Shown: positions 1 to 64,000 of the stretch, one piece after another | Numbering within the stretch: position 1 is the first letter of the stretch | How the letters are laid out: each line of letters starts with the position of its first letter | Assembly: GCA_030018455.1 (NCBI GenBank) | Contig: JASEFU010000002.1 | Coordinates: 269,480-333,479, forward strand | Length of the DNA stretch: 64,000 bases | Source: Dehalococcoidia bacterium | GTDB lineage: Bacteria > Chloroflexota > Dehalococcoidia > DSTF01 > JALHUB01 | Reading direction: 5' to 3' | Notes under the pieces: model-generated | What the model was told of the DNA's origin: nothing | What the model saw: the letters and a program-made list of their open reading frames with translations, nothing else | Databases searched by the model: none | Position numbers and translations under genes: made by a program

Positions 1-545
1 GGCAGCGCTATCCCGCACAACTGGCGGATCTCGCCCGGCGCGTACATCCCCATTTCGAGGACGGCCCGTTCGTGGCGTCGTGTCAGCTTGAGCAGCGTCA
101 GCGGCAGGCCAATCTCGTTGTTGTAGTTCGCCTCGTTCTTCAGCACCCGGTAGCGGCGCGACAGGACCGACGCGGTTATCTCCTTCGTGGTTGTCTTGCC
201 GACGCTGCCGGTTACGCCGATGACCCGGACGGGGAAGCGTCGCCGGCGTCCGGCCGCCATCATCTGCAGCGCCTGGAGCGTGTCGCCGACGACGTAGACG
301 GCAACGCCTTCCGGCCTGCTCGCCGGCGGGCGCCGTACGAGCAGACCGCGCGCGCCCAGCGACAGCGCATCGCCCAGGAAATCGTGCCCATCGTGTCGCT
401 CTCCCTTCAGCGCGACGAAGAGGTCGCCGGGGCGCACCTGCTTGGAGTCGGTGACCACCCGTGAAAAGCGGGCGGGTATCTCCCCCGCCTTATCGAGAAG
501 GACCGGCCGCAGGCTGCTCTCGACCTCCACCGCCCTTATCATCAT
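1..545 (-). CDS. murF: UDP-N-acetylmuramoyl-tripeptide--D-alanyl-D-alanine ligase MurF, N-terminal part; the gene runs off the window start
   Basis: Reverse-strand translation starts MMIRAVEV...VVTDSKQVRPGDLFVALKGERHDGHDF...VIGVTGSVGKTTTKE. This is the MurF N-terminal signature plus P-loop. ATG at 545 is preceded by a GGAGG-like site and an in-frame stop upstream. The plus-strand ORF 72..464 shows no recognisable similarity and is rejected. Confidence 0.8.
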   Translation of the reverse strand, partial: MMIRAVEVESSLRPVLLDKAGEIPARFSRVVTDSKQVRPGDLFVALKGERHDGHDFLGDALSLGARGLLVRRPPASRPEGVAVYVVGDTLQALQMMAAGRRRRFPVRVIGVTGSVGKTTTKEITASVLSRRYRVLKNEANYNNEIGLPLTLLKLTRRHERAVLEMGMYAPGEIRQLCGIAL

Positions 546-561
546 CCCGCCTCACTCAAGG

Positions 562-2295
562 TCAGCCGCCCTGCTGTACCAGTTGCGGCGCGTCCGGCCG
601 CACGCCGAGGTATGAGAGGATACGGGGAGCAAGCTCAGCGAAGACCGGCGCCGCCACCATTCCTCCCAGCGTCTCGTTCTGGGGCTCGTCGATCTTGACC
701 AGTACGATGATCCGCGGATCCTCTGCGGGCGCAAAGCCCACGAACGAGGCGATCGTCCGGTCTGGAGCGTAACCTCCCGCCACCGAGATGAAGCTGGTCC
801 CCGTTTTTCCGCCCACATGATAACCCGAAATGCGCGCAAGGTGGGAGGGATTCCCTTCTACGACCTCTCGCAACATCTCGCGCAGCGTCTCCGCCGCTTC
901 CTCGGATATCACCCGCCGCACAACCACCGGCTCGAAAACGCGGTGCTCTCGCGGGCCTTTCACTTCCTGGACTACGTAGGGCCGCATCAGTTCGCCGCCG
1001 TTGACGATGGCTGCGATGGCGGTGATCATTTGTAGCGGCGTGACGCTTATCCCCTGGCCGAATGAGTTGGTCGCCAGATCGACGGGGTACCACTCGGGGT
1101 CGTCTTGCGTGCGGTACACCCCCGCCGCTTCGCCGCTCAGCCCAACATGCGTCGGCTCCCCGAAACCGAAGCGTTCGATGTACTCGTAGAACCGCTCCGG
1201 CCCGATCAACCCCGAGACCCACACGGCGCCTGTGTTGAGGCTCTTCTGCAGGAGCTGCACCATCGTTTGTGTGCCGTTGGCAGAGAAGTCCCAGTTGGCG
1301 ATCGCCGCGCCACCGACGTAGGCGTGGCCGGTGTCCTCGTACGTCGTCTGCGGCCCGACCAGTCCCAGGTCGACCGCCGCGGCCATCGTCACCACCTTCA
1401 TCGCCGAGCCCGGCTCGTAGAGGTCGGTCACCGCGCGGTTGCGGTAGAACTCCATCCTCGCCTCGTCGCTCAGGTCGAGTTCCGTGAGCTTGAAGCTGGG
1501 GCGGCTCGCCATCGCCAGTATCGCGCCCGTATCCGGTTCCATGACAATGATGGTCCCGCCCTTGGCGCCCCTGGCCTCGATCGTCGCGTCAAGCTGCTCC
1601 TCGACACTGCGCTGTATGTACCGGTCGATGGTGAGCCGGACATCGGCGCTGGCCTGCGGCTCGATAAGCCGCTGGTAGCCGAAGGGAATGGGGTTGCCCA
1701 GGCTGTCCCGTTCGAAGTATAAGGTTCCCGCTTCTCCGCCCAGTTCAGGGTCGAGGTCGGCCTCCAGGCCTGCCAGCCCCGTCTTGTCGCGGCCGATGAA
1801 GCCGAGGAGGCCGGACGCCAGGTCGCCTTCGGGGTAGAAGCGCTTTATCGTTGGGGTGGCGCGCACCCCCGGCAGACCCAGGGCGACAATCTTGGCGCCC
1901 TGGGCGTAGTCGAGCCCGCTCGCCAGCAGGTAGTCGCCTTCCTTCTCCGGGCCCATTGCGGCGAGGATGTCATCAGGGGAGCGATTGAGGAACGAAGAGA
2001 GCGCCTCCGCACCCTCGCGGGCGAGTTCCGCGTCCTGCCAAACTTCGCGGTCGATTGAGATGTCGTAGGCGTCGAGGGTGAGGGCGAGAGGGAAGCCGTT
2101 CCTGTCCAGTATCGCGCCCCGCGGCGGCAGCAGCTTTCGGACGCCGAGGTGCTCGTCCTCTGCTTCCACCGAGTAGCGTCCGTGGCTCACTATCTGGAGG
2201 TAAGCCAGGCGCCCAACGAGGACGGCGGCGCCGGCGAAAAGAAGAAACCCCAGCAGGAGAAGCCGCCAGGACACTCGCGCCACTCTTACGGGCAT
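562..2295 (-). CDS. ftsI: Peptidoglycan D,D-transpeptidase FtsI / PBP2-family penicillin-binding protein
   Basis: 577 aa with an N-terminal TM anchor, SxxK motif (GSAMK) and KTG motif (GGKTGTS). Positioned after ftsL in a dcw-type cluster. Confidence 0.9.
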   Translation of the reverse strand: MPVRVARVSWRLLLLGFLLFAGAAVLVGRLAYLQIVSHGRYSVEAEDEHLGVRKLLPPRGAILDRNGFPLALTLDAYDISIDREVWQDAELAREGAEALSSFLNRSPDDILAAMGPEKEGDYLLASGLDYAQGAKIVALGLPGVRATPTIKRFYPEGDLASGLLGFIGRDKTGLAGLEADLDPELGGEAGTLYFERDSLGNPIPFGYQRLIEPQASADVRLTIDRYIQRSVEEQLDATIEARGAKGGTIIVMEPDTGAILAMASRPSFKLTELDLSDEARMEFYRNRAVTDLYEPGSAMKVVTMAAAVDLGLVGPQTTYEDTGHAYVGGAAIANWDFSANGTQTMVQLLQKSLNTGAVWVSGLIGPERFYEYIERFGFGEPTHVGLSGEAAGVYRTQDDPEWYPVDLATNSFGQGISVTPLQMITAIAAIVNGGELMRPYVVQEVKGPREHRVFEPVVVRRVISEEAAETLREMLREVVEGNPSHLARISGYHVGGKTGTSFISVAGGYAPDRTIASFVGFAPAEDPRIIVLVKIDEPQNETLGGMVAAPVFAELAPRILSYLGVRPDAPQLVQQGG

Positions 2296-2366
2296 AATTA
2301 GCTTCCTTGCCGGATATTGTCGGCGCCCCGCTCACCCGCCGAGCCGAGGGAGGGGACGCGATGGTC

Positions 2367-2804
2367 CTAGTAGAAAGGCAAGAGCCGCAGCAGACGGCTT
2401 TGCCAGGAAGGGCTTTCAGCCGGCGGCTCTTCCATCAGGTAGCGCTGGGGCACGAGCTGCTGCGCCGGCGGCTCCGAGTGCACCTCCAGCGTCAGCACGC
2501 GCTCCGGCGGCGCCATGCCCAGCCTGCCGCGCGCTTCCTGCTCAATCCGTTGCATGGAAGTAAGGCCCGCAATCTCCGCCTCGATCTCGTGCACGCGGGC
2601 CTGCCAGCCGAGGCGCTGCTGCTCCAACTCACGGAGGTTATAGCCGCTCGTGGTGGCGTCGCTTGTCTGGAGCACCTGGAGCAGTCCTATGGCGGCGATC
2701 ACCAGGAAGGCCCCCAGCAGCAGCGGCCGCAGAGGCACCGGCCGCGAGAGGGGCCTGGAAAGGGGTCTCGGGATCAAACGGTCAAGAGATGCCATGTCTC
2801 TCAC
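2367..2804 (-). CDS. ftsL: Cell division protein FtsL / septum-formation initiator-like (small bitopic coiled-coil protein)
   Basis: 145 aa with a single TM (LLLGAFLVIAAIGLL) followed by a coiled-coil region. Located between rsmH and ftsI as in dcw clusters. Confidence 0.65.
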   Translation of the reverse strand: MRDMASLDRLIPRPLSRPLSRPVPLRPLLLGAFLVIAAIGLLQVLQTSDATTSGYNLRELEQQRLGWQARVHEIEAEIAGLTSMQRIEQEARGRLGMAPPERVLTLEVHSEPPAQQLVPQRYLMEEPPAESPSWQSRLLRLLPFY

Positions 2805-2825
2805 TCGTTCGCGGACTTGCCCCGT

Positions 2826-3767
2826 TTAGAGACGTTCCGCTACTCTGAGCCGGGCGCTGCGGGACCGGGGGTTGATCGCCACCTCCAGAGCAGATGGTCT
2901 TGCCGGCTTTTTCGTCAGTACTCGCAAAGTAGCGTGATGATTGCAGGTGCAGATGGGGGTGCCGGGAGGACACACACAGTCCTGCGACTCGCGGCGGAAG
3001 AAGTCCTTGACCAGGCGGTCCTCAAGGGAGTGGTAAGAGATGACCGCCAGTCGGGCGCCGGAATAGTCGAGCAGGCCGTGGGCCTCGGTGAGCGCGGTAG
3101 CTAAGTGGGCTAGCTCTTGGTTTACCGCAATGCGAAGGGCCTGGAACGTCCTGGTGGCGGGGTGGATGACGTTTCGGCCCCTTCTTCCCACGGCCTGCTC
3201 GACGACTCCAGCGAGTTGGGTGGTGGTGAGGATCGGTCGCTCCTCAACGATGCAGCGTGCGATCTGCCTGGCCCTGCGCTCTTCACCAAAGCGCCAGATA
3301 AGGTCGGCCAGCTCTTCCTCCCGGTACCCATTGACGATATCGTCTGCGGTGAGAGTTTGCCCGGGGCTGAAACGCATATCCAGCGGTCCTTCGCGACTGA
3401 AGCTGAACCCGCGTCTCGCCGTTTCAAGCTGAAACGAAGAGATGCCCAGGTCCAGCAGAATCCCATCTACAGGGCCGAAGCCGCGGCTCCGGCATATTCG
3501 GCGGACGTCGGCGAAGTTGCCTTCGACGAGCGTCACTCTGTCGCCGTAGGGCGAGAGGCGCTCTTCGGCCACCGCCAGCGCCTGCGAATCGAGATCGATC
3601 CCGAGCAGCCGGCCGTCCGGCGAAGCGGCCTCGATGATGGCTTCGGCGTGACCGCCTTCGCCTACCGTGCAGTCGACGTAGCGGCCTCCTGCCCTCACCG
3701 CCAGGCCATCTATGACCTCGCGCACCATCACCGGAATGTGTATTGCCGTCATCATCACCACTGTCAT
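2826..3767 (-). CDS. rsmH: 16S rRNA (cytosine1402-N4)-methyltransferase RsmH (MraW)
   Basis: MTVVMMTAIHIPVMVREVIDGLAV...VDCTVGEGGHAEAII...DLGISSFQLE... is the typical RsmH sequence. The start is moved to the ATG at 3767, which overlaps the mraZ stop (ATGA). The ORF-track N-terminal extension is rejected. Confidence 0.9.
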   Translation of the reverse strand: MTVVMMTAIHIPVMVREVIDGLAVRAGGRYVDCTVGEGGHAEAIIEAASPDGRLLGIDLDSQALAVAEERLSPYGDRVTLVEGNFADVRRICRSRGFGPVDGILLDLGISSFQLETARRGFSFSREGPLDMRFSPGQTLTADDIVNGYREEELADLIWRFGEERRARQIARCIVEERPILTTTQLAGVVEQAVGRRGRNVIHPATRTFQALRIAVNQELAHLATALTEAHGLLDYSGARLAVISYHSLEDRLVKDFFRRESQDCVCPPGTPICTCNHHATLRVLTKKPARPSALEVAINPRSRSARLRVAERL

Positions 3768-4195
3768 GGCCGCTCTTCCATGGACTCGCGGGTGACCTCG
3801 TACTCTGCGTCTACGGCCTCTTCCTCTTCCGCCCAGCGCTGCCCGTTCCAGATCTCGAGGCACTCGCCGCGTCCCACCATTAGCACGCTGCCCTCGAGGC
3901 CGGCGCGTTGTCGCAGTCTGGGCGGCAGGAGAATGCGGCCCTGGGCGTCCAGCTCCACGTCCCACGACCTGCCGAAGAACCCCCGGCGCAGGCGGCGCGC
4001 CTTCTTGCGGGTAGGGCGCTGCTTCAGCAGGAACTCCGCTTCTTCCTCATAGGACTCGGCGGTGTACACTTCCACGCAGCCGTCCTGGCTTTCCGCCAGC
4101 ACAGCGCCTCTGGCAAAGGAGGGTCGGTAACGGGCGGGGATCGGGATCCTTCCCCGGTCGTCCAATGTGTACTCAAATGTGCCTCGAAAGACCAT
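3764..4195 (-). CDS. mraZ: Transcriptional regulator MraZ
   Basis: MVFRGTFEYTLDDRGRIPIPARYR... shows the duplicated MraZ fold. It is the first gene of the dcw cluster. Start is placed at the second Met (4195). Confidence 0.9.
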   Translation of the reverse strand: MVFRGTFEYTLDDRGRIPIPARYRPSFARGAVLAESQDGCVEVYTAESYEEEAEFLLKQRPTRKKARRLRRGFFGRSWDVELDAQGRILLPPRLRQRAGLEGSVLMVGRGECLEIWNGQRWAEEEEAVDAEYEVTRESMEERP

Positions 4196-4228
4196 GCGAC
4201 ATCCCCGCCCGTTGACCAGCGCTCTTCC

Positions 4229-4281
4229 CCACAGACCACCACAACGCTCCACATACTACCACATCGTCCCCAACTGTCAAG
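4229..4281 (-). promoter_or_regulatory. P_mra promoter (TTGACA-16nt-TAGTAT) with four direct GTGG repeats at exact 10-bp phasing (putative MraZ operator)
   Basis: Minus-strand sequence reads cTTGACAgttggggacgatgtggTAGTATgtggagcgttgtggtggtctgtgggg. GTGG falls at offsets 19, 29, 39 and 49. This sits in a low-GC island about 35-85 nt upstream of the mraZ start. MraZ is known to bind phased TGGG-type direct repeats at its own promoter. Confidence 0.6.
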
Positions 4282-4360
4282 CCTTTTCCCCTGCTTCCTC
4301 CAATCTTTTTTCGCCCTTCTGCGCTGTGCTATCATGAACTGTTGACAGGAGGAATTTTAC

Positions 4361-4873
4361 ATGCCCATACGCGCCGGCATTCTAACGGTCAGCGATAAAG
4401 CGTCGCGGGGCGAGCGCGAGGACACGAGCGGCCCCGCGATGCGCGAGCTACTGTCCGCGATAGACTCGATTGTCGAGAAGTACGAAGTTGTGCCGGACGA
4501 GGCGGACGAGATAAGCGATCGTCTTCGTCGCTGGTGTGATGAGGACGGGCTCGACCTCATACTCACCACCGGCGGCAGCGGCCTCGGGCCGCGCGACGTC
4601 ACGCCGGAAGCGACCGCCGCTGTGGTGGACCGCCTGGCGCCCGGCATCCCGGAGGCGTTGCGTCAGGACGGACTACGCCACACGCCGATGGCGATGTTGA
4701 GCCGAAACGTTGCCGGAGTGCGGGGCAAAACGCTCATCGTAAACTTCCCCGGCAGCGAACCGGCGGTCCGCGAGGGGCTCTCGTTCCTTATGCCGGTGCT
4801 CGTCCACGCGATCGAGATCATCCGGGGCGTCCCCTCCGACCATCTGCCGCCGGCGCCGCCTGTTTGGGAGTAG
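4361..4873 (+). CDS. mogA: Molybdopterin adenylyltransferase MogA/MoaB family
   Basis: 170 aa with ILTVSDKASRGEREDTSGP...LILTTGGSGLGPRD, the MogA/MoaB fold with its GGTG motif. An AGGAGG site lies 8 nt upstream of the ATG. Confidence 0.85.
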   Translation: MPIRAGILTVSDKASRGEREDTSGPAMRELLSAIDSIVEKYEVVPDEADEISDRLRRWCDEDGLDLILTTGGSGLGPRDVTPEATAAVVDRLAPGIPEALRQDGLRHTPMAMLSRNVAGVRGKTLIVNFPGSEPAVREGLSFLMPVLVHAIEIIRGVPSDHLPPAPPVWE

Positions 4874-4879
4874 GCGCCG

Positions 4880-5617
4880 ATGCGTTTCGATGTCCTCACC
4901 CTCTTCCCCGAGATGTTCCGCGGGCCGCTCGAGAGCAGCATCATGAAGCGCGCCGTCGAGGCGGGACTTATCGAGGTGGCGCTGCACAACATACGTGACT
5001 ACACTGAAGACCGGCACCGCGTAGTAGACGACTACCCCTACGGCGGCGGGCCGGGCATGGTCATGAAGCCGGAGCCGATATTCCGCGCCGTCGAGGAGGT
5101 GAACGCGATGGCGTCGCCGGCGGCGCACGTCGTGCTGATGACTCCGCAGGGCCGCCTCCTCAGCCAGCAGGTGGCGGTCGAGCTATCGCAGCGGCCGCGG
5201 CTCATGCTGGTCTGTGGTCACTACGAGGGCGTCGACGAGCGGGTGCGAGAGCACCTTGTAGACGATGAGGTAAGCATCGGCGACTACGTCCTCTCAGGCG
5301 GCGAGCTGCCGGCGATGGTGCTCATCGAGGCGGTGGCGCGGCGGGTGCCCGGCGTCCTCGGCTCGGGGGAATCGCTCTCGGAGGAGTCGCACGCCCAGGG
5401 GCTGTTGGAGTATCCTCAGTACACGAGGCCTCCCGAGTTCCGCGGTTGGGCCGTCCCCGAGGTGCTGCTATCGGGCCATCATGGCGAGATTGCCAAATGG
5501 CGCCGCCGGCAGAGTATAATTCATACGGCCAAACGACGCCCTGACCTGCTCGAGCGCGCCGCGCTGTCTCCGGAGGAGCGGCGGCTTGCGGCGGCGGCGA
5601 TGGCGGGCGAGGTCTGA
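4880..5617 (+). CDS. trmD: tRNA (guanine37-N1)-methyltransferase TrmD
   Basis: [13 protein letters not shown]...[17 protein letters not shown]...[12 protein letters not shown] is the TrmD SPOUT signature. It is followed by rplS, as in the rpsP-rimM-trmD-rplS context. Confidence 0.92.
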
Positions 5618-5646
5618 GCGGCGACAATACGCATTGGAGAACGATT

Positions 5647-6003
5647 GTGGTAGACGTTAATTCCATCATCGATCTGAAGCCGAACCCAAATATCGAAGAG
5701 TTCAACATCGGCGACACTGTCCGCGTCACCTCAAAAGTGGTCGAGGGCGACAGGGAGCGGAGCCAGGCCTTTCAGGGCGTCATCATCCGTGCGCGGCGCG
5801 GCGCCGGCCCGAGCGCCAACGTGACCGTGCGGCGCGTCACTCACGGTGTGGGCGTTGAACGGACGTTTCTGCTCAACTCGCCGCGCTTTGAAAAGCTGGA
5901 AGTGGTGCGTCGCGGCAAGGTGCGGCGGGCGAAGCTGTACTATCTGCGGGGCCGCACGGGCAAGGCGGCGCGCATCAAAGAGAAGACGCGCGCCCGCGAG
6001 TAG
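5647..6003 (+). CDS. rplS: 50S ribosomal protein L19
   Basis: 118 aa. ...[37 protein letters not shown]...[14 protein letters not shown]...[17 protein letters not shown] is conserved bL19. Confidence 0.93.
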
Positions 6004-6154
6004 CGTCACATCGCTCCCGCCGGATTCTTGCCGAAGCAGCTTAGGGCGCCGCGTTCCGAAGCTTTCCGTTCTCGTGGGTTCGTTGGTTAGCCCTCCTTCC
6101 CGCTCCGTCGGCTCCCTATTACAATAGGGTCAGAGAGCTTCGCTGGAGATACCT

Positions 6155-6670
6155 GTGGCTGTTCTCCCCATCCGTGTTGCCGGCGACCCCGTCCTCCGTC
6201 AGAAGACGCGGCGCGTGCGCGCCATCGATGCCTCCGTCCAGAAGCTGATCGACGACATGATCGAGACGATGAGGGCGGCGCCCGGCGTCGGGCTTGCCGG
6301 CCCCCAGGTCGGGTCGCCTCTCCGCATCGCCGTCATCGAGATCCCCGGGCAGGAAGTCATCGTTCTCATCAACCCGGAGATCGTGCGCCGTTCGGGCCAG
6401 CGACGGGTCGAGGAAGGCTGCCTCTCCGTCCCCGGCTACTACGGCGAGATCACGCGCTCCCAATCGGTGACGGTCAAGGCGCTCGACCGTCAGGGGAAGC
6501 CGTTCCGCATAAAGGCGAAAGACGATCTCCTGGCGCAGGCGCTGGAGCACGAGACCGACCACCTCGACGGCTTTCTTTACATCGACCGCCTGGAAAGCCT
6601 CGACCAGCTCGTGAAGGTCGAGCCGCAGGAGGCCGCCGCGGAGCCGGGAAAAGAGAAGCCCGGCCTGTAG
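6155..6670 (+). CDS. def: Peptide deformylase
   Basis: GVGLAGPQVG, EGCLSVPG and HETDHLDG motifs are present. GTG start with a GGAG site upstream. Confidence 0.92.
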   Translation: MAVLPIRVAGDPVLRQKTRRVRAIDASVQKLIDDMIETMRAAPGVGLAGPQVGSPLRIAVIEIPGQEVIVLINPEIVRRSGQRRVEEGCLSVPGYYGEITRSQSVTVKALDRQGKPFRIKAKDDLLAQALEHETDHLDGFLYIDRLESLDQLVKVEPQEAAAEPGKEKPGL

Positions 6671-6681
6671 CCGCGCCCAGC

Positions 6682-8193
6682 ATGACCCTACCGAGGCGTT
6701 CCCCTTTCATCCCTCGCCCTATCAGACGCCTCCTCGCAAAGCTGCGGGACATCTGGCAGGAGAGAGGCGCCGAAGCCTACCTCGTCGGCGGCTTCCTCCG
6801 CGATCTCATCCTCGGGCGTCCCACGGGCGACATCGACATCGCGCTCACCGGCGATGCTCTCAAGCTTTCGCGCCTCGCCGCCGATGCCTTGCACGGCCAC
6901 TGGGTCCCCCTGCACGAGGAGCACGCCGTCGCCCGCACTGTGCTCCCCCAGCGGGCAGCCGTGCGCTACGTCGACGTCGCCGCTCTGCGAGGCGGTAGCA
7001 TCGAGACCGACCTGGCGAGCCGCGACTTCACCATCGACGCCATGGCCCTGCCGCTCGACGCCACCGGCAAAGGCTCCCGGGACGCGCTGATCGACCCTTT
7101 CGGCGGGCGCGACGATCTGGATTCGGGGACGATACGGGCGGTGGGCAGCACAGTGTTCCGCGACGATGGGCTGCGTCTCCTTCGCGCCGTGCGCCTGGCC
7201 GCCGAGCTCGATTTCTCGATCGAGCCTCTCACCGCCGCCCTCATCGAGCGCGACGCGTCGCATCTGACGGACGCCGCCCGCGAGCGCCAGCGCGACGAGC
7301 TGGTACGGACTCTCCTCACGCCGCGCTCCGCTGCGGCCCTGCGCCTCGCCGACAGGCTTGGCTTGCTCGACCGGCTGCTGCCGGAGCTGGGTCCGGCGCG
7401 CGGCGTCGTCCAACCGAAGGGGCACTTCTGGGACGTCTTCAATCATCTGCTGGAGACGCTGGCCGCCCTCGACTTCATGCTTTCGGAGGAGGAGCCGTCG
7501 CAGCCGGCGCAAGCGGCCTTCTGGCGCGAGCTCTGGGGTCAGCTCTCATGGCTGCCCGGGCTGCGCGAGCACTTTCGTCGCGAAGCCGTGCAGGGGAGGC
7601 CGCGGACCGCGCTGCTCAAGCTCGCCGGCCTCTTGCACGACATCGACAAGCCGGAGGCGAAGTTCATCGATGCCGGCGGGCGGATACGTTTCTTCGGCCA
7701 CCCGCAGAAGGGGGCGGAGAAGGCGGAGCGCCTGATGTCGAGGCTGCGCTTCGGGGCTGCGGAGCGAAAGCTCGTCGGGCTCATGGTGCGGCACCACATG
7801 CGGCCGGGCCAGCTCAGCGCGGGGAAGCCGCCGAGCCGCCGCGCTCTCTACCGCTTCTTTCGCGACGCCGGCGACGCGGCGATCGACGTGCTCTTCCTCT
7901 TCCTGGCCGATCACATGGCGGCGCGCGGCCCTCGTCTCCAGCTATCGACGTGGCGCAGGCAGGTCGCCTACGTCAGTTACGTCCTCCGGCAGCACTACTT
8001 TGAGACGGCGCTCACCGCCCCGCCCCGGCTCGTCACCGGCGACGACCTGATGGAGGCGCTGAGGATAGGCCCCGGCCCGCTGGTAGGGCGTCTGTTGTCG
8101 CAAATCGAGGAGGCGCAGGCCGCGGGAGAGGTCGGTTCGCGGGAAGAGGCCCTGGACCTGGCGAAAAGGCTGCTGGCAGGAGAAAAGGGGTAG
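6682..8193 (+). CDS. cca: CCA-adding tRNA nucleotidyltransferase with C-terminal HD domain
   Basis: LVGGFLRDLILGRPTGDIDIALTGD is the Pol-beta NTase head. The C-terminal part carries HD-domain His/Asp residues (GLLHDIDK...FFGHPQKG). Confidence 0.85.
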   Translation: MTLPRRSPFIPRPIRRLLAKLRDIWQERGAEAYLVGGFLRDLILGRPTGDIDIALTGDALKLSRLAADALHGHWVPLHEEHAVARTVLPQRAAVRYVDVAALRGGSIETDLASRDFTIDAMALPLDATGKGSRDALIDPFGGRDDLDSGTIRAVGSTVFRDDGLRLLRAVRLAAELDFSIEPLTAALIERDASHLTDAARERQRDELVRTLLTPRSAAALRLADRLGLLDRLLPELGPARGVVQPKGHFWDVFNHLLETLAALDFMLSEEEPSQPAQAAFWRELWGQLSWLPGLREHFRREAVQGRPRTALLKLAGLLHDIDKPEAKFIDAGGRIRFFGHPQKGAEKAERLMSRLRFGAAERKLVGLMVRHHMRPGQLSAGKPPSRRALYRFFRDAGDAAIDVLFLFLADHMAARGPRLQLSTWRRQVAYVSYVLRQHYFETALTAPPRLVTGDDLMEALRIGPGPLVGRLLSQIEEAQAAGEVGSREEALDLAKRLLAGEKG

Positions 8194-8316
8194 CCCCAGA
8201 GCTTCGAACGTCCTAGCATGTAATAGACAGTGTGTTATAGTTGTTATCGCTTGCGTGAGGATGCGTGGGCGCAGAGATCGCCGGGAAGGCGAGGAACAGG
8301 AGTCGCCTAGGCCAGC

Positions 8317-9888
8317 GTGCGCAGAAGCAACTGGATTCTTCTCGGGTTCATAGGGGTCCTTACGGCCTTTTCTCTGGTGGTTATGTGGCCGTCGGAGCCC
8401 TGGCGTTACCTCCCCGACGCGATTCCCTGGCCTGAGGGTCAGGGGATCAAGTTTCCCTTCATCAAGCTGGACGGCGCGAACATCGAGGGGACGACCGTCG
8501 AGCGGCGGGCGATGCGCCTCGGCCTCGACCTGCGCGGCGGCACCCGCCTCGTGCTCGAAGCCGACACCAGCGAGCTCTCGGACGACGAGCTCGACCGCGC
8601 TCTCGAAGGGGCGTCGGACATAATCGAGCGGCGCGTGAACGCCTTCGGTGTCGCCGAGTCGGAGATACAACGGCAGGGCGATAACCGTATCGCCGTGCAG
8701 CTCCCCGGCATCGAGGCGGACGAAGCGATAAGGAAGATCGGCAAGACGGCGCTGCTTGAGTTCCGCGAGCTCCAACGCGACGACCAGGGGAACGTCGCCG
8801 TCAACCAGAACGGCGAAGTCACCTACGTGCCTATGCCTGTCCCCACCGGCGAGAACGACATTACTTTCGCTGCCCGCTACAACCAGCTCCTCGAAAGCGC
8901 CGTCTGGGTCCCTGCCAAGGCGACCGGAAGGGACGGGGTCGAGAAAGAGCTTACGGGCAGGTACCTTTCCGGCGCTTACTTCGGCACCGACAACCTCGGC
9001 AGGGCAGTCGTGAACTTCGAAATGAATGACGAGGGCGCCCACCTCTTCAAGCAAATCACGACCCGGCTCATCGATCAGCCGCTTGCCTTCTTCCTCGATG
9101 GAGAGCCGATCCGGGGCGCCGACGGCAGCATTCAGGCGCCGAGGGTGAACAGCGTAATATCGGACCAGGGCCAGATCACGGGCCTGTCCTTCGATGACGC
9201 CGATTACCTCGCCAAACTGCTGCGCGCAGGGGCGTTCCCCGTCCCTCTGACCGTCGTGCAGCAGGAGGACGTCGACGCCACGCTCGGCGAGGACTCCGTC
9301 CGTCAGAGCGTCATCGCCGGCGAGGTGGCGATGCTCGTCATCATCCTCTTCATGGTGCTGCACTATCGCCTGCCCGGGCTACTCGCGGGCGCTGCGCTCT
9401 TTGTGTACACGACGGTTGTGCTCGCCGTGTTCAAGCTGTGGCCGGTCACCCTTACGCTCGCCGGCATCGCAGCCTTCGTGCTGTCGGTGGGCATGGCGGT
9501 CGACGCGAACATACTCATATTCGAGCGCATGAAGGAGGAGTTACGCATTGGTCGCAGCCTCGTGATTGCGCTTGATGAGGGTTTCAACCGCGCCTGGTCG
9601 TCCATCCGCGACAGCAACGTGTCGACGCTCATTACCTGCGCCATCCTATTCTGGTTCGGCGACCAGTTCGGCGCCAGTCTGGTGAAGGGCTTTGCCCTCA
9701 CGCTGGCGATCGGCGTCATCATAAGCATGTTTTCGGCGATCCTTGTGACGCGCACCTTCCTGCGTCTCGTCATCGGCGCAAGGTGGCTGAGGAACCCCGC
9801 GTTCTGGGCGCCCGACCTGCGTCAGCGGGGCGCGCTAATAGAGCAGGAAGCGGGCGCCACACCCGGCGGAGGAGGTGGCGGAAGCTGA
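8317..9888 (+). CDS. secD: Protein translocase subunit SecD
   Basis: N-terminal TM, a large periplasmic domain and a 6-TM C-terminus (LITCAILFWFGDQFG...). A Gly-rich C-tail (GGGGGS) is present. The stop overlaps the secF ATG. Confidence 0.9.
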   Translation: MRRSNWILLGFIGVLTAFSLVVMWPSEPWRYLPDAIPWPEGQGIKFPFIKLDGANIEGTTVERRAMRLGLDLRGGTRLVLEADTSELSDDELDRALEGASDIIERRVNAFGVAESEIQRQGDNRIAVQLPGIEADEAIRKIGKTALLEFRELQRDDQGNVAVNQNGEVTYVPMPVPTGENDITFAARYNQLLESAVWVPAKATGRDGVEKELTGRYLSGAYFGTDNLGRAVVNFEMNDEGAHLFKQITTRLIDQPLAFFLDGEPIRGADGSIQAPRVNSVISDQGQITGLSFDDADYLAKLLRAGAFPVPLTVVQQEDVDATLGEDSVRQSVIAGEVAMLVIILFMVLHYRLPGLLAGAALFVYTTVVLAVFKLWPVTLTLAGIAAFVLSVGMAVDANILIFERMKEELRIGRSLVIALDEGFNRAWSSIRDSNVSTLITCAILFWFGDQFGASLVKGFALTLAIGVIISMFSAILVTRTFLRLVIGARWLRNPAFWAPDLRQRGALIEQEAGATPGGGGGGS

Positions 9889-10883
9889 TGTTCGATTTCG
9901 TACGCAGGCGCAACTTCTACTATCTGCTGTCGCTGCTCGTGTTGCTGCCGGGCGTCATCTCTCTGATCATTCCGCCCGCCCTGAAGGCCGGCATCGAGTT
10001 CACGAGCGGCACAACTTTCACCGCCCGTTTTCAGAACGAGGTGGAAGAGGACGAACTGCGCTCTGCTCTTGGCGACCTCGGCCACCCCGAGGCGAGGGTG
10101 CAGCGGACGGGCGAAAACAAGTTTCTGGTGCGGACATCGGAGCTGAAGGGGACGACGGAGGCCCCGCCGCTTGGCCCCGCTCCCGAGGGAGAGCGCGACA
10201 TCCTGGAAGCGGCGCTGGTGGAGCGCTTCGGTAGCATGGTCGACGCCGACGGCGAAGTGGTCGACCGCTTCATCGAGTACGCTTCGGTGTCTGCTACCGT
10301 TTCCCGCGAAATCGGGCGGAACGCGGCGATTGCGGTGGGCGCGGCCTCCGTCGCTATTCTTCTCTACATAAGCTGGGCCTTCCGCTCCATCCCCAACCCG
10401 TTCCGCTGCGGTATTGCGGCTACGATCGCCACTCTGCACGACGTGGTGCTCGTCGTTGGGGCTTACTCGCTGCTGGGCAAGCTGTTCGACATGGAAGTCA
10501 ACACAATGTTCATAACGGGACTGCTTACCGTCATCGGCTTCAGCGTCCACGACACCATCGTCGTCTTCGACCGCATCCGCGAAAACAACGCCCGCTACCC
10601 CGACCTCGACCTGCCGACTTCAGTCAACAACAGCATCCTGCAGACACTCGGCCGCTCCATCAACACGTCGTTTACGGTTGTGCTGGCGGTAGTTGCGCTG
10701 CTGCTGATAGGCGGCGTGACAATCCGGCCGTTCCTCGTCGTGATGCTAATCGGCGTGATTACGGGGACGTACAGCTCGATATTCGTCGCCAGCCAGATAC
10801 TGGTGACGTGGGAGGAGCGCGATATCCCGCGCCTCTTCCGGCGCATCGCGTTCCGGCGCGCCCCCGCTCCCAGCGAAGGATAG
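9888..10883 (+). CDS. secF: Protein translocase subunit SecF
   Basis: MFDFVRRRNFYYLLSLLVLLPGVISL... with a 6-TM core (TLHDVVLVVGAYSLLG...). Start is set at the ATG overlapping the secD stop (ATGA), with GGAGG upstream. The upstream ORF-track extension is rejected. Confidence 0.9.
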   Translation: MFDFVRRRNFYYLLSLLVLLPGVISLIIPPALKAGIEFTSGTTFTARFQNEVEEDELRSALGDLGHPEARVQRTGENKFLVRTSELKGTTEAPPLGPAPEGERDILEAALVERFGSMVDADGEVVDRFIEYASVSATVSREIGRNAAIAVGAASVAILLYISWAFRSIPNPFRCGIAATIATLHDVVLVVGAYSLLGKLFDMEVNTMFITGLLTVIGFSVHDTIVVFDRIRENNARYPDLDLPTSVNNSILQTLGRSINTSFTVVLAVVALLLIGGVTIRPFLVVMLIGVITGTYSSIFVASQILVTWEERDIPRLFRRIAFRRAPAPSEG

Positions 10884-11023
10884 CCCGGCACCCGCCGCCG
10901 TCGCCTCCGTGCGGCCATCCTTGCCCTGCGCTTGTTGCCTATCCCGCCCCTCTGCCCTCCGAGTCGAGGCTCCGCACCCGACCCGACCCGCTTTCTTTTC
11001 GACGCCAGATGCAAGACGCTCGC

Positions 11024-11542
11024 TCAGGCGGCGCGGTCCAGGGCTGACGCGTCCTCATCGCTTCGCAGTAGCGACGGCCGGGCTTCGATGCGGCGGGTCC
11101 TCCGGAAGACGAGACGGTCGTTGAGGGCGAAGTTCGTGACGGCAGCGACGCCGATGCCGGCAGCGGCGGCAGGCAAATAGGAAATGAAGACGTTCAGAAC
11201 TGCAAACGCGCCCATGTTCAGCAACCCCGTCGAGGTGGCCGAGCCGTTGAACAGCGCCAGGCGGCGAAGCATGGTCGAGCGGCCCAGCGCCGGCGACCAG
11301 CGGTCGCGCCAGGTGAAGAACTGACTGAGGAAGAAGTTGAGCTGGACGGACAGGGCGAAGCCGGCGAGATTGGCGAGGTGCTCTTCCGCGCCGAGCGTGA
11401 CGAACCCGTGGAGCAGGGCGAGCTGCGCCAGTCCGCAGGCGCCTCCCACGAGCGCGAAGCGGCCCGCTCGCGCTGTCAGGCCGCCGCCGGGCAGATGTCG
11501 GCGTCGCCGCGCTGCGAGACTATCCCAACCGAGAGCACGCAT
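11024..11542 (-). CDS. GtrA-family membrane protein (polysaccharide-synthesis associated)
   Basis: 172 aa with four predicted TM helices. RFALVGGACGLAQLALLHGFVTLG is the GtrA-like N-terminal motif. Confidence 0.6.
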   Translation of the reverse strand: MRALGWDSLAARRRRHLPGGGLTARAGRFALVGGACGLAQLALLHGFVTLGAEEHLANLAGFALSVQLNFFLSQFFTWRDRWSPALGRSTMLRRLALFNGSATSTGLLNMGAFAVLNVFISYLPAAAAGIGVAAVTNFALNDRLVFRRTRRIEARPSLLRSDEDASALDRAA

Positions 11543-11571
11543 CCCGCCCCCTCGGCACCGCCCGTCTCGGT

Positions 11572-13446
11572 CTACTGCCCCTTCGTCCGCCCCTCGCGCA
11601 GGACGCGCTCGTCGCCCACGCGCTGCGTTATCCGACGTTCGTCCAGGTGCTCGAGGAGCGCCTGCGCGTACTTGCGGCTGGTGCCAAACATGTCCCGCAC
11701 CTCCGCCAGCGCGATGCGCCCCTGCTCCGTCAGGCGCCCGACGATGCGCGCGACCATCTCCTCGTATGCTGCGCTGTGGAAAGCGATTCCGTTCACCGTC
11801 ACGACGAGCCCCTGGTCTTCGAGGTAGGCCAGCAGCTCATCGTCGAGGCGGCTGTCTGTTGGAGGCGCGTAGGGGCTGGCGCTTAGCGCGCGCAGGAAAG
11901 CGTCGATTTGCGCCTGTTGCCGCGCCGACGGCTCGACGCGACGTCCGGGAAGCGCAAGGCCGGCGCCCACCTCCTCCAGCAGCCCGGTGTCGAGCCATGC
12001 CTTCGCTGCCTGTCCGAACGTTCGCGGATCGAGCTTGAGGCGGCTGCGAAGCTCCTCCTTTGGCATCGCGCGGCGCAGGGGGTGGTCCCTGTAATACGAA
12101 GCGACCGCTTGGCGGGCCTTCTCGCCCAGAGCGTCGAACCCCTCGCGGGTGAACAACACGCCGTTCTCGGGGTCGCCGCCGGGCGCCACGACGTCGCCGC
12201 TGTCCAGCAGCCCCGCCAGCGCCTGCCGCGACTCGTCCTCTGACCACTCCGACAGCTTCAGTAGCGACTTCACGTCCAGCGGCTGCCGCGACCCGATCAG
12301 CGCCAGCAGCGTGTCTTTGGGCGAGCCGCGTTCGAGCGCCGCCAGCGTCCGCAGCGTCGCCGGGTCGTGACGGCGGTGGCGACGCACGTTGATATCGAGC
12401 ACCGCGCCGCCGCCAAGGGTTTCGTTGGCGTCGCGTATCACGAAGAGATCTCCCTTGAGCAGCGCCGCCGGGGCGTCGAGGCGTATCTGCGCCCACGCCT
12501 CGTCGCCGGGGCGCAGCTCGTCGCGGTCGAGCAGGCGCAGCCGTCCCCAGACCTCCGCCGCGCCGGAGTGGAAGGAGACGCGGGCGTTGTGCCGGATGGG
12601 CCGCGGCAGCGAGGAGAGCGCGCGCACCCGCGCGTCGACGGCGATGGTGGGCCTGACTGCGCCGGGGAGCGCCACAACCTGCCCGCGCGCAAGCTCGTGC
12701 GGCGACACGCCCGACAGGTTCACCGCCGTGCGGCTGCCGGGAAGCGCCGTCTCCACCTTCTGCCCGTGCGTCTGCAACCCGCGGACGCGCGACCGCAGGC
12801 CGCCGGGCGTGATCTCGACCTCCTGACCCAGGCGCAGGCTCCCGTCGATGAGCGTGCCCGTGACCACCGTGCCGAACCCGGCGACCGTGAACACGCGGTC
12901 GATAGGCAGGCGCGGCCGGCCGATGTCGCGCCGGGGCGGCGTCTGCGCCAGCTCGCGTTCCAGCGTCTGCACGAGCTCGTCGAGCCCCTCGCGGGTGACG
13001 CCCGAGCAGGCGACGACGGGCGCGTCCTCAAGCGCGGTGCCCTTGACGACGTCGCTAACGTCGGCCGCGACCATCTCCAGCCAGTCGCTGTCGACGAGGT
13101 CTTTCTTGGTGATGGCGATTACGCCGTTCTTCACGTGGAGGAGGTCGAGGATGGCGAGGTGCTCGCGAGTCTGCGGCATGACGCCTTCGTCGGCGGCGAT
13201 GACGAGCAGGGCGAGGTCGATACCGCCCACGCCGGCGAGCATGTTCTTGATGAAGCGCTCGTGGCCCGGCACGTCGACGATGCTGACCTCGTGGCCGCCG
13301 GGCAGCTTGAGCCAGGCGAAGCCGAGGTCGATGGTCATGCCGCGTTCGCGCTCCTCAGGCAGGCGGTCGGGGTCGATGCCGGTGAGGGCGCGGACGAGGA
13401 CGGACTTTCCGTGGTCGACGTGGCCGGCGGTGCCGATTACGTACAT
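11572..13446 (-). CDS. selB: Selenocysteine-specific translation elongation factor SelB
   Basis: MYVIGTAGHVDHGKSVLVRALTGIDPDRLPEERERGMTIDLGF...DVPGHERF...ITKKD matches the SelB GTPase domain. The long C-terminal winged-helix extension is specific to SelB, not EF-Tu. Start is moved to the ATG at 13446. Confidence 0.88.
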   Translation of the reverse strand: MYVIGTAGHVDHGKSVLVRALTGIDPDRLPEERERGMTIDLGFAWLKLPGGHEVSIVDVPGHERFIKNMLAGVGGIDLALLVIAADEGVMPQTREHLAILDLLHVKNGVIAITKKDLVDSDWLEMVAADVSDVVKGTALEDAPVVACSGVTREGLDELVQTLERELAQTPPRRDIGRPRLPIDRVFTVAGFGTVVTGTLIDGSLRLGQEVEITPGGLRSRVRGLQTHGQKVETALPGSRTAVNLSGVSPHELARGQVVALPGAVRPTIAVDARVRALSSLPRPIRHNARVSFHSGAAEVWGRLRLLDRDELRPGDEAWAQIRLDAPAALLKGDLFVIRDANETLGGGAVLDINVRRHRRHDPATLRTLAALERGSPKDTLLALIGSRQPLDVKSLLKLSEWSEDESRQALAGLLDSGDVVAPGGDPENGVLFTREGFDALGEKARQAVASYYRDHPLRRAMPKEELRSRLKLDPRTFGQAAKAWLDTGLLEEVGAGLALPGRRVEPSARQQAQIDAFLRALSASPYAPPTDSRLDDELLAYLEDQGLVVTVNGIAFHSAAYEEMVARIVGRLTEQGRIALAEVRDMFGTSRKYAQALLEHLDERRITQRVGDERVLREGRTKGQ

Positions 13447-13514
13447 CCTGAATCGAGTATAGCACGGGGCCTCGGGGAAGCGGGAAGCAACGCGCACGCG
13501 CCGTTGTCTTCGGT

Positions 13515-13552
13515 GCAAGAAAAGGGGGTGGCCGTGACAAGGACACCCCCCG
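13515..13552 (-). terminator. Rho-independent terminator between the secreted-protein operon and selB
   Basis: Minus-strand sequence reads GGGGGTG-(13 nt loop)-CACCCCC followed by TTTTTCTT. Confidence 0.55.
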
Positions 13553-13570
13553 GCCAGTTAGCGGGGCTGA

Positions 13571-13771
13571 TCACTTGCAAACACGATGAGGGTTCTCGAT
13601 CGACTGCAGGCCGACGGCCATGTAGTCCAGACTGTTGACCCTGCCGTCTCTGTTTACATCATAGCGGTCATCGTAGTCCCGCCCAGGATACATGTCGTTG
13701 ATGGGGTCGGTTTCGGAAACGGCGTCTGCGAGGCGATAGGCCACCTCGATCAGATCGAAGTCAGGTTCCAC
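13571..13771 (-). pseudogene. Dockerin-like calcium-binding segment (DVNRDGRVNSLD) in the -1 frame relative to the upstream secreted-protein gene; frameshifted C-terminal module or gene fragment
   Basis: The 66-codon frame encodes ...DPINDMYPGRDYDDRYDVNRDGRVNSLDYMAVGLQSIEN. This matches the dockerin / EF-hand-like DxNxDGxVNxxD loop. It overlaps the 3' end of ORF 13750..15003 in another frame and is bounded upstream by TAA two codons before its GTG. Confidence 0.4.
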
Positions 13772-15003
13772 GAGTTATCGTAGACGTAGACAAGGACGTT
13801 GTAGATATCGCTCCTGTAGGCGTGCATGTGCCCGAACTCGAAGTCCTGCTGGCCGATGTATGTGCCGACGGCGTACTCCTCACCGATAGGGCGCCCCAGC
13901 ACTTCGTAAACCCATTTGTACGGGGGATGAGGGGGCGGGCCTATGGGTATTCGCCTGCCGTAGGCCTTCCACATGGTGCCCATGATTCGGTAGGCGGTGC
14001 CGCTGGGATACCCTTCCGTGATGCTGAGGGGTATCTGAAGGCCAGCGTAGTCAGTGACGAAGCTCTGGCTGTACGCGTAAACGCCAGAGCCGAAGTAGCA
14101 GCCCTTCACCCATCGCCGGTTGGCGCCGCACGGCCCCTGGATGGCCGCGCGGGTAGATCCCGCGTCCTGCGCGAAGGCGGCCATGTCCCTTGCGTACGTT
14201 CGGATCGGCCACACGAGGGGACGGTTGTCCGGGCCTCTATCGGCCCAGAGACCTCCGGGGACCCATGGGGGACATGCGCCTGTATATGGTCGGCCGTACC
14301 CCGGCCCCGTGTTGTTGGAGGCGTGGCCGGTCATGTTGTCGTCGCTCAGATGCTGGAGGTCGTAGCCGGTCCAGGGCCAGACGCCGGACATCCAGAGATT
14401 GAGACTGGGGTTCCAGCTGTACGTACCGTCCGTGACGAAGAAGTGTAGATGGCAGTCCATGGGCGACGGTGTTTCGATCGGCCTATCCACGTTGCTCATG
14501 CGTGCCACGAAATCGCCCTGCGCGTAGACACTGTCCCATGGGTAACACGTCTGCCCCTCACAGGAGACGGCGTCATCATTGTATGATACGTGGACATACC
14601 AGGTCTCGTCCAGATCTCCGGGGGCGTTGTAATGCTCGACACCGAGATAGCTGCTACCACCCACCTGTCCCGGCTTGTAGAACTCTGATCCTCCCAAACG
14701 CGTCGCTTTGAGAGGATCCCCGCAATCAGAGTTTGGCCCTTCTGTTTCGTCGCTCTCGTCGTTTAGGTCAATGGCCCACCGATAGGCAGGGACGGCCGTG
14801 GCGTGATATTGGCAGGGAGGTGAACCATCGCTCCCGACGGGGCATCCGCCGTCCCTCTCGTACTTCACACGCTCTGGCCAGGGAGCTCGATATCTTTCCC
14901 AACTGTCGTTGCCCGGTGTGCCGCTAGCGCCGACAAGGCTCAGCCATGCAAGTGATCCGCCGAAAGCTGCCGCTATGAGGGTCAGCCAGAGCGCCTTCTT
15001 CAT
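13750..15003 (-). CDS. Secreted Cys-rich hypothetical protein (signal peptide MKKALWLTLIAAAFGGSLAWL). It carries a weak HLH motif (CHLHFFVTDG) reminiscent of the M23 peptidase HxH. Function unknown.
   Basis: 417 aa. A GGAGG RBS lies 7 nt upstream. Its ATG overlaps the stop of the upstream gene (ATGA). No confident family assignment can be made by eye. Confidence 0.55.
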   Translation of the reverse strand: MKKALWLTLIAAAFGGSLAWLSLVGASGTPGNDSWERYRAPWPERVKYERDGGCPVGSDGSPPCQYHATAVPAYRWAIDLNDESDETEGPNSDCGDPLKATRLGGSEFYKPGQVGGSSYLGVEHYNAPGDLDETWYVHVSYNDDAVSCEGQTCYPWDSVYAQGDFVARMSNVDRPIETPSPMDCHLHFFVTDGTYSWNPSLNLWMSGVWPWTGYDLQHLSDDNMTGHASNNTGPGYGRPYTGACPPWVPGGLWADRGPDNRPLVWPIRTYARDMAAFAQDAGSTRAAIQGPCGANRRWVKGCYFGSGVYAYSQSFVTDYAGLQIPLSITEGYPSGTAYRIMGTMWKAYGRRIPIGPPPHPPYKWVYEVLGRPIGEEYAVGTYIGQQDFEFGHMHAYRSDIYNVLVYVYDNSWNLTSI

Positions 15004-15836
15004 GGCAGTTCCTCCGCTGCAAGCGCAATCCGAAGAGCAAGCCACTTGTTTTCCAGCGTCGGCTCGCTGATGAAGTACGACACGGTATGCCTACCGGGTA
15101 GAGCCACCTCGTGGCCCTGCCCCTTTTCTGCCGCGTTTGGGCGGTATTCGCAAAGGCTGGCCTGCCCCTTAGGTGTGCCGATAGCAACGGGGACGGGACA
15201 ATTGAGCTTCGGCTCTGCCGTAGTCGTGCGAGTGAAGTACATAACGATGGTATCGTTGCCGATGCTCACCTCTGGCTCTTCTGCGAAGACGCTCCAGTCC
15301 GGGGGATAGCACAGCTGAATTCCCACGCCTGTAAAGTCCTTCGCTGTCCAGGATGGGTCACAGCCGGCCAAGACGGTGGCCTGCATTGTTTCAGGGGCGG
15401 GCAAGGCGGGCGTGACAAACATCTCCTCCTTCGCCTTCGCATCGGCCGTTGCCATCTGGTTCCGGGGGTTCTCTTCCGGATGCTCCTTGTAGTAGGCTTC
15501 CAGCTCCGCCAGCGTCGGCGGACTGACGCTGAAGACGTGGCCCTGCTCGTCGATGATGACCTCGTAGCCGATTTCGGAGCGGCAGCGGCGGTACTCGACC
15601 ATTCCTGGCTCCATCTCCGCCAGCTCCGGGCGCGTCCCCTTCACGCTGTCGATGTCCTCCTGTGTCAGCTCATCCTCCCATGAGCCCACAAGCTCCCCAT
15701 GGCCGAAGCAGGGGTCTTCTTCGGCCGTGCCGCCGAGCCGTTCGCGCAGCACCACCGCCAGGGTGAACCCGAGCGTGATGCAGGCGAGGAAGGCGGCGAG
15801 CAAGAGCAGGCGGTTGGGGGTCCTTGGAGCGTGCAT
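15000..15836 (-). CDS. Membrane-anchored hypothetical protein (N-terminal TM, acidic extracytoplasmic domain)
   Basis: 278 aa. First gene of a two-gene operon and translationally coupled to the secreted protein. Confidence 0.5.
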   Translation of the reverse strand: MHAPRTPNRLLLLAAFLACITLGFTLAVVLRERLGGTAEEDPCFGHGELVGSWEDELTQEDIDSVKGTRPELAEMEPGMVEYRRCRSEIGYEVIIDEQGHVFSVSPPTLAELEAYYKEHPEENPRNQMATADAKAKEEMFVTPALPAPETMQATVLAGCDPSWTAKDFTGVGIQLCYPPDWSVFAEEPEVSIGNDTIVMYFTRTTTAEPKLNCPVPVAIGTPKGQASLCEYRPNAAEKGQGHEVALPGRHTVSYFISEPTLENKWLALRIALAAEELP

Positions 15837-15884
15837 CGTGCATCCCTCGTTCGATATATCGCGCCCGAGAGGCTAATTGAACGC

Positions 15885-15912
15885 ATTGTAAATAGACGCC
15901 GCTTTTTGTCAA
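15885..15912 (-). promoter_or_regulatory. Sigma70-type promoter TTGACA-16nt-TACAAT for the 15836 operon
   Basis: Minus strand reads TTGACAaaaagcggcgtctattTACAATg, about 50 nt upstream of the start codon, in an AT-richer intergenic island. Confidence 0.5.
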
Positions 15913-16012
15913 TATCTCCACAACGTGCAACTATATAGTTTTCGGCAGCGCGCTGCTTGACGCTTGTTTTTCGGGTTGCCTACGGGATTCTTATGATGAG
16001 ATTGGGGGAGGC

Positions 16013-16456
16013 CTAGACCGTCTTGAGGCGCTCCAGCGTGGCGATGTAGTCGTCGGGGAGGGCGTAGGCGCGCGCGCCGCGCAGGATCACCTCCACGTAC
16101 GAGCGGCCGGGGTAGAAGTCGCCTGTCTTGTTCGCCACGTAGGTCAGCGCCTCGCGCGCGTCGCCGGCGTCGTCGACCACCGTCACGCGCTCGCGGCGGT
16201 ACGCGGTCGGCACCCCTTCCACGCGGTCCATCGTCGCGATGCACGTATCGTCCACCTCGTACAGCACGCCCCAGACCTCGCAGGCGGCGTCTTCGACGAT
16301 GTCCGCGGAACCGCCCTTTCGCTGACGGGAGTAGCGGGTGAAGGCGAGGCGGTATCCGGGCAGGCGCGCGCGGCCGAGTGGAACGGCGCGGGGGCAGCGG
16401 CGACGGTAGGTGTGGGGGTCCATGTTGGAGGCGTACGCGAAGTAGAGACCGGCCAT
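16013..16456 (-). CDS. Gamma-glutamyl cyclotransferase-like (GGCT/AIG2 family) protein
   Basis: MAGLYFAYASNMDPHTYRRRCP...EVWGVLYEVDD is the AIG2/GGCT-like signature (YGSNM-type motif). Start is moved to 16456. Confidence 0.7.
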   Translation of the reverse strand: MAGLYFAYASNMDPHTYRRRCPRAVPLGRARLPGYRLAFTRYSRQRKGGSADIVEDAACEVWGVLYEVDDTCIATMDRVEGVPTAYRRERVTVVDDAGDAREALTYVANKTGDFYPGRSYVEVILRGARAYALPDDYIATLERLKTV

Positions 16457-16568
16457 GGCTTTCTGGAAGCGGCGCTTTGATTTACAATAACCAGGGACGC
16501 CGACCAGTGTAGCGGAATATCGCGCATAGCGGAACGATCCTACCGCCGCGTCCCATGGAGGCCCCGTA

Positions 16569-17624
16569 TTGGTGAAGGTCGGCCTCATCTATGACCCGCT
16601 CTACCTGTGGCACGACACCGGCGCCCACCCCGAGAGCGCCCTGCGTCTGACCGCCGTAATGCACACGCTGACGGAAGCGGGGCTCACTTCGCGACTCACG
16701 CTGCTGCCCGCCCGCGACGCCACGGAAGAAGAGGTGGCGATGGTGCACGACCTCGATTACATGCAGGGAGTGCACTCGATGGCGCAACGAGGCGGCGCCT
16801 GGGCGGACCCCGACACGTACATCTCGCCGCGGTCGTACGACGCCGCGATGCGGGCCGCCGGCGGCTGTCTCGCCGCGACCGACGCTGCCCTCGACGGCGA
16901 GATCGACAGCGCGTTCTGCCTCGTGCGGCCGCCGGGGCACCACGCCACCGCCGACCGCGCGATGGGGTTCTGCATCTTCAACAACATCGCTATCGCCGCC
17001 CGCCACGCCGTCCGCGCGCGCGGCCTCGAGCGCGTCGCCATCGTCGACTTCGACATCCACCATGGCAACGGCACCCAGGAAGCATTCTACGACGACGGCA
17101 ACGTCCTCTACTTCTCCACCCATCAGTACCCGTACTATCCCGGCACAGGACGCCTTGAAGAGACCGGCGAGGGCCCGGGGCGCGGGTTGAACGTGAACGT
17201 CCCTCTGCCTGCGGGCTGCGGCGACGAGGAGTTCCGGCGGGTCTTCAACGAGGTGCTGGCGCCGCTGCTCGATCGGTTCGCGCCCCAGCTCATCCTCGTT
17301 TCCGCCGGCTACGACGGCCACTTCCAGGACCCACTCGCCAGCATGTCGCTGAGCGTGGCAGGCTACGGGGAGATGATGTCCTTCCTGAAGGAGAAGGCGG
17401 AGCAGTACTGCGACGGGAAGCTGGTCGCGACCCTCGAGGGCGGCTATCACCTGCTGGCGCAGGCGTGGTCGATACGCGCGTCGCTCGAAGTGCTTATGGG
17501 CGATGCGATCACCGCCGATCCCTTCGGCAAGCCGCAGCACGCCGCAACACCGCAGATCGACAAGGTGGTGGCGGCGGCGAAGGCGCTGCACGGGATCAAG
17601 GAGCTGGCGCCGAAGGGCGATTAG
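16569..17624 (+). CDS. Histone deacetylase-family protein (AcuC/AphA-like deacetylase)
   Basis: LVRPPGHHA, VDFDIHHGNGTQ and YFSTHQYPYYPGTG motifs are present. TTG/GTG start. Confidence 0.85.
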   Translation: MVKVGLIYDPLYLWHDTGAHPESALRLTAVMHTLTEAGLTSRLTLLPARDATEEEVAMVHDLDYMQGVHSMAQRGGAWADPDTYISPRSYDAAMRAAGGCLAATDAALDGEIDSAFCLVRPPGHHATADRAMGFCIFNNIAIAARHAVRARGLERVAIVDFDIHHGNGTQEAFYDDGNVLYFSTHQYPYYPGTGRLEETGEGPGRGLNVNVPLPAGCGDEEFRRVFNEVLAPLLDRFAPQLILVSAGYDGHFQDPLASMSLSVAGYGEMMSFLKEKAEQYCDGKLVATLEGGYHLLAQAWSIRASLEVLMGDAITADPFGKPQHAATPQIDKVVAAAKALHGIKELAPKGD

Positions 17625-18793
17625 GGCAGGAAGCGGAGGGCGACCTCGCTGGCCAGGAGCCTGCCGCGGGCTGTGAGCCGCAGCCGGTCGTCGCGCAGCT
17701 CGGTCAAGCCCAGGTCTTGCAGCTCGGCGATCTCTTTCGCGTAGCGGTCCGTCAGGTCAAAGCCGAAGCGACGTGAGAATTCGTTGAGGGGGACGCCGTC
17801 GATGAGGCGGAGGCCGAGGATGATGGTGTCGGCGATGTCCGTAGCGGGGCCGATTTCTTCGAACGAGGCGATCTGCGGCATTCGATGGGGGGCGGAGGGG
17901 CTGGGCGCGGGCGCGCGGTCCGTAAGCGAGCGGACGTATCGCTCGGGCGACCGGCGGTTCGCAAGCCGCAGACCTCCCACACGCGAGTGCGCGCCCGCGC
18001 CCAGCCCCACGTACCATCGGTTCCCCCAGTACGTCAGGTTGTGCCGGCAGCGACGCCCCGCCAGCGCCCAGTTCGAGATCTCGTAGTGCTCGTAGCCCGC
18101 CCGCGCCATGATCTGCTCGCTCCGGACGTACATCTCCGCCTGCGCGTCGTCGTCCGGCGGCGGGGCTTCTCCCCGTTCGATCATCGCCGCGAGAGGCGTC
18201 CCCTCTTCGACCGTCAGCGCGTACAGCGACAGGTGCTCCGGCCGCAGCGCAAGGGCGCGCTCCAGCGTCTGCTGCCAGCCCTCGGGCGACTGCCCGGGCA
18301 GCCCGAACACGAGGTCGAGATTCACGTTATCGAAGCCCGCTGCCCTCGCCTCGTGGCAGGCCTCCTCCGCCCTCGCCGCCGTGTGTATGCGGCCGAGGAA
18401 GCGGAGCTCGTCGTCGTCGAAGCTCTGAACGCCGAGGCTCAAACGGTTGAATCCGAGGCGTCGCAGCCCTTGCAGGTGGGCGGCGTCCGCGCTCTCGGGG
18501 TTCGCCTCAAGCGAGATCTCGGCGTCGGGCGCGATGTCGAAGCCCGAAGAGAGTCCCTCCATCAGCCTCGCCATCTCGTCGAGCGGAAGGAGGCTGGGCG
18601 TCCCGCCGCCGAAGAAGACCGTATCGACGCGGCGCTCGCGGCACGCGGTCGACCACGCATTTGCCTCCGTGAGCAGCGCATCGACGTATGAGGGAATGAG
18701 CGTCTCTCTGCCGGCGTACGAGTTGAAGTCGCAATAGACGCACTTCGAGCGACAAAACGGGACGTGTACGTAGAGGCTGAGGCTTTCCTGCAT
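17621..18793 (-). CDS. hemW: Radical-SAM heme chaperone HemW (HemN-like coproporphyrinogen oxidase family)
   Basis: LYVHVPFCRSKCVYCDFNS is the CxxxCxxC radical-SAM motif, together with a HemN C-terminal domain. Start is set at the ATG at 18793. The long upstream extension is rejected. Confidence 0.85.
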   Translation of the reverse strand: MQESLSLYVHVPFCRSKCVYCDFNSYAGRETLIPSYVDALLTEANAWSTACRERRVDTVFFGGGTPSLLPLDEMARLMEGLSSGFDIAPDAEISLEANPESADAAHLQGLRRLGFNRLSLGVQSFDDDELRFLGRIHTAARAEEACHEARAAGFDNVNLDLVFGLPGQSPEGWQQTLERALALRPEHLSLYALTVEEGTPLAAMIERGEAPPPDDDAQAEMYVRSEQIMARAGYEHYEISNWALAGRRCRHNLTYWGNRWYVGLGAGAHSRVGGLRLANRRSPERYVRSLTDRAPAPSPSAPHRMPQIASFEEIGPATDIADTIILGLRLIDGVPLNEFSRRFGFDLTDRYAKEIAELQDLGLTELRDDRLRLTARGRLLASEVALRFLP

Positions 18794-18917
18794 GACGCCC
18801 TTCAATCGTAGACCGCCGATTTCGTCACCGCAACTCGACGCTGCTTGTGCCGTTTTGCAGGTCCTTCTTTGGGGCGGCACGGTCATCACGGGACGGCCCG
18901 CGCGCAGGAAGGGGAGT

Positions 18918-18938
18918 CCAGAGGGGAATCCCCTCTGG
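18918..18938. promoter_or_regulatory. Perfect 10-bp inverted repeat CCAGAGGGGA-a-TCCCCTCTGG in the divergent hemW-aspS intergenic region
   Basis: Seen directly in sequence. It lies about 125 nt upstream of hemW and 205 nt upstream of aspS. It is a candidate operator or hairpin. Confidence 0.4.
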
Positions 18939-19143
18939 CGGGGGTCTGGGCGTGTCCCCCAGTCCCCAAAACGCGTCGCGGGCGGGTGGGTGGGAAGATC
19001 GACGTTCATGTTACGCGAAAGGCGCCGACGCTGCCCTGAGCACGCGGCGGGACGGCCGCGCAAATCACTTCGCATTGACTTGCCGCCCACTGCATGCGAC
19101 ACTCTACAGGCAATACCCAATCCGCCTCAGAGGGAGCTTGAAC

Positions 19144-20958
19144 GTGCGCTACAAGACACATTATTGCGGCGACCTGACCGCCGCCAACGCTGGCGAAGAG
19201 GTCCTCCTCGCCGGATGGGTGAACCGACGCCGCGACCACGGTCGCCTCATCTTCATCGACCTGCGCGATAGCCGCGGCCTCGTCCAGGTCGTCTTCAACC
19301 CGTCCGTCGCCCCCGAGGCCCACGCCGTCGCGGAGCAGGTGCGGCCGGAGTACGTGCTGCAGGTGAAGGGCGTTGTCGCCGCGCGCCGGCCCGGCACCGA
19401 GAACCGCTCCCTCCCCACGGGCGAGATCGAGGTCCAGGCGGGCGAGGCGACAATCCTTAACCCCTCGAAGACGCCGCCCTTCTACATCAGCGAGGACAGC
19501 GAGGTCGAAGATGTCCTCCGCCTCCGCTACCGCTACCTCGACCTGCGCCGAGCGAAAATGCAGGAGCGCGTCCAGACGCGGTACCGCGTCATTAAGTACA
19601 TGCGCGACTTCTTCTTCGCGAAGGGGTTCATCGAGGTCGAGACGCCGATACTCGCCAACCCGACGCCCGAGGGCGCGCGCGATTACCTCGTCCCCAGCCG
19701 CGTGAGCAAAGGCTCGTTCTACGCCCTGCCGCAGTCGCCGCAGCAGTTCAAGCAGTTGCTGATGGTCGCGGGCTACGAGCGCTACTTCCAGATCGCCCGC
19801 TGCTTCCGCGACGAAGACCTGCGCGCCGACCGCCAGCCCGAGTTCACGCAGCTCGACTTGGAGATGAGTTTCGTCTCAAGCGACGACGTACTCGACATCA
19901 TGGAAGAGCTGTACATTGGGCTGTCCGAGGCCATCCGGCCCGACATGAAGGTGCGCAAGCCCTTCGCGCGCCTCACCTACGACGAGGCGATGCGCCGCTT
20001 CGGCACCGACAAGCCCGACCTGCGCTTCGAGATGGAGCTGGTCGACGTCAGCGACCTCGCGCCAACGTGCGACTTCGCGGTCTTTCGCGACGTGCTTGCG
20101 GCCGGCGGCCAGGTGCGCGGCTTCGCCCTTCCCGGGGGCGCCGCGCTCACCCGCCGCGACATAGACAGTCTCACCCGCTTCGTCGAGGAGCAGGGAGGGA
20201 AAGGGTTGATATCCGTCGGCCTGCTCGGCGAGGGCGGCATCGACACCCTCGGCGAAGAGGACATCCGCTCGCCCATGCACCGCTACCTGAGCATGGAGCT
20301 GATAAAGGGCATGGCGCAGCGCACGGGCGCGAAACGGGGCGACCTGCTCATCATCGTCGCCGACCAGCCGGCGATCGCCAGCGCCGCGCTCGACGCCCTG
20401 CGCCGCGAAACGGCCCAGCGGCTCGGCCTCATCGATCCAGGTGTCCTCGCCTGGTGCGCTATTACCGACTTCCCTCTCCTTACCTGGGACGAGGAAGAGA
20501 AGCGCTGGTACGCCGTCCATCATCCTTTCACGGCGCCGCACCCCGAGGATATCCCCTTGCTGGAGTCGGATCCGGGGCGGGCGCGCGCCCAGCAGTACGA
20601 TATCGTCTGCAACGGCTGGGAAATGGCCGGCGGCAGCATCCGTATTCATCAGAGGGACGTGCAGACGCAAATGTTCAAGCTCATGGGCATTGGCGAGGAG
20701 GAGGCGAAACGCAAGTTCGGCCACCTGCTGGAGGCGTTCGAGTACGGCGCGCCGCCCCACGGCGGCATCGCTGCCGGCCTCGACCGCAACGTCGCCGTCC
20801 TCCTTGGGCTGGATGACATCCGCGAGGTGATCGCCTTCCCCAAGACGAAGACCGCCTCCGACCCGATGACGGGCGCGCCTTCGCCCGTCCCTGAAGAGCA
20901 ACTGGAAGAGCTGGGCCTCGCTTTGCGAAAGCCCGCTACTGTTGCCGATGAAGGATAG
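19144..20958 (+). CDS. aspS: Aspartate--tRNA ligase
   Basis: MRYKTHYCGDL...GWVNRRRDHGRLIFIDLRD... with class II motifs (FRDEDLRADRQPEFTQLD, GGSIRIHQ, GLDR). GTG start at 19144 with GAGGGA upstream. The ORF-track N-terminal extension is rejected. Confidence 0.92.
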   Translation: MRYKTHYCGDLTAANAGEEVLLAGWVNRRRDHGRLIFIDLRDSRGLVQVVFNPSVAPEAHAVAEQVRPEYVLQVKGVVAARRPGTENRSLPTGEIEVQAGEATILNPSKTPPFYISEDSEVEDVLRLRYRYLDLRRAKMQERVQTRYRVIKYMRDFFFAKGFIEVETPILANPTPEGARDYLVPSRVSKGSFYALPQSPQQFKQLLMVAGYERYFQIARCFRDEDLRADRQPEFTQLDLEMSFVSSDDVLDIMEELYIGLSEAIRPDMKVRKPFARLTYDEAMRRFGTDKPDLRFEMELVDVSDLAPTCDFAVFRDVLAAGGQVRGFALPGGAALTRRDIDSLTRFVEEQGGKGLISVGLLGEGGIDTLGEEDIRSPMHRYLSMELIKGMAQRTGAKRGDLLIIVADQPAIASAALDALRRETAQRLGLIDPGVLAWCAITDFPLLTWDEEEKRWYAVHHPFTAPHPEDIPLLESDPGRARAQQYDIVCNGWEMAGGSIRIHQRDVQTQMFKLMGIGEEEAKRKFGHLLEAFEYGAPPHGGIAAGLDRNVAVLLGLDDIREVIAFPKTKTASDPMTGAPSPVPEEQLEELGLALRKPATVADEG

Positions 20959-21054
20959 ACCGATACTCTTGTGAAGCTGAAGACGCGGGCGCCGGGCGGC
21001 CTTGGCGAATGGCCTGTGCCGTCATGCTCGCGTTACGTGAGGAGACGTGGGGTC

Positions 21055-22710
21055 ATGATCAGGTTGCTTCAGGCGACGAGAGGCATAGTCCTGTCGCTGC
21101 TGGTTGTCTTCGGCAGCACCGGCATTTTCATTTTCAACCAGGGGTGCAGCAGCGACGGCAACGGTGAGCCCATCGAGCAGAATGGGGAAAGCGCGGACGG
21201 CGGGTCGACGTCAGCGGACGGGACCTTGCGGGTGCCCGGCGGCGATCCCGTAACCCTCGATCCCGCGCTCGCCGGTGACGCGATATCCGCCACCTACGTC
21301 GTCGAGCTTTTCGGCGGCCTCGTCACCATCGACAAAGACCTGAACGTCGTCGGCGATATCGCCGAATCGTGGGAAATAAGCCCCGACGGCAGGGTCTATA
21401 CCTTCCATCTCCGCGACAACGTTGTCTTCCACTACAGCAACCGCCTGGTTACAGCTGAGGACTTCAAGTACTCGATGGAAAGGGCGGCCGACCCCCAGAC
21501 AGCGTCGATCGTGGCCGAGGCCTACCTGGGCGATATCGTCGGCGCGCGGGATATGATCCGGGGCCGCGCCGACGAGATCAGCGGCATCAAGGTGGTCGAC
21601 GACTTCACGCTGGAGATAACAATCGACGAGCCCAAGCCGTACTTCCTCGCCAAGCTCACCTACCCAACCGCATTCGTCGTCGACAAAGACCAGATCGAGA
21701 GCAACCCCCGCAACTGGCTGCGGAAGCCGCACGGAACAGGCCCCTACAAGCTCAAGGAGTGGCGCCTCGGCGAAAGCATCTTGCTCGAGGCCAACGACCG
21801 CTACCACCTCGGCGCTCCGTCCGTGAAGACGGTCGAGTTCCTGCTGTCGGGCGGCTCGATCCTCACCATGTACCAGAACAACGAGCTTGACGTCGCCGGC
21901 GTGTCGATAAACGACATCGAGAGGGTGCAGGACCCGAACGACCCCCTGAGCGACGAGTACGTGAGCGCCGATGAGTTGTCGATTTCTTATCTCGGCTTCA
22001 ACACGCAGAAACCCCCGTTCGATGACGCAAATGTGCGCCGCGCCTTCGGCATGGCGATCGATCGGGAGAAGATCGCTGAAGTCCTCCTCATGGACATGTT
22101 GCCCGTCGCCCACAGCATCATGCCGCCCGGACTGCCGGGCTACAACCCCGACGCGCGCGGCCCGACCTACGACCCCGAGCAGGCAAGACAATTGCTCGCC
22201 GAGTCGAAGTACGGTGGGCCGGGTGGGCTGCCCAAGGTCACGATCACCGAGATCGGCGGCGGCGCCACCGCAGGCTCGGACACGCAGGCGATGATCGAAA
22301 TGTGGAAGGACAATCTGGGCGTGGAGGTCGAGATCGAGCAGACGGAGGAGGCCACCTTCTGGCAGGACCTGGACAAGGGCCAGTACCAGATGTTCACCGC
22401 CGGCTGGATCATGGACTACCCCGACCCGGAGGACATACTCGATATCCTCTTCTACAGCAAGAGCCGCCAGAACAACACCCGCTACAGCAACGCCGAAGTC
22501 GATGCGCTCCTGCTGCAGGCGCGCACGGAGCAGGACGTGGCGGCGCGGATGGCCCTTTATCAGCAGGCGGAACAGATCATCCTTGACGAGGCGCCATGGA
22601 TACCGCTCTACTACGGGCGCGACCACGTGGTCGTGAAGCCGTACGTGAAGAACTATCTCCTGCCGCCGATGGTCATTCCGAAGCTGCGTTACGTGACACT
22701 CGAACAGTAG
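21055..22710 (+). CDS. ABC transporter substrate-binding lipoprotein, peptide/nickel family (SBP family 5; OppA/DppA-like)
   Basis: A lipobox-like FNQGC, then a Gly/Ser linker, then PGGDPVTLDPALAGDAISATYVVELFGGLVTID...WEISPDGRVYTFHLR. This is typical of family 5 SBPs. Confidence 0.85.
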   Translation: MIRLLQATRGIVLSLLVVFGSTGIFIFNQGCSSDGNGEPIEQNGESADGGSTSADGTLRVPGGDPVTLDPALAGDAISATYVVELFGGLVTIDKDLNVVGDIAESWEISPDGRVYTFHLRDNVVFHYSNRLVTAEDFKYSMERAADPQTASIVAEAYLGDIVGARDMIRGRADEISGIKVVDDFTLEITIDEPKPYFLAKLTYPTAFVVDKDQIESNPRNWLRKPHGTGPYKLKEWRLGESILLEANDRYHLGAPSVKTVEFLLSGGSILTMYQNNELDVAGVSINDIERVQDPNDPLSDEYVSADELSISYLGFNTQKPPFDDANVRRAFGMAIDREKIAEVLLMDMLPVAHSIMPPGLPGYNPDARGPTYDPEQARQLLAESKYGGPGGLPKVTITEIGGGATAGSDTQAMIEMWKDNLGVEVEIEQTEEATFWQDLDKGQYQMFTAGWIMDYPDPEDILDILFYSKSRQNNTRYSNAEVDALLLQARTEQDVAARMALYQQAEQIILDEAPWIPLYYGRDHVVVKPYVKNYLLPPMVIPKLRYVTLEQ

Positions 22711-22956
22711 GGCGTTCGCACGGGGCGCAACGCCTTTCGAGCGGCGCTTGCCGGACAGGCCGAAAGCGTGGGCGCAACGAGTCAACGACATCGAGCACGA
22801 CGGGCGCTCCTCGGTTGAGCAGGAGTGCGCCCCGGGCGAAAGAGGCGGGCGCCCCTGATGCCGCGCTTTTCAGGGCGCGGTGTGGCAAACAATCTCGCCC
22901 GCCCGAGAGCAGCTCGCGGCAGGTCTGACCATGGAGACTCGGAACGCAGTCTAGAA

Positions 22957-23955
22957 ATGCAAGGCCTCCTCCCCTACGTAGTGCGACGGCTCGCCTGGGC
23001 GCCGGTCATTCTCCTTGCGGTATCGTTTATCACTTTCGCCATCATCCGGCTCGGCCCCGGCGATCCCGTCAGCGTGGCCCAGGGGCAGTACCGCGACCCC
23101 GAGGTGCTGGAGCGCATCCGCCACACGAAGGGGCTCGACAAGCCCTTCCTTGAGCAGTACGGCATCTACCTGAAGAACGTGCTGCACGGAGACCTGGGGG
23201 AAAGCTTCCGCTACCCTACGATGACTGTGCCCGAGATCATCTTCCGCAAGATGTGGGTCTCGGCGCAGATCGGCATCGTGGCGCTGGCCGTGATCTTCGG
23301 GGTGGGCATTCCTATCGGCATCTACGCCGCCGTGAAGCAGGGCACCTGGGCCGACCCCTTCTCCATCAGCGTCTTCCTCTTCTTCCAGTCGATACCGGTC
23401 CTTGTTACCGTGCCGGTCATGCTTCTCGTGTTCGTGCTCAAACTGCACTGGCTGCCCACCGGAGGTTGGGCGTGCCCCGTCGACCTCGGCTTCCTCCCGG
23501 AGCCTGTGAACTGCATCGGCGTCTTCGACAAACGGATCATTATGCCCGTCCTCGCCCTATCGCTGCCCGGAGTCGCCGGTGTCGCCCGCCTAACGCGCGC
23601 AACGACGCTCAGCGTGCTCGGCGAGGAGTACGTGCGGACGGCGCGCGCGAAGGGGCTTCGGGAGTTTACTGTGATGAGCCGGCACGTGGCCCGAAACGCC
23701 CTCCTGCCGCTCGTGACCGTCATCGGGCTGTCGCTGGCGGCGCTGCTTGAAGGCGCGTTCTTCACCGAGACGCTGCTGGGCATCCCCGGCATCGGGCGCC
23801 TCGCCTTTGAGTCGGTGGGAGAGCGTGACTACGACGTGATAATGGCCATGACCATGGTCTTGGCGACGGCGTTTATAGTCGCCAACATCGTCATCGATAT
23901 CGTTTACACGTTCATCGACCCGCGTATCCGCTATGAGCGACAGAGAGCTGGATAG
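22957..23955 (+). CDS. ABC transporter permease (DppB/OppB-like)
   Basis: MQGLLPYVVRRLAWAPVILLAVSFITFAIIRLGPGDP... with 6 TM helices and the EAA-like loop (RTARAKGL). Confidence 0.85.
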   Translation: MQGLLPYVVRRLAWAPVILLAVSFITFAIIRLGPGDPVSVAQGQYRDPEVLERIRHTKGLDKPFLEQYGIYLKNVLHGDLGESFRYPTMTVPEIIFRKMWVSAQIGIVALAVIFGVGIPIGIYAAVKQGTWADPFSISVFLFFQSIPVLVTVPVMLLVFVLKLHWLPTGGWACPVDLGFLPEPVNCIGVFDKRIIMPVLALSLPGVAGVARLTRATTLSVLGEEYVRTARAKGLREFTVMSRHVARNALLPLVTVIGLSLAALLEGAFFTETLLGIPGIGRLAFESVGERDYDVIMAMTMVLATAFIVANIVIDIVYTFIDPRIRYERQRAG

Positions 23956-24922
23956 CACCGTCGAAATTGTCGCGGAAGAGCCGCAAGACGAAGCGTTAGT
24001 GCCGACTCGCGCGCGGGGGCCGCTTGCCATCGCCCTGCGCCGTCTCCTGCGCAAGAAGATAGCGGTAGCGGCGATTGTCTTCATCGCCGTCTTCTACTTC
24101 TGCGGCATCTTCGCCCCCTGGGTGGCGCCGCACAGCTTCACCGACCAGGACCTCGACCACGCGCGCGAGGGCCCTTCCATCGAACACCCCCTGGGCACCG
24201 ACCGTCACGGCCGCGACATGCTGAGCCGCGTCATCTGGGCCTCTCGCACCACCGTCATCGTCACCGTTGCCACGCTGATCACGGGCGGCATCGTCCTCGC
24301 TGTGGGGCTCGGCCTGCTTGCCGGGTACGCCGGCGGCAAGGTCGACATGTTCATCATGCGGCTGGGCGACGTGTTCTGGGCGCTTCCCGGCCTGGCAATG
24401 CTGATAATGATTAACGCTGCTCTTGGTTCGCGCATTCGGTCGATCGGCTGGCTGGAGAACATTGAGGACGCGCTGAGGATCGACGGTTTCCCCGACTACG
24501 TCGTCGTGTTCGGGGCGCTTTCGCTGTTCTCGTGGGTGGGCGGCGCGCGGGTCATCCGGTCGCAGGTGCTGGCGCTGCGGGAGACGGATTACGTGCAGGC
24601 GGCGCGAGCGATGGGCGCGTCGACGGCGCGGGTCATCGTGAGCCACCTCCTGCCGAACGTGAGCAACATCGTTATCGTGAGTCTCTCTGCCTCCCTGGGG
24701 GCGATCGCGGGCACGGAGATCGCTCTTACCTGGTTCGGGGTCGGAGTCCAGCCGCCGACGCCGTCGTTCGGCGCCATGCTGTACGAGGGCGGCTCGATCC
24801 GCACCCTCCAGGCCGACCCGCACCTGCTGCTCGTGCCCGGCGCGGTGGTGGCGATGCTGATCTTCTCCTTCAACCTCCTGGGCGATGCCCTCATGGATGT
24901 CCTCACGCCGCACGCCCGCTGA
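23933..24922 (+). CDS. ABC transporter permease (DppC/OppC-like)
   Basis: N-terminal segment, then TM helices, and the ...YVQAARAMGAS... EAA motif. Overlaps the previous permease by 23 nt. Confidence 0.85.
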   Translation: MSDRELDSTVEIVAEEPQDEALVPTRARGPLAIALRRLLRKKIAVAAIVFIAVFYFCGIFAPWVAPHSFTDQDLDHAREGPSIEHPLGTDRHGRDMLSRVIWASRTTVIVTVATLITGGIVLAVGLGLLAGYAGGKVDMFIMRLGDVFWALPGLAMLIMINAALGSRIRSIGWLENIEDALRIDGFPDYVVVFGALSLFSWVGGARVIRSQVLALRETDYVQAARAMGASTARVIVSHLLPNVSNIVIVSLSASLGAIAGTEIALTWFGVGVQPPTPSFGAMLYEGGSIRTLQADPHLLLVPGAVVAMLIFSFNLLGDALMDVLTPHAR

Positions 24923-25037
24923 GGCCGGGGCCTTTGGCGCCGCGTTTTGGGGCGTGTCCTGTTATCCCGGAGCAATACTCTTTCCGCCCTTGAAACCCGC
25001 ATGTTATAATAGAATCAATCCAAGGAGTCTTCATCGC

Positions 25038-26357
25038 GTGAAGGTTTCCGCCGAGAGAATCCCCCAGAGCCAGGTTGTCCTTCAGATTGAAGTTGAGCCG
25101 GAGCGAGTCGAGAAATCGCTCGACGCCGCGTACCGGCGTCTTGTGCAGCGCGCCAGCGTCCCCGGCTTTCGCAAGGGGAAGGCGCCGCGCGCCATGCTGG
25201 AGCGGCACCTGGGGCGGGACGTACTTCTGCAGGAGGCCCTCGACCGACTGATCCCGGAGGTATACCGCGAGGCGGTGGAAGCGGAGGAGATCGAGCCCAT
25301 AGAGCTGCCGGAACTCGAGATGGTGAGCACTGAGCCGCTGGTAATGAAAGCTACCGTTCCCATCCGTCCCACCATCGAGCTGGGCGACTACCGCAGCCTG
25401 CGCGTGCCGCGCGAGCCGGTCGTCGTGCCGGAGGAGCGGATCGATGAGGCCCTCGAAGGGCTGCGACACCGTTACGCGAACTTGGAGCCGGTGGAACGGC
25501 CCGTCCGGTGGGGCGATTTCATCCGCATCGACGCGTCGATAAGCGTGGGCAATCGCCGCATCATCGAACAGAAGGATGTCGAGTTCCCGTTGCGGGAAGG
25601 CGCATCGGTCTATCTGCCGGGGTTCGCCGACAGGCTTGTCGGGCTCGAAAAGGGGCAGGAGAGCGAGTTCGTTCTGCCTGTCGCCGAGGACTACGGCGAC
25701 GCGGGGCTGGCGGGAAAGGAGTGCGCCTGTCGGGTCGTGGTGCACGAGGTGAAAGAGGAGAAGCTGCCGCCTCTCGACGACAGCTTCGCCCGCCAGGTCG
25801 GCGAAGGCTTCGCGAGCCTCGACGCGCTGCGCGAACGCCTCGCGGCCGACATCCGCGAAGCGGAGGAGCAGGCGGCGATGGACCGCTACCGGGCGGAGGT
25901 AATCTCGGTCCTCGAGAAGAACGCCCGCCTCGAGTACCCGCCGGTGCTGGTCGAAAAGGAAGTCGACCGGATGCTGCGGGAGCAGGCTGGGCCGCGCGGC
26001 GACGGCGACCTGGAGCGCTACCTGCAGCGGGCCGGCAAGTCGGAGGAGCAGCTCCGCGAGGAGATGCGCCCCCTCGCCGAGCAGCGTTTGCGACGGTCGC
26101 TACTGTTGTCCAAAGTCGCGGAAGTCGAGAATATAGAGGTTGACGAAAGCGAGGTGGGACAGGAGATCGAGCGGATGGCTTCCAGTGCGGGGCCTCAGGC
26201 GGACGAGATCCGGCGCCTGTTCGATAACCCCGGCGGCCGGGAGGCCATTCAAGGATCGCTGTTCACCCGCAAGACGTGGGACAGACTGATAGAGATCGTA
26301 TCCGGCGCGGAGCCGGCCGAGGGGGACGAGGAGACCGGAGCGGAGGAGGAAGAATAG
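25038..26357 (+). CDS. tig: Trigger factor
   Basis: VKVSAERIPQSQVVLQIEVEPERVEKSLDAAYRRLVQRASVPGFRKGKAPR is the trigger-factor N-domain. It sits upstream of clpP-clpX. GTG start with an AAGGAG RBS. Confidence 0.9.
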   Translation: MKVSAERIPQSQVVLQIEVEPERVEKSLDAAYRRLVQRASVPGFRKGKAPRAMLERHLGRDVLLQEALDRLIPEVYREAVEAEEIEPIELPELEMVSTEPLVMKATVPIRPTIELGDYRSLRVPREPVVVPEERIDEALEGLRHRYANLEPVERPVRWGDFIRIDASISVGNRRIIEQKDVEFPLREGASVYLPGFADRLVGLEKGQESEFVLPVAEDYGDAGLAGKECACRVVVHEVKEEKLPPLDDSFARQVGEGFASLDALRERLAADIREAEEQAAMDRYRAEVISVLEKNARLEYPPVLVEKEVDRMLREQAGPRGDGDLERYLQRAGKSEEQLREEMRPLAEQRLRRSLLLSKVAEVENIEVDESEVGQEIERMASSAGPQADEIRRLFDNPGGREAIQGSLFTRKTWDRLIEIVSGAEPAEGDEETGAEEEE

Positions 26358-26428
26358 CCCTGTAACGGCGGCTCTCCGCAATCGTTTTGTTAGAGGGCTG
26401 CGTCGACAGGTGGAGTGGGGAGCAAACC

Positions 26429-27031
26429 ATGAGAACTGATCCAACTAGTCTTATACCGATGGTCATCGAGAGCGGCGCCCGCGGCGAGCGCGCCTTCGAC
26501 ATCTACTCGCTGCTGTTGAAGGAACGCATCATCTTCCTGGGCACGCCGATCGATGACCAGATAGCCAACCTTATAATCGCGCAGCTCCTGTACCTGGAAC
26601 GGGAAGACCCGGACAGAGACATTAGCATGTACATACACTCACCGGGCGGCATCGTTCCCGCGGGCCTGGCGATCTACGACACCATGCAGCTTGTCCGGCC
26701 GGACGTGTCGACCATCTGCGTTGGAATGTCGGCGAGCTTCGCCACCGTACTGCTGGCGGCGGGCACCGCGGGCAAGCGCTACGCCCTGCCCAACGCCACA
26801 GTGCACATGCACCAGGCGGCGGGCGGCGTGCGCGGCCAGGCGGCCGACATCGAAATCCACGCCAAGGAGATACTGCGCGAGCAACAGATAATCCGTGATA
26901 TACTCTCGCGCCATACCGGCCAGCCGCCGGAACGGATCGCGCGAGATTCCGACCGTGACTTCTATATGGACGCCCAGCAGGCAAAAGAGTACGGGATCGT
27001 CGACGAGATCCTGGAAAAGCCGCCGGCTTAG
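26429..27031 (+). CDS. clpP: ATP-dependent Clp protease proteolytic subunit ClpP
   Basis: ...[24 protein letters not shown]...YIHSPGG...[14 protein letters not shown]...HQAAGG... shows the Ser-His-Asp triad context. Confidence 0.93.
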
Positions 27032-27089
27032 GGTTTTGCTAATAGGGGATCACTGTTACACTAGCCCACTGTGTTGAGGGGAATGGACA

Positions 27090-28388
27090 ATGCCGAATAG
27101 TCGGGGCAGCCGAATACAATACCACTGCTCCTTCTGTGGAAAGAACCAGGACCAGGTAAAGAGACTTATTGCCGGGCCGGGCGCCGTATACATCTGCGAC
27201 GAGTGCGTCGAGCTGTGCCGCGAGATAATCGAGGAAGAGGCGGCGGGCCCCGTCAAGACGAAGGCGCGGGCGCAGCGCGTGCCGCCGCCCAAGTTCATCT
27301 ATGAACAGCTCGGCGAGTGGGTCATCGGCCAGGAGCAGGCGAAGAAAGTCCTTAGCGTCGCCGTCTACAATCACTACAAGCGCATCGGCGCCGGCCGCCA
27401 GGCGGGCGACGTTGAGCTGGAGAAGACGAACATACTCCTTGTCGGTCCCACCGGTACCGGCAAGACCCTGCTTGCGCGCACCCTTGCCCGCATACTCGAC
27501 GTGCCGTTCACCATCGCCGACGCCACCGCCCTTACCGAAGCCGGATACGTGGGCGAGGACGTGGAAAACATCCTCCTCCATCTCATCCAGGCGGCCGATT
27601 ACGACATCCAGAGGGCGGAGCGCGGCATCGTCTACATCGACGAGATCGACAAGATCGCCCGCAAGAGCGACAACCCATCGATCACGCGCGATGTCTCGGG
27701 CGAAGGCGTGCAGCAGGCGCTCCTCAAGATAATCGAGGGGACGGTGGCCAACGTGCCGCCGCAGGGAGGGCGCAAGCACCCGCATCAGGACTTCATCCAG
27801 ATAAACACGGCGAACATCCTGTTCATCTGCGGCGGCGCCTTCGAAGGGCTGGAGAAGATCGTCGACAGGCGTCTCGGCGCCAGCAGGCGGTCCATAGGCT
27901 TCGCAGCCGACTTCCGCAACCGCTCCGGACAGGACCTGACCGACGAGTTGCTGAAGCACACGACCCACGACGACCTGCTTCACTACGGTCTTATACCTGA
28001 GTTCGTCGGCCGGCTGCCTATGGTGGTGAGCCTCAGTTCCCTCGGCAAAGAGGAGCTGGTCAGGATACTGACGGAGCCCAAGAACGCCCTCATGAAGCAG
28101 TTCCAACGCTTCTTCGCCTTCGATGACGTGGAGCTTACGTTCACGGAGGAGGCGCTCGCGGCCTGCGCTGAGCAGGCGATCCGCCACCGGACAGGGGCGC
28201 GCGGCCTCCGCACAGTACTGGAGGACGTGCTGCTGGATGTGATGTACGAGATACCCTCGCGCGGCGACGTGCGGAAGTGCATCGTCAACGCCGAGACGAT
28301 ACAGGGGCACAAGAAGCCCCTGCTGATCACACAATCGGGCCAGACGATCGAGCCGCTGGAGGTGCCGCTCAGCGAAGAGTCCGCCTAG
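27090..28388 (+). CDS. clpX: ATP-dependent Clp protease ATP-binding subunit ClpX
   Basis: Zinc-binding N-domain CSFCGK...CDEC. Walker A motif GPTGTGKT. Confidence 0.93.
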
Positions 28389-28445
28389 CGGGGGTGATCG
28401 CCCCGTAGGGTCGGGACTCTGTGCCCGACCAGCACCGATGACGAA

Positions 28446-28483
28446 AGAGAGGCCGGTCGTGTGGAACGGCCTCTCTCTTTGTT
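28446..28483. terminator. Stem-loop terminator between convergent clpX and the UbiA-family gene
   Basis: AGAGAGGCC-(13 nt)-GGCCTCTCT followed by CTTTGTT. Additional hairpins lie at 28390-28429. Confidence 0.5.
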
Positions 28484-28507
28484 CGGAACTCTCGGCCGGT
28501 GATCGGC

Positions 28508-29497
28508 CTACTCTCGCGCGACACCCAGTATCGCCGCCGATACAGCTACCCACAAAAGAATGTCCACGATAAGCGGCCAGTCCTTCAGGAGCACCTCTTC
28601 AGGGCTGCCGCCCTCGCCGCGCACGTGCACGAGATACAGGTAGCGGAAGATGCCGTAAAGCACGAACGGCGTGGTCAGCATCATCGAGTGGTTCTCGGGC
28701 AGGTTCTCCGCCGTGAACGTGTACAGCCCGTAGGCGACGAGCGTGGAGGCGGTCACGATGGACGCCATCTGGTCGAGAAGGTGCGGCGTGTACTCGTCGA
28801 GGATGGGACGGTGCTGGTTCGCGTCCTCCTTCAGCAGGGCAAGCTCCGCCCGCCGCTTGTTTATCGCTAGGAAGAGTGCCCCCAGCGCCGTCACGGCGTA
28901 CAGCCAGGGCGATATCGGCACGTCGATAACGAGCGCGCCTGCCATCGCCCGCAGGACGAAGCCCGCCGCGATCAGCATGAGGTCGAGCAGGACGACGTGC
29001 TTGAGATTGTACGAGTACGCGAAGGTCATCGCCGTGTAGCCGGTGACCACCGCGCCGACCTGCCACGAGAGCGCGAAGCTGCCCGCTATCCCGACGACGC
29101 CCAGCGCCAGCGCCGCCGTCGCCGCGGTCTGCACCGAGAGCTTGCCCGACGCTATCGGCCGCAAACGCTTCCGGGGGTGTAGCAGGTCGGTCTCACGGTC
29201 GCGGATGTCGTTGACGAGATACTCCGCGCTGCAGACGAGGCAGAAGAGGAGGAAGGTCGCCGTCGTCCTGCCGAGGAGCGGCAGCCAGGAGTTGACGTCG
29301 CTCAGGTGCCAGGCCTGCCCGACGGAGAACAGCATCGCCATGTAGACGAGAAGGTTCTTCGTCCACTGCCTGGGGCGCGTGGAGACGATGAGATAGCGGG
29401 CGAAGGAAAGGACGCCTCTTTCGGGTGCGGCGCTCAATTTCTGGGACGCCGCGAGGGAGGCCGTCGGTTCGGAGAGGACGTTTTCGCCGTCTGCCAT
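28508..29497 (-). CDS. UbiA-family prenyltransferase, resembling decaprenyl-phosphate phosphoribosyltransferase (DPPR synthase-like)
   Basis: YLVNDIRDRETD is the NDxxDxxxD motif. A second Asp-rich region and about 8 TM helices are present. Start is set at the ATG at 29497 (MADGENV...). The 250-aa upstream extension in the track is rejected. Confidence 0.7.
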   Translation of the reverse strand: MADGENVLSEPTASLAASQKLSAAPERGVLSFARYLIVSTRPRQWTKNLLVYMAMLFSVGQAWHLSDVNSWLPLLGRTTATFLLFCLVCSAEYLVNDIRDRETDLLHPRKRLRPIASGKLSVQTAATAALALGVVGIAGSFALSWQVGAVVTGYTAMTFAYSYNLKHVVLLDLMLIAAGFVLRAMAGALVIDVPISPWLYAVTALGALFLAINKRRAELALLKEDANQHRPILDEYTPHLLDQMASIVTASTLVAYGLYTFTAENLPENHSMMLTTPFVLYGIFRYLYLVHVRGEGGSPEEVLLKDWPLIVDILLWVAVSAAILGVARE

Positions 29498-29644
29498 ACG
29501 CCGATGATAGATGCTCGCGCCGACCCCCGTCAATCGCAGCCCGATTCTTCGGACGCGTGCCGAAGCCGCGAACTTCCCGGTCGCCGTCGCAGCCGCGCAA
29601 CGCGCTTCCTTGACTTCTGTTATTCCTGTCACTATGCTCTTTTT

Positions 29645-30382
29645 GTGACACCGAAGAGCCGCCTGGATGTCCTGCTCGTCCAGCGCGGCCTGGCTGAAAG
29701 CCGGGAGAAGGCGCAGGCTTTCGTGATGAGCGGCGCAGTCCTCGTCGATGGAAAGCCCGCCTCCAAGCCCGGCGTTCTCGTGTCTGACGGGGCCGAACTC
29801 GAGCTGGCCGAGAGCGCCCGCTACGTCGGCAGGGGCGGTGAGAAGCTGGAGCACGCTCTCGGCGTCTTCGCTCTCGACGTGCGCGGACTCGTGGCCGTCG
29901 ACGCCGGCGCGTCTACCGGCGGCTTCACCGACTGCCTCCTGCAGCGCGGCGCCGCCCGTGTTTACGCCGTCGACGTGGGCTACGGGCTGCTCGACCCGCG
30001 GCTCCGCGCCGACCCGCGCGTCCGCGTGATGGAAAGGGTAAACGTGAGATACTTGGAAGACCTTCCCGAGGCGCCCGACCTGGCGACTGTCGACGTGTCG
30101 TTCATCTCGCTTCAGAAAGTGGTGCCGCCGTTGGTGAAGCTTCTGAAGGGCGGCGGCCACGTCCTCGCGCTCATCAAGCCGCAGTTCGAGGCGCGCCGCG
30201 AGGAGGTCGGCAAGCGGGGCGTCGTCCGCGACCCTCAGGTCCACGCCGCCGTAATCGGACGGACGGTCGCATGGGCGGCGTCGCAGGGCTTGCGGCTGCG
30301 CGGCCTCACCACGTCCCCGTTGCGCGGGCCCGCCGGCAACAAGGAGTTCTTCGTGCTCTGGCGAAAGGAAGCGGGAGCGTAG
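29645..30382 (+). CDS. tlyA: TlyA-family rRNA 2'-O-methyltransferase (hemolysin A-like)
   Basis: An S4 domain (RLDVLLVQRGLAESREKAQAFVMSGAVLVDG) plus an FtsJ-like MTase (DAGASTGGFTDCLLQRGAARVYAVDVG). GTG start. Confidence 0.85.
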   Translation: MTPKSRLDVLLVQRGLAESREKAQAFVMSGAVLVDGKPASKPGVLVSDGAELELAESARYVGRGGEKLEHALGVFALDVRGLVAVDAGASTGGFTDCLLQRGAARVYAVDVGYGLLDPRLRADPRVRVMERVNVRYLEDLPEAPDLATVDVSFISLQKVVPPLVKLLKGGGHVLALIKPQFEARREEVGKRGVVRDPQVHAAVIGRTVAWAASQGLRLRGLTTSPLRGPAGNKEFFVLWRKEAGA

Positions 30383-30387
30383 CGGCC

Positions 30388-31269
30388 ATGGACAAGGTGG
30401 GCATTCTCTACCACCCGAAGATGCCCGAGGCGGAGGCGCTCGCCGGGGAGCTGCATTCCCTTGCTTCGCCGCACGTGGGCGAAGTCTGGGTCGCCGCCGC
30501 CTGGGACGAACAGGCCGTCAAGGACAACGTCGCCGGCAGCGACCTCCTGATCTCCATCGGCGGCGACGGCACCATCCTCAGAGCGGCGCGGGCGAGCGTC
30601 CCCCACGACATCCTGCTGCTGGGGGTAAACCTCGGCCGGCTCGGCTTCCTCACGGAGCTGAGGGGCGAGGAGGCGCGCGAACGCGTACCGGAGATACTCG
30701 CCGATTCGAAGTGGACGGTGGAAGAGCGGGGCATACTACACGCGCAGGTGCTGGCGGCTCGCGGGGGGCGCGTCGTCATGGGCGAGCAGCCTTATCTCCA
30801 CGCGCTGAACGACCTCGTGGTCGGGCGCCCCGCTCTGGGGAGGACGATCGTTGCCAGCGCCTACATCGACGGCGAGCTCGTCGCCGACTACCGCGCCGAC
30901 GGCATCCTCGTCGCCACCGCGACCGGAAGCACGGCCTACTGCCAGGCCATCGGGGGTCCTATCCTGCACCCTGAGTCGAAGGAGATGGTGCTGGCGCCCA
31001 TCGCGCCTCACCTCGGCCAGACGAACGCCCTCGTCCTGCCGCCGACGGCCGTCGTCGAGCTCGTGCTCGACCCCGATCAGCAGGCCGTTTTCAGCCTCGA
31101 CGGCGAGGCCACCGTCGGCCTTGCGCCCGGGCAGGCCGTCCGCGTCACAATGAGCCACCATGTCGCCCGCTTCATCCGTCTCCCGCAGGAGCCCGGGTTC
31201 TATCAGCGGGTGGCGGTGCGCCTGCGCTGGCGGCGGACCCCCGATCCCAACGAGAAGGAAGCCCGATAA
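30388..31269 (+). CDS. nadK: NAD kinase
   Basis: GGDGT (ISIGGDGTILRA), NDLVV and TGSTAYCQAIGGP motifs are present. Confidence 0.9.
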   Translation: MDKVGILYHPKMPEAEALAGELHSLASPHVGEVWVAAAWDEQAVKDNVAGSDLLISIGGDGTILRAARASVPHDILLLGVNLGRLGFLTELRGEEARERVPEILADSKWTVEERGILHAQVLAARGGRVVMGEQPYLHALNDLVVGRPALGRTIVASAYIDGELVADYRADGILVATATGSTAYCQAIGGPILHPESKEMVLAPIAPHLGQTNALVLPPTAVVELVLDPDQQAVFSLDGEATVGLAPGQAVRVTMSHHVARFIRLPQEPGFYQRVAVRLRWRRTPDPNEKEAR

Positions 31270-31769
31270 TGGTCGTCAAGGCGGGAAAGAGAGAGAAGTT
31301 GCTCCACGGCCCGTTTCTCGTCGAGAAGGCAAGCACCCGCGACGTCTCGGGTCTCCACGAGATCATCAGCTCATTTGCGGAGAAGGGCGAGATGCTGCCC
31401 CGCACGATGGGCGAGGTCTACGAGAATCTGCGCGACTTCTTCGTCGTGCGGCGCAGCGACGAGATTGTCGCTTGTGTGGCCCTGCACATAGTGTGGGAGG
31501 ACCTCGCCGAGGTCCGCTCGCTCGCCGTGCGCGAGGAGCGTCAGGCGCTGGGGCTGGGAGGGCTGCTGGTGCGGGCCTGCATCGAAGAGGCGCGCGGTCT
31601 CGGGCTGAGCCGCGTCTTCGCGCTCACGCTCAAGCCCGGCTTCTTCGAAAAGCTCGGCTTCAAACAGGCGGATGTCATGACTCTGCCTCACAAGGTCTGG
31701 AACGAGTGCTACCGCTGCCCCAAGTTCCCCAACTGCGACGAGGTGGCGATGGTGCTGGAGCTGGATTAG
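31269..31769 (+). CDS. GNAT-family N-acetyltransferase (ArgA-like short form) with a C-terminal CxxC-x5-C motif
   Basis: Acetyl-CoA binding segment RQALGLGGLLVRACIEEARGLG. The C-terminus is ...NECYRCPKFPNCDE. Confidence 0.65.
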   Translation: MVVKAGKREKLLHGPFLVEKASTRDVSGLHEIISSFAEKGEMLPRTMGEVYENLRDFFVVRRSDEIVACVALHIVWEDLAEVRSLAVREERQALGLGGLLVRACIEEARGLGLSRVFALTLKPGFFEKLGFKQADVMTLPHKVWNECYRCPKFPNCDEVAMVLELD

Positions 31770-31778
31770 GGGGTTGAC

Positions 31779-32330
31779 GTGCCCGAGGAAGAAGAAAACC
31801 TGCCGTGGACGATTCACAGCCGCCGCGTCTACAAAGGGCGGCTGGTAAATGTCCGTCTCGACAACGTGGTCGTCGATGATGGCCCTGCCAGAGTCAGGGA
31901 GGTGGTCGAGCACCCCGGCGCCGTGCTCTTACTCGCCCTCGACGACGTCGACAACGTCTTTCTCGTGCGGCAGTACCGACATCCCGTAGGTCGCCATCTT
32001 TACGAGCTTCCCGCCGGCACGATAGACGATGGCGAAGAGCCCGCGGTCTGCGCCGAGCGCGAGCTGCGCGAGGAGACCGGCTTCCGCCCCCGCCGCCTGG
32101 AGCCTCTCGGTGGCTTCTTCCTGAGCCCCGGCTACAGCAACGAGTACATCCACCTTTTCCTCGCCACAGGCCTCGAGGAGAGTCCTCTCGAGGCGGCAGA
32201 GGAAGAACACCTGACGGCCCTGCGTGTGCCCCTCGCGGAGGCGCTGCGCATGATCGAGCGGCGCGAGATCGAAGACGCAAAGTCGATCGCTGGTCTGCTG
32301 TTGCTGGCGCAACGCCGGGCCGTTTCCTGA
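31779..32330 (+). CDS. NUDIX hydrolase (ADP-ribose pyrophosphatase-like)
   Basis: Nudix box GTIDDGEEPAVCAERELREETGF. Confidence 0.85.
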   Translation: MPEEEENLPWTIHSRRVYKGRLVNVRLDNVVVDDGPARVREVVEHPGAVLLLALDDVDNVFLVRQYRHPVGRHLYELPAGTIDDGEEPAVCAERELREETGFRPRRLEPLGGFFLSPGYSNEYIHLFLATGLEESPLEAAEEEHLTALRVPLAEALRMIERREIEDAKSIAGLLLLAQRRAVS

Positions 32331-32347
32331 GCTTTCCGATACCGCGA

Positions 32348-33181
32348 ATGCCTGACCAGTACCCGCCCGTTCCGCCAGAAAACCGGAAGATATATCGGTT
32401 TCCTCGCCTCGGCCTTCTGCTATTTGCCGTCAACCTCCTGTTCGGAGTGAAGCGGTCGGTATCGCGCGACTCGCAGTGGATAATGCGGGTTAACCCGCCC
32501 CCTCCGCACGTCATCGGCCTTGAGAACGTGCCGCCACGTGGCCCCTTTGTCCTCGTCGCCAACCACTACGAGCGCCCCGGTCTGCAAATGCACTTCATCG
32601 GCATCGCAATTGCCGCGGTTGTGGCCGAACGTCGCGAGGAGAGTCGCGACATCCACTGGGTGATCACGAACCAGTGGGAGGGGCGCCGCTTTGGGCCGAT
32701 TCCCATCCCTGTCTGGCTCACGCGCTGGACCTTCGGACGGGTGGCGCGCGTATACGGCTTCGTCGCGATGCCACAGAGCGAACAGCAGGTCGCGGGACGG
32801 GCGGCGGCCCTTAAGCAGGCAGCGGCGATTGTCGCCGCGCGCGTCCGCGATGGGAAGCGGATCGAGGGCGAGCCCGTGGGCATGATGCCGGAGGCGAGAG
32901 GAAAAGGCGTCCTCGTCGAGGCGACGCCGGGCGCGGGCCTCTTCCTCCAACTGCTGAACCGCCGCGGCGCGCCCATCCTGCCCGCGGCGGCGTACGAGGA
33001 GCCGGGACGCCTGGTGCTTCGCTTCGGCGAGCCGTTCGACCCCCTCGTTCCTCGACGCGCCAGCCGCGAAGAGCAGGACCGCCTGATCCGGGAGCAGACG
33101 ATGGTCGCCATCGGGCGGTTACTTCCGGAGAGCATGTGGGGCTTTTACGCGGAGGCCATCCGCCGCTCCTTCGAAAGGTGA
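32348..33181 (+). CDS. Hypothetical membrane-associated protein, possibly a PlsC/LPLAT-fold acyltransferase with a degenerate HX4D motif (VANHYERPG)
   Basis: N-terminal TM. LVANHYERPGLQMHF resembles acyltransferase motif I, but the Asp is absent. Confidence 0.4.
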   Translation: MPDQYPPVPPENRKIYRFPRLGLLLFAVNLLFGVKRSVSRDSQWIMRVNPPPPHVIGLENVPPRGPFVLVANHYERPGLQMHFIGIAIAAVVAERREESRDIHWVITNQWEGRRFGPIPIPVWLTRWTFGRVARVYGFVAMPQSEQQVAGRAAALKQAAAIVAARVRDGKRIEGEPVGMMPEARGKGVLVEATPGAGLFLQLLNRRGAPILPAAAYEEPGRLVLRFGEPFDPLVPRRASREEQDRLIREQTMVAIGRLLPESMWGFYAEAIRRSFER

Positions 33182-33299
33182 CCGGCAGACACGTTATGGA
33201 CAGGCGCCTGCGAATGCCATAAACTGCCGTAATGGTAGCCCGCGTCTGAATTCGCAGCGACAAGTCAAACACGGCATCTGAGCCCGGCGGAGACCTGGC

Positions 33300-33599
33300 A
33301 TGATCCCTGATATCGAGACCAACCGCGCGGAGTTGGAAGCGCTGTGCAAGCGTTTTGGAGTGCGCCGGCTCGAAGCCTTCGGTTCGGCGGTGACGGGTCG
33401 TTTTCAGTCCGAGACCAGCGACATTGACCTGCTGGTGGAGTTTGAGCAGCCGGACAGCCCCGGCTACGCCGATCGGTACTTCGGGCTGCTGGAGTCGCTG
33501 GGGGCGCTGTTTCGGCGACACGTTGACCTTGTCGTCGCATCGGCGATCAAGAACCCCTATTTTCGCCAGTCAGTTGACGCCACGAGGGTCTTGCTCTAG
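33300..33599 (+). CDS. mntA: Nucleotidyltransferase MntA antitoxin (minimal NTase of the HepT/MntA toxin-antitoxin)
   Basis: FGSAVTGRFQSETSDIDLLVEF is the GSx(9-13)DxD Pol-beta NTase motif. 99 aa. Immediately followed by HepT. Confidence 0.85.
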   Translation: MIPDIETNRAELEALCKRFGVRRLEAFGSAVTGRFQSETSDIDLLVEFEQPDSPGYADRYFGLLESLGALFRRHVDLVVASAIKNPYFRQSVDATRVLL

Positions 33600-33612
33600 G
33601 CAGCTTGAGGCA

Positions 33613-33942
33613 ATGAAGTGCGTGCGTGATATTGCGGGAGCTTGCGAGCAGATAACCGCCTTCACCGCAGGCAGGACGTTCCCCCAGTACGAAGACGATG
33701 CCATGCTGCGCTCAGCCGTCGAGCGTCAATTCGAAATCATCGGCGAACCGCTGTTACATCTGTCACGGCTCAACCCGGCTGCAGCGAACCGGATCACCGA
33801 ATACCGCCGCATCATCGCTTTTCGAAACATTCTGGCGCATGGCTACGCGCAAGTGGACGACCGCTTGGTATGGGATATCGTCGAGACCAAGCTTCCGACG
33901 CTGCGTGAAGAGGTGGCCTCTCCGCTGGCGGGAACAGACTAA
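33613..33942 (+). CDS. hepT: HepT toxin (HEPN domain, DUF86) of the HepT/MntA toxin-antitoxin
   Basis: R-x4-HxY motif (FRNILAHGY). About 109 aa. Starts 14 nt after mntA. Confidence 0.85.
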   Translation: MKCVRDIAGACEQITAFTAGRTFPQYEDDAMLRSAVERQFEIIGEPLLHLSRLNPAAANRITEYRRIIAFRNILAHGYAQVDDRLVWDIVETKLPTLREEVASPLAGTD

Positions 33943-34173
33943 CGCGCTGCTTGCCGGCGTAATTCGAGAATGCCGCCCCCCTGTTCCGCCGCTGCTCTCC
34001 GTCTCCTTTCCGTGGGCCCGCAACCGTCTGCAGTTTCGGTTGCCCGGATGCCGACTGGTCGAACCCATGGACGCCTCGCTGCTCTCGCTGGATTCAGAAT
34101 CCCGTATCGCCTAATATGTCGATGGCTTCGTCGTTCACCCATCGAACGCCTCGAAAACCGGTTGTTCTGAAGA

Positions 34174-35847
34174 ATGCTGCAGCATGACGTCCTCGTGATC
34201 GGAGCGGGCCTGGCGGGCCTGAGGGCGGCCCTCGAGGCGGCCCGTTCGGGCGCCGACGTAGGCGTCCTCACCAAGGTCTACCCCCTTCGCAGCCACTCCG
34301 TCGCCGCCCAGGGCGGGATCAACGCCGCCCTCAGCGAGGACGATTCGTGGGAGACGCACGCCTACGATACCGTCAAAGGCAGCGACTACCTCGGCGACCA
34401 GGACGCGATCGAGACGATGTGCCGCGAGGCGCCGTCAGACATCGTCGAGCTCGAGCGCATGGGCACCGCCTTCAGCCGGCGGCCGGACGGACGCATTGAC
34501 CAGCGGCCCTTCGGCGGCGCCGGCTTCCCCCGCACCTGCTACGTCGCGGATATCACCGGCCAGGCGATACTCCACACCCTGCACGAGCAGGCGCTCAAGC
34601 TGAACGTCCCCACGTACGATGAGTGGTTCGTCCTCTCGCTCGTTGTGGAGGACGGCGAGTGCCGCGGCGCCGTCGCCCTGAACATGCGCACGGGCGAGAT
34701 CGAGGCGCTGGCCGCCAAGGCGGTCGTGATGGCGGGCGGCGGCTTCGGACGCGTATATACGCCGACGTCCAACTCCCTGATCTCCACCGGCGACGGCCAT
34801 GCCCTCGCCTATCGCGCCGGCGCTCCCCTCATGGACATGGAGTTCGTGCAGTTTCATCCCACCACCCTGCGCGACAGCGGCGTCCTCATCACCGAGGGAG
34901 CCCGCGGCGAAGGCGGCTACCTGCTAAACGCCCTCGGCGAGCGCTTCATGGAGAAATACGCGCCGAACAAGATGGAGCTCGCCGCCCGCGACGTCGTCTC
35001 GCGCGCGGAGCAGACGGAGATCGACGAGGGACGCGGCGTCGACGGCTGCGTGCTGCTCGACCTGCGGCACCTGGGCAAAGCGAAGATCATGGAGAAGCTG
35101 TTCCAGATCCGCGAGCTCGCCCTCGACCTCACGAACACCGACTTCATTACCGACCCCGTGCCTGTGCGTCCCGGCATGCACTACGCGATGGGCGGCGTCA
35201 AAACGGATATCCACGGCGCGACGCCTCTGCCAGGCCTCTTCGCTGCCGGCGAGTGCGCCTGCGTCAGCGTCCACGGCGCGAACCGTCTCGGCGGCAACTC
35301 CATGCTGGAAACGATCACCTTCGGACGCCGCGCGGGTAGGGCAGCGGCAGAGCACGCCCGCTCGAAACCTTCACCCTCCGTTCTCGCGTCCGCCGTCCAG
35401 CGCGACCGCGAGATGATCGCCGAGATACTGGCGCGGCCGCGGAACGGCGAACGCATGGCCGACCTCCGCGCCGAGATGGCGGCGGCGATGAACCGGGGCG
35501 TCGGCATCTTCCGGACGAAGCAGGGCATGGAAGAGGCGCTCTCCACCGTGCGCCAACTCAAGGAGCGGGCCAAGAGTGTGCCCGTGGCAAGCAAGGGGCT
35601 CGTCTTCAACATGGAGCTGCTTTCCGTCATCGAGCTCGGCTTCATGCTCGACCTTGCCGAGGTCATCGCTCTCGGAGCGCTGATGCGCGAGGAAAGCAGG
35701 GGCGCGCACTCGCGGCGCGACTTCCCGGAGCGCGACGACGAGCGCTGGATGAAGCACACGCTCGCGCGCTACCGTCCCGAAGGGCCGGTCCTGGAGTACG
35801 CGCCGGTGACGGTGACGCGCTGGCAGCCGGAGAAGAGGGTGTACTAG
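34174..35847 (+). CDS. sdhA: Succinate dehydrogenase / fumarate reductase flavoprotein subunit
   Basis: [18 protein letters not shown] is the FAD Rossmann segment. ...[14 protein letters not shown]... is the covalent-FAD His region. Active-site motifs are present. Confidence 0.93.
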
Positions 35848-36599
35848 TGGAAGTAAAGCTCAGGGTGCGACGCTTCGATCCGTCGCAGGGAGATGAGGCG
35901 TACTATCAACGGTACGCCGTCGAGGTTCCGCCGTCGGCGACCATCCTCGACTCGCTGCTCGCGGTGCGCGAGCGGGTGGACGGCTCGCTCGCCTTCCGCT
36001 GCGCCTGCCGGAGCGCCATCTGCGGCTCCTGCGCCATGCGCGTGAACGGCGTCTCGCGCCTCGCCTGCAAGACGAAGGCAATCGACGTAGCCCCGAATGG
36101 CGGCGAGATCACGCTCGAACCGCTCGCCAACCTTCCCGTGATCAAGGACCTCGTCGCGGAGATGGCACCGTTCTACGAGAAGATGCGCGCCGTCCTGCCC
36201 TGGCTGGTCGTCGATCCGGAGAGGCCGGAGCCCGAGCGGGAGTACCTGATGGAGCCGGAGCGCGCGCTGCGCCTGGGCCACCTGGTCTCGTGTATTCAGT
36301 GCGCGGCCTGCTACTCCGCCTGTCCCATCGTCGCCATCGACGACGGCTACCTGGGGCCGGCCGCCCTCACGAAGGCATGCCGCTACTGCCAGGACACGCG
36401 CGACGACGCCAGAGCCCAGCGGCTGGCGCGCATCGCCGACGAGGAAGGGCTGTGGCGCTGCCATACGGTGTTCAGTTGCATGGAGCAGTGCCCAAAGGGG
36501 ATCAACCCCACGGAAGCGATCCAGCAGTTGAAGAAGATGGTCATCTTTGACAGGCTGGGGCTCGACCGCTCCGGCAAAAGGCGGAAGCGCGATGTATAA
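35847..36599 (+). CDS. sdhB: Succinate dehydrogenase iron-sulfur subunit
   Basis: 2Fe-2S motif CRSAICGSCAM. Cys clusters CIQCAACYSACP and C...CMEQCPKG. Confidence 0.92.
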   Translation: MEVKLRVRRFDPSQGDEAYYQRYAVEVPPSATILDSLLAVRERVDGSLAFRCACRSAICGSCAMRVNGVSRLACKTKAIDVAPNGGEITLEPLANLPVIKDLVAEMAPFYEKMRAVLPWLVVDPERPEPEREYLMEPERALRLGHLVSCIQCAACYSACPIVAIDDGYLGPAALTKACRYCQDTRDDARAQRLARIADEEGLWRCHTVFSCMEQCPKGINPTEAIQQLKKMVIFDRLGLDRSGKRRKRDV

Positions 36600-36963
36600 G
36601 CCGCTCGACGCCCAGTTCCAGGCAAAGGCGATGAGGACGGGCACCGCCGCGTGGGCGCTGCAGCGGCTCTCCGGTCTTTTCCTCACCGTCTATCTCATCG
36701 CTCACATCTTCGTCATCGGCACGGCGCTCCAGGGGGAGCGGACCTTCGACGACCTGCTGGAGACGTTCGAGCACACGCCGTTCCTCGTCCTCGACGCCGG
36801 CCTGGTGGGCGTGGTGGCGTTCCACGCCTTCAACGGACTGCGTCTCATCCTGTTTGACTTCGCGATCGGCCTGCGCTTTCAGAAGGCGATGTTCTGGGCC
36901 GCTTTCGCGGGCGCAGTGGCCGTGTTCGCGGCGTCGGTGTTCGCGGTGCGGAACCTGTTGTAG
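36592..36963 (+). CDS. sdhC: Succinate dehydrogenase cytochrome b / membrane anchor subunit
   Basis: Three TM helices with a His in the first helix. Start is set at the ATG overlapping the sdhB stop. Confidence 0.7.
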   Translation: MYKPLDAQFQAKAMRTGTAAWALQRLSGLFLTVYLIAHIFVIGTALQGERTFDDLLETFEHTPFLVLDAGLVGVVAFHAFNGLRLILFDFAIGLRFQKAMFWAAFAGAVAVFAASVFAVRNLL

Positions 36964-36976
36964 GGGAAGAGTCTAA

Positions 36977-37384
36977 ATGGCGCGACTGGAGCTTGAACGA
37001 GAGATGCTGGCGGCGCCACAGGCCAGCTTCAGCTTCTGGCCGTGGCTCTTCCAGCGGATATCGGCGGTGGGGCTGATCGTGCTGCTGCCCTTGCACATCG
37101 TGGTTACGCACCTGTTCAACATCGCCGAAGTCGAGGAGGGCGCGCTGCCCGCGCTCGTCGTCTTCTCCGACGTCGTGCAGCGCATGGAATCGCCGGTCTA
37201 CTGGACAATCGACCTGCTGCTTTTGGGCTTCGCGCTGTTTCACGGCCTGAACGGCGTGCGCAACATCCTCCTTGATTACGGGATGAGGGGCGCCGTCGGG
37301 AGAGTGACGACGGGAGCGCTTTCGCTGCTGGGGGTAGCAGCCTTCGCTTACGGCGTGGTCGTCCTCGCCTCGTTCATCGACTGA
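36977..37384 (+). CDS. sdhD: Succinate dehydrogenase hydrophobic membrane anchor subunit
   Basis: 135 aa with three TM helices. Follows sdhC. Confidence 0.65.
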   Translation: MARLELEREMLAAPQASFSFWPWLFQRISAVGLIVLLPLHIVVTHLFNIAEVEEGALPALVVFSDVVQRMESPVYWTIDLLLLGFALFHGLNGVRNILLDYGMRGAVGRVTTGALSLLGVAAFAYGVVVLASFID

Positions 37385-37399
37385 GTCGCGGGCGCGACG

Positions 37400-38032
37400 C
37401 TAGACGCCGCCGCCGTCCGACGACTCCGCTTTCTGCTCCACCGGCTCGTAGCTTCCCAGCAGGTCGCGCCGCTGGTAGCGCGCCTTCCCTTGCTCGAGGA
37501 GGTCGTTCCCGTACATGTCGTCGGCCACGATGACGGGGAAGTCCTCCACATCGAGGCGCCGCACGGCCTCCGTCCCCAGGTCGTCGTAGGCGACGACCTC
37601 CGCCTTCCTGATCCGCCTCGACAGCAGGGCGCCGAGCCCGCCGACGGCGATGAAGTAGACGCCGCCGTACTGCTTGAGGGCGTCGCGCACGGCCCGGTCG
37701 CGGCCCCCCTTGCCGATGGTGGCCTTGAGGCCGTGCTTCATGAGGATCGGCGTGTAGGGGTTGAGGCGCATGGCGGTTGTGGGCCCGGCGGCGCCGATGA
37801 CGCGGCCGGGACGCGCAGGCGTGGGGCCGACGTAGTAGATGACCTGCCCCCTGATGTCGAACGGGAGCGGCTCGCCATTTTCCAGCGCCTCGACCATCCG
37901 GCGGTGCGCGGCGTCGCGGGCCGCATAGATGACGCCGGTGAGGCGGACGTGGTCGCCGGCGCGCAGCCCCGCCACCGTTTCGTCGCTCAGTGGAAGCTGA
38001 ACGCGTTTACCTTTCGCTTCGTCGCCGCTCAT
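37400..38032 (-). CDS. Fe-S hydro-lyase beta subunit (class I fumarate hydratase / tartrate dehydratase beta)
   Basis: ...VIYYVGPTPARPGRVIGAAGPTTAMRLNPYTPILMKHGLKATIGKGGR... matches the FumA C-terminal / TtdB-type domain. Its ATG overlaps the stop of the alpha subunit. Confidence 0.85.
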   Translation of the reverse strand: MSGDEAKGKRVQLPLSDETVAGLRAGDHVRLTGVIYAARDAAHRRMVEALENGEPLPFDIRGQVIYYVGPTPARPGRVIGAAGPTTAMRLNPYTPILMKHGLKATIGKGGRDRAVRDALKQYGGVYFIAVGGLGALLSRRIRKAEVVAYDDLGTEAVRRLDVEDFPVIVADDMYGNDLLEQGKARYQRRDLLGSYEPVEQKAESSDGGGV

Positions 38033-38874
38033 AGCTCCGCCTCTTTCAGCCGCGCGCTGTGGCACTGCATGTTGACGGCAACCGGCAGCGCGGTGATGTG
38101 CGTGGGGAACGTCTCAACGTGTACGGCGAGGGCGGTGTTCGTGCCGCCGACCGCCTGCGGCCCCAGCCCGAGCGCGTTCACCTTCGTGAGCAGCTCGCGC
38201 TCCAGGTCGGCGGTCTCCGCGTCAGGGCTCGGCTCGCCGACCCGCCGCGTGATCGCCTTCTTGGCCAGCAGCATGCAGTGCTCCGCCGTCCCGCCGATGC
38301 CCACACCGAGGACGAGTGGCGGACAGGGGTTGCCGGCCGCTTCCTCGACGGCCCTGAGGACGAAGTTGACCACGCCCTCGCGGCCCTGGCCGGGGAGGAG
38401 AACCGTCATGCGGCTCATGTTCTCGCAGCCGCCGCCCTTGGGCATGACTTTTATCCTGAGCCTATCGCCGGGGACGGGATCGACGTGGATGACGGCGGGC
38501 GTGTTGTCGCCGGTGTTCTTGCGGGCGGAAAAGGGCCGCTCGACGATGGACTTGCGCAGGAAGCCTTCGGTGTAGGCTTTCGCGACGCCCCGGTTTATCG
38601 CTTCTCCCAGGCCGCCGCCGGTGACGTGGACGTCCTGCCCCAGCTCCACGAACACGACGGACGTGCCCGTGTCCTGGCAGAGCGGGACCATCTCTTCGGC
38701 GGCGATGGCGGCATTCGTCAGGATGTCATCGAGGATCTGGCGTCCGAGGGGCGACCCCTCGGACTCGCGGGCGCGTTGCAGGGCGGCGATGACGTCCTGG
38801 GGCAGGAAGTGCGCCGCCTCAATGAATAGCTGCGCCACCTTCTCACTGATCTCGCCGGCTGTTATCTCTCTCAT
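38029..38874 (-). CDS. Fe-S hydro-lyase alpha subunit (class I fumarate hydratase alpha)
   Basis: ...VPLCQDTGTSVVFVELGQDVHV... and ...GGGCENMSRM... Cys ligands are present. It is paired with the beta subunit. Confidence 0.85.
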   Translation of the reverse strand: MREITAGEISEKVAQLFIEAAHFLPQDVIAALQRARESEGSPLGRQILDDILTNAAIAAEEMVPLCQDTGTSVVFVELGQDVHVTGGGLGEAINRGVAKAYTEGFLRKSIVERPFSARKNTGDNTPAVIHVDPVPGDRLRIKVMPKGGGCENMSRMTVLLPGQGREGVVNFVLRAVEEAAGNPCPPLVLGVGIGGTAEHCMLLAKKAITRRVGEPSPDAETADLERELLTKVNALGLGPQAVGGTNTALAVHVETFPTHITALPVAVNMQCHSARLKEAEL

Positions 38875-38893
38875 ATCACAGCAATCGGGTCTA

Positions 38894-39841
<948 letters not shown>

Positions 39842-41785
39842 CTACGCGCGACCCGCGTGGGGCCGCGATGTCTTTACATAATTGAGCGCCCCGCCGGCCA
39901 GCAGAACGTCGACCTGGCGCGGCGACAGGGTGTGACGGGCCGTGAACTCGAACCCGCGCGTGAGGTTGCGGACGCGCACCTCGGGGCCGCGCTTGAGCGC
40001 CTCGCGGACGTCCGTCGCCTCCAGCTCATCGCCTTGCGCCACGCGGTCGTAGTCGGCCGGGTCGTTGAAGACGAGCGGAAGGATGCCGAAGTTGACGAGG
40101 TTCGCGGCGTGAATGCGGGCGAATGACTTCGCGAGCACCATCTTCAGCCCCAGTGACATCGGCGCGAGGGCGGCGTGCTCGCGGCTGGAGCCCTGCCCGT
40201 AGTTGCCGCCGCCGACGACCAGCCAGCGCCGCGTTTGCCTTGCGCGCGCGGGCAGCGTGGGGTCGATGCGCTCGAAGGCGTGCTCCGCCATCGCCGGTAT
40301 GTTCGAGCGCAGCGGCAGCAGCTTCGCTCCCGCGGGCGCGATGTCGTCGGTGGAGACGTTGTCGCCGGTCTTGAGGAGCACGGGCGCTCGAATCGTATCG
40401 GGAAGGGGCTCGGCGAGAGGCAGCGGCTTGATGTTGGGGCCGCGCACGATTTCGACGTCGCGCCGCTTGTCCGACGGCGGGATGATCATGCGGTCGTCCA
40501 CAGGGAACTCCGCTGGCAGCTCGACCTCCGGCGCGTTGCCGAGGTCGCGCGGGTCGGTGATGACGCCGCGAAGGGCTGTCGCCGCCGCGACCTGCGGGCT
40601 GCACAGGTAGACGGCGTCGCCCGTCGTGCCGCTGCGGCCGGGGAAGTTGCGGTTGAAGGTGCGCAGCGAGGCCGTCCCCGTCGCCGGCGCCTGACCCATG
40701 CCGATGCAGGGCCCGCAGGCGCACTCAAGGATGCGGAAACCGGCCGCGATCAGGTCGGCGAGGGCGCCGTTTTCCGCAATCGACATCAGCGCCTGGCGCG
40801 AGCCGGGGTTGAGCGCGGCGCTCAGCGAGGGGGCAATCGTCTTGCCCCTCACGGCCGCGGCCACCGTCATCAGGTCGATGTACGACGAGTTGGTGCAACT
40901 GCCGAGGATGACCTGGGCGACCTCGCGGCCTGCCGCCTCGCGCACGGGGACCACGTTGTCGGGGCTCGACGGCAGGGCGATGAGCGGCTCGAGCGCCGAG
41001 AGGTCGATCTCGACCGCGTCGTCGTACTCCGCGTCGGCGTCGGCGCTCAGGGGTATCCACGCCTCTTCGCGCTTTTGCGCCCGCAGGTACTCGCGCGTCC
41101 GTTCGTCGCTGGCGAAAAGCGACGAGGTGGCGCCCAGCTCAGCGCCCATGTTGCATATTGTCGCGCGTTCGGGCACCGAGAGGGTCGCCGCGCCCTCGCC
41201 GCCGTACTCGAAGATGCGTCCGACGCCGCCCTTCACGGTGAGGCGCCGCAGCATCTCGAGGATAACGTCCTTCGCCGAGACCCAGGGCGGCAGGCGGCCC
41301 TTCAGCTCCACGCGCACGATCTGGGGCATCGTCAGGTAGAACGGCTCGCCCGCCATCGCCATCGCCACGTCGAGGCCGCCCGCGCCAATCGCCAGCATGC
41401 CCGCCCCGCCGCAGGTGGGGGTGTGGCTGTCGGAGCCGAGCAGCGTGCGGCCGGGGGCGCTGAAGCGTTCGAGGTGGACCTGGTGGCAGATGCCGTTGCC
41501 GGGGCGCGAGAAGTAGATGCCGTACCGGGCGGCGACGCTTTGCAGATAGCGGTGGTCGTCGGCGTTCTCGAAGCCGGTCTGTAGCATGTTGTGGTCGACA
41601 TAACTCACGGAGAGGGCGGTCTGGACGCGGGGGACGCCCATGGCCTCGAACTGGAGGTAGGCCATGGTGCCGGTGGCGTCCTGGGTGAGCGTCTGGTCGA
41701 TACGGAGCGCGATCTCACGTCCGGCGACGGGTTCGCCGGCGACGAGGTGGTCTTCGATGATCTTACGGGCCAGGCTTTTCCCCAC
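39842..41785 (-). CDS. Aconitate hydratase (aconitase-family protein with fused catalytic and swivel domains, about 647 aa)
   Basis: ICHQVHLERF...GSDSHTPTCGGAGMLAIGAGG, CTNSSY and CGPCIGMG are the three Fe-S Cys ligands. The C-terminal part is a LeuD-like swivel domain. The TCA-cycle context supports aconitase over homoaconitase. Confidence 0.75.
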   Translation of the reverse strand: MGKSLARKIIEDHLVAGEPVAGREIALRIDQTLTQDATGTMAYLQFEAMGVPRVQTALSVSYVDHNMLQTGFENADDHRYLQSVAARYGIYFSRPGNGICHQVHLERFSAPGRTLLGSDSHTPTCGGAGMLAIGAGGLDVAMAMAGEPFYLTMPQIVRVELKGRLPPWVSAKDVILEMLRRLTVKGGVGRIFEYGGEGAATLSVPERATICNMGAELGATSSLFASDERTREYLRAQKREEAWIPLSADADAEYDDAVEIDLSALEPLIALPSSPDNVVPVREAAGREVAQVILGSCTNSSYIDLMTVAAAVRGKTIAPSLSAALNPGSRQALMSIAENGALADLIAAGFRILECACGPCIGMGQAPATGTASLRTFNRNFPGRSGTTGDAVYLCSPQVAAATALRGVITDPRDLGNAPEVELPAEFPVDDRMIIPPSDKRRDVEIVRGPNIKPLPLAEPLPDTIRAPVLLKTGDNVSTDDIAPAGAKLLPLRSNIPAMAEHAFERIDPTLPARARQTRRWLVVGGGNYGQGSSREHAALAPMSLGLKMVLAKSFARIHAANLVNFGILPLVFNDPADYDRVAQGDELEATDVREALKRGPEVRVRNLTRGFEFTARHTLSPRQVDVLLAGGALNYVKTSRPHAGRA

Positions 41786-41963
41786 GGGGGCTCCTTCTGC
41801 GGAGGGCTTTCGAATCGATTATATAGCGGGGGAGCGCTTAGCCCAAACCGGCAAGAAACAGGGCGGGCATCGAGTAACGGTGATCGTCTCGCCTTTCTCA
41901 ACCCCGTCGAGAAGGCGAGAAAGATGTGTCTTTGCTTAGCGCACTCCGACTTGTCTCATATCG

Positions 41964-43514
<1,551 letters not shown>

Positions 43515-43584
43515 CAGTTGTCTCCTGTCACTGGTCTCATTTTTCGAGGCGCCGGCGCCCCCGGCCCTGCCTGTCGACGCTTCT

Positions 43585-44289
43585 CTACGGCTCCGGCGTC
43601 GGCGTCTCCGGTGGAGGTTCCGTTTCCTCGGGTGGAGGCGGCTCGGTTTCCTCAGGGGGAGGAGCAGGGGGAGCGGAGGATACGGGGATTATCAGCACGT
43701 CGCCGACATCGAGGCTGCGAAGGTCGTCGACGGTGGTGTTGTTGGCGGCCGCGAGCTCTTCGACGGTGATGCCGAAGCGGAGCGCGATATCGTTCGCGTT
43801 GTCCCCCGACTGGACGACGTAGGTGGTCTGCCCCTCCCGCGGCGTCGGCTGCGAGGCGCGTGTGCCCTCCGGTGTCGGTGTCTTTGGTTGTGGCGCGGGT
43901 GTAGAGGTGACGGTCCGTGGCATCGCGGTCTTCCCGGGCGTCGGTGTTTTCCCCGTCGACCCGGGCAGCCGCAGGACCTGTCCCACTTCCAGCCCTGTCG
44001 GATCGACTGAGGGGTTCAGCTCCATCAGCTCCTCCAGGCTTATTCCCAGGCGTTGCGCGATCTCGTACATGTTGTCGCCGGCCTGGATCACGTAAGTGTT
44101 GCCGGAAGGGCCGGGAGCGGAGCGCACGTCCTCGAGGAAGAGCGCCTCGGGAAGGACGGCGGGAAGCGTGGCTGTCGGTATCTTCTTCGGATCAAGGGCG
44201 GCCGAGGACGAATCGGAGCCGCCGCAGGCAGAAAGGACCGCCGCGCCGGCGAGCATCGTCCCGCCCAGAAGAAGACAACTCTTCAGCAT
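43585..44289 (-). CDS. Lipoprotein with two LysM domains and a C-terminal Pro/Glu/Thr-rich repeat
   Basis: Lipobox LSACGG. Two LysM domains ([23 protein letters not shown]...; [23 protein letters not shown]...). The tail is [24 protein letters not shown]. Start is ambiguous (44289 ATG or 44301 GTG). Confidence 0.8.
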
Positions 44290-44367
44290 GTTCGTTCCCA
44301 CTGGGGAGGATACTACTATAGGGCCTGCAACGCGACAAGTAGCGCGAGACCGGATGGGGAGAATGGC

Positions 44368-44778
44368 CTACTGCCGGTTCTGGTTGCGTCTCGCTCGCAG
44401 CCAGTCCTTTATCCTGTCGGCCAGGCTGGGGCCGGACAGGTCGATCGGCTGGCCCCGCCAGCGTTTCTCCGGGCCGGCGCGGCGCGAGGTGAAGAACGAG
44501 ATCGCTATCGTCGAGAAGAGGAGGATGAGGCCCGCGATAAGGGCATAGCGCCCCATCACGCTCCAGCGAAAGGCGAAGGCGAAAAGCACGAGGAGCAGGG
44601 AGACGATCATCAGGTGGCCGAGCGAGATCCGCGACAGCAGGTGGGCGACGTTGCGCTGGAACCGGTAGAAGGCGTTGCTGACGCGCTTGCGTAGCCGCTG
44701 CGCCGCTGACTCCTCAGGCAGGAACTTGTCCAGCCGGTTGAGGATGTCTTCGATTTCCCGTTCCAGATCGTCGGGCAT
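44368..44778 (-). CDS. Hypothetical membrane protein (N-terminal cytoplasmic helix plus 2 TM)
   Basis: 136 aa. No family recognised. Confidence 0.45.
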   Translation of the reverse strand: MPDDLEREIEDILNRLDKFLPEESAAQRLRKRVSNAFYRFQRNVAHLLSRISLGHLMIVSLLLVLFAFAFRWSVMGRYALIAGLILLFSTIAISFFTSRRAGPEKRWRGQPIDLSGPSLADRIKDWLRARRNQNRQ

Positions 44779-45190
44779 GTTCCCCTTCCCTTTTAGATTC
44801 TACATCCCGCTCGATAAGCAGGTCTATGCCGCCTGGACACATGAGGTCGTTGGGAGGGCCCGTTCTCTATGCTCTTTGGAGACTGCGGCCGGACTTTTAC
44901 AAGCTTTTTACACCTGTTTAGCACGCGATTGCGCGACACCGCTTATCCTGGGAGCGTAACGAACGCTTCAACCGGCAGCGAGAGAGGGGCGCGGAGCCGA
45001 AAAGCAGGGAGTCCATCGGTTGAGGAGGTTGCCGTTGCTTCTTCGACCGAATTCCGCCGGAGATGCGCCCTCCGACCGCTGGAACGAAGAAGAACGATGT
45101 TACGAGCGCTTTATCTAGGCGTCGCCTCTTGTTGAACAGCAAGAGTACGCAAGCCCCGCCGAAGCGGTCGCCCTCATGGACGGCCGCTTC

Positions 45191-46042
45191 TCATTGTCCG
45201 GACGGTTCCTCCCGCTCAGGTACGTTCAACGCCTCGTTGAGGCTGCCGCTGCGAAAGCCCGCCAGATCGAGCGTTACGTAGAGGTAGCCCAGAGACTTGA
45301 GCCGTTCGACGATCGCCTTTCGGGCCTCTCCCTTCGCCAGTGTTTCCAGCGCCTGCGGCTCGACCTCGATGCGGGCCAGCTCGCCGTGATGCCGCACGCG
45401 CACCTGCCGGCAGCCGAGGGAACGGATGAAGTCCTCCGCCGCTTCCACCTGTTGCAGCGCCGCTTCCGTGACCGGTGTGCCATAGGGTAGGCGAGAGGCA
45501 AGGCAGGCCATGGAGGGCTTGTCCCAGGTGGGAAGGTTGCTGCGGCGGGAGAGTTCGCGGATATCGGCCTTCCTGAGGCCCGCCTCGCGCAGAGGGCTGC
45601 GCACGCGCTGCTCCAGCGCCGCGCGGTTTCCGGGCCGGTAATCGCCGTCATCGTCCACGTTGCTGCCATCGACCACGCCTGCTATCCCCATCTCCCGCGC
45701 CATGGCCTGGAGACGGCTGAACAGCTCGCTCTTGCAGTGGTAGCAGCGGTCGGGCAGGTTGCTGGTGTAGGCGGGAAGCTCCATCTCGCGCGTCTCAACC
45801 GTGAGGTGCCGTATTCCGATCTGTCGGGCCAGGGCCGCCGCCGCTTCCGTTTCCGACCTGGGGACGGATGGCGAGAGCGCAGTCACGGCGACGGCATTCG
45901 GCCCCAGCGTCTGGTGCGCCACGGCGGCGAGATAGGTGCTATCTACGCCGCCGGAGAAGGCGACGAGCACCGATCCCATGTCACGGAGTATCTCTTCGAG
46001 GCGTCGTTGCTTCCAGGCCGGGTCTGTCATCGCATCCTCCAA
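45191..46042 (-). CDS. larE: PP-loop ATP pyrophosphatase, LarE-like sulfur transferase family (TIGR00268-type)
   Basis: VAFSGGVDSTYLAAVA is the SGGxDS PP-loop. A conserved Cys (CYHCK) is present. Confidence 0.75.
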   Translation of the reverse strand: MEDAMTDPAWKQRRLEEILRDMGSVLVAFSGGVDSTYLAAVAHQTLGPNAVAVTALSPSVPRSETEAAAALARQIGIRHLTVETREMELPAYTSNLPDRCYHCKSELFSRLQAMAREMGIAGVVDGSNVDDDGDYRPGNRAALEQRVRSPLREAGLRKADIRELSRRSNLPTWDKPSMACLASRLPYGTPVTEAALQQVEAAEDFIRSLGCRQVRVRHHGELARIEVEPQALETLAKGEARKAIVERLKSLGYLYVTLDLAGFRSGSLNEALNVPEREEPSGQ

Positions 46043-46205
46043 CCGAACACTGCATCGATCTTAACATTCGCCCGCCTACGTGACGAGAGCGAAGCCACCG
46101 GGGGCTGCTGTGGTGGGCAGGCGGCAATCTAAAGGATCGCCTGCCGCTACCGATACATATTCAGTGGAAGCGTTTGCCACATTTGCCCTCATAGGACTGT
46201 GAGGC

Positions 46206-47963
46206 ATGCAAAAAGCCATCAAAGGCGCGATCTTATATCCGTTTGCTACGCTTACTCTCATTGCCCTCATCCTCGCCGGGGTTGCGCTCGCTTTGCTCCT
46301 CGGCGTGGGAATCGAGAGCAAGATGAAGGAGAACGCCACAAAAGTCGCGGCCGCTGCCGCCACGTCCGCCCTTCAACCTCACGTGGCCGGATACAACTTA
46401 GAAACGCCGCTCTTGAACTCCGATTATGACCGTCTACAGGCCGCTGTCACGGAGGCTGTGCTTTCCGACAGCATATCGAAGGTCAGCATCTACAACGATG
46501 AGGGCGTCGTTGTTTACTCGAGCAGCCGGAGCGATTTGGGCCGCACGGCAGAAGATATGTCGGCGGTAGAGAGCGCGTTGCGCAAAGAGACGGTGGGCAC
46601 CACGTCGGGAGCGGCTGAGGGCGGTGAAAGCGGGTCCGCCGGCGGACCCATGCTCACCGTCTACACTCCGCTCATATCGTCGGAAGGGGAGCTCCTCGGC
46701 GCGCTGCAGGTCCAGCAGGACTACTCCGCCACGGCACAGAGCGTCAGGGAGGCGAAGAGAGAGCTGTATTTCGCCCTGGCGGGCGCCATGGCCACCCTTT
46801 ACGTCGTCATTCAATTGGGAGCGTTCGGGATGACGCGGGCGCTCTCCAAAGACCACGCCCGCCTGGCCTACCTCTACGAGACGGGCGAGCACGTCCGCTC
46901 GTCCCTCGATTTGCAGGACGTGTTGACGCAGATCGTGCGCGACGCCACTGTAATGGCGCAGGGGCAGTACGGTCTCGTCTGCCTGCTGGAGCCGGACTCG
47001 GGCGATCTGGTGGCGCGCAGCAGCTACGACCACGAGAAAGGTTCAGTGTCGCTGCACCACACGAAGATGGACGAGTGGTTATTCCACCGCGTCGTGGCGA
47101 CCGGCAAGACCAGCGTCGCAAACCAGAAAGTGGTGCGCTACGGCCCCGTCTTCGGCTCCGACATCCACGATATGTCCGTCGTCTGCGTCCCCATGACGTT
47201 GCGCAGCAAGGTCAACGGCGTCATCGCCGTCTTGCGGCGCTCCGCCAATGACGGTTTCGGGAAGGCGGAGACGAAGCTACTGGAGGAGCTGGCCGGCCAG
47301 GCAGCGATGGCAGTGGAGCAGGCGAACCTGTTCGCGAAGGTGCGCGCCTACGCCGACGAGCTCGAGCTCAGTTACGACACCACCCTCAAGGCCCTCACCG
47401 CCGCCCTCGACGCCAAGGATGCGGCAACGGAGGGACACTCAGAGCGCGTGGCAAACCTTACGGTCGCTATCGCGAAAGAGATGCAGGTCGGCGAAGAGAA
47501 GCTCGTCGATATCGAGCGGGGGGCGCTTCTCCACGACGTGGGCAAGATCGGCGTGCCGGACGCGGTTCTGCGCAAGCCGCGCACACTCACCAAGCGGGAA
47601 TGGCAGGCGATGCAGCGGCACCCGCTGCTGGCGGGGCTCCTCGTGTCCAAGGTCGGCTTCCTGGAGGGGGCGCTGCCCATCCTTCTCTACCACCACGAGC
47701 GCTACGATGGCCGGGGCTACCCCTTCGGGCTCGCCGGCGACCGCATACCTCTCGAAGCGCGAATCTTCGCCGTCGTTGACGCCTACGATGCCATGACCTC
47801 CGACCGCCCCTATCGAAAGGCGATATCGCATGAAGAGGCGGTGCAGGAGATAATCGCCAACGCAGGCACCCAGTTCGACCCGGCGGTCGTGGAGGTGTTC
47901 AGGAACGTCATCGAGCGGGTCCCGCTCGTCGACGAACCGGAGATCGAGCGCGCCGCCGCCTGA
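46206..47963 (+). CDS. Membrane-anchored sensor with GAF domain and HD-GYP phosphodiesterase domain (c-di-GMP-related)
   Basis: N-terminal TM plus a periplasmic-like segment, then a GAF-like region. HD (HDVGKIGVPD) and HHERYDGRGYP are the HD-GYP signature. Confidence 0.85.
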   Translation: MQKAIKGAILYPFATLTLIALILAGVALALLLGVGIESKMKENATKVAAAAATSALQPHVAGYNLETPLLNSDYDRLQAAVTEAVLSDSISKVSIYNDEGVVVYSSSRSDLGRTAEDMSAVESALRKETVGTTSGAAEGGESGSAGGPMLTVYTPLISSEGELLGALQVQQDYSATAQSVREAKRELYFALAGAMATLYVVIQLGAFGMTRALSKDHARLAYLYETGEHVRSSLDLQDVLTQIVRDATVMAQGQYGLVCLLEPDSGDLVARSSYDHEKGSVSLHHTKMDEWLFHRVVATGKTSVANQKVVRYGPVFGSDIHDMSVVCVPMTLRSKVNGVIAVLRRSANDGFGKAETKLLEELAGQAAMAVEQANLFAKVRAYADELELSYDTTLKALTAALDAKDAATEGHSERVANLTVAIAKEMQVGEEKLVDIERGALLHDVGKIGVPDAVLRKPRTLTKREWQAMQRHPLLAGLLVSKVGFLEGALPILLYHHERYDGRGYPFGLAGDRIPLEARIFAVVDAYDAMTSDRPYRKAISHEEAVQEIIANAGTQFDPAVVEVFRNVIERVPLVDEPEIERAAA

Positions 47964-48044
47964 GCGGCCCTGTTTTCTTGACTCCTCTTGTCCCCTCTGC
48001 TACCGTGAGTAGCGACCCCATTCCGCCCGTCAGGAGGCGTTGAC

Positions 48045-48431
48045 ATGCAGCAGCCGCCGTTCGAGGAAGTCCGTTCGGAAAGCGTCCACATATCGCAGAG
48101 CGCCGTCCGCTCCGTTTCGGCGCGGCAGGTGGACGCGCGGATGTCGGCGGTGCAGCGCATGGTCGCTGGCGACGCGACAGTGGGGCAGAGCGCCGTCGGC
48201 CTGGTGAGCGGCGAGAGCATCAACGTTAGGGACAGCCTGCTGGCGGCGGCGGTCGGGCGTCAGATTTCGGCGGAGAATTCGTCCGCGGTGTTCCTTCTTT
48301 CGCCGTCGGTCACCGGAAACGTTCGCGCCGTCTTCACCCTTCCCGCTGCTTTCGCGCTGGGCTTCGGCTACGTCACGGGGAGATGGCTGGTGAAGCTGCT
48401 GACCCGCGGCTTGAAGAGATTGATCGGTTAG
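48045..48431 (+). CDS. Hypothetical small protein with Ser/Ala/Val-rich internal repeats and a C-terminal hydrophobic helix
   Basis: 128 aa. A possible ~11-residue periodicity (SQSAVRSVSAR / QVDARMSAVQR / ...). No family recognised. Confidence 0.4.
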   Translation: MQQPPFEEVRSESVHISQSAVRSVSARQVDARMSAVQRMVAGDATVGQSAVGLVSGESINVRDSLLAAAVGRQISAENSSAVFLLSPSVTGNVRAVFTLPAAFALGFGYVTGRWLVKLLTRGLKRLIG

Positions 48432-48446
48432 GAGGGAAGTCAGACA

Positions 48447-49112
48447 GTGCAAGAATTCGAGCTGTCCGCTGCGCCGCGCAGCGTCCTCGGCAAGAAGGTG
48501 AAAGGGCTGCGACGCCAGGGAATCACCCCTGCCAACATCTACGGACGCGGCATCGAGTCGCAGGCGGTGCAGGTAGACACCAAGACCCTAACTCACACGC
48601 TGCGCCGCGCCGGCCGCAACACAATCCTTTCCCTGAGCGTCGAGGGGGAAAGAGTCCGCCGGCCGGTCATGGTCAGGGATATCCAGCGCAACCCCGTCAC
48701 CGACGAGCTGCTGCATCTCGATTTCTACCAGATATCTCTGACGGAGAAGATGCACGCGGAAGTGACGGTGGTGGTGACGGGCACGGCGCCCGCCGTCTCG
48801 GAACTGGGCGGCATCCTGCTGCAGCCGGTGGAGACCGTCACGGTCGAGGCGTTGCCGGCCGAAATACCGCCGCACCTGGAAGCGGACGCCTCACGTCTGG
48901 AGGCGCTGGACGCGGCGATTCACGTCCGCGACCTCGAGGCGCCCGCCGGCGTCACGATCCTCACAGACCCCGACGTCGTGCTCGCGCGCGTTGCGGCGCC
49001 GAGGCGGGTGGAGGAAGAGGTGGCGGTAGAGGCAGCAGTAGAGGAAGCGCCGGCCGAGGAACGCGTCGAAGAAGTGACGGAGGAGCGGGAGGAAGAAGAG
49101 CCGGCGGAGTAG
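48447..49112 (+). CDS. rplY: 50S ribosomal protein L25 / general stress protein Ctc, with an acidic C-terminal extension
   Basis: ...RRQGITPANIYGRG...RNPVTDELLHLDFY... GTG start with a GGAGGGA RBS. The Glu-rich tail is EEVTEEREEEEPAE. Confidence 0.88.
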   Translation: MQEFELSAAPRSVLGKKVKGLRRQGITPANIYGRGIESQAVQVDTKTLTHTLRRAGRNTILSLSVEGERVRRPVMVRDIQRNPVTDELLHLDFYQISLTEKMHAEVTVVVTGTAPAVSELGGILLQPVETVTVEALPAEIPPHLEADASRLEALDAAIHVRDLEAPAGVTILTDPDVVLARVAAPRRVEEEVAVEAAVEEAPAEERVEEVTEEREEEEPAE

Positions 49113-49153
49113 CCACCGTGGCCGGCTCCGAAAGGCCGGGGCGCCCTCAGCTG

Positions 49154-50104
49154 TCAGTGAAGCCGCCGCCCGAGGAAGCCGCGCTCCCCGCGCAGGAACT
49201 CGGCGGCGGGAAGCGCGCGCCGGCCCTCCTTCTGTACCTCAAGCACCGCCAGCATCCCTTTTCCCGTCTGCACGGCAAACGCGCCCTCGAGTGCTTTCCC
49301 CGCGCCCTTCGGCGGCGGCAACACCGTCCCCGCTGGCTGAGCGCTCTCCTCCTGGAGGGGAAATGCCCTCAAGATCCTGATGAGCGTCTCGTCGTAGCGG
49401 GCGAAGGCGGAGGGCCACGGGTTGTAGGCGCGGACCCGCCGCCAGATGTCGACTGCGGGCACCTGCCAGTCGATGTGCCCGTCCTCCTTCTGCACCATCG
49501 TCGTGTAGGTTGCCTTCGCCTCGTCCTGCGGTTGCGGCGTCAGGCGTCCCCCGAGGTAGGCCGGCAGCGTCTCCATCAGCAGGTCCGCCCCGAGCACCGA
49601 AAGCTTGTTCAGCAGCGTCCCCGTTGTGTCGTCGGGCTCGATGGCGAGCCGTGCCTGACTCAGGATGGGGCCCTCGTCCATGCCCGGCGTCAGGAGCATG
49701 ATCGTAACGCCTGTCTCGTCGTCGCCCGCAAGAATGGCGCCGGCCACAGGCGACGCCCCGCGGTGCCGCGGCAAGAGCGATGGGTGGATGTTGATGACGC
49801 CCTTCGGCGGGATGTCGAGGACGCGCTGGCGAAGGAGCTGCCCGTAGGCGGCGACGACGATGAGGTCGGGCTTCAGGGCCGCGAGCTCGGCGGCGTCGTC
49901 GGGGGCGCTCACGCGCTGCGGCTGACGGACGGGCAGGCCGTATTCAAGCGCCTTCGCCTTCACCGGCGACGGCGCGGGCTGACGGCCGCGTCCCGCCGGA
50001 CGGTCGGGTGGCGTATAGACGGCCACTACCTCGTACTCGCTCTCGACGAGACGCTGGAGCGCCGGCAGCGCAAACGCCGGCGTGCCCATGAACACGATCC
50101 GCAC
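49154..50104 (-). CDS. fmt: Methionyl-tRNA formyltransferase
   Basis: VRIVFMGTPAFALPALQRL...HPSLLPRHRGASP... (SLLP motif). Start is set at the GTG at 50104, preceded by GGAGGGAAcc. The 130-aa extension in the track is rejected. Confidence 0.88.
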   Translation of the reverse strand: MRIVFMGTPAFALPALQRLVESEYEVVAVYTPPDRPAGRGRQPAPSPVKAKALEYGLPVRQPQRVSAPDDAAELAALKPDLIVVAAYGQLLRQRVLDIPPKGVINIHPSLLPRHRGASPVAGAILAGDDETGVTIMLLTPGMDEGPILSQARLAIEPDDTTGTLLNKLSVLGADLLMETLPAYLGGRLTPQPQDEAKATYTTMVQKEDGHIDWQVPAVDIWRRVRAYNPWPSAFARYDETLIRILRAFPLQEESAQPAGTVLPPPKGAGKALEGAFAVQTGKGMLAVLEVQKEGRRALPAAEFLRGERGFLGRRLH

Positions 50105-50210
50105 GGTTCCCTCCTGTCTAGATTCTAACATAGCCGCTCTCGGAGACTTGAAGACCGGGGTTGACGGCTCGTTTATACTAGGAGACTGGCGGTAGGAAAG
50201 GAGGAGGTCG

Positions 50211-50936
50211 ATGAGAGGATTCCGTCCGTTACTGGGGTTGGCGCTGCTCTTCACCACTCCGGCGCTCCTCCTTCTGGCCTGCGATACGGCGGAGGCGCCG
50301 CCTTCCACCGTCACTCCCGAAACGCCGACGCCACAAGCGACGCCGGGAGAGGCGGCGATCACCATCGATTTCCCCGCTGAAGGCGAGACTGTGACGTCGC
50401 CGGTCGAGGTCTTGGGCACCGCCAGCGTCTTCGAGGCGACGCTGTTCGTGGGCGTGAGGGACTTGGACGGCAGGACGCTCTGCGAGGTCGTCACGATGGC
50501 GAGCGAGGGCGCGCCCGGTAGAGGCGACTTCTCCGTCAGCCTGGGCCTCGTCCCGCCGGACGAGGAGACGGACGCCGAGGTAATCGCTTACACCCGCAGT
50601 CCGAAAGACGGCAGCATCCAGGACGAAGTGATCGTGCCCGTTACCCTCTCTGCGGAGGCGCCGCCCGTGGTGGTCACGTCGCCGAGGTGCGGCCAGGAGG
50701 TGACGAGCCCCGTTCTCGTCGAGGGCTCCGCTGGTCCGGGAGCGGACGTCGAAATCGTTGTAGGCGGGCTGTTCGGCGGCGAGCTGGGGCGGGCCACGCT
50801 TCAGACGGACGCCCAGGGCAACTTCTCGGGCGAGGTGGAACTCCAGATCGACCAGGCGCAGACGGGCGTAGTCGAGGCGTCGCTGGCGGGCGATGCGACG
50901 ACGCTTTTCCCTGTGCCGGTCGTGCTCACTCCCTGA
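50211..50936 (+). CDS. Lipoprotein with two Ig-like (Gmad2/GerMN-like) repeats
   Basis: Lipobox LLLACD. Two similar beta-rich modules (TIDFPAEGETVTSPVEVLGTASVFEATL... / VVTSPRCGQEVTSPVLVEGSAG...). Confidence 0.55.
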   Translation: MRGFRPLLGLALLFTTPALLLLACDTAEAPPSTVTPETPTPQATPGEAAITIDFPAEGETVTSPVEVLGTASVFEATLFVGVRDLDGRTLCEVVTMASEGAPGRGDFSVSLGLVPPDEETDAEVIAYTRSPKDGSIQDEVIVPVTLSAEAPPVVVTSPRCGQEVTSPVLVEGSAGPGADVEIVVGGLFGGELGRATLQTDAQGNFSGEVELQIDQAQTGVVEASLAGDATTLFPVPVVLTP

Positions 50937-51762
50937 CGCCGCGGTCTCTCACGCGGACGGGCGTTCCCACACGCGCCCCAAGCGCCGCTGCCGCGTCCCC
51001 CTGCGTGACCGCGACCTCCAGGTAGCCGCCGCTGCCGATGAGGGCGACAAGTCTTCCCTTCTCAAGGCCGTACGTCGCGCTCAGGCCGTCGATCCTTCTG
51101 CCCGCGATCTCCACGCGCACAGGGCCGCGCGCGAGGTCGCTTCCGCGAACGTCCGTCACCAGGTTGCCGAAGCGGTCGATGTGGACGACCCTGCCCGCAA
51201 GCGCGCCGTCCGCGTCCCTGCTCGCCCTGAACGGCGGCAGGGAGACGAGCGAGCGTATGGGATCGCCCAGTTCCTCCAGCGGGACGCCGAGGGTCAGGCG
51301 GGCGGCAGCGGGCGCGAAGATGTCGCGGCCGTGAAACGTGCGGCTTATCTCTCCCCGTCCTAGCCTCTCGGGTCTGATGGCGACGGCGCGGAATCCCTCA
51401 GGGAGAGCGACCTCCCCCGCTTTGCGCGCATCCTCCGGGAGGGCGACGGCGAGGACACCGTTGTCCGGCCCCACCAAGAAGCCGGCCGGCGACGCGACGA
51501 CCAGCGGCCGCCGCCCGGTGCCCACGCCAGGGTCCACCACCACGATATGCACCGTCCCCTTCGGAAAGTAGGGGATTGCCGCCTCGAGCACGAAGACGGC
51601 TTCCTCGATTTCCTGCGGAGGGATGTCGTGGGTGAGGTCTACGATTGTGGCGGCGGGATTGACGCTGAGGATGACCCCTTTCATCGCCGCCACGTAGGGG
51701 TCGGAGAGGCCGAAGTCGGAGGTGAGGGTGACGATGGGCGGCGCTTCCAACGCGTCCCTCAC
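50926..51762 (-). CDS. SAM hydroxide adenosyltransferase (DUF62; fluorinase/chlorinase-like family)
   Basis: IVTLTSDFGLSDPYVAAMKGVI...HIVVVDPGVGT... is conserved in the SAM hydrolase family. Confidence 0.8.
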   Translation of the reverse strand: MRDALEAPPIVTLTSDFGLSDPYVAAMKGVILSVNPAATIVDLTHDIPPQEIEEAVFVLEAAIPYFPKGTVHIVVVDPGVGTGRRPLVVASPAGFLVGPDNGVLAVALPEDARKAGEVALPEGFRAVAIRPERLGRGEISRTFHGRDIFAPAAARLTLGVPLEELGDPIRSLVSLPPFRASRDADGALAGRVVHIDRFGNLVTDVRGSDLARGPVRVEIAGRRIDGLSATYGLEKGRLVALIGSGGYLEVAVTQGDAAAALGARVGTPVRVRDRGVRE

Positions 51763-51765
51763 GTC

Positions 51766-53385
51766 TTAGCGGCCGCTTGCCGGCAGGCCGAGGATGGCCG
51801 AGAAGCGGGAACCGCTATCGAAGAGGACGGGCGCTTCCGCGGGTCGAAACCGGTCGTCCGTGACGTAGGTGTAGGTGTTGTGGAACAGCGGCACACTGGG
51901 CACATTGCGGGCGAATATCTCCTGGAAGACGCGGTACAGGGCGCTACGCCGGGTCGGATCGTCGGTCAGGCGGCCGTCTTCCAGCACCTCGTCCGCCTGC
52001 GCGTCGACGAAGCCGGCGAGGTTGCCCTTCTCGCCGCCGATCTGTGTGCTGTGCCAGGTGGGATAGGGATCGGGGTCGAGGCCGGCGTCAAAGCCGTAGA
52101 TGGCAGCGTTGAAGTTGCGGGGCATTAGGGTCTCCCGAAGGAGGACCGTCGCCTTCTGCGTGCGCACCGTCGCCTTCACGCCCAGTATCGCCCAGGAGCG
52201 CGCCAACTCCTCCGCGATGGCGATACGCGACCGCTCCTCGTTGGTCACGAGGTCGAACTCCATCGCCTGTCCTGCCTTCTCGCGTATCCCGAAGATGTTC
52301 AACTGCCATCCTGCCTCGTCGAGCAGCCTCGACGCCTCGAATACGTCGAAATCGTAGCGCTCGAGCGCCGGATAGTAGGCCCACGTTCCCGCGGGTATCG
52401 GGCTGTCGGCGCGGACGGCCTGTCCGTCCAGAAAGTTGGCGATGATCTTCTCCTTGTCGATAGCCAGGGCCAGGGCCTGCCGGACGCGCTCATCGGCAAA
52501 GAGCGGCGAGCTGTTGTTCAGGTAGAGAATGGTGTAAGTGGTGGAAGTGAGGTCATGCACCTGCCAGCGCTTCTCGTTTTGCAGGTATAACTTGTCTTCG
52601 ATACTTAAGGGCGAGCGGAAGAAGGCGCCGTCGATCTCGCCCTCGCGCAGGGCGAGCAGGAGCCGCGGCTCGTTGAGAAAGAACCGCATCTCAAGGTGCC
52701 CGATTGCCGGCTCGCCGAGATAGTGGCCGGGGACGCTTTCGAGCACTGCCCGCTCTTTCGTCATCTCCAGCAGACGGAAGGGCCCTGTGCCCACCGGTTG
52801 CTGGTTGAAGGGGGCGTTGTAGAGGTCTTCGGCGCTCAGCCCTTTCAGAAGATGTTCCGGCAACAAGCCTATCGACGCGTAGGCGAGAAAGGGCGCGAAC
52901 GGCTGCGCGAGAGTGATATCGACGGTGGAGTCGTCGAGTTTCTCCACGGAGACACTACGAAAGAGATCGGCGAGAAAGGAAGGACCGCGGTACTCCGGGT
53001 CCTGGAGCAACCCGACGGTGAAGACGACGTCGTCGGCGGTGAAAGGGTGGCCGTCGTGCCAGGTGACGCCCCGGCGGAGATGGAAGGTGTACGTCTTATT
53101 GTTGGCGCTGATGTCCCAGCTCTCAGCAAGGCCGGGCAGGACGTCGCCTTTGGGGCCGAGACGGGTGAGGCCGGAGAACACGAGTGAGGCAAGGTCGGTG
53201 TCGACGGCGTTGAGCGGGGCGAAGAGGGGGTTTACGCGGCTGGGCGCGCCCGCCGTGCCCTCGATGTAGACGCCGGCTGCCGCCGGTTCTCTGATGCGGG
53301 GCGGGTGCGAAGCGGTGTACCACAGCCCGCCCAGCGCCGCTACGCTGAAGGCGAGGATTGCAGGAAGAAGCCAGCGGGAACCCAC
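51766..53385 (-). CDS. ABC transporter substrate-binding protein, peptide/nickel family 5 (orphan in this window)
   Basis: ...VFSGLTRLGPKGDVLPGLAESWDISANNKTYTFHLRRGVTWHDGHPFTADDVVFT... is typical of family 5 SBPs. Signal/TM anchor at the N-terminus. Confidence 0.85.
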   Translation of the reverse strand: MGSRWLLPAILAFSVAALGGLWYTASHPPRIREPAAAGVYIEGTAGAPSRVNPLFAPLNAVDTDLASLVFSGLTRLGPKGDVLPGLAESWDISANNKTYTFHLRRGVTWHDGHPFTADDVVFTVGLLQDPEYRGPSFLADLFRSVSVEKLDDSTVDITLAQPFAPFLAYASIGLLPEHLLKGLSAEDLYNAPFNQQPVGTGPFRLLEMTKERAVLESVPGHYLGEPAIGHLEMRFFLNEPRLLLALREGEIDGAFFRSPLSIEDKLYLQNEKRWQVHDLTSTTYTILYLNNSSPLFADERVRQALALAIDKEKIIANFLDGQAVRADSPIPAGTWAYYPALERYDFDVFEASRLLDEAGWQLNIFGIREKAGQAMEFDLVTNEERSRIAIAEELARSWAILGVKATVRTQKATVLLRETLMPRNFNAAIYGFDAGLDPDPYPTWHSTQIGGEKGNLAGFVDAQADEVLEDGRLTDDPTRRSALYRVFQEIFARNVPSVPLFHNTYTYVTDDRFRPAEAPVLFDSGSRFSAILGLPASGR

Positions 53386-53429
53386 ATCACTTGCCTTGGT
53401 GAGGCGCTGGAAGCGTCAGGGCTCGTACT

Positions 53430-53651
53430 TCAAGAGGCGGTAACGCTCCACATGGAGATGAGGATGAAGACGGCCGCGAGAACGATGGTCAATTGAAAAA
53501 GCGTCTTTTCGACGCCGCGGCGCGTCCGGAAGACCGACTGCGTCCCCAACTCTCCAAAGCCGGAACCGCGCACCTGCAGCAGGATCACCACGATGAGGAC
53601 GGCAGAGATGATGATCTGAATAACGTTGAGATAAGTGATGCCTATGTTCAT
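53430..53651 (-). CDS. secG: Preprotein translocase subunit SecG
   Basis: 73 aa with two TM helices and the LLQVRGSGFG-type Gly-rich loop. Confidence 0.8.
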   Translation of the reverse strand: MNIGITYLNVIQIIISAVLIVVILLQVRGSGFGELGTQSVFRTRRGVEKTLFQLTIVLAAVFILISMWSVTAS

Positions 53652-53677
53652 GCTTTGTTCATTCTAACCGAAACCGG

Positions 53678-55036
53678 TCACGCAGTCACGCCCTCTGTCG
53701 CCGCTTCCGATATCATCTGCTCGATCTGGTGTCGCTCGTAGTAGAGGTGCACCAGCGCGTCCGCCAGCTTCTTCGGATCGTGGTGGTAGCGGTTGTCCTC
53801 GCTCACCACGTCGGCGGTGACGATGCGTACACCGTTGATGAGCGCACTGTCCGAAACGACGGGCTGCGAATGCGCTCCTTCCGGCAGGCGGCCCTTCACG
53901 TTGCTGTTGGCGAGCACGTAGTGGAAGAGGTCGCCGCCGATATGGCGCTCGAGTATCCGGTAGTGGTCGCCCACTGTAAACCCGTCGGTCTCGCCGTGCT
54001 GTGTGGCCACGTTGCAGACGTACACTTTCAGCGCCGGCGACACCTGGATGGCGCGCCGCACTCCCTCGACGAGGAGGTTGGGGAGCACGCTGGTGAAGAG
54101 ACTGCCCGGCCCCACGACCACGAGGTCGGCGTTGAGCACGGCCCTGACCGCCTCCGGGTTGGCCTCGGCGTTCCCAGGCTGCAGGAACACTTCGCGGATG
54201 CGGCTGGGGCTGTCGGTGATGTTCGACTCGCCGTGGATCTCTTCTTCGTCCTCTGTGTGGGCGCAGAGCGTGACGTTGGCGAGCGTGGAGGGCAGGATCT
54301 GGCCGCGGACAGCGAGGACGCGGCTGGTCTCGCGCACCGCCTCTTCGAAGTTGCCGATCACGCCGGACATGGCGACGATGAACAGGTTGCCGAAGCTGTG
54401 CCCCTCGAGCCCTGAGCCGTCGCGGAAGCGGTACTGGAAGAGACGCGTCATGAGCGGCTCGGCGTCGGCGAGGGCAGCGATGCAGTTGCGGACGTCGCCC
54501 GGCGGGAGAATGCCCAGCTCGCGGCGCAGGCGGCCGGAGCTGCCGCCGTCGTCGGCGACAGTGACTATCGCCGTGAGGTTGCCCGTGTACTCCTTGAGGC
54601 CGCGCAGCAGCGTCGAGAGGCCGGTCCCGCCGCCGATGGCGACGATCTTCGGGCCGCGGTTAAGGTAGCGGTAGTTGTAGAGGATGTTCACCAGACTTTC
54701 GTCGCGCCCCGGCCGTACAAAGGCGGAGAGGAGGGACCGGTTCAATTTCCAGATGGAGAGAAGGATGATGCCGACGCTTCCGCAGATGAACATGGCTCCT
54801 CTGAGCCAGCGGGGCAGGAACTGGAGGGTGATGTAATAGACGAAATCGGGGAAGGTATAGGAGACGTAGGCCTCGCGCAGCAGGTACGAGAAACCGAGGC
54901 CCATTATCGCCACGCCCACGAGCAGCAGCAGCAGCCACCGCTTTATGTGCATGCCGAAGTAGAACCACTTTATAAAGTTGCTCTGCCGGAGGGCCCGCAT
55001 TTCCCGTATTATGCTAAACAAGAGAGGGAGGGGCAA
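53678..55036 (-). CDS. yvcK: YvcK/CofD-family (UPF0052, gluconeogenesis factor-like) protein with an about 125-aa N-terminal membrane extension
   Basis: KIVAIGGGTGLSTLLRGLK...VTVADDGGSSGRLR... is the YvcK core. The N-terminal 125 aa contain about 3 hydrophobic helices. Confidence 0.8.
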   Translation of the reverse strand: MPLPLLFSIIREMRALRQSNFIKWFYFGMHIKRWLLLLLVGVAIMGLGFSYLLREAYVSYTFPDFVYYITLQFLPRWLRGAMFICGSVGIILLSIWKLNRSLLSAFVRPGRDESLVNILYNYRYLNRGPKIVAIGGGTGLSTLLRGLKEYTGNLTAIVTVADDGGSSGRLRRELGILPPGDVRNCIAALADAEPLMTRLFQYRFRDGSGLEGHSFGNLFIVAMSGVIGNFEEAVRETSRVLAVRGQILPSTLANVTLCAHTEDEEEIHGESNITDSPSRIREVFLQPGNAEANPEAVRAVLNADLVVVGPGSLFTSVLPNLLVEGVRRAIQVSPALKVYVCNVATQHGETDGFTVGDHYRILERHIGGDLFHYVLANSNVKGRLPEGAHSQPVVSDSALINGVRIVTADVVSEDNRYHHDPKKLADALVHLYYERHQIEQMISEAATEGVTA

Positions 55037-55041
55037 ACTTC

Positions 55042-56532
55042 CTACGCCTGCCCCAGGCGTTCTCTCAGCAGGCTGTTCACCAGATCAGCGTTCGCGCGAC
55101 CCTTCGTCTCCCTCATGACCTGCCCGACAAGGAAGCGGACCGCTTCCGTCTTCCCCGACCGGTAGTCCTGGACAGCTTTCGGATTGGCCTCCAGTATTCT
55201 GTCCACTATAGTCGAGATTTCGTCGGCGCCGCTGATCTGTGTGAGGCCCAGCTCTTCCACCAGCACGCGCGGGCTCTTGCCCGTCTCAAACATCTTCTCA
55301 AAGACGGTCTTGGCGCTCCTTCCGCTAATGGTGCCGTCTTCGACCAGGGTAATCATATCATAAAGGTCTTGCGGTTCAATCTTGGACTGATCGATTTCGA
55401 TTCCAAGAGAATTGAGCAGGTGCATGAAATCGCCGAGTATCCAGTTGGTCAGCGACTTTGCGCGTCGTCGCAGCGTTTCCGGCGGAGCGTCCTTGAGTGG
55501 CGCCAGCGCCGCGTCCAGATAATCGGCGCGCGGCCGCGTTTCCGTCAGCAGGCCCGCTTCGTACTCGGTGAGGCCATACTGCTGCATGAAGCGCTGCTTG
55601 CGGGCGTCGGGCAGCTCCGGCAGGCGGGTGCGGATTGCCTCGACATAATCGCGATCGAGCCGCAGCGGTGGTAAATCGGGCTCAGGGAAGTAGCGGTAGT
55701 CGTGGGCGTACTCCTTGGTGCGCTGCGGCACCGTCTTCCCCTGCTCCTCCAGCCAGCCGCGCGTCTCCTGGGGCAGGCGCCGGCCCCTCTGGAGAAGCTC
55801 GCGTTGCCTCTCCACCTCGAAGCTGAGGGCGCGGAAGACGGCGCGAAAGCTGTTCATGTTCTTGACTTCGACCTTGGCGCCGAGCTCGGTCTCCCCCACG
55901 GGACGGAGGCTGATGTTGGCGTCGCATCGGAAGCTGCCCTCTTCCATGTTGGCGGTGCTCACGCCGATGTAGCGCAGGATCTGTCGCAGCTTCACCAGAT
56001 ACTGCCGCGCCTCTTCCGGGGAGCGCATGTCCGGCTCGGAGACGATCTCCATCAGGGGCACGCCGGCGCGGTTAACGTCGATGAGGCTGTAGGTCTCGCC
56101 CGCTTCGTTCTGGCGGTGCAGCAGCTTCGCCACGTCCTCTTCGAGGTGGACGCGGGTGATCCCGATGCGCTTGCGGCCGCCGTCGAGGTCGATTTCGAGC
56201 CAGCCGTTGCGAGAGAGGGGCATATCGTACTGGGAGATCTGGTACCCCTTCATGAGATCGGGGTAGGGGTAGTTCTTTCGGTCGAACTTGGAGTACTCGG
56301 GGATTTCGCAGTTGAGGGCGAGGGCGGTCATGATGGTGTACTCGACCGCCTGCTGGTTGATGACGGGCAGGACGCCCGGCATGCCGAGGCAGATGGGGCA
56401 GACGTGCGTATTGGGGGGTGAGTCGGCGTAGTCGGCGCTGCAGCGGCAGTACATTTTGCTTCGTGTGGAGAGTTGTACGTGCACCTCCAGCCCGATCACC
56501 GTCTCGTACTCAACCTGCGTTTTGGTCGTCAC
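55042..56532 (-). CDS. gatB: Asp-tRNA(Asn)/Glu-tRNA(Gln) amidotransferase subunit B
   Basis: ...YETVIGLEVHVQL...CPICLGMPGVLPV... Start is set at the GTG at 56532 (MTTKTQVEYE...). The upstream extension is rejected. Confidence 0.88.
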   Translation of the reverse strand: MTTKTQVEYETVIGLEVHVQLSTRSKMYCRCSADYADSPPNTHVCPICLGMPGVLPVINQQAVEYTIMTALALNCEIPEYSKFDRKNYPYPDLMKGYQISQYDMPLSRNGWLEIDLDGGRKRIGITRVHLEEDVAKLLHRQNEAGETYSLIDVNRAGVPLMEIVSEPDMRSPEEARQYLVKLRQILRYIGVSTANMEEGSFRCDANISLRPVGETELGAKVEVKNMNSFRAVFRALSFEVERQRELLQRGRRLPQETRGWLEEQGKTVPQRTKEYAHDYRYFPEPDLPPLRLDRDYVEAIRTRLPELPDARKQRFMQQYGLTEYEAGLLTETRPRADYLDAALAPLKDAPPETLRRRAKSLTNWILGDFMHLLNSLGIEIDQSKIEPQDLYDMITLVEDGTISGRSAKTVFEKMFETGKSPRVLVEELGLTQISGADEISTIVDRILEANPKAVQDYRSGKTEAVRFLVGQVMRETKGRANADLVNSLLRERLGQA

Positions 56533-56584
56533 TGTCGTTAGCTGCCTTTCGTCCCCGGCGTCAGGTAGTGTGATACCGGCGCAC

Positions 56585-56724
56585 TGGTGCCGGGGGTGGG
56601 AATCGAACCCACCCGCCTGCCGGCAGGCAGGCAAGCCGCGAGGCCAGCGGATTCTAAGTCCGCCGCGCCCGCCTGCCTGCATCCAGGTCTGCGAATTCCG
56701 CCATCCCGGTTCGCTTGTGCCTTT
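56585..56724 (-). pseudogene. Degenerate tRNA-Leu-like module (copy 1). The acceptor stem is broken (A1/A7 opposite C72/C66), the anticodon loop CTTAGAA gives UAG, and the D-loop and variable-arm insertions are GC-rich.
   Basis: It shares the exact 28-nt 3' end, anticodon stem and variable-arm base with tRNA-Leu(UAA) at 57181-57267. About 31 nt are inserted in the D-loop and about 22 nt in the variable arm (GCAGGCAGGCGGG motifs). Confidence 0.6.
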
Positions 56725-56859
56725 CTAAGAAAAAACCTTCCGGCTCGGCGGTTTGTGGTGAACGCGAGAGCCCGTCTCCAAACGCTCACGTCCCCAGCCG
56801 GTGAGGCCGACATAGAGTCCACCGTCGCGCAGGCTCCTGAGCACGTACACGTAAAACAT
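56725..56859 (-). pseudogene. Truncated GIY-YIG nuclease-like ORF (44 codons; UPF0213/YhbQ-like N-terminal motif only), copy 1
   Basis: MFYVYVLRSLRDGGLYVGLTGWGRERLETGSRVHH... matches the GIY-x10-YIG plus Arg motif. It lacks the downstream catalytic Glu region, so it is a fragment. Confidence 0.55.
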
Positions 56860-56882
56860 GTTGCCTGCGTTCTCAGCACGAT

Positions 56883-57022
56883 TGGTGCCGGGGGTGGGAA
56901 TCGAACCCACCCGCCTGCCGGCAGGCAGGCAAGCCGCGAGGCCAGCGGATTCTAAGTCCGCCGCGCCCGCCTGCCTGCATCCAGGTCTGCGAATTCCGCC
57001 ATCCCGGTTCGCTTGTGCCTTT
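56883..57022 (-). pseudogene. Degenerate tRNA-Leu-like module (copy 2)
   Basis: Identical to copy 1. Confidence 0.6.
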
Positions 57023-57157
57023 CTAAGAAAAAACCTTCCGGCTCGGCGGTTTGTGGTGAACGCGAGAGCCCGTCTCCAAACGCTCACGTCCCCAGCCGGT
57101 GAGGCCGACATAGAGTCCACCGTCGCGCAGGCTCCTGAGCACGTACACGTAAAACAT
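57023..57157 (-). pseudogene. Truncated GIY-YIG nuclease-like ORF, copy 2
   Basis: Identical to copy 1. The ORF-track 61-aa version extends spuriously into the tRNA-Leu. Confidence 0.55.
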
Positions 57158-57180
57158 GTTGCCTGCGTTCTCAGCACGAT

Positions 57181-57267
57181 TGGTGCCGGGGGTGGGAATC
57201 GAACCCACAAGGCCGCGAGGCCAGCGGATTTTAAGTCCGCCGCGTTTACCGGTTTCGCCACCCCGGC
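57181..57267 (-). tRNA. tRNA-Leu (anticodon UAA), 87 nt including the encoded CCA
   Basis: GCCGGGGTGGCGAAACCGGTAAACGCGGCGGACTTAAAATCCGCTGGCCTCGCGGCCTTGTGGGTTCGATTCCCACCCCCGGCACCA. Acceptor stem 7 of 7, anticodon stem GCGGA/TCCGC, loop CUUAAAA, long variable arm, T-loop TTCGATT. Confidence 0.85.
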
Positions 57268-57332
57268 ACAGATTCCGATTAGATGGGAAAGGCCCAGACC
57301 GCGTCGGCGGTGCTGAGCCATCATCTCGGTTT

Positions 57333-57406
<74 letters not shown>

Positions 57407-57424
57407 GCACGTCTTCCTTTGCGC

Positions 57425-57509
57425 TGGTGCCGAGGAGGGGATTTGAACCCCTACGCCCGAAGGCACGGCCCCCTCAAGACCGCGTGTCTGCCTATTCCAC
57501 CACCTCGGC
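57425..57509 (-). tRNA. tRNA-Leu (anticodon GAG), 85 nt with encoded CCA
   Basis: GCCGAGGTGGTGGAATAGGCAGACACGCGGTCTTGAGGGGGCCGTGCCTTCGGGCGTAGGGGTTCAAATCCCCTCCTCGGCACCA. Long variable arm, loop UUGAGGG. Confidence 0.8.
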
Positions 57510-57529
57510 CGCCGCTATTCCTGGATTGT

Positions 57530-57606
57530 TGGCAGGAGTGGAGGGATTCGAACCCCCGACCGGCGGTTTTGGAGACCGCTGCTCTGCCAGACTGAGCTAC
57601 ACTCCT
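57530..57606 (-). tRNA. tRNA-Trp (anticodon CCA), 77 nt with encoded CCA
   Basis: AGGAGTGTAGCTCAGTCTGGCAGAGCAGCGGTCTCCAAAACCGCCGGTCGGGGGTTCGAATCCCTCCACTCCTGCCA. Anticodon loop CUCCAAA. Confidence 0.85.
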
Positions 57607-57673
57607 ACCCCGGATCGCAGTATAGCAAGCGCTCCCAGGCGCGTCAAGGCGATATGGCGTGTGCGCGTGTCTG

Positions 57674-58777
57674 CTACCCGCTTGCCGCCGCCTCGACAAT
57701 CGGTCGCAGGAAATCGGCGTCGCTCCAGCCTTCGTCGTCGCCCTCGCCCAGCCGCACGGCGACGATGTCCAGGCTTGGGATCACGTAAATGCGCTTCGTC
57801 TGGAAGCCCATCGCCATAAACGCGTCCTCAGGCACTCCCGGGAAGTCCCACAGCCACCAGTACAGGCCGTAGTTCGGGTTCTCCATTTGCGACGGCCGGA
57901 CCGACGCCTCCACCCAGCTCTCCGGCACGACCTGCTCGTCCCCCCACTTGCCGTCGCGCAGGAACAGGTACCCGAAGCGCGCGAAGTCCCTCGCCGTGGC
58001 GAAGACGCAGCAAAACGTTAACGGCTGGCCGAGCGTGTCGGTCTTCCAGTCGGCGCTCTCGATGCCGATGGGCCCGAAAAGCGCCTCCTCAGCGTACGCG
58101 GCGGCGTTCATGCCCGTGGCCGCTTCCAGAATGCGCGCCCAGCTCTGGGCGTCGCCGTCGGAGTAGTACCAGTCGGAGCCGGGCTCGCGGTAGAGCGGAC
58201 GGCTGATGGCGTAGCCCGCGGCGTCGTCACTGCGCAGCATGTTGATCGTGTCGCCGGTTGGCGGGTCGTATATCATGCTCCAGGAGAGGCCGGAGGACAT
58301 CGACAGCAGGTGCCCCAGGGTAATCTTCTCCCTATCCGTTCCCCGCCACTCGGGGATGAAGTCGACGGCGGGCTGGCCCAGCCCTTCGATCTTCCCTTCG
58401 GCGATGGCGATGCCCACAAGCGCGCTGGTGATGCTCTTGGCCATCGACCAGCTATTGTCGGTGGAGTCCTTGTCCCAGCCGTCCCAATAACGCTCCCACA
58501 CGATGCGCCCGTGCCGGACGATTACGACGGCGCGGCAGCCGTGCTCGTCGCAGTAGTCGGCCACCCCGTCCAGCCTGTCGCCGTCCATGCCCTCCGTCTC
58601 CGGCTCCGAAGTCTCCCAGTCGTCGGCGGGCCACGTGATCGAGTACGCGGGCGTAGTGGCGGTAGCGGCGGCCGGCGCCGTCGACTCGTCCTCGTTGTCG
58701 CTGCAGGCTGCGAACAAGATAAGTGCAAGGACGGGGAGAAACAGCAGGGCCAGTCGGGACGCTTTCGGCCGTATCAT
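57674..58777 (-). CDS. Beta-lactamase-fold serine hydrolase lipoprotein (class C beta-lactamase / PBP4-like family)
   Basis: Lipobox LFAACSD. The SxxK motif (SWSMAKS) comes early in the mature domain. Overall length is typical of esterase/beta-lactamase family proteins. Confidence 0.75.
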   Translation of the reverse strand: MIRPKASRLALLFLPVLALILFAACSDNEDESTAPAAATATTPAYSITWPADDWETSEPETEGMDGDRLDGVADYCDEHGCRAVVIVRHGRIVWERYWDGWDKDSTDNSWSMAKSITSALVGIAIAEGKIEGLGQPAVDFIPEWRGTDREKITLGHLLSMSSGLSWSMIYDPPTGDTINMLRSDDAAGYAISRPLYREPGSDWYYSDGDAQSWARILEAATGMNAAAYAEEALFGPIGIESADWKTDTLGQPLTFCCVFATARDFARFGYLFLRDGKWGDEQVVPESWVEASVRPSQMENPNYGLYWWLWDFPGVPEDAFMAMGFQTKRIYVIPSLDIVAVRLGEGDDEGWSDADFLRPIVEAAASG

Positions 58778-58950
58778 CGATATCCTCCTCAGGAAGCCCG
58801 GCGCGGGACGGGGGGCGAGACTTGCCGTCTGGGAGGAGCATAGGCGCGTGTGGGCGACGGGTCAAGACGAAGAAAGGGGCGCAAGCAGGGCCCGTGAAAG
58901 GATGCTTGCGCCCAAACGCTTGCAGGAAGACCGCCTGCGCCGGCTGAGGG

Positions 58951-59556
58951 CTATTCGACCTCCTCTTCCCCTTCGTCCTCTACGTCATCGCCGTCCTCAA
59001 CCGTCGCGTCGCCGCCCTTCTTGCCCTTGCTGAAATCAGGCGGGCCGCGCTCGACCGCGTGACAGGGGACGTTGACTTGCTTGCCGCTGGGCGTGGTCTT
59101 CACCACCGTCTCGCCCTTCTCGCAGGTGCCGTCGCCGTTCTCCGGCCCGAAGTTGGGGTTCTCGTCCGGTATGCCGACTGTCTCGCGCGGTAGGTCTTCG
59201 TCCTCACCGTCTTCGACTTCGCCGTCGGTTTCAGTCTCATCGACGCCGTCCTCAGTTTCGTCAGCGTCTTCATCGACGGTGCCGTCGTCCTCGGTGTCGC
59301 CGTCGGTTTCCTCTGTGGTCCCGTCGGTATCCGTGTCCGTCTGATCGACGTCGCCCTCGGTGTCACCGGATGTCTCGTCTCCGGTTGCGCCGTCATCCGT
59401 GACGCCGTCGTCGGTCTCCGTCGCTACCGTGTCCGCCGACGTGCCGGGCAGCACGTCCTGCGAAGCGAACGCGCCGACGGCGGCGCCCATTGCAAGCACT
59501 GCTACTACGATGCCGATGGACGCTTTGTGGCTCAGAAATGCCGGCAATATCCTCAT
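58951..59556 (-). CDS. Secreted highly acidic low-complexity protein (Asp/Glu/Thr/Gly-rich)
   Basis: A signal peptide, then about 120 aa of TDDG/ETDG-type acidic repeats, and a C-terminal segment with two Cys. Confidence 0.5.
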   Translation of the reverse strand: MRILPAFLSHKASIGIVVAVLAMGAAVGAFASQDVLPGTSADTVATETDDGVTDDGATGDETSGDTEGDVDQTDTDTDGTTEETDGDTEDDGTVDEDADETEDGVDETETDGEVEDGEDEDLPRETVGIPDENPNFGPENGDGTCEKGETVVKTTPSGKQVNVPCHAVERGPPDFSKGKKGGDATVEDGDDVEDEGEEEVE

Positions 59557-59728
59557 CCGCTCACCTCCTCCAAAATTGGGGTCATTTTATCAATCGGAAC
59601 AACCCTTCTCAATCTGTGATCGTGAACGCTCTCGAAGCGCCCTCTCGGATCTCATGCGTTTCCTGGAATCGGTCGCCTGAACACGGCGGGCGGGTCTCTT
59701 CCTGGCCCGCCCTGGTTGACACGGCAGG

Positions 59729-60727
59729 TCACACGTAGACTGGGTCGAGGTAGACAGAGCGCTCGATGGCCGCGGGCGTGGGAATTCCGGGCGCGATGAT
59801 CTGGAAGAGCGTCGTCGAGTGGGGCAGCGGCTCCATCAGGCCAAACAGGCGGCCCTCCACCGCCAGCGAGACCATAAGCTCGTTTCGGCCGCGGTCAGCC
59901 GCGAGCTTCATCAGCTCCAGGAACACCGCCAGCATCGCCTCTTCGTGGCCTTCAGCGTAGCCGTAGTCGAGCACGAATGCGGGCGCGGAGACGTGCTCTT
60001 CGCCCGTCGCCTTGAGCCGCTCGATGATTTTCAGGCAGCAGCCGAAGTCCCAGAAGCCGGCGGCGGCCACCAGCTCTCCGCCCAGCCAGTAGCCGCGCCA
60101 GTGACGCCAGCCGTAAGTCGGGCTGAGGCTGAGACGCCGCGCGAGGAACTCGGTGGTGTAGGGCATGAACATCTCGCGGCCGGCGTGCGTGCGGTTTATC
60201 AGGTCGACGATGCAGCGCGACTCGTCGAGGCCGACCGCTTTCACGTGTTCGTCCGCCGTTTGCCCCGCGGCCGTCACGTCGAAGGCATCGAGCCGGCCCT
60301 GGGCGGGCCAGCTTTCCATGTTCAGGCGCTCCCCAAACGCGAGCGACGTCTTGTTGTCGGGGCTGATGAGCCAGTAAGGCGTGTCGACGTTGGCGTCCAT
60401 TGTCAGCGCGATGTTCTTCAGAACGAGATCGGTGGCTACGTGGCGGCGCCGGTATTCGGGAAGGATGCGGCCCTGGTGGATATACAGCAGGCGCCGCCGC
60501 TGCCCCTCGACCAACGCGTCGTGCCAGGCGCCCGCCACCACGCCGATGAGGTCGCCGTCCTCCTCCGCCACGACGACGTGTCCGTGCTCCTGCATCTCCT
60601 GGTGAACAAAGAAATTGGGCGCGCGATCGAAGAACAGCAACCGGTCGCCGAGGTCGAGCGGGGCGCCCAGCTCCATTTCGATGAGGGCGTCGTTGTCGTC
60701 CGGTCGGGCTTCTCTGACGATATGCAC
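59729..60727 (-). CDS. Hypothetical protein with an N-terminal GNAT-like acetyltransferase fold
   Basis: 332 aa. The N-terminal about 150 aa have GNAT-like topology (…VVAEEDGDLIGVVAGAW…LYIHQGRILPEYRRRHVATDLVL…). The C-terminal domain is unassigned. Confidence 0.45.
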   Translation of the reverse strand: MHIVREARPDDNDALIEMELGAPLDLGDRLLFFDRAPNFFVHQEMQEHGHVVVAEEDGDLIGVVAGAWHDALVEGQRRRLLYIHQGRILPEYRRRHVATDLVLKNIALTMDANVDTPYWLISPDNKTSLAFGERLNMESWPAQGRLDAFDVTAAGQTADEHVKAVGLDESRCIVDLINRTHAGREMFMPYTTEFLARRLSLSPTYGWRHWRGYWLGGELVAAAGFWDFGCCLKIIERLKATGEEHVSAPAFVLDYGYAEGHEEAMLAVFLELMKLAADRGRNELMVSLAVEGRLFGLMEPLPHSTTLFQIIAPGIPTPAAIERSVYLDPVYV

Positions 60728-60770
60728 GGCAGGAGAATACTAGATCATTCGCCGGATGCAGACAAAGCCC

Positions 60771-63700
60771 CTACTCGTAACGGAGCGCTTCGGCGATGGG
60801 GATGCCCGCCGCCTGCCGCGACGGGATGAACGTCATCACCAGCGACGCAATGTAGGCGAAAAGGCAGATAAAGGAAAGCTCCAGCCAGGGGATGTAGAAC
60901 CCCTTAATCCCCGTCGCCGCGAACTCGTCACTCGTTATGAGGAAGTACGACAGCAGGATCGCCAGCCCGAGCCCCGACAGGATGCCCAGCAGGGTGACGA
61001 AAGATGACTCCATCAGGAGGCTCAGCGCCACGGTGCCGCGCGAGTAACCTATCGCCCGCAGCATCCCGATCTGCTGTCTTCGCTCCACCACGGTTCGGAA
61101 GGCGATGACGCCAACGGCGGCAATCCCCACAATCAGGCCAAGGCCCATGAAGCCCTGCATCAGGTACTGCAGCCCCCGGAAGAGCGCCTGGTCGCTCTCG
61201 CGCTCCGCCTTGATGGAAGACGCCTGCGCCCCGGACGTGAACAGCGCCGCTTCGATTGCCTTCGCCGTGTCCTCGGCAGCCCCCGGGTCGGAGAGCCTGA
61301 TCACATAGGTCGAGTACTCCGGCTGCCCGAAGACCTCCTGGATGAAGCGCTGGGAAGTAATGAGGCCGCCGAAGGTGGAGAAAGGGCCCATTCCCGTGGC
61401 GCCGACGTTGAGGACGCCCACGAGCGTCACCTCGCCGACCACTGCCGTCGCCCTGTCGCGCACCTGGATGGTAATGGGATCGAATTCGGTGGTCTGGGCG
61501 TCGATGCCATCAAGCCGGAAGATTTCCATCCCGCCGCCGAACCCGAAGTCCTGTGGTATCGCGCTGTTGTCGATTACCGCCAGGTTGCGGTTCGACCGCA
61601 CGGCCTGCCACACTGCTTCGTCGCTGACGTAGCCCCTGGCGCGCGCCTGTAGCCCCAGCCTCGTATCTGCGAGGAACTCCTCGTCCGCGCCCTTCACCAC
61701 GAAGAAGCTGAATTCCTCCTGCCCCCTCTGCCGCAACTCCGTAGCGAAGGGCTGCGCGATGTCCAGCCTGCCGACGTCGGCGAAGGCGTCGGTGTTGACG
61801 GAGCCCTCCGCCTCCAGGGCCGCGCGCAGGTCGCCCAGGGGGTTGTTCGGGTTTTCGATGACTTCGATGTCCCAGCCGCCGCGCGACTCCTCGCTCAGGA
61901 ATAGCCGGTCGAAATTCGCGTTCATTGCCGACATCATCGTCAGAGCGAAGACAACGAGCGCGATCATGGCCATTGTCATGCCGGTACGGAATTTGCTCGC
62001 CAGCGGGTATGCCACGGCCGTCTTCAACGCGGGGAGTATGCGTGTCATCCGGCTCCCCAGCAGCGTGAAGAAGTGGAGGAGAAGGTCGGCGTTGTAGACG
62101 ATAACGAAAGTGGCGGCGGCGACCATTGTGATCCCGCTCAAGAAAAATATCTCTACCCCGCCGGCCATCTCACGGTTGGCAGTCAGGAATTCAGGCAGGT
62201 GGCCGCCCGCTCCCAGGAGCCACCACACGAGCAGGATGAGCCCCGTGGCCGTGAATAAAGGCCGTTCCGGCAGCCGCGCGTAGCGTCCGCCGATAGCGAC
62301 CGCGAACATGATTAGCGAGAAGCCGAAGGCGTACGGGAATAGCTGCTCGACTGAGACGCCCGTGAACATCAGGAACGCCCCGAAGAGGATGAGGACAATG
62401 GCGGAGAGGAGGGTCCGCCAGCCCGGCCGCGATTCCGGCTCCGGCAGGTCGCGGATGGCGCGCACGATGTTGAGGCTGCTCGCCCGCCATGAGGCGAAGA
62501 CGACGGTCAGGAACGTCATCACCACGCCGAGAGAATACGAGATGATGAGGCTGCGGGCGGTCACGTTCGGCTCGACGCTGATGTCGAACTCGGAGAAGAC
62601 TGCGGCCATCACGCCGGTAAGCAGCAGCGACACGAGGACGCCCAGCATCACGCCTACCGCCGCCGACAGCAGGTTGTAGCCCATGCCCTCCGACATGAAC
62701 ATCTGCACCAGGTGGCGGCGCTTCGTGCCCACCGCTCGCGATATGCCCATCTCCGTCTTTCGCTCGGCTGCGAGCATCACGAAGATCATGATGATGAGCA
62801 GGATGCCCGCCGCTATGGAGAACAGCCCCAGGATGATGAAGAAGGTCATTATTCCGTTGCCGAACTCCTCGGCGAACTCCAGGTTCTCCTGCTTCGTCGG
62901 CTCCACCGTGAGATCGAGCCGCTGCTGCTCGATAGCCGTCTCCAGCCTCTCGACCACCTGATCGGTCACGCCGACGGAGTCGCGGACACCGCCGGTGTTC
63001 GAGATGACAACGAAATCGACGTTGCCCTCGCGCCCGAAGAGACGCTGAAGCACGTCCAGCCGCGCGGCTATTCCGCTCCTCGACTCGAAGCCCACGGCGC
63101 CCGTCACCGCCTTGTCCTGGACGACTTCGGCGACGCGGAAGCGCAGCGGCTCGCCTCTGAAGTAGACGGTGACCGTGTCGCCGGCTTGCACGTCCAGTTC
63201 GTCGGCCGCGCTCTCGTTGAGGTAGACTTCGTCTTCGGCGAGATCGCCCACGCGGAGGGTTCGACCGTCGAGGGAGACGACGTCGGGGAACGCCTCCATG
63301 CGCTCGGGATCGAGACCGACCATTCCCACGTTCGGTATCGAGAGCCGCGTCTCCTCGTTCACCGCCGGTACCCGCTCGAGCAGCACCGGCGCCATGCCGT
63401 CGATGTCCGGGTCGGCGCTTGTGACCGCCTCCAGGTCATCGACGACGGCGCTGGGGATCGTCAGATCGCTTCCGGCGAAGGCGACGCCTTCCGCCTGCGT
63501 CTCGAACTGCACGATCTCGTCGACGTGCCCCAGGACGTCGTATGCCGTCTTGGTGATCGTGTGGTCGACCGTGTCGCCGGTGGTGAAGGCGGCAGAGACG
63601 ATAAGGGTGCTGAGCATGAGCCCGATGATTATCAGCACGGTTTGGGCCACGCGCCGCGGTATGTTGCGCAGTCCGATGAGGAACATGACGCGATTGCGGA

Positions 63701-63794
63701 ACGCTGTGAAAGCGACGGTGAAGAGCGCGATCGCGAGGAGGACGATCATGGCGATCATGATCGAGTTCATCGGAATGCCGAAGAGACTGTCCAC
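60771..63794 (-). CDS. ABC transporter permease with two FtsX-like domains (MacB/YbbP-type, about 10 TM)
   Basis: 1007 aa. FtsX-family 4-TM modules sit at both ends with large extracytoplasmic domains. GTG start with a GGGAGG RBS. It is preceded by an ABC ATPase gene. Confidence 0.85.
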   Translation of the reverse strand: MDSLFGIPMNSIMIAMIVLLAIALFTVAFTAFRNRVMFLIGLRNIPRRVAQTVLIIIGLMLSTLIVSAAFTTGDTVDHTITKTAYDVLGHVDEIVQFETQAEGVAFAGSDLTIPSAVVDDLEAVTSADPDIDGMAPVLLERVPAVNEETRLSIPNVGMVGLDPERMEAFPDVVSLDGRTLRVGDLAEDEVYLNESAADELDVQAGDTVTVYFRGEPLRFRVAEVVQDKAVTGAVGFESRSGIAARLDVLQRLFGREGNVDFVVISNTGGVRDSVGVTDQVVERLETAIEQQRLDLTVEPTKQENLEFAEEFGNGIMTFFIILGLFSIAAGILLIIMIFVMLAAERKTEMGISRAVGTKRRHLVQMFMSEGMGYNLLSAAVGVMLGVLVSLLLTGVMAAVFSEFDISVEPNVTARSLIISYSLGVVMTFLTVVFASWRASSLNIVRAIRDLPEPESRPGWRTLLSAIVLILFGAFLMFTGVSVEQLFPYAFGFSLIMFAVAIGGRYARLPERPLFTATGLILLVWWLLGAGGHLPEFLTANREMAGGVEIFFLSGITMVAAATFVIVYNADLLLHFFTLLGSRMTRILPALKTAVAYPLASKFRTGMTMAMIALVVFALTMMSAMNANFDRLFLSEESRGGWDIEVIENPNNPLGDLRAALEAEGSVNTDAFADVGRLDIAQPFATELRQRGQEEFSFFVVKGADEEFLADTRLGLQARARGYVSDEAVWQAVRSNRNLAVIDNSAIPQDFGFGGGMEIFRLDGIDAQTTEFDPITIQVRDRATAVVGEVTLVGVLNVGATGMGPFSTFGGLITSQRFIQEVFGQPEYSTYVIRLSDPGAAEDTAKAIEAALFTSGAQASSIKAERESDQALFRGLQYLMQGFMGLGLIVGIAAVGVIAFRTVVERRQQIGMLRAIGYSRGTVALSLLMESSFVTLLGILSGLGLAILLSYFLITSDEFAATGIKGFYIPWLELSFICLFAYIASLVMTFIPSRQAAGIPIAEALRYE

Positions 63795-63813
63795 CGCCGT
63801 CCTCCCGGGCCGC

Positions 63814-64000
63814 TCAGCGGCTTTCCTGGCCGTTGTTGCGTTTTTCGTCGACGATGAGGCCGTCGATCATGTAGACGGTGCGATGAGCGCGGGCGGCGAT
63901 GTTCGGGTCATGGGTGACGAGCACGAACGTCTGCTGCCTTTTTGCGTTGAGCTCGCAGATGAGGTCCATTATTTCCTGGGCGTTTGTGCTGTCGAGGTCG
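63814..64000 (-). CDS. ABC transporter ATP-binding protein, C-terminal end (MacB/LolD-type ATPase); the gene continues beyond the window
   Basis: Reverse translation reads ...DLDSTNAQEIMDLICELNAKRQQTFVLVTHDPNIAARAHRTVYMIDGLIVDEKRNNGQESR*. This is the D-loop/H-loop region of an ABC ATPase. Confidence 0.8.
   Translation of the reverse strand, partial: DLDSTNAQEIMDLICELNAKRQQTFVLVTHDPNIAARAHRTVYMIDGLIVDEKRNNGQESR

Follow-up and report, generated by a model that had tools for sequence, protein, structure and literature searches.

Two identical 298-bp units between tRNA-Leu(UAA) and gatB of a Dehalococcoidia bacterium are probable remnants of a selfish GIY-YIG nuclease/tRNA cassette

The 596 bp located between tRNA-Leu(UAA) and gatB in a metagenome-assembled genome (MAG) of a Dehalococcoidia bacterium are probably two copies of a dead, internally deleted selfish cassette, in which a gene for a minimal Slx1/UPF0213-like putative GIY-YIG nuclease lay between two copies of the same tRNA; this assessment covers the history of the insertion proposed below as well. 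The units are now most likely non-functional passenger DNA that is transcribed together with the tRNA array and gatB, and the function is most likely carried by the intact tRNA-Leu(UAA). For this genome, the insertion would be a harmless fossil between the tRNA array and gatB, and its 44-codon ORF and tRNA-like modules should be annotated as pseudogenes.

The DNA analyzed here, called the window, is 64 kb long. ARAGORN called four tRNA genes, all of them in one array with the order Trp, Leu(GAG), Cys and Leu(UAA), and none within the units; Leu(UAA) is the final gene of the array (Table 1). A promoter-like site is located by the array at 57647-57619, and no terminator-like site was found between the array and gatB. 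The genes flanking the insert are gatB, whose product matches a protein from a Dehalococcoidia MAG (P0001) at 100% identity, and a gene of the beta-lactamase family. The cassette begins exactly at the 3' end of tRNA-Leu(UAA) and closes with a copy of that end. The direct repeat that bounds every unit is the last 28 nt of the tRNA (57208-57181), and the element uses tRNA-Leu(UAA) as its target or anchor. Tandem Repeats Finder (TRF) reported 56585-57208 as a repeat with a period of 298, 2.1 copies and 100% matches, and the two minus-strand units (57180 to 56883 and 56882 to 56585) are identical strings. Each unit consists of a 23-nt spacer, the 44-codon ORF with its stop codon, a 14-nt gap and a 126-nt tRNA-like module, and the units are joined head-to-tail as [GIY-YIG + tRNA copy] at the 28-nt tRNA 3' end. 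A first-pass annotation of this DNA had described a perfect 298-bp tandem duplication 3' of tRNA-Leu(UAA) with these three main parts, and both the duplication and the parts, now mapped by coordinate, were confirmed. Directly after unit 2 comes the gatB leader, which is homologous to the post-tRNA sequence of relatives with an empty site (alignment with L001 and L004). Elsewhere in the 64-kb window, neither the unit nor the nuclease family was found again.

Table 1. Features of the tRNA-Leu(UAA)/gatB region (window coordinates).
Feature	Position	Strand	Basis or remark
gatB, GTG start at 56532, 3' of the insertion	55042..56532	-	Pfam GatB_N / GatB_Yqey
Unit 2, 298 bp, identical to unit 1	56585..56882	-	TRF, repeat search, string identity
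Pseudo-tRNA-Leu copy 2, identical to copy 1	56585..56710	-	String identity
GIY-YIG pseudogene copy 2, identical to copy 1	56725..56859	-	String identity; family HMM
Unit 1, 298 bp: spacer, decayed GIY-YIG ORF and pseudo-tRNA-Leu	56883..57180	-	TRF, repeat search
Pseudo-tRNA-Leu copy 1, 126 nt	56883..57008	-	Alignments; no ARAGORN or Rfam tRNA call
Palindrome copy at the variable arm/T stem junction, CCTGCCTGCCGGCAGGCGGG (minus strand), 19/20	56910..56929		Unit 1; 56612-56631 in unit 2
Decayed D-loop palindrome, CCTGGATGCAGGCAGGCGGG, 16/20	56966..56985		MAFFT; 56668-56687 in unit 2
GIY-YIG pseudogene copy 1, 44 codons and stop	57023..57157	-	Pfam PF01541 E=0.03; family HMM; MAFFT
tRNA-Leu(UAA), intact, encoded CCA	57181..57267	-	ARAGORN; Rfam tRNA 64.5 bits
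Upstream part of the array (Trp, Leu-GAG, Cys)	57333..57606	-	ARAGORN; kept in relatives

Judging from the family HMM, blastp and the unit-to-unit DNA alignment, the 44-codon ORF is the descendant of a GIY-YIG gene. Its match to Pfam PF01541 (15.1 bits, E=0.03, profile positions 1-29 of 78) is below the cut-off of 22.6, and the NCBIfam search gave no match. An HMM of 61 full-length relatives matched both copies of the ORF (i-E 6e-9, profile positions 5-40), and blastp against individual relatives gave values of about 1e-9 to 3e-11. The N-terminal 20 residues are identical at 18 positions to copy 1 of L183, an intact relative of 80 aa. In the protein alignment the ORF keeps Y5 and Y16, which belong to the two Tyr motifs, and R26. 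The catalytic set is incomplete: 'ETG' stands where the relatives have 'QHN', and the REKYYK region, which bears the Glu, has decayed and is no longer in frame. MAFFT alignment with the units of L183, L006 and L008 revealed deletions of about 61 and 27 nt, and the stop codon falls within the decayed REKYYKSG-coding stretch, so that the His-Asn and Glu regions are gone through the two deletions plus the decay of this stretch. The GIY-YIG N-terminus recognized in the first-pass annotation was thus upheld by profile search, at a sub-threshold score in Pfam and clearly with the HMM of relatives; the C-terminal half, which had been regarded as absent, is in fact present but decayed. A word-indexed protein search with the 44-aa peptide gave no matches, and the sole match in an exhaustive HMMER search (P0121) was rejected, since it is an unrelated 1684-aa repeat protein matched in a low-complexity stretch.

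The tRNA-like module reproduces exactly the 28 nt of the tRNA 3' end, and it repeats the anticodon arm and the base of the variable arm over 33 nt with the single change TAA to TAG. Its acceptor arm reads aCCGGGa as against GCCGGGG in the tRNA, with A opposite C at positions 1 and 7, so pairs 1-72 and 7-66 are broken, and its D loop holds 31 extra nt. All of this agrees with what had been noted before. The insertions of about 31 nt in the D loop and about 22 nt in the variable arm had also been noted and are real, but their common identity had been missed: both contain copies (16/20 and 19/20) of one 20-nt palindrome, CCTGCCTGCCGGCAGGCAGG. The copy CCTGCCTGCCGGCAGGCGGG lies directly 5' of the 28-nt repeat, and a search of the window with up to 3 mismatches found it in the two units only, at a chance expectation of 0.01. 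The decayed D-loop copy CCTGGATGCAGGCAGGCGGG aligns column for column with an intact palindrome in the D loop of the L183 pseudo-tRNA. The module is a mosaic. From the anticodon arm to the 3' end it resembles the resident tRNA (with TAA to TAG), and its 5' 23 nt match L004 at 19, L183 at 18 and the resident tRNA at 15 positions. With 19 against 15 matches of 23, the 5' part appears somewhat nearer to a foreign tRNA-Leu allele.

The site is polymorphic for the presence of the cassette. Three assemblies (L001-L003) of a relative with 96% GatB identity have the same tRNA array and gatB without the 596 bp, and the site is empty in a 79% relative (L004/L005) too. Occupied tRNA-Leu(UAA)/gatB sites were found in other Dehalococcoidia (L006, L008, L182 and L183), where full-length GIY-YIG versions adjoin tRNA-Leu. 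In L006/L007, tRNA-Leu is followed by two units, about 96% identical over the shared ~280 nt, each of which has an intact GIY-YIG ORF (the call in unit 2 is 98 aa long) and a pseudo-tRNA that closes with the same tRNA 3' end. The length of unit 1 is 375 bp, and unit 2 stops early inside the pseudo-tRNA; the tandem units of L006 differ by 10 substitutions and one indel. The order in L008 is a 5' pseudo-tRNA with palindrome, an 80-aa GIY-YIG gene, the intact tRNA-Leu and gatB. L182 has a partial GIY-YIG gene, a palindrome-bearing pseudo-tRNA, a full GIY-YIG gene and tRNA-Leu, with gatB 1.1 kb downstream. In L183 the tandem array counts at least 2.1 units, each about 300 bp long, and the L183 sequence ends inside the palindrome. 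An empty site in relatives might also come from precise deletion between 28-nt repeats, so the direction of change, gain or loss, rests on parsimony.

Other tRNA genes show this architecture too. Of 19 genome loci, drawn from many phyla, 13 have a small GIY-YIG gene, comprising the catalytic domain only, directly upstream of a tRNA gene on the same strand; the tRNA starts 0-50 nt past the ORF or overlaps the ORF end (by 195 nt in one locus). In 12 of these 13, the 5' part of the tRNA recurs upstream of the nuclease gene as an exact or near-exact copy, in most cases with the palindrome or some other GC-rich hairpin inside or behind it. Pedobacter cryotolerans (L012) is a cultivable carrier. The pattern occurs in Dehalococcoidia, Patescibacteria, Bacteroidota, Gammaproteobacteria, Omnitrophota and others; the mirror order seen in the window (tRNA, nuclease gene, palindrome-bearing tRNA copy) occurs in a gammaproteobacterial MAG (L014). 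Of the tRNA copies, one is intact; truncation and an inserted GC-rich palindrome have disabled the rest, and the unit of nuclease and tRNA copy is often repeated head-to-tail. An earlier suggestion, that the units are a remnant of a tRNA-targeting GIY-YIG mobile element by which its target was duplicated, is supported by the empty sites, from the full-length homologues at the same locus and from this shared architecture.

The full-length relatives have true GIY-YIG domains, with a Pfam match at E=1e-16. They are 78-98 aa long, and the single Pfam domain spans nearly the entire protein, without a separate DNA-binding domain. The solved structures nearest to them are those of UPF0213 proteins and SLX1: in phmmer, they matched two solved UPF0213 proteins with E=1.6e-7 and 2.4e-6 and SLX1 with 1.7e-3. 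They share the same minimal domain with the UPF0213 proteins EF2693 and BH0048 (PDB 1ywl, 1zg2), with YazA of B. subtilis and with the 'Slx1 cluster' of the 2006 survey by Dunin-Horkawicz et al. (PMC1564403), all of which are stand-alone prokaryotic GIY-YIG proteins. That survey does not mention linkage to tRNA genes, partial tRNA duplication or a palindrome. Annotated phages and plasmids yielded distant relatives (about 40% identity), and in the one inspected, of Rhizobium phage RHph_Y65, the gene does not adjoin a tRNA. In our literature search, no account was found of the palindrome or of GIY-YIG genes with partial tRNA duplication or a palindrome, and the literature on GIY-YIG proteins in the Candidate Phyla Radiation and on UPF0213/YhbQ yielded nothing relevant. 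The small GIY-YIG/tRNA family and the palindrome appear to be undescribed.

What may have happened at the locus is as follows. An active cassette would have entered by recombination, for which tRNA-Leu sequence served as homology arm; it was probably preceded by a break that a nuclease made within or close to the tRNA gene, comparable to the action of phage SegB at the T-arm motif GTTCGAAT. The nuclease gene would then have decayed by the two deletions, with loss of the His-Asn and Glu regions. Since two already-decayed copies are perfectly identical, the duplication is later than the inactivation. The dead 298-bp unit may have been duplicated by unequal exchange or slippage between the direct repeats of 28 nt or longer, or else after an intact member of the family, encoded at another place in the genome, had cut the DNA in trans.

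By analogy, the closest known system to the element is SegB of phages T4 and T6. According to two reports (PMC2330249; PMC13096335), SegB is a free-standing GIY-YIG homing endonuclease encoded in a tRNA gene cluster, cuts inside tRNA genes at the motif RAWTSGAAC, which corresponds to the T-arm GTTCGAAT, and promotes the inheritance of its region. In T6, SegB drives formation via microhomology of a 718-bp tandem repeat composed of tRNA-Tyr and a C-terminally truncated segB (PMC13096335). The likeness to the window lies in a GIY-YIG nuclease gene adjoining tRNA genes, in a unit of tRNA copy and truncated nuclease gene joined head-to-tail at short homology, and in a repeat boundary at the T stem. 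There are also differences. SegB is a phage protein, whereas the intact relatives here are bacterial-chromosomal proteins of 78-98 aa with the catalytic domain only. Homing endonucleases of the SegB kind join the nuclease domain to a separate DNA-binding region. The extra tRNA copies are functional in the phage but disabled here, a conserved palindrome is part of the unit here, and the nuclease role of the present family is putative. The absence in these small proteins of a DNA-binding domain, through which typical homing endonucleases recognize their sites, counts against a homing reading. Nothing visible protects the intact tRNA beside an active cassette from being cut, a point that simple homing leaves unexplained.

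Several other explanations were weighed against a dead cassette. The cassette could be real and the second copy, or the exact copy number, an artefact of short-read assembly in which a 298-bp graph cycle was miscounted; we regard this as unlikely, yet it is the most serious of the alternatives. The units are 100% identical, as repeat misassembly would give, and those of L006 have diverged. The gene relatives are mostly on contigs under 3 kb and L183 stops inside the palindrome, which indicates that this element family breaks assemblies. On the other hand, diverged tandem arrays are real in L006, L182 and L183, and the path from the palindrome through the 28-nt repeat to the spacer needs adjacent units or a circular unit, so that at least one unit-to-unit junction was seen by the assembler. 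It is much less probable that the module is a functional RNA, namely an odd tRNA-Leu(UAG) or a tRNA-derived structured RNA that RNase P/Z would release from the tRNA-gatB transcript. Every tRNA part is recognizable and in order, the 3' 28 nt are preserved with their CCA, the fold somewhat exceeds shuffled sequences in stability (z = -2.7), and a variable-loop palindrome can be tolerated, as in the L170 tRNA-Met, which has the palindrome in its variable loop and is still called by ARAGORN. However, ARAGORN called no tRNA on the units, and an Rfam scan at E<=10 gave no match to the tRNA model and no family that accounts for the module; its only match was tRNA-Sec at 28.3 bits (gathering score 47), with the acceptor stem not covered. 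The broken acceptor pairs and the enlarged D arm also speak against it. Moreover, the extra stability stems from pairing between the two palindrome copies of the module, the neighbouring ORF is decayed, and the equivalent tRNA copies of relatives break off at different places (anticodon loop, D arm, position 48), which means that no common RNA is conserved. The idea of a novel tRNA-derived structured RNA, raised at first reading, has no support for these reasons, and also because the module aligns base for base with decayed parts of the cassette (MAFFT).

Integrase-mediated elements resemble the present insertion in that they insert at tRNA genes, supply a replacement segment through which the tRNA stays intact, and have tRNA sequence as a direct repeat at their far end. 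The units could be the leftover att duplication of an island or prophage in tRNA-Leu, later nearly all deleted, since the tRNA 3' end recurs at their boundary as a direct repeat, as it does where att sites lie in tRNA genes. We consider this very improbable: the ORF list has no integrase gene in or beside the insert, the pseudo-tRNA includes 5' acceptor and D-arm sequence, which is absent from att duplications, and homology over the whole length extends to integrase-less [GIY-YIG + tRNA copy] cassettes of 300-375 bp. The unit of only 0.3 kb, the tandem arrays, the palindrome in the duplicated copy and the duplication of either tRNA end, the 5' part rather than the 3' part in many family members, also differ from integrase/att elements. 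A simple att duplication had been dismissed at first reading on the lack of an integrase gene and the tiny tandem unit, and so had a group I intron; the anticodon loops of the tRNA and of the modules are indeed uninterrupted, and Rfam at E<=10 gave no group I intron match. Least probable of all is an adaptive amplification that raises the supply of tRNA-Leu, as in the escape of T6 from Septu. The formal likeness to the SegB-driven tRNA-Tyr/segB repeat favors it, but the sequence already contradicts it: there is just one intact tRNA-Leu(UAA), and the amplified copies are pseudogenes with another anticodon, broken stems and palindrome insertions. Since the extra copies are disabled, tRNA dosage is not raised. 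Of the earlier proposal of a tRNA-gene amplification intermediate, the head-to-tail form as with SegB therefore stands and the gain in dosage falls. A dead cassette in two copies remains the preferred explanation.

The palindrome is dispersed far beyond this locus. Its exact sequence was found in at least 120 metagenome stretches and in 35 viral contigs, it is scattered over many uncultivated bacteria, and the 20-mer is identical across distant lineages and phyla. Of 169 palindrome sites, only 10 lie within 300 nt of a small GIY-YIG gene, and 7 of the 19 gene loci have the palindrome or a near variant; the small GIY-YIG family is the sole recurrent gene neighbour of the palindrome. Three further ideas about it were rejected. 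It shows no preference for existing hairpin loops (with stems of 5 bp or more, 4.8% against 3.4%). Its target does not always have an uninterrupted copy nearby, since such a copy exists at 10 of 168 sites only (0 of 775 in controls). Its flanks are not conserved, so it does not form the core of some longer element.

The palindrome and its neighbour may be comparable to REP sequences and their RAYT genes. In both cases a short GC-rich palindrome is dispersed through genomes, the one gene that recurs beside it is small, of nuclease type and flanked by the palindrome in its turn, and different gene lineages carry different hairpins. However, RAYTs are Y1 (HUH) transposases, whereas the genes here encode putative GIY-YIG nucleases; REPs are lineage-specific, whereas the 20-mer is the same across phyla; and the link between palindrome and gene is statistical only. 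We put forward, as a tentative idea that we hold to be possible but doubtful as a whole, that the small GIY-YIG genes, together with CCTGCCTGCCGGCAGGCAGG and further hairpins that are GC-rich and lineage-specific, form an undescribed cross-phylum mobile system. An Slx1-like structure-directed nuclease would act on hairpin or cruciform DNA, lodge between tandem tRNA copies, disable all but one of them with the palindrome and expand head-to-tail; the palindrome would also spread by itself, as REPs do with RAYTs, and the window would preserve a fossil of such an array. The UPF0213 and Slx1-cluster proteins have long been unassigned, and sequence comparison raises the hypothesis that they are selfish nucleases associated with tRNA genes that drive local amplification, a cellular counterpart of SegB. 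In relatives, gene callers run ORFs through palindrome and tRNA sequence.

The tRNA-Leu(UAA)/gatB locus shows an insertion polymorphism at a tRNA gene. GatB of the window is 100% identical over its full length to the Dehalococcoidia protein P0001 (NCBI MAG, 360-kb contig). In the related loci L001-L003, which were independently assembled from three samples and encode GatB of 96% identity, the neighbouring genes and all four tRNAs are as in the window, and 55 nt between the CCA end of tRNA-Leu(UAA) and gatB constitute an empty site. The site is likewise empty in L004/L005, a 79% relative. Three-way alignment gave a clean 596-bp insertion in the window, with the sequence 3' of unit 2 homologous to the post-tRNA sequence of the empty-site relatives. 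It is parsimonious that the cassette, a minimal GIY-YIG gene lodged between copies of one tRNA gene, was gained in the window lineage; this is parsimony only, because precise deletion between the 28-nt repeats would leave an identical empty site.

Tandem Repeats Finder reported a sole array in the window (56585-57208; period 298, 2.1 copies, 100% matches), and units 1 and 2 are string-identical as assembled in direct comparison, so the perfect 298-bp tandem duplication described in the first-pass annotation holds. In each unit, 23 nt of spacer precede the 44-codon ORF, and a further 14 nt separate this ORF from a tRNA-like module of 126 nt. Since the minus strand, which the tRNA array shares with gatB, has a promoter-like site directly before tRNA-Trp and showed no terminator-like site between the array and gatB, the units are probably co-transcribed with the tRNAs and gatB.

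Coordinates of features at the tRNA-Leu(UAA)/gatB locus of the window
Feature	Position	Strand	Remark
Promoter-like site	57619-57647	minus	TTGACG, 17 nt, TATACT; upstream TG
tRNA-Trp, tRNA-Leu(GAG), tRNA-Cys, tRNA-Leu(UAA)		minus	order before the units
tRNA-Leu(UAA)	57267-57181	minus	
Unit 1	57180-56883	minus	
Variable-arm palindrome copy, unit 1	56910-56929		
Unit 2	56882-56585	minus	
Variable-arm palindrome copy, unit 2	56612-56631		
Leader between unit 2 and gatB		minus	52 nt
gatB	55042-56532	minus	GTG start at 56532

Sequence comparison confirmed that each module repeats the last 28 nt of tRNA-Leu(UAA) exactly, together with a 33-nt stretch from the anticodon arm and the base of the variable arm in which TAA to TAG is the single change. 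Neither ARAGORN nor the Rfam tRNA model called the module as a tRNA. Insertions in the D-loop and the variable arm had also been claimed; both are present, but they are not separate sequences, being two copies of the 20-nt GC-rich palindrome CCTGCCTGCCGGCAGGCAGG. The former aligns with it at 16/20 positions (MAFFT, with units of the occupied-site Dehalococcoidia L183, L006 and L008) and the latter, directly 5' of the 28-nt repeat, at 19/20. Over its first 23 nt, the pseudo-tRNA resembles the tRNA-Leu alleles of L004 (19/23 positions) and L183 (18/23) more than the resident tRNA (15/23), and the part from the anticodon arm through the 3' end is resident-like. This modestly suggests a mosaic, as recombination of an incoming cassette with the resident gene predicts.

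The window copy is decayed. The 44-codon ORF alone is sub-threshold for GIY-YIG (E=0.03; 15.1 bits vs 22.6). A profile from 61 full-length relatives, however, matched both units (i-E 6e-9, profile positions 5-40), which bears out the GIY-YIG similarity; it matched nowhere else, therefore the 64 kb contain no intact copy of the nuclease family. In the MAFFT alignment with L183, L006 and L008, conservation extends over the initial 60 nt of the ORF (18/20 residues identical to L183 copy 1), after which come a deletion of about 61 nt, the ccggaaggttttttcttagaaaggc stretch and a further deletion of about 27 nt. The ccggaaggttttttcttagaaaggc stretch is a decayed remnant of the REKYYKSG-coding region with a stop codon inside. 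Hence the gene regarded as truncated has kept its N-terminal part, but the later region is also present, though decayed. Because the two already-decayed copies are identical, their sequences indicate that the duplication postdates nuclease inactivation. The present-day units are most likely inert.

Full-length GIY-YIG versions were found at the tRNA-Leu/gatB locus of related genomes (L006/L007, L008, L182 and L183), where the cassette is bounded by tRNA sequence. In L006/L007 (78% GatB identity, 833-kb contig), a spacer of 16 nt that includes a Shine-Dalgarno sequence separates tRNA-Leu(UAA) from an intact GIY-YIG gene, behind which lies a pseudo-tRNA that ends in the tRNA-Leu(UAA) 3' end; the spacer and gene then recur, with the second gene overlapping the start of gatB. 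Because these units have diverged (~96% identity; 10 substitutions, one indel), their sequences indicate that this tandem duplication is real and older. L008, another Dehalococcoidia MAG, is the mirror image: tRNA-Leu positions 1-24, CCTGCCTGCCGGCAGGCAGG, tRNA positions 24-35 and 5 nt precede an 80-aa GIY-YIG ORF, intact tRNA-Leu(UAA) and gatB. L182 carries a GIY-YIG 3' half, then a 5' tRNA fragment with the palindrome, then a complete GIY-YIG gene and intact tRNA-Leu, with gatB 1.1 kb downstream. In L183, Leu(GAG)/Gly/Cys tRNAs are followed by an array of at least 2.1 tandem units, each about 300 bp long (5' tRNA-Leu fragment, palindrome, 80-aa GIY-YIG), and the contig end falls inside the palindrome. 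Head-to-tail arrays are thus recurrent, with one intact tRNA per array wherever the whole array is visible. On the opposite side of tRNA-Leu(UAA) from the GIY-YIG array, upstream of the intact tRNA, L007 (2372-2521; contig of L006) has two tandem 75-bp "solo" units, each composed of tRNA positions 1-22, the CCCGCCGGAGGCGGG hairpin and about 30 nt without a nuclease gene.

Pfam confirms the full-length relatives as true GIY-YIG domains (E=1e-16), and their closest solved structures are UPF0213 proteins and SLX1. Back-translated motifs of the L006 protein located 19 family loci in species-representative genomes, including Dehalococcoidia, Patescibacteria, Peribacteria, Gracilibacteria, Saccharibacteria, Bacteroidota (among them the isolate Pedobacter cryotolerans), Ignavibacteria, Omnitrophota, Elusimicrobia, Planctomycetia and Gammaproteobacteria. 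Thirteen of the 19 have, on the same strand, a tRNA gene (Leu, Phe, Arg, Asn, Gln, Ile, Glu or Tyr) that either begins 0-50 nt past the ORF or overlaps the ORF end (by 195 nt in one locus); in two further loci a tRNA lies immediately upstream. With tRNA genes spaced roughly 20-60 kb apart, well under one case is expected by chance. For 12 of these 13 linked loci, the 5' part of the tRNA recurs upstream of the ORF as an exact or near-exact copy that reaches position 11 to 48. What interrupts this copy is the exact palindrome in L008, L009, L010 and L019, and a near variant of it in each of L011 and L012. In L016, L018, L022, L024 and L025, as well as in the L007 and L013 solo repeats, its place is taken by other GC-rich hairpins. 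The gammaproteobacterial L014 has window-like polarity: intact tRNA-Leu(GAG), further downstream the GIY-YIG gene and, 3' of it, "ttggtaga", the palindrome and the remainder of a tRNA-Leu copy to the 3' end. Mosaic tRNA copies are seen. In L098 and L104, the partial and intact copies differ on both sides of the palindrome, therefore the two are of different origin.

Homologues of the L008 protein are mostly on contigs of < 3 kb, as expected of an assembly-breaking repeat. Public gene calls for the family (P0124, P0125, P0127, P0155 and P0160) are over-extended, N-terminally through the palindrome (translated "LPAGRQA") and C-terminally through the tRNA-Leu 5' end ("VPGWRNW"). The tRNA/GIY-YIG theme recurs with other hairpins in Ignavibacteria and Neomarinimicrobiota (L013 2700-3320, hairpin GTCCGCC-TTG-GCGGAC; L021 2800-3350), in the order of upstream tandem partial tRNA copies, intact tRNA and GIY-YIG gene, then a hairpin-bearing tRNA copy.

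Free-standing GIY-YIG genes beside tRNA genes, and nuclease-driven amplification of tRNA and nuclease units, are already known from T-even phages. SegB is described as a GIY-YIG enzyme whose gene lies among the tRNA genes of the phage, with a cleavage site inside tRNA genes at the T-arm motif RAWTSGAAC (PMC13096335; PMC2330249). In T6, a 718-bp unit composed of tRNA-Tyr and a C-terminally truncated segB, with a microhomology joint, undergoes tandem amplification that requires SegB (PMC13096335). By analogy with SegB, the nuclease would break DNA in or next to a tRNA gene, and the tRNA sequence would serve as a homology arm for repair that copies the cassette in; alternatively, misalignment of sister copies during repair might add or remove units. 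In the window, the T stem is exactly where the repeat boundary falls. The stand-alone GIY-YIG proteins of bacteria likewise form a known family, and the 2006 survey of the superfamily makes no mention of tRNA-gene linkage (PMC1564403). In a literature search with most subscription journals outside its scope, no published description of the partial-tRNA/palindrome/GIY-YIG architecture or of the palindrome string was found.

Metagenome stretches with the exact 20-mer number at least 120, and it is also present in 35 viral contigs (L026-L180; e.g. L042 3376-3395, and four sites each in L085 and L166). Among the matches listed, G+C of the loci ranges from 29% to 71%, flanks show no conservation and loops of existing hairpins are not preferred. 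Only 10/169 sites among the matches listed lie within 300 nt of the GIY-YIG family and 12/169 within 600 nt of a tRNA. The palindrome is enriched outside long ORFs (stop-to-stop, at least 100 aa), with 60% of sites vs 87% of controls inside an ORF, and 10/168 sites vs 0/775 control positions have an uninterrupted "empty" junction within 400 nt, again among the matches listed. When all ORFs within 2 kb of these listed sites were clustered, the small GIY-YIG family (7 loci) was the only protein family recurring across unrelated palindrome loci. The gene usually adjoins a palindrome, whereas most palindromes listed are far from the gene; this asymmetry matches what is seen for REP elements and RAYT transposases; the connection is a statistical one only. 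Possible roles of the palindrome include acting as the substrate for a structure-directed minimal nuclease, serving as an operator, or forming a barrier by which the homology between flanking tRNA copies is shortened; it may also be an independent rider.

Two palindromes lie 10 nt apart in the D arm of one partial tRNA in L119 (621-670) and L124 (572-620), a sequence arrangement that suggests repeated insertion into one small target. On the viral contig L170 (2239-2330), a tRNA-Met with the palindrome in its variable loop is still called by ARAGORN and may be functional, with a palindrome-derived long variable arm. In L060 (150-460), one tRNA-Ala gene, with a 12-nt inverted repeat on its two sides, is nested, without a nuclease gene, inside another tRNA-Ala-like gene that is split in the anticodon region and has the palindrome in its T arm.
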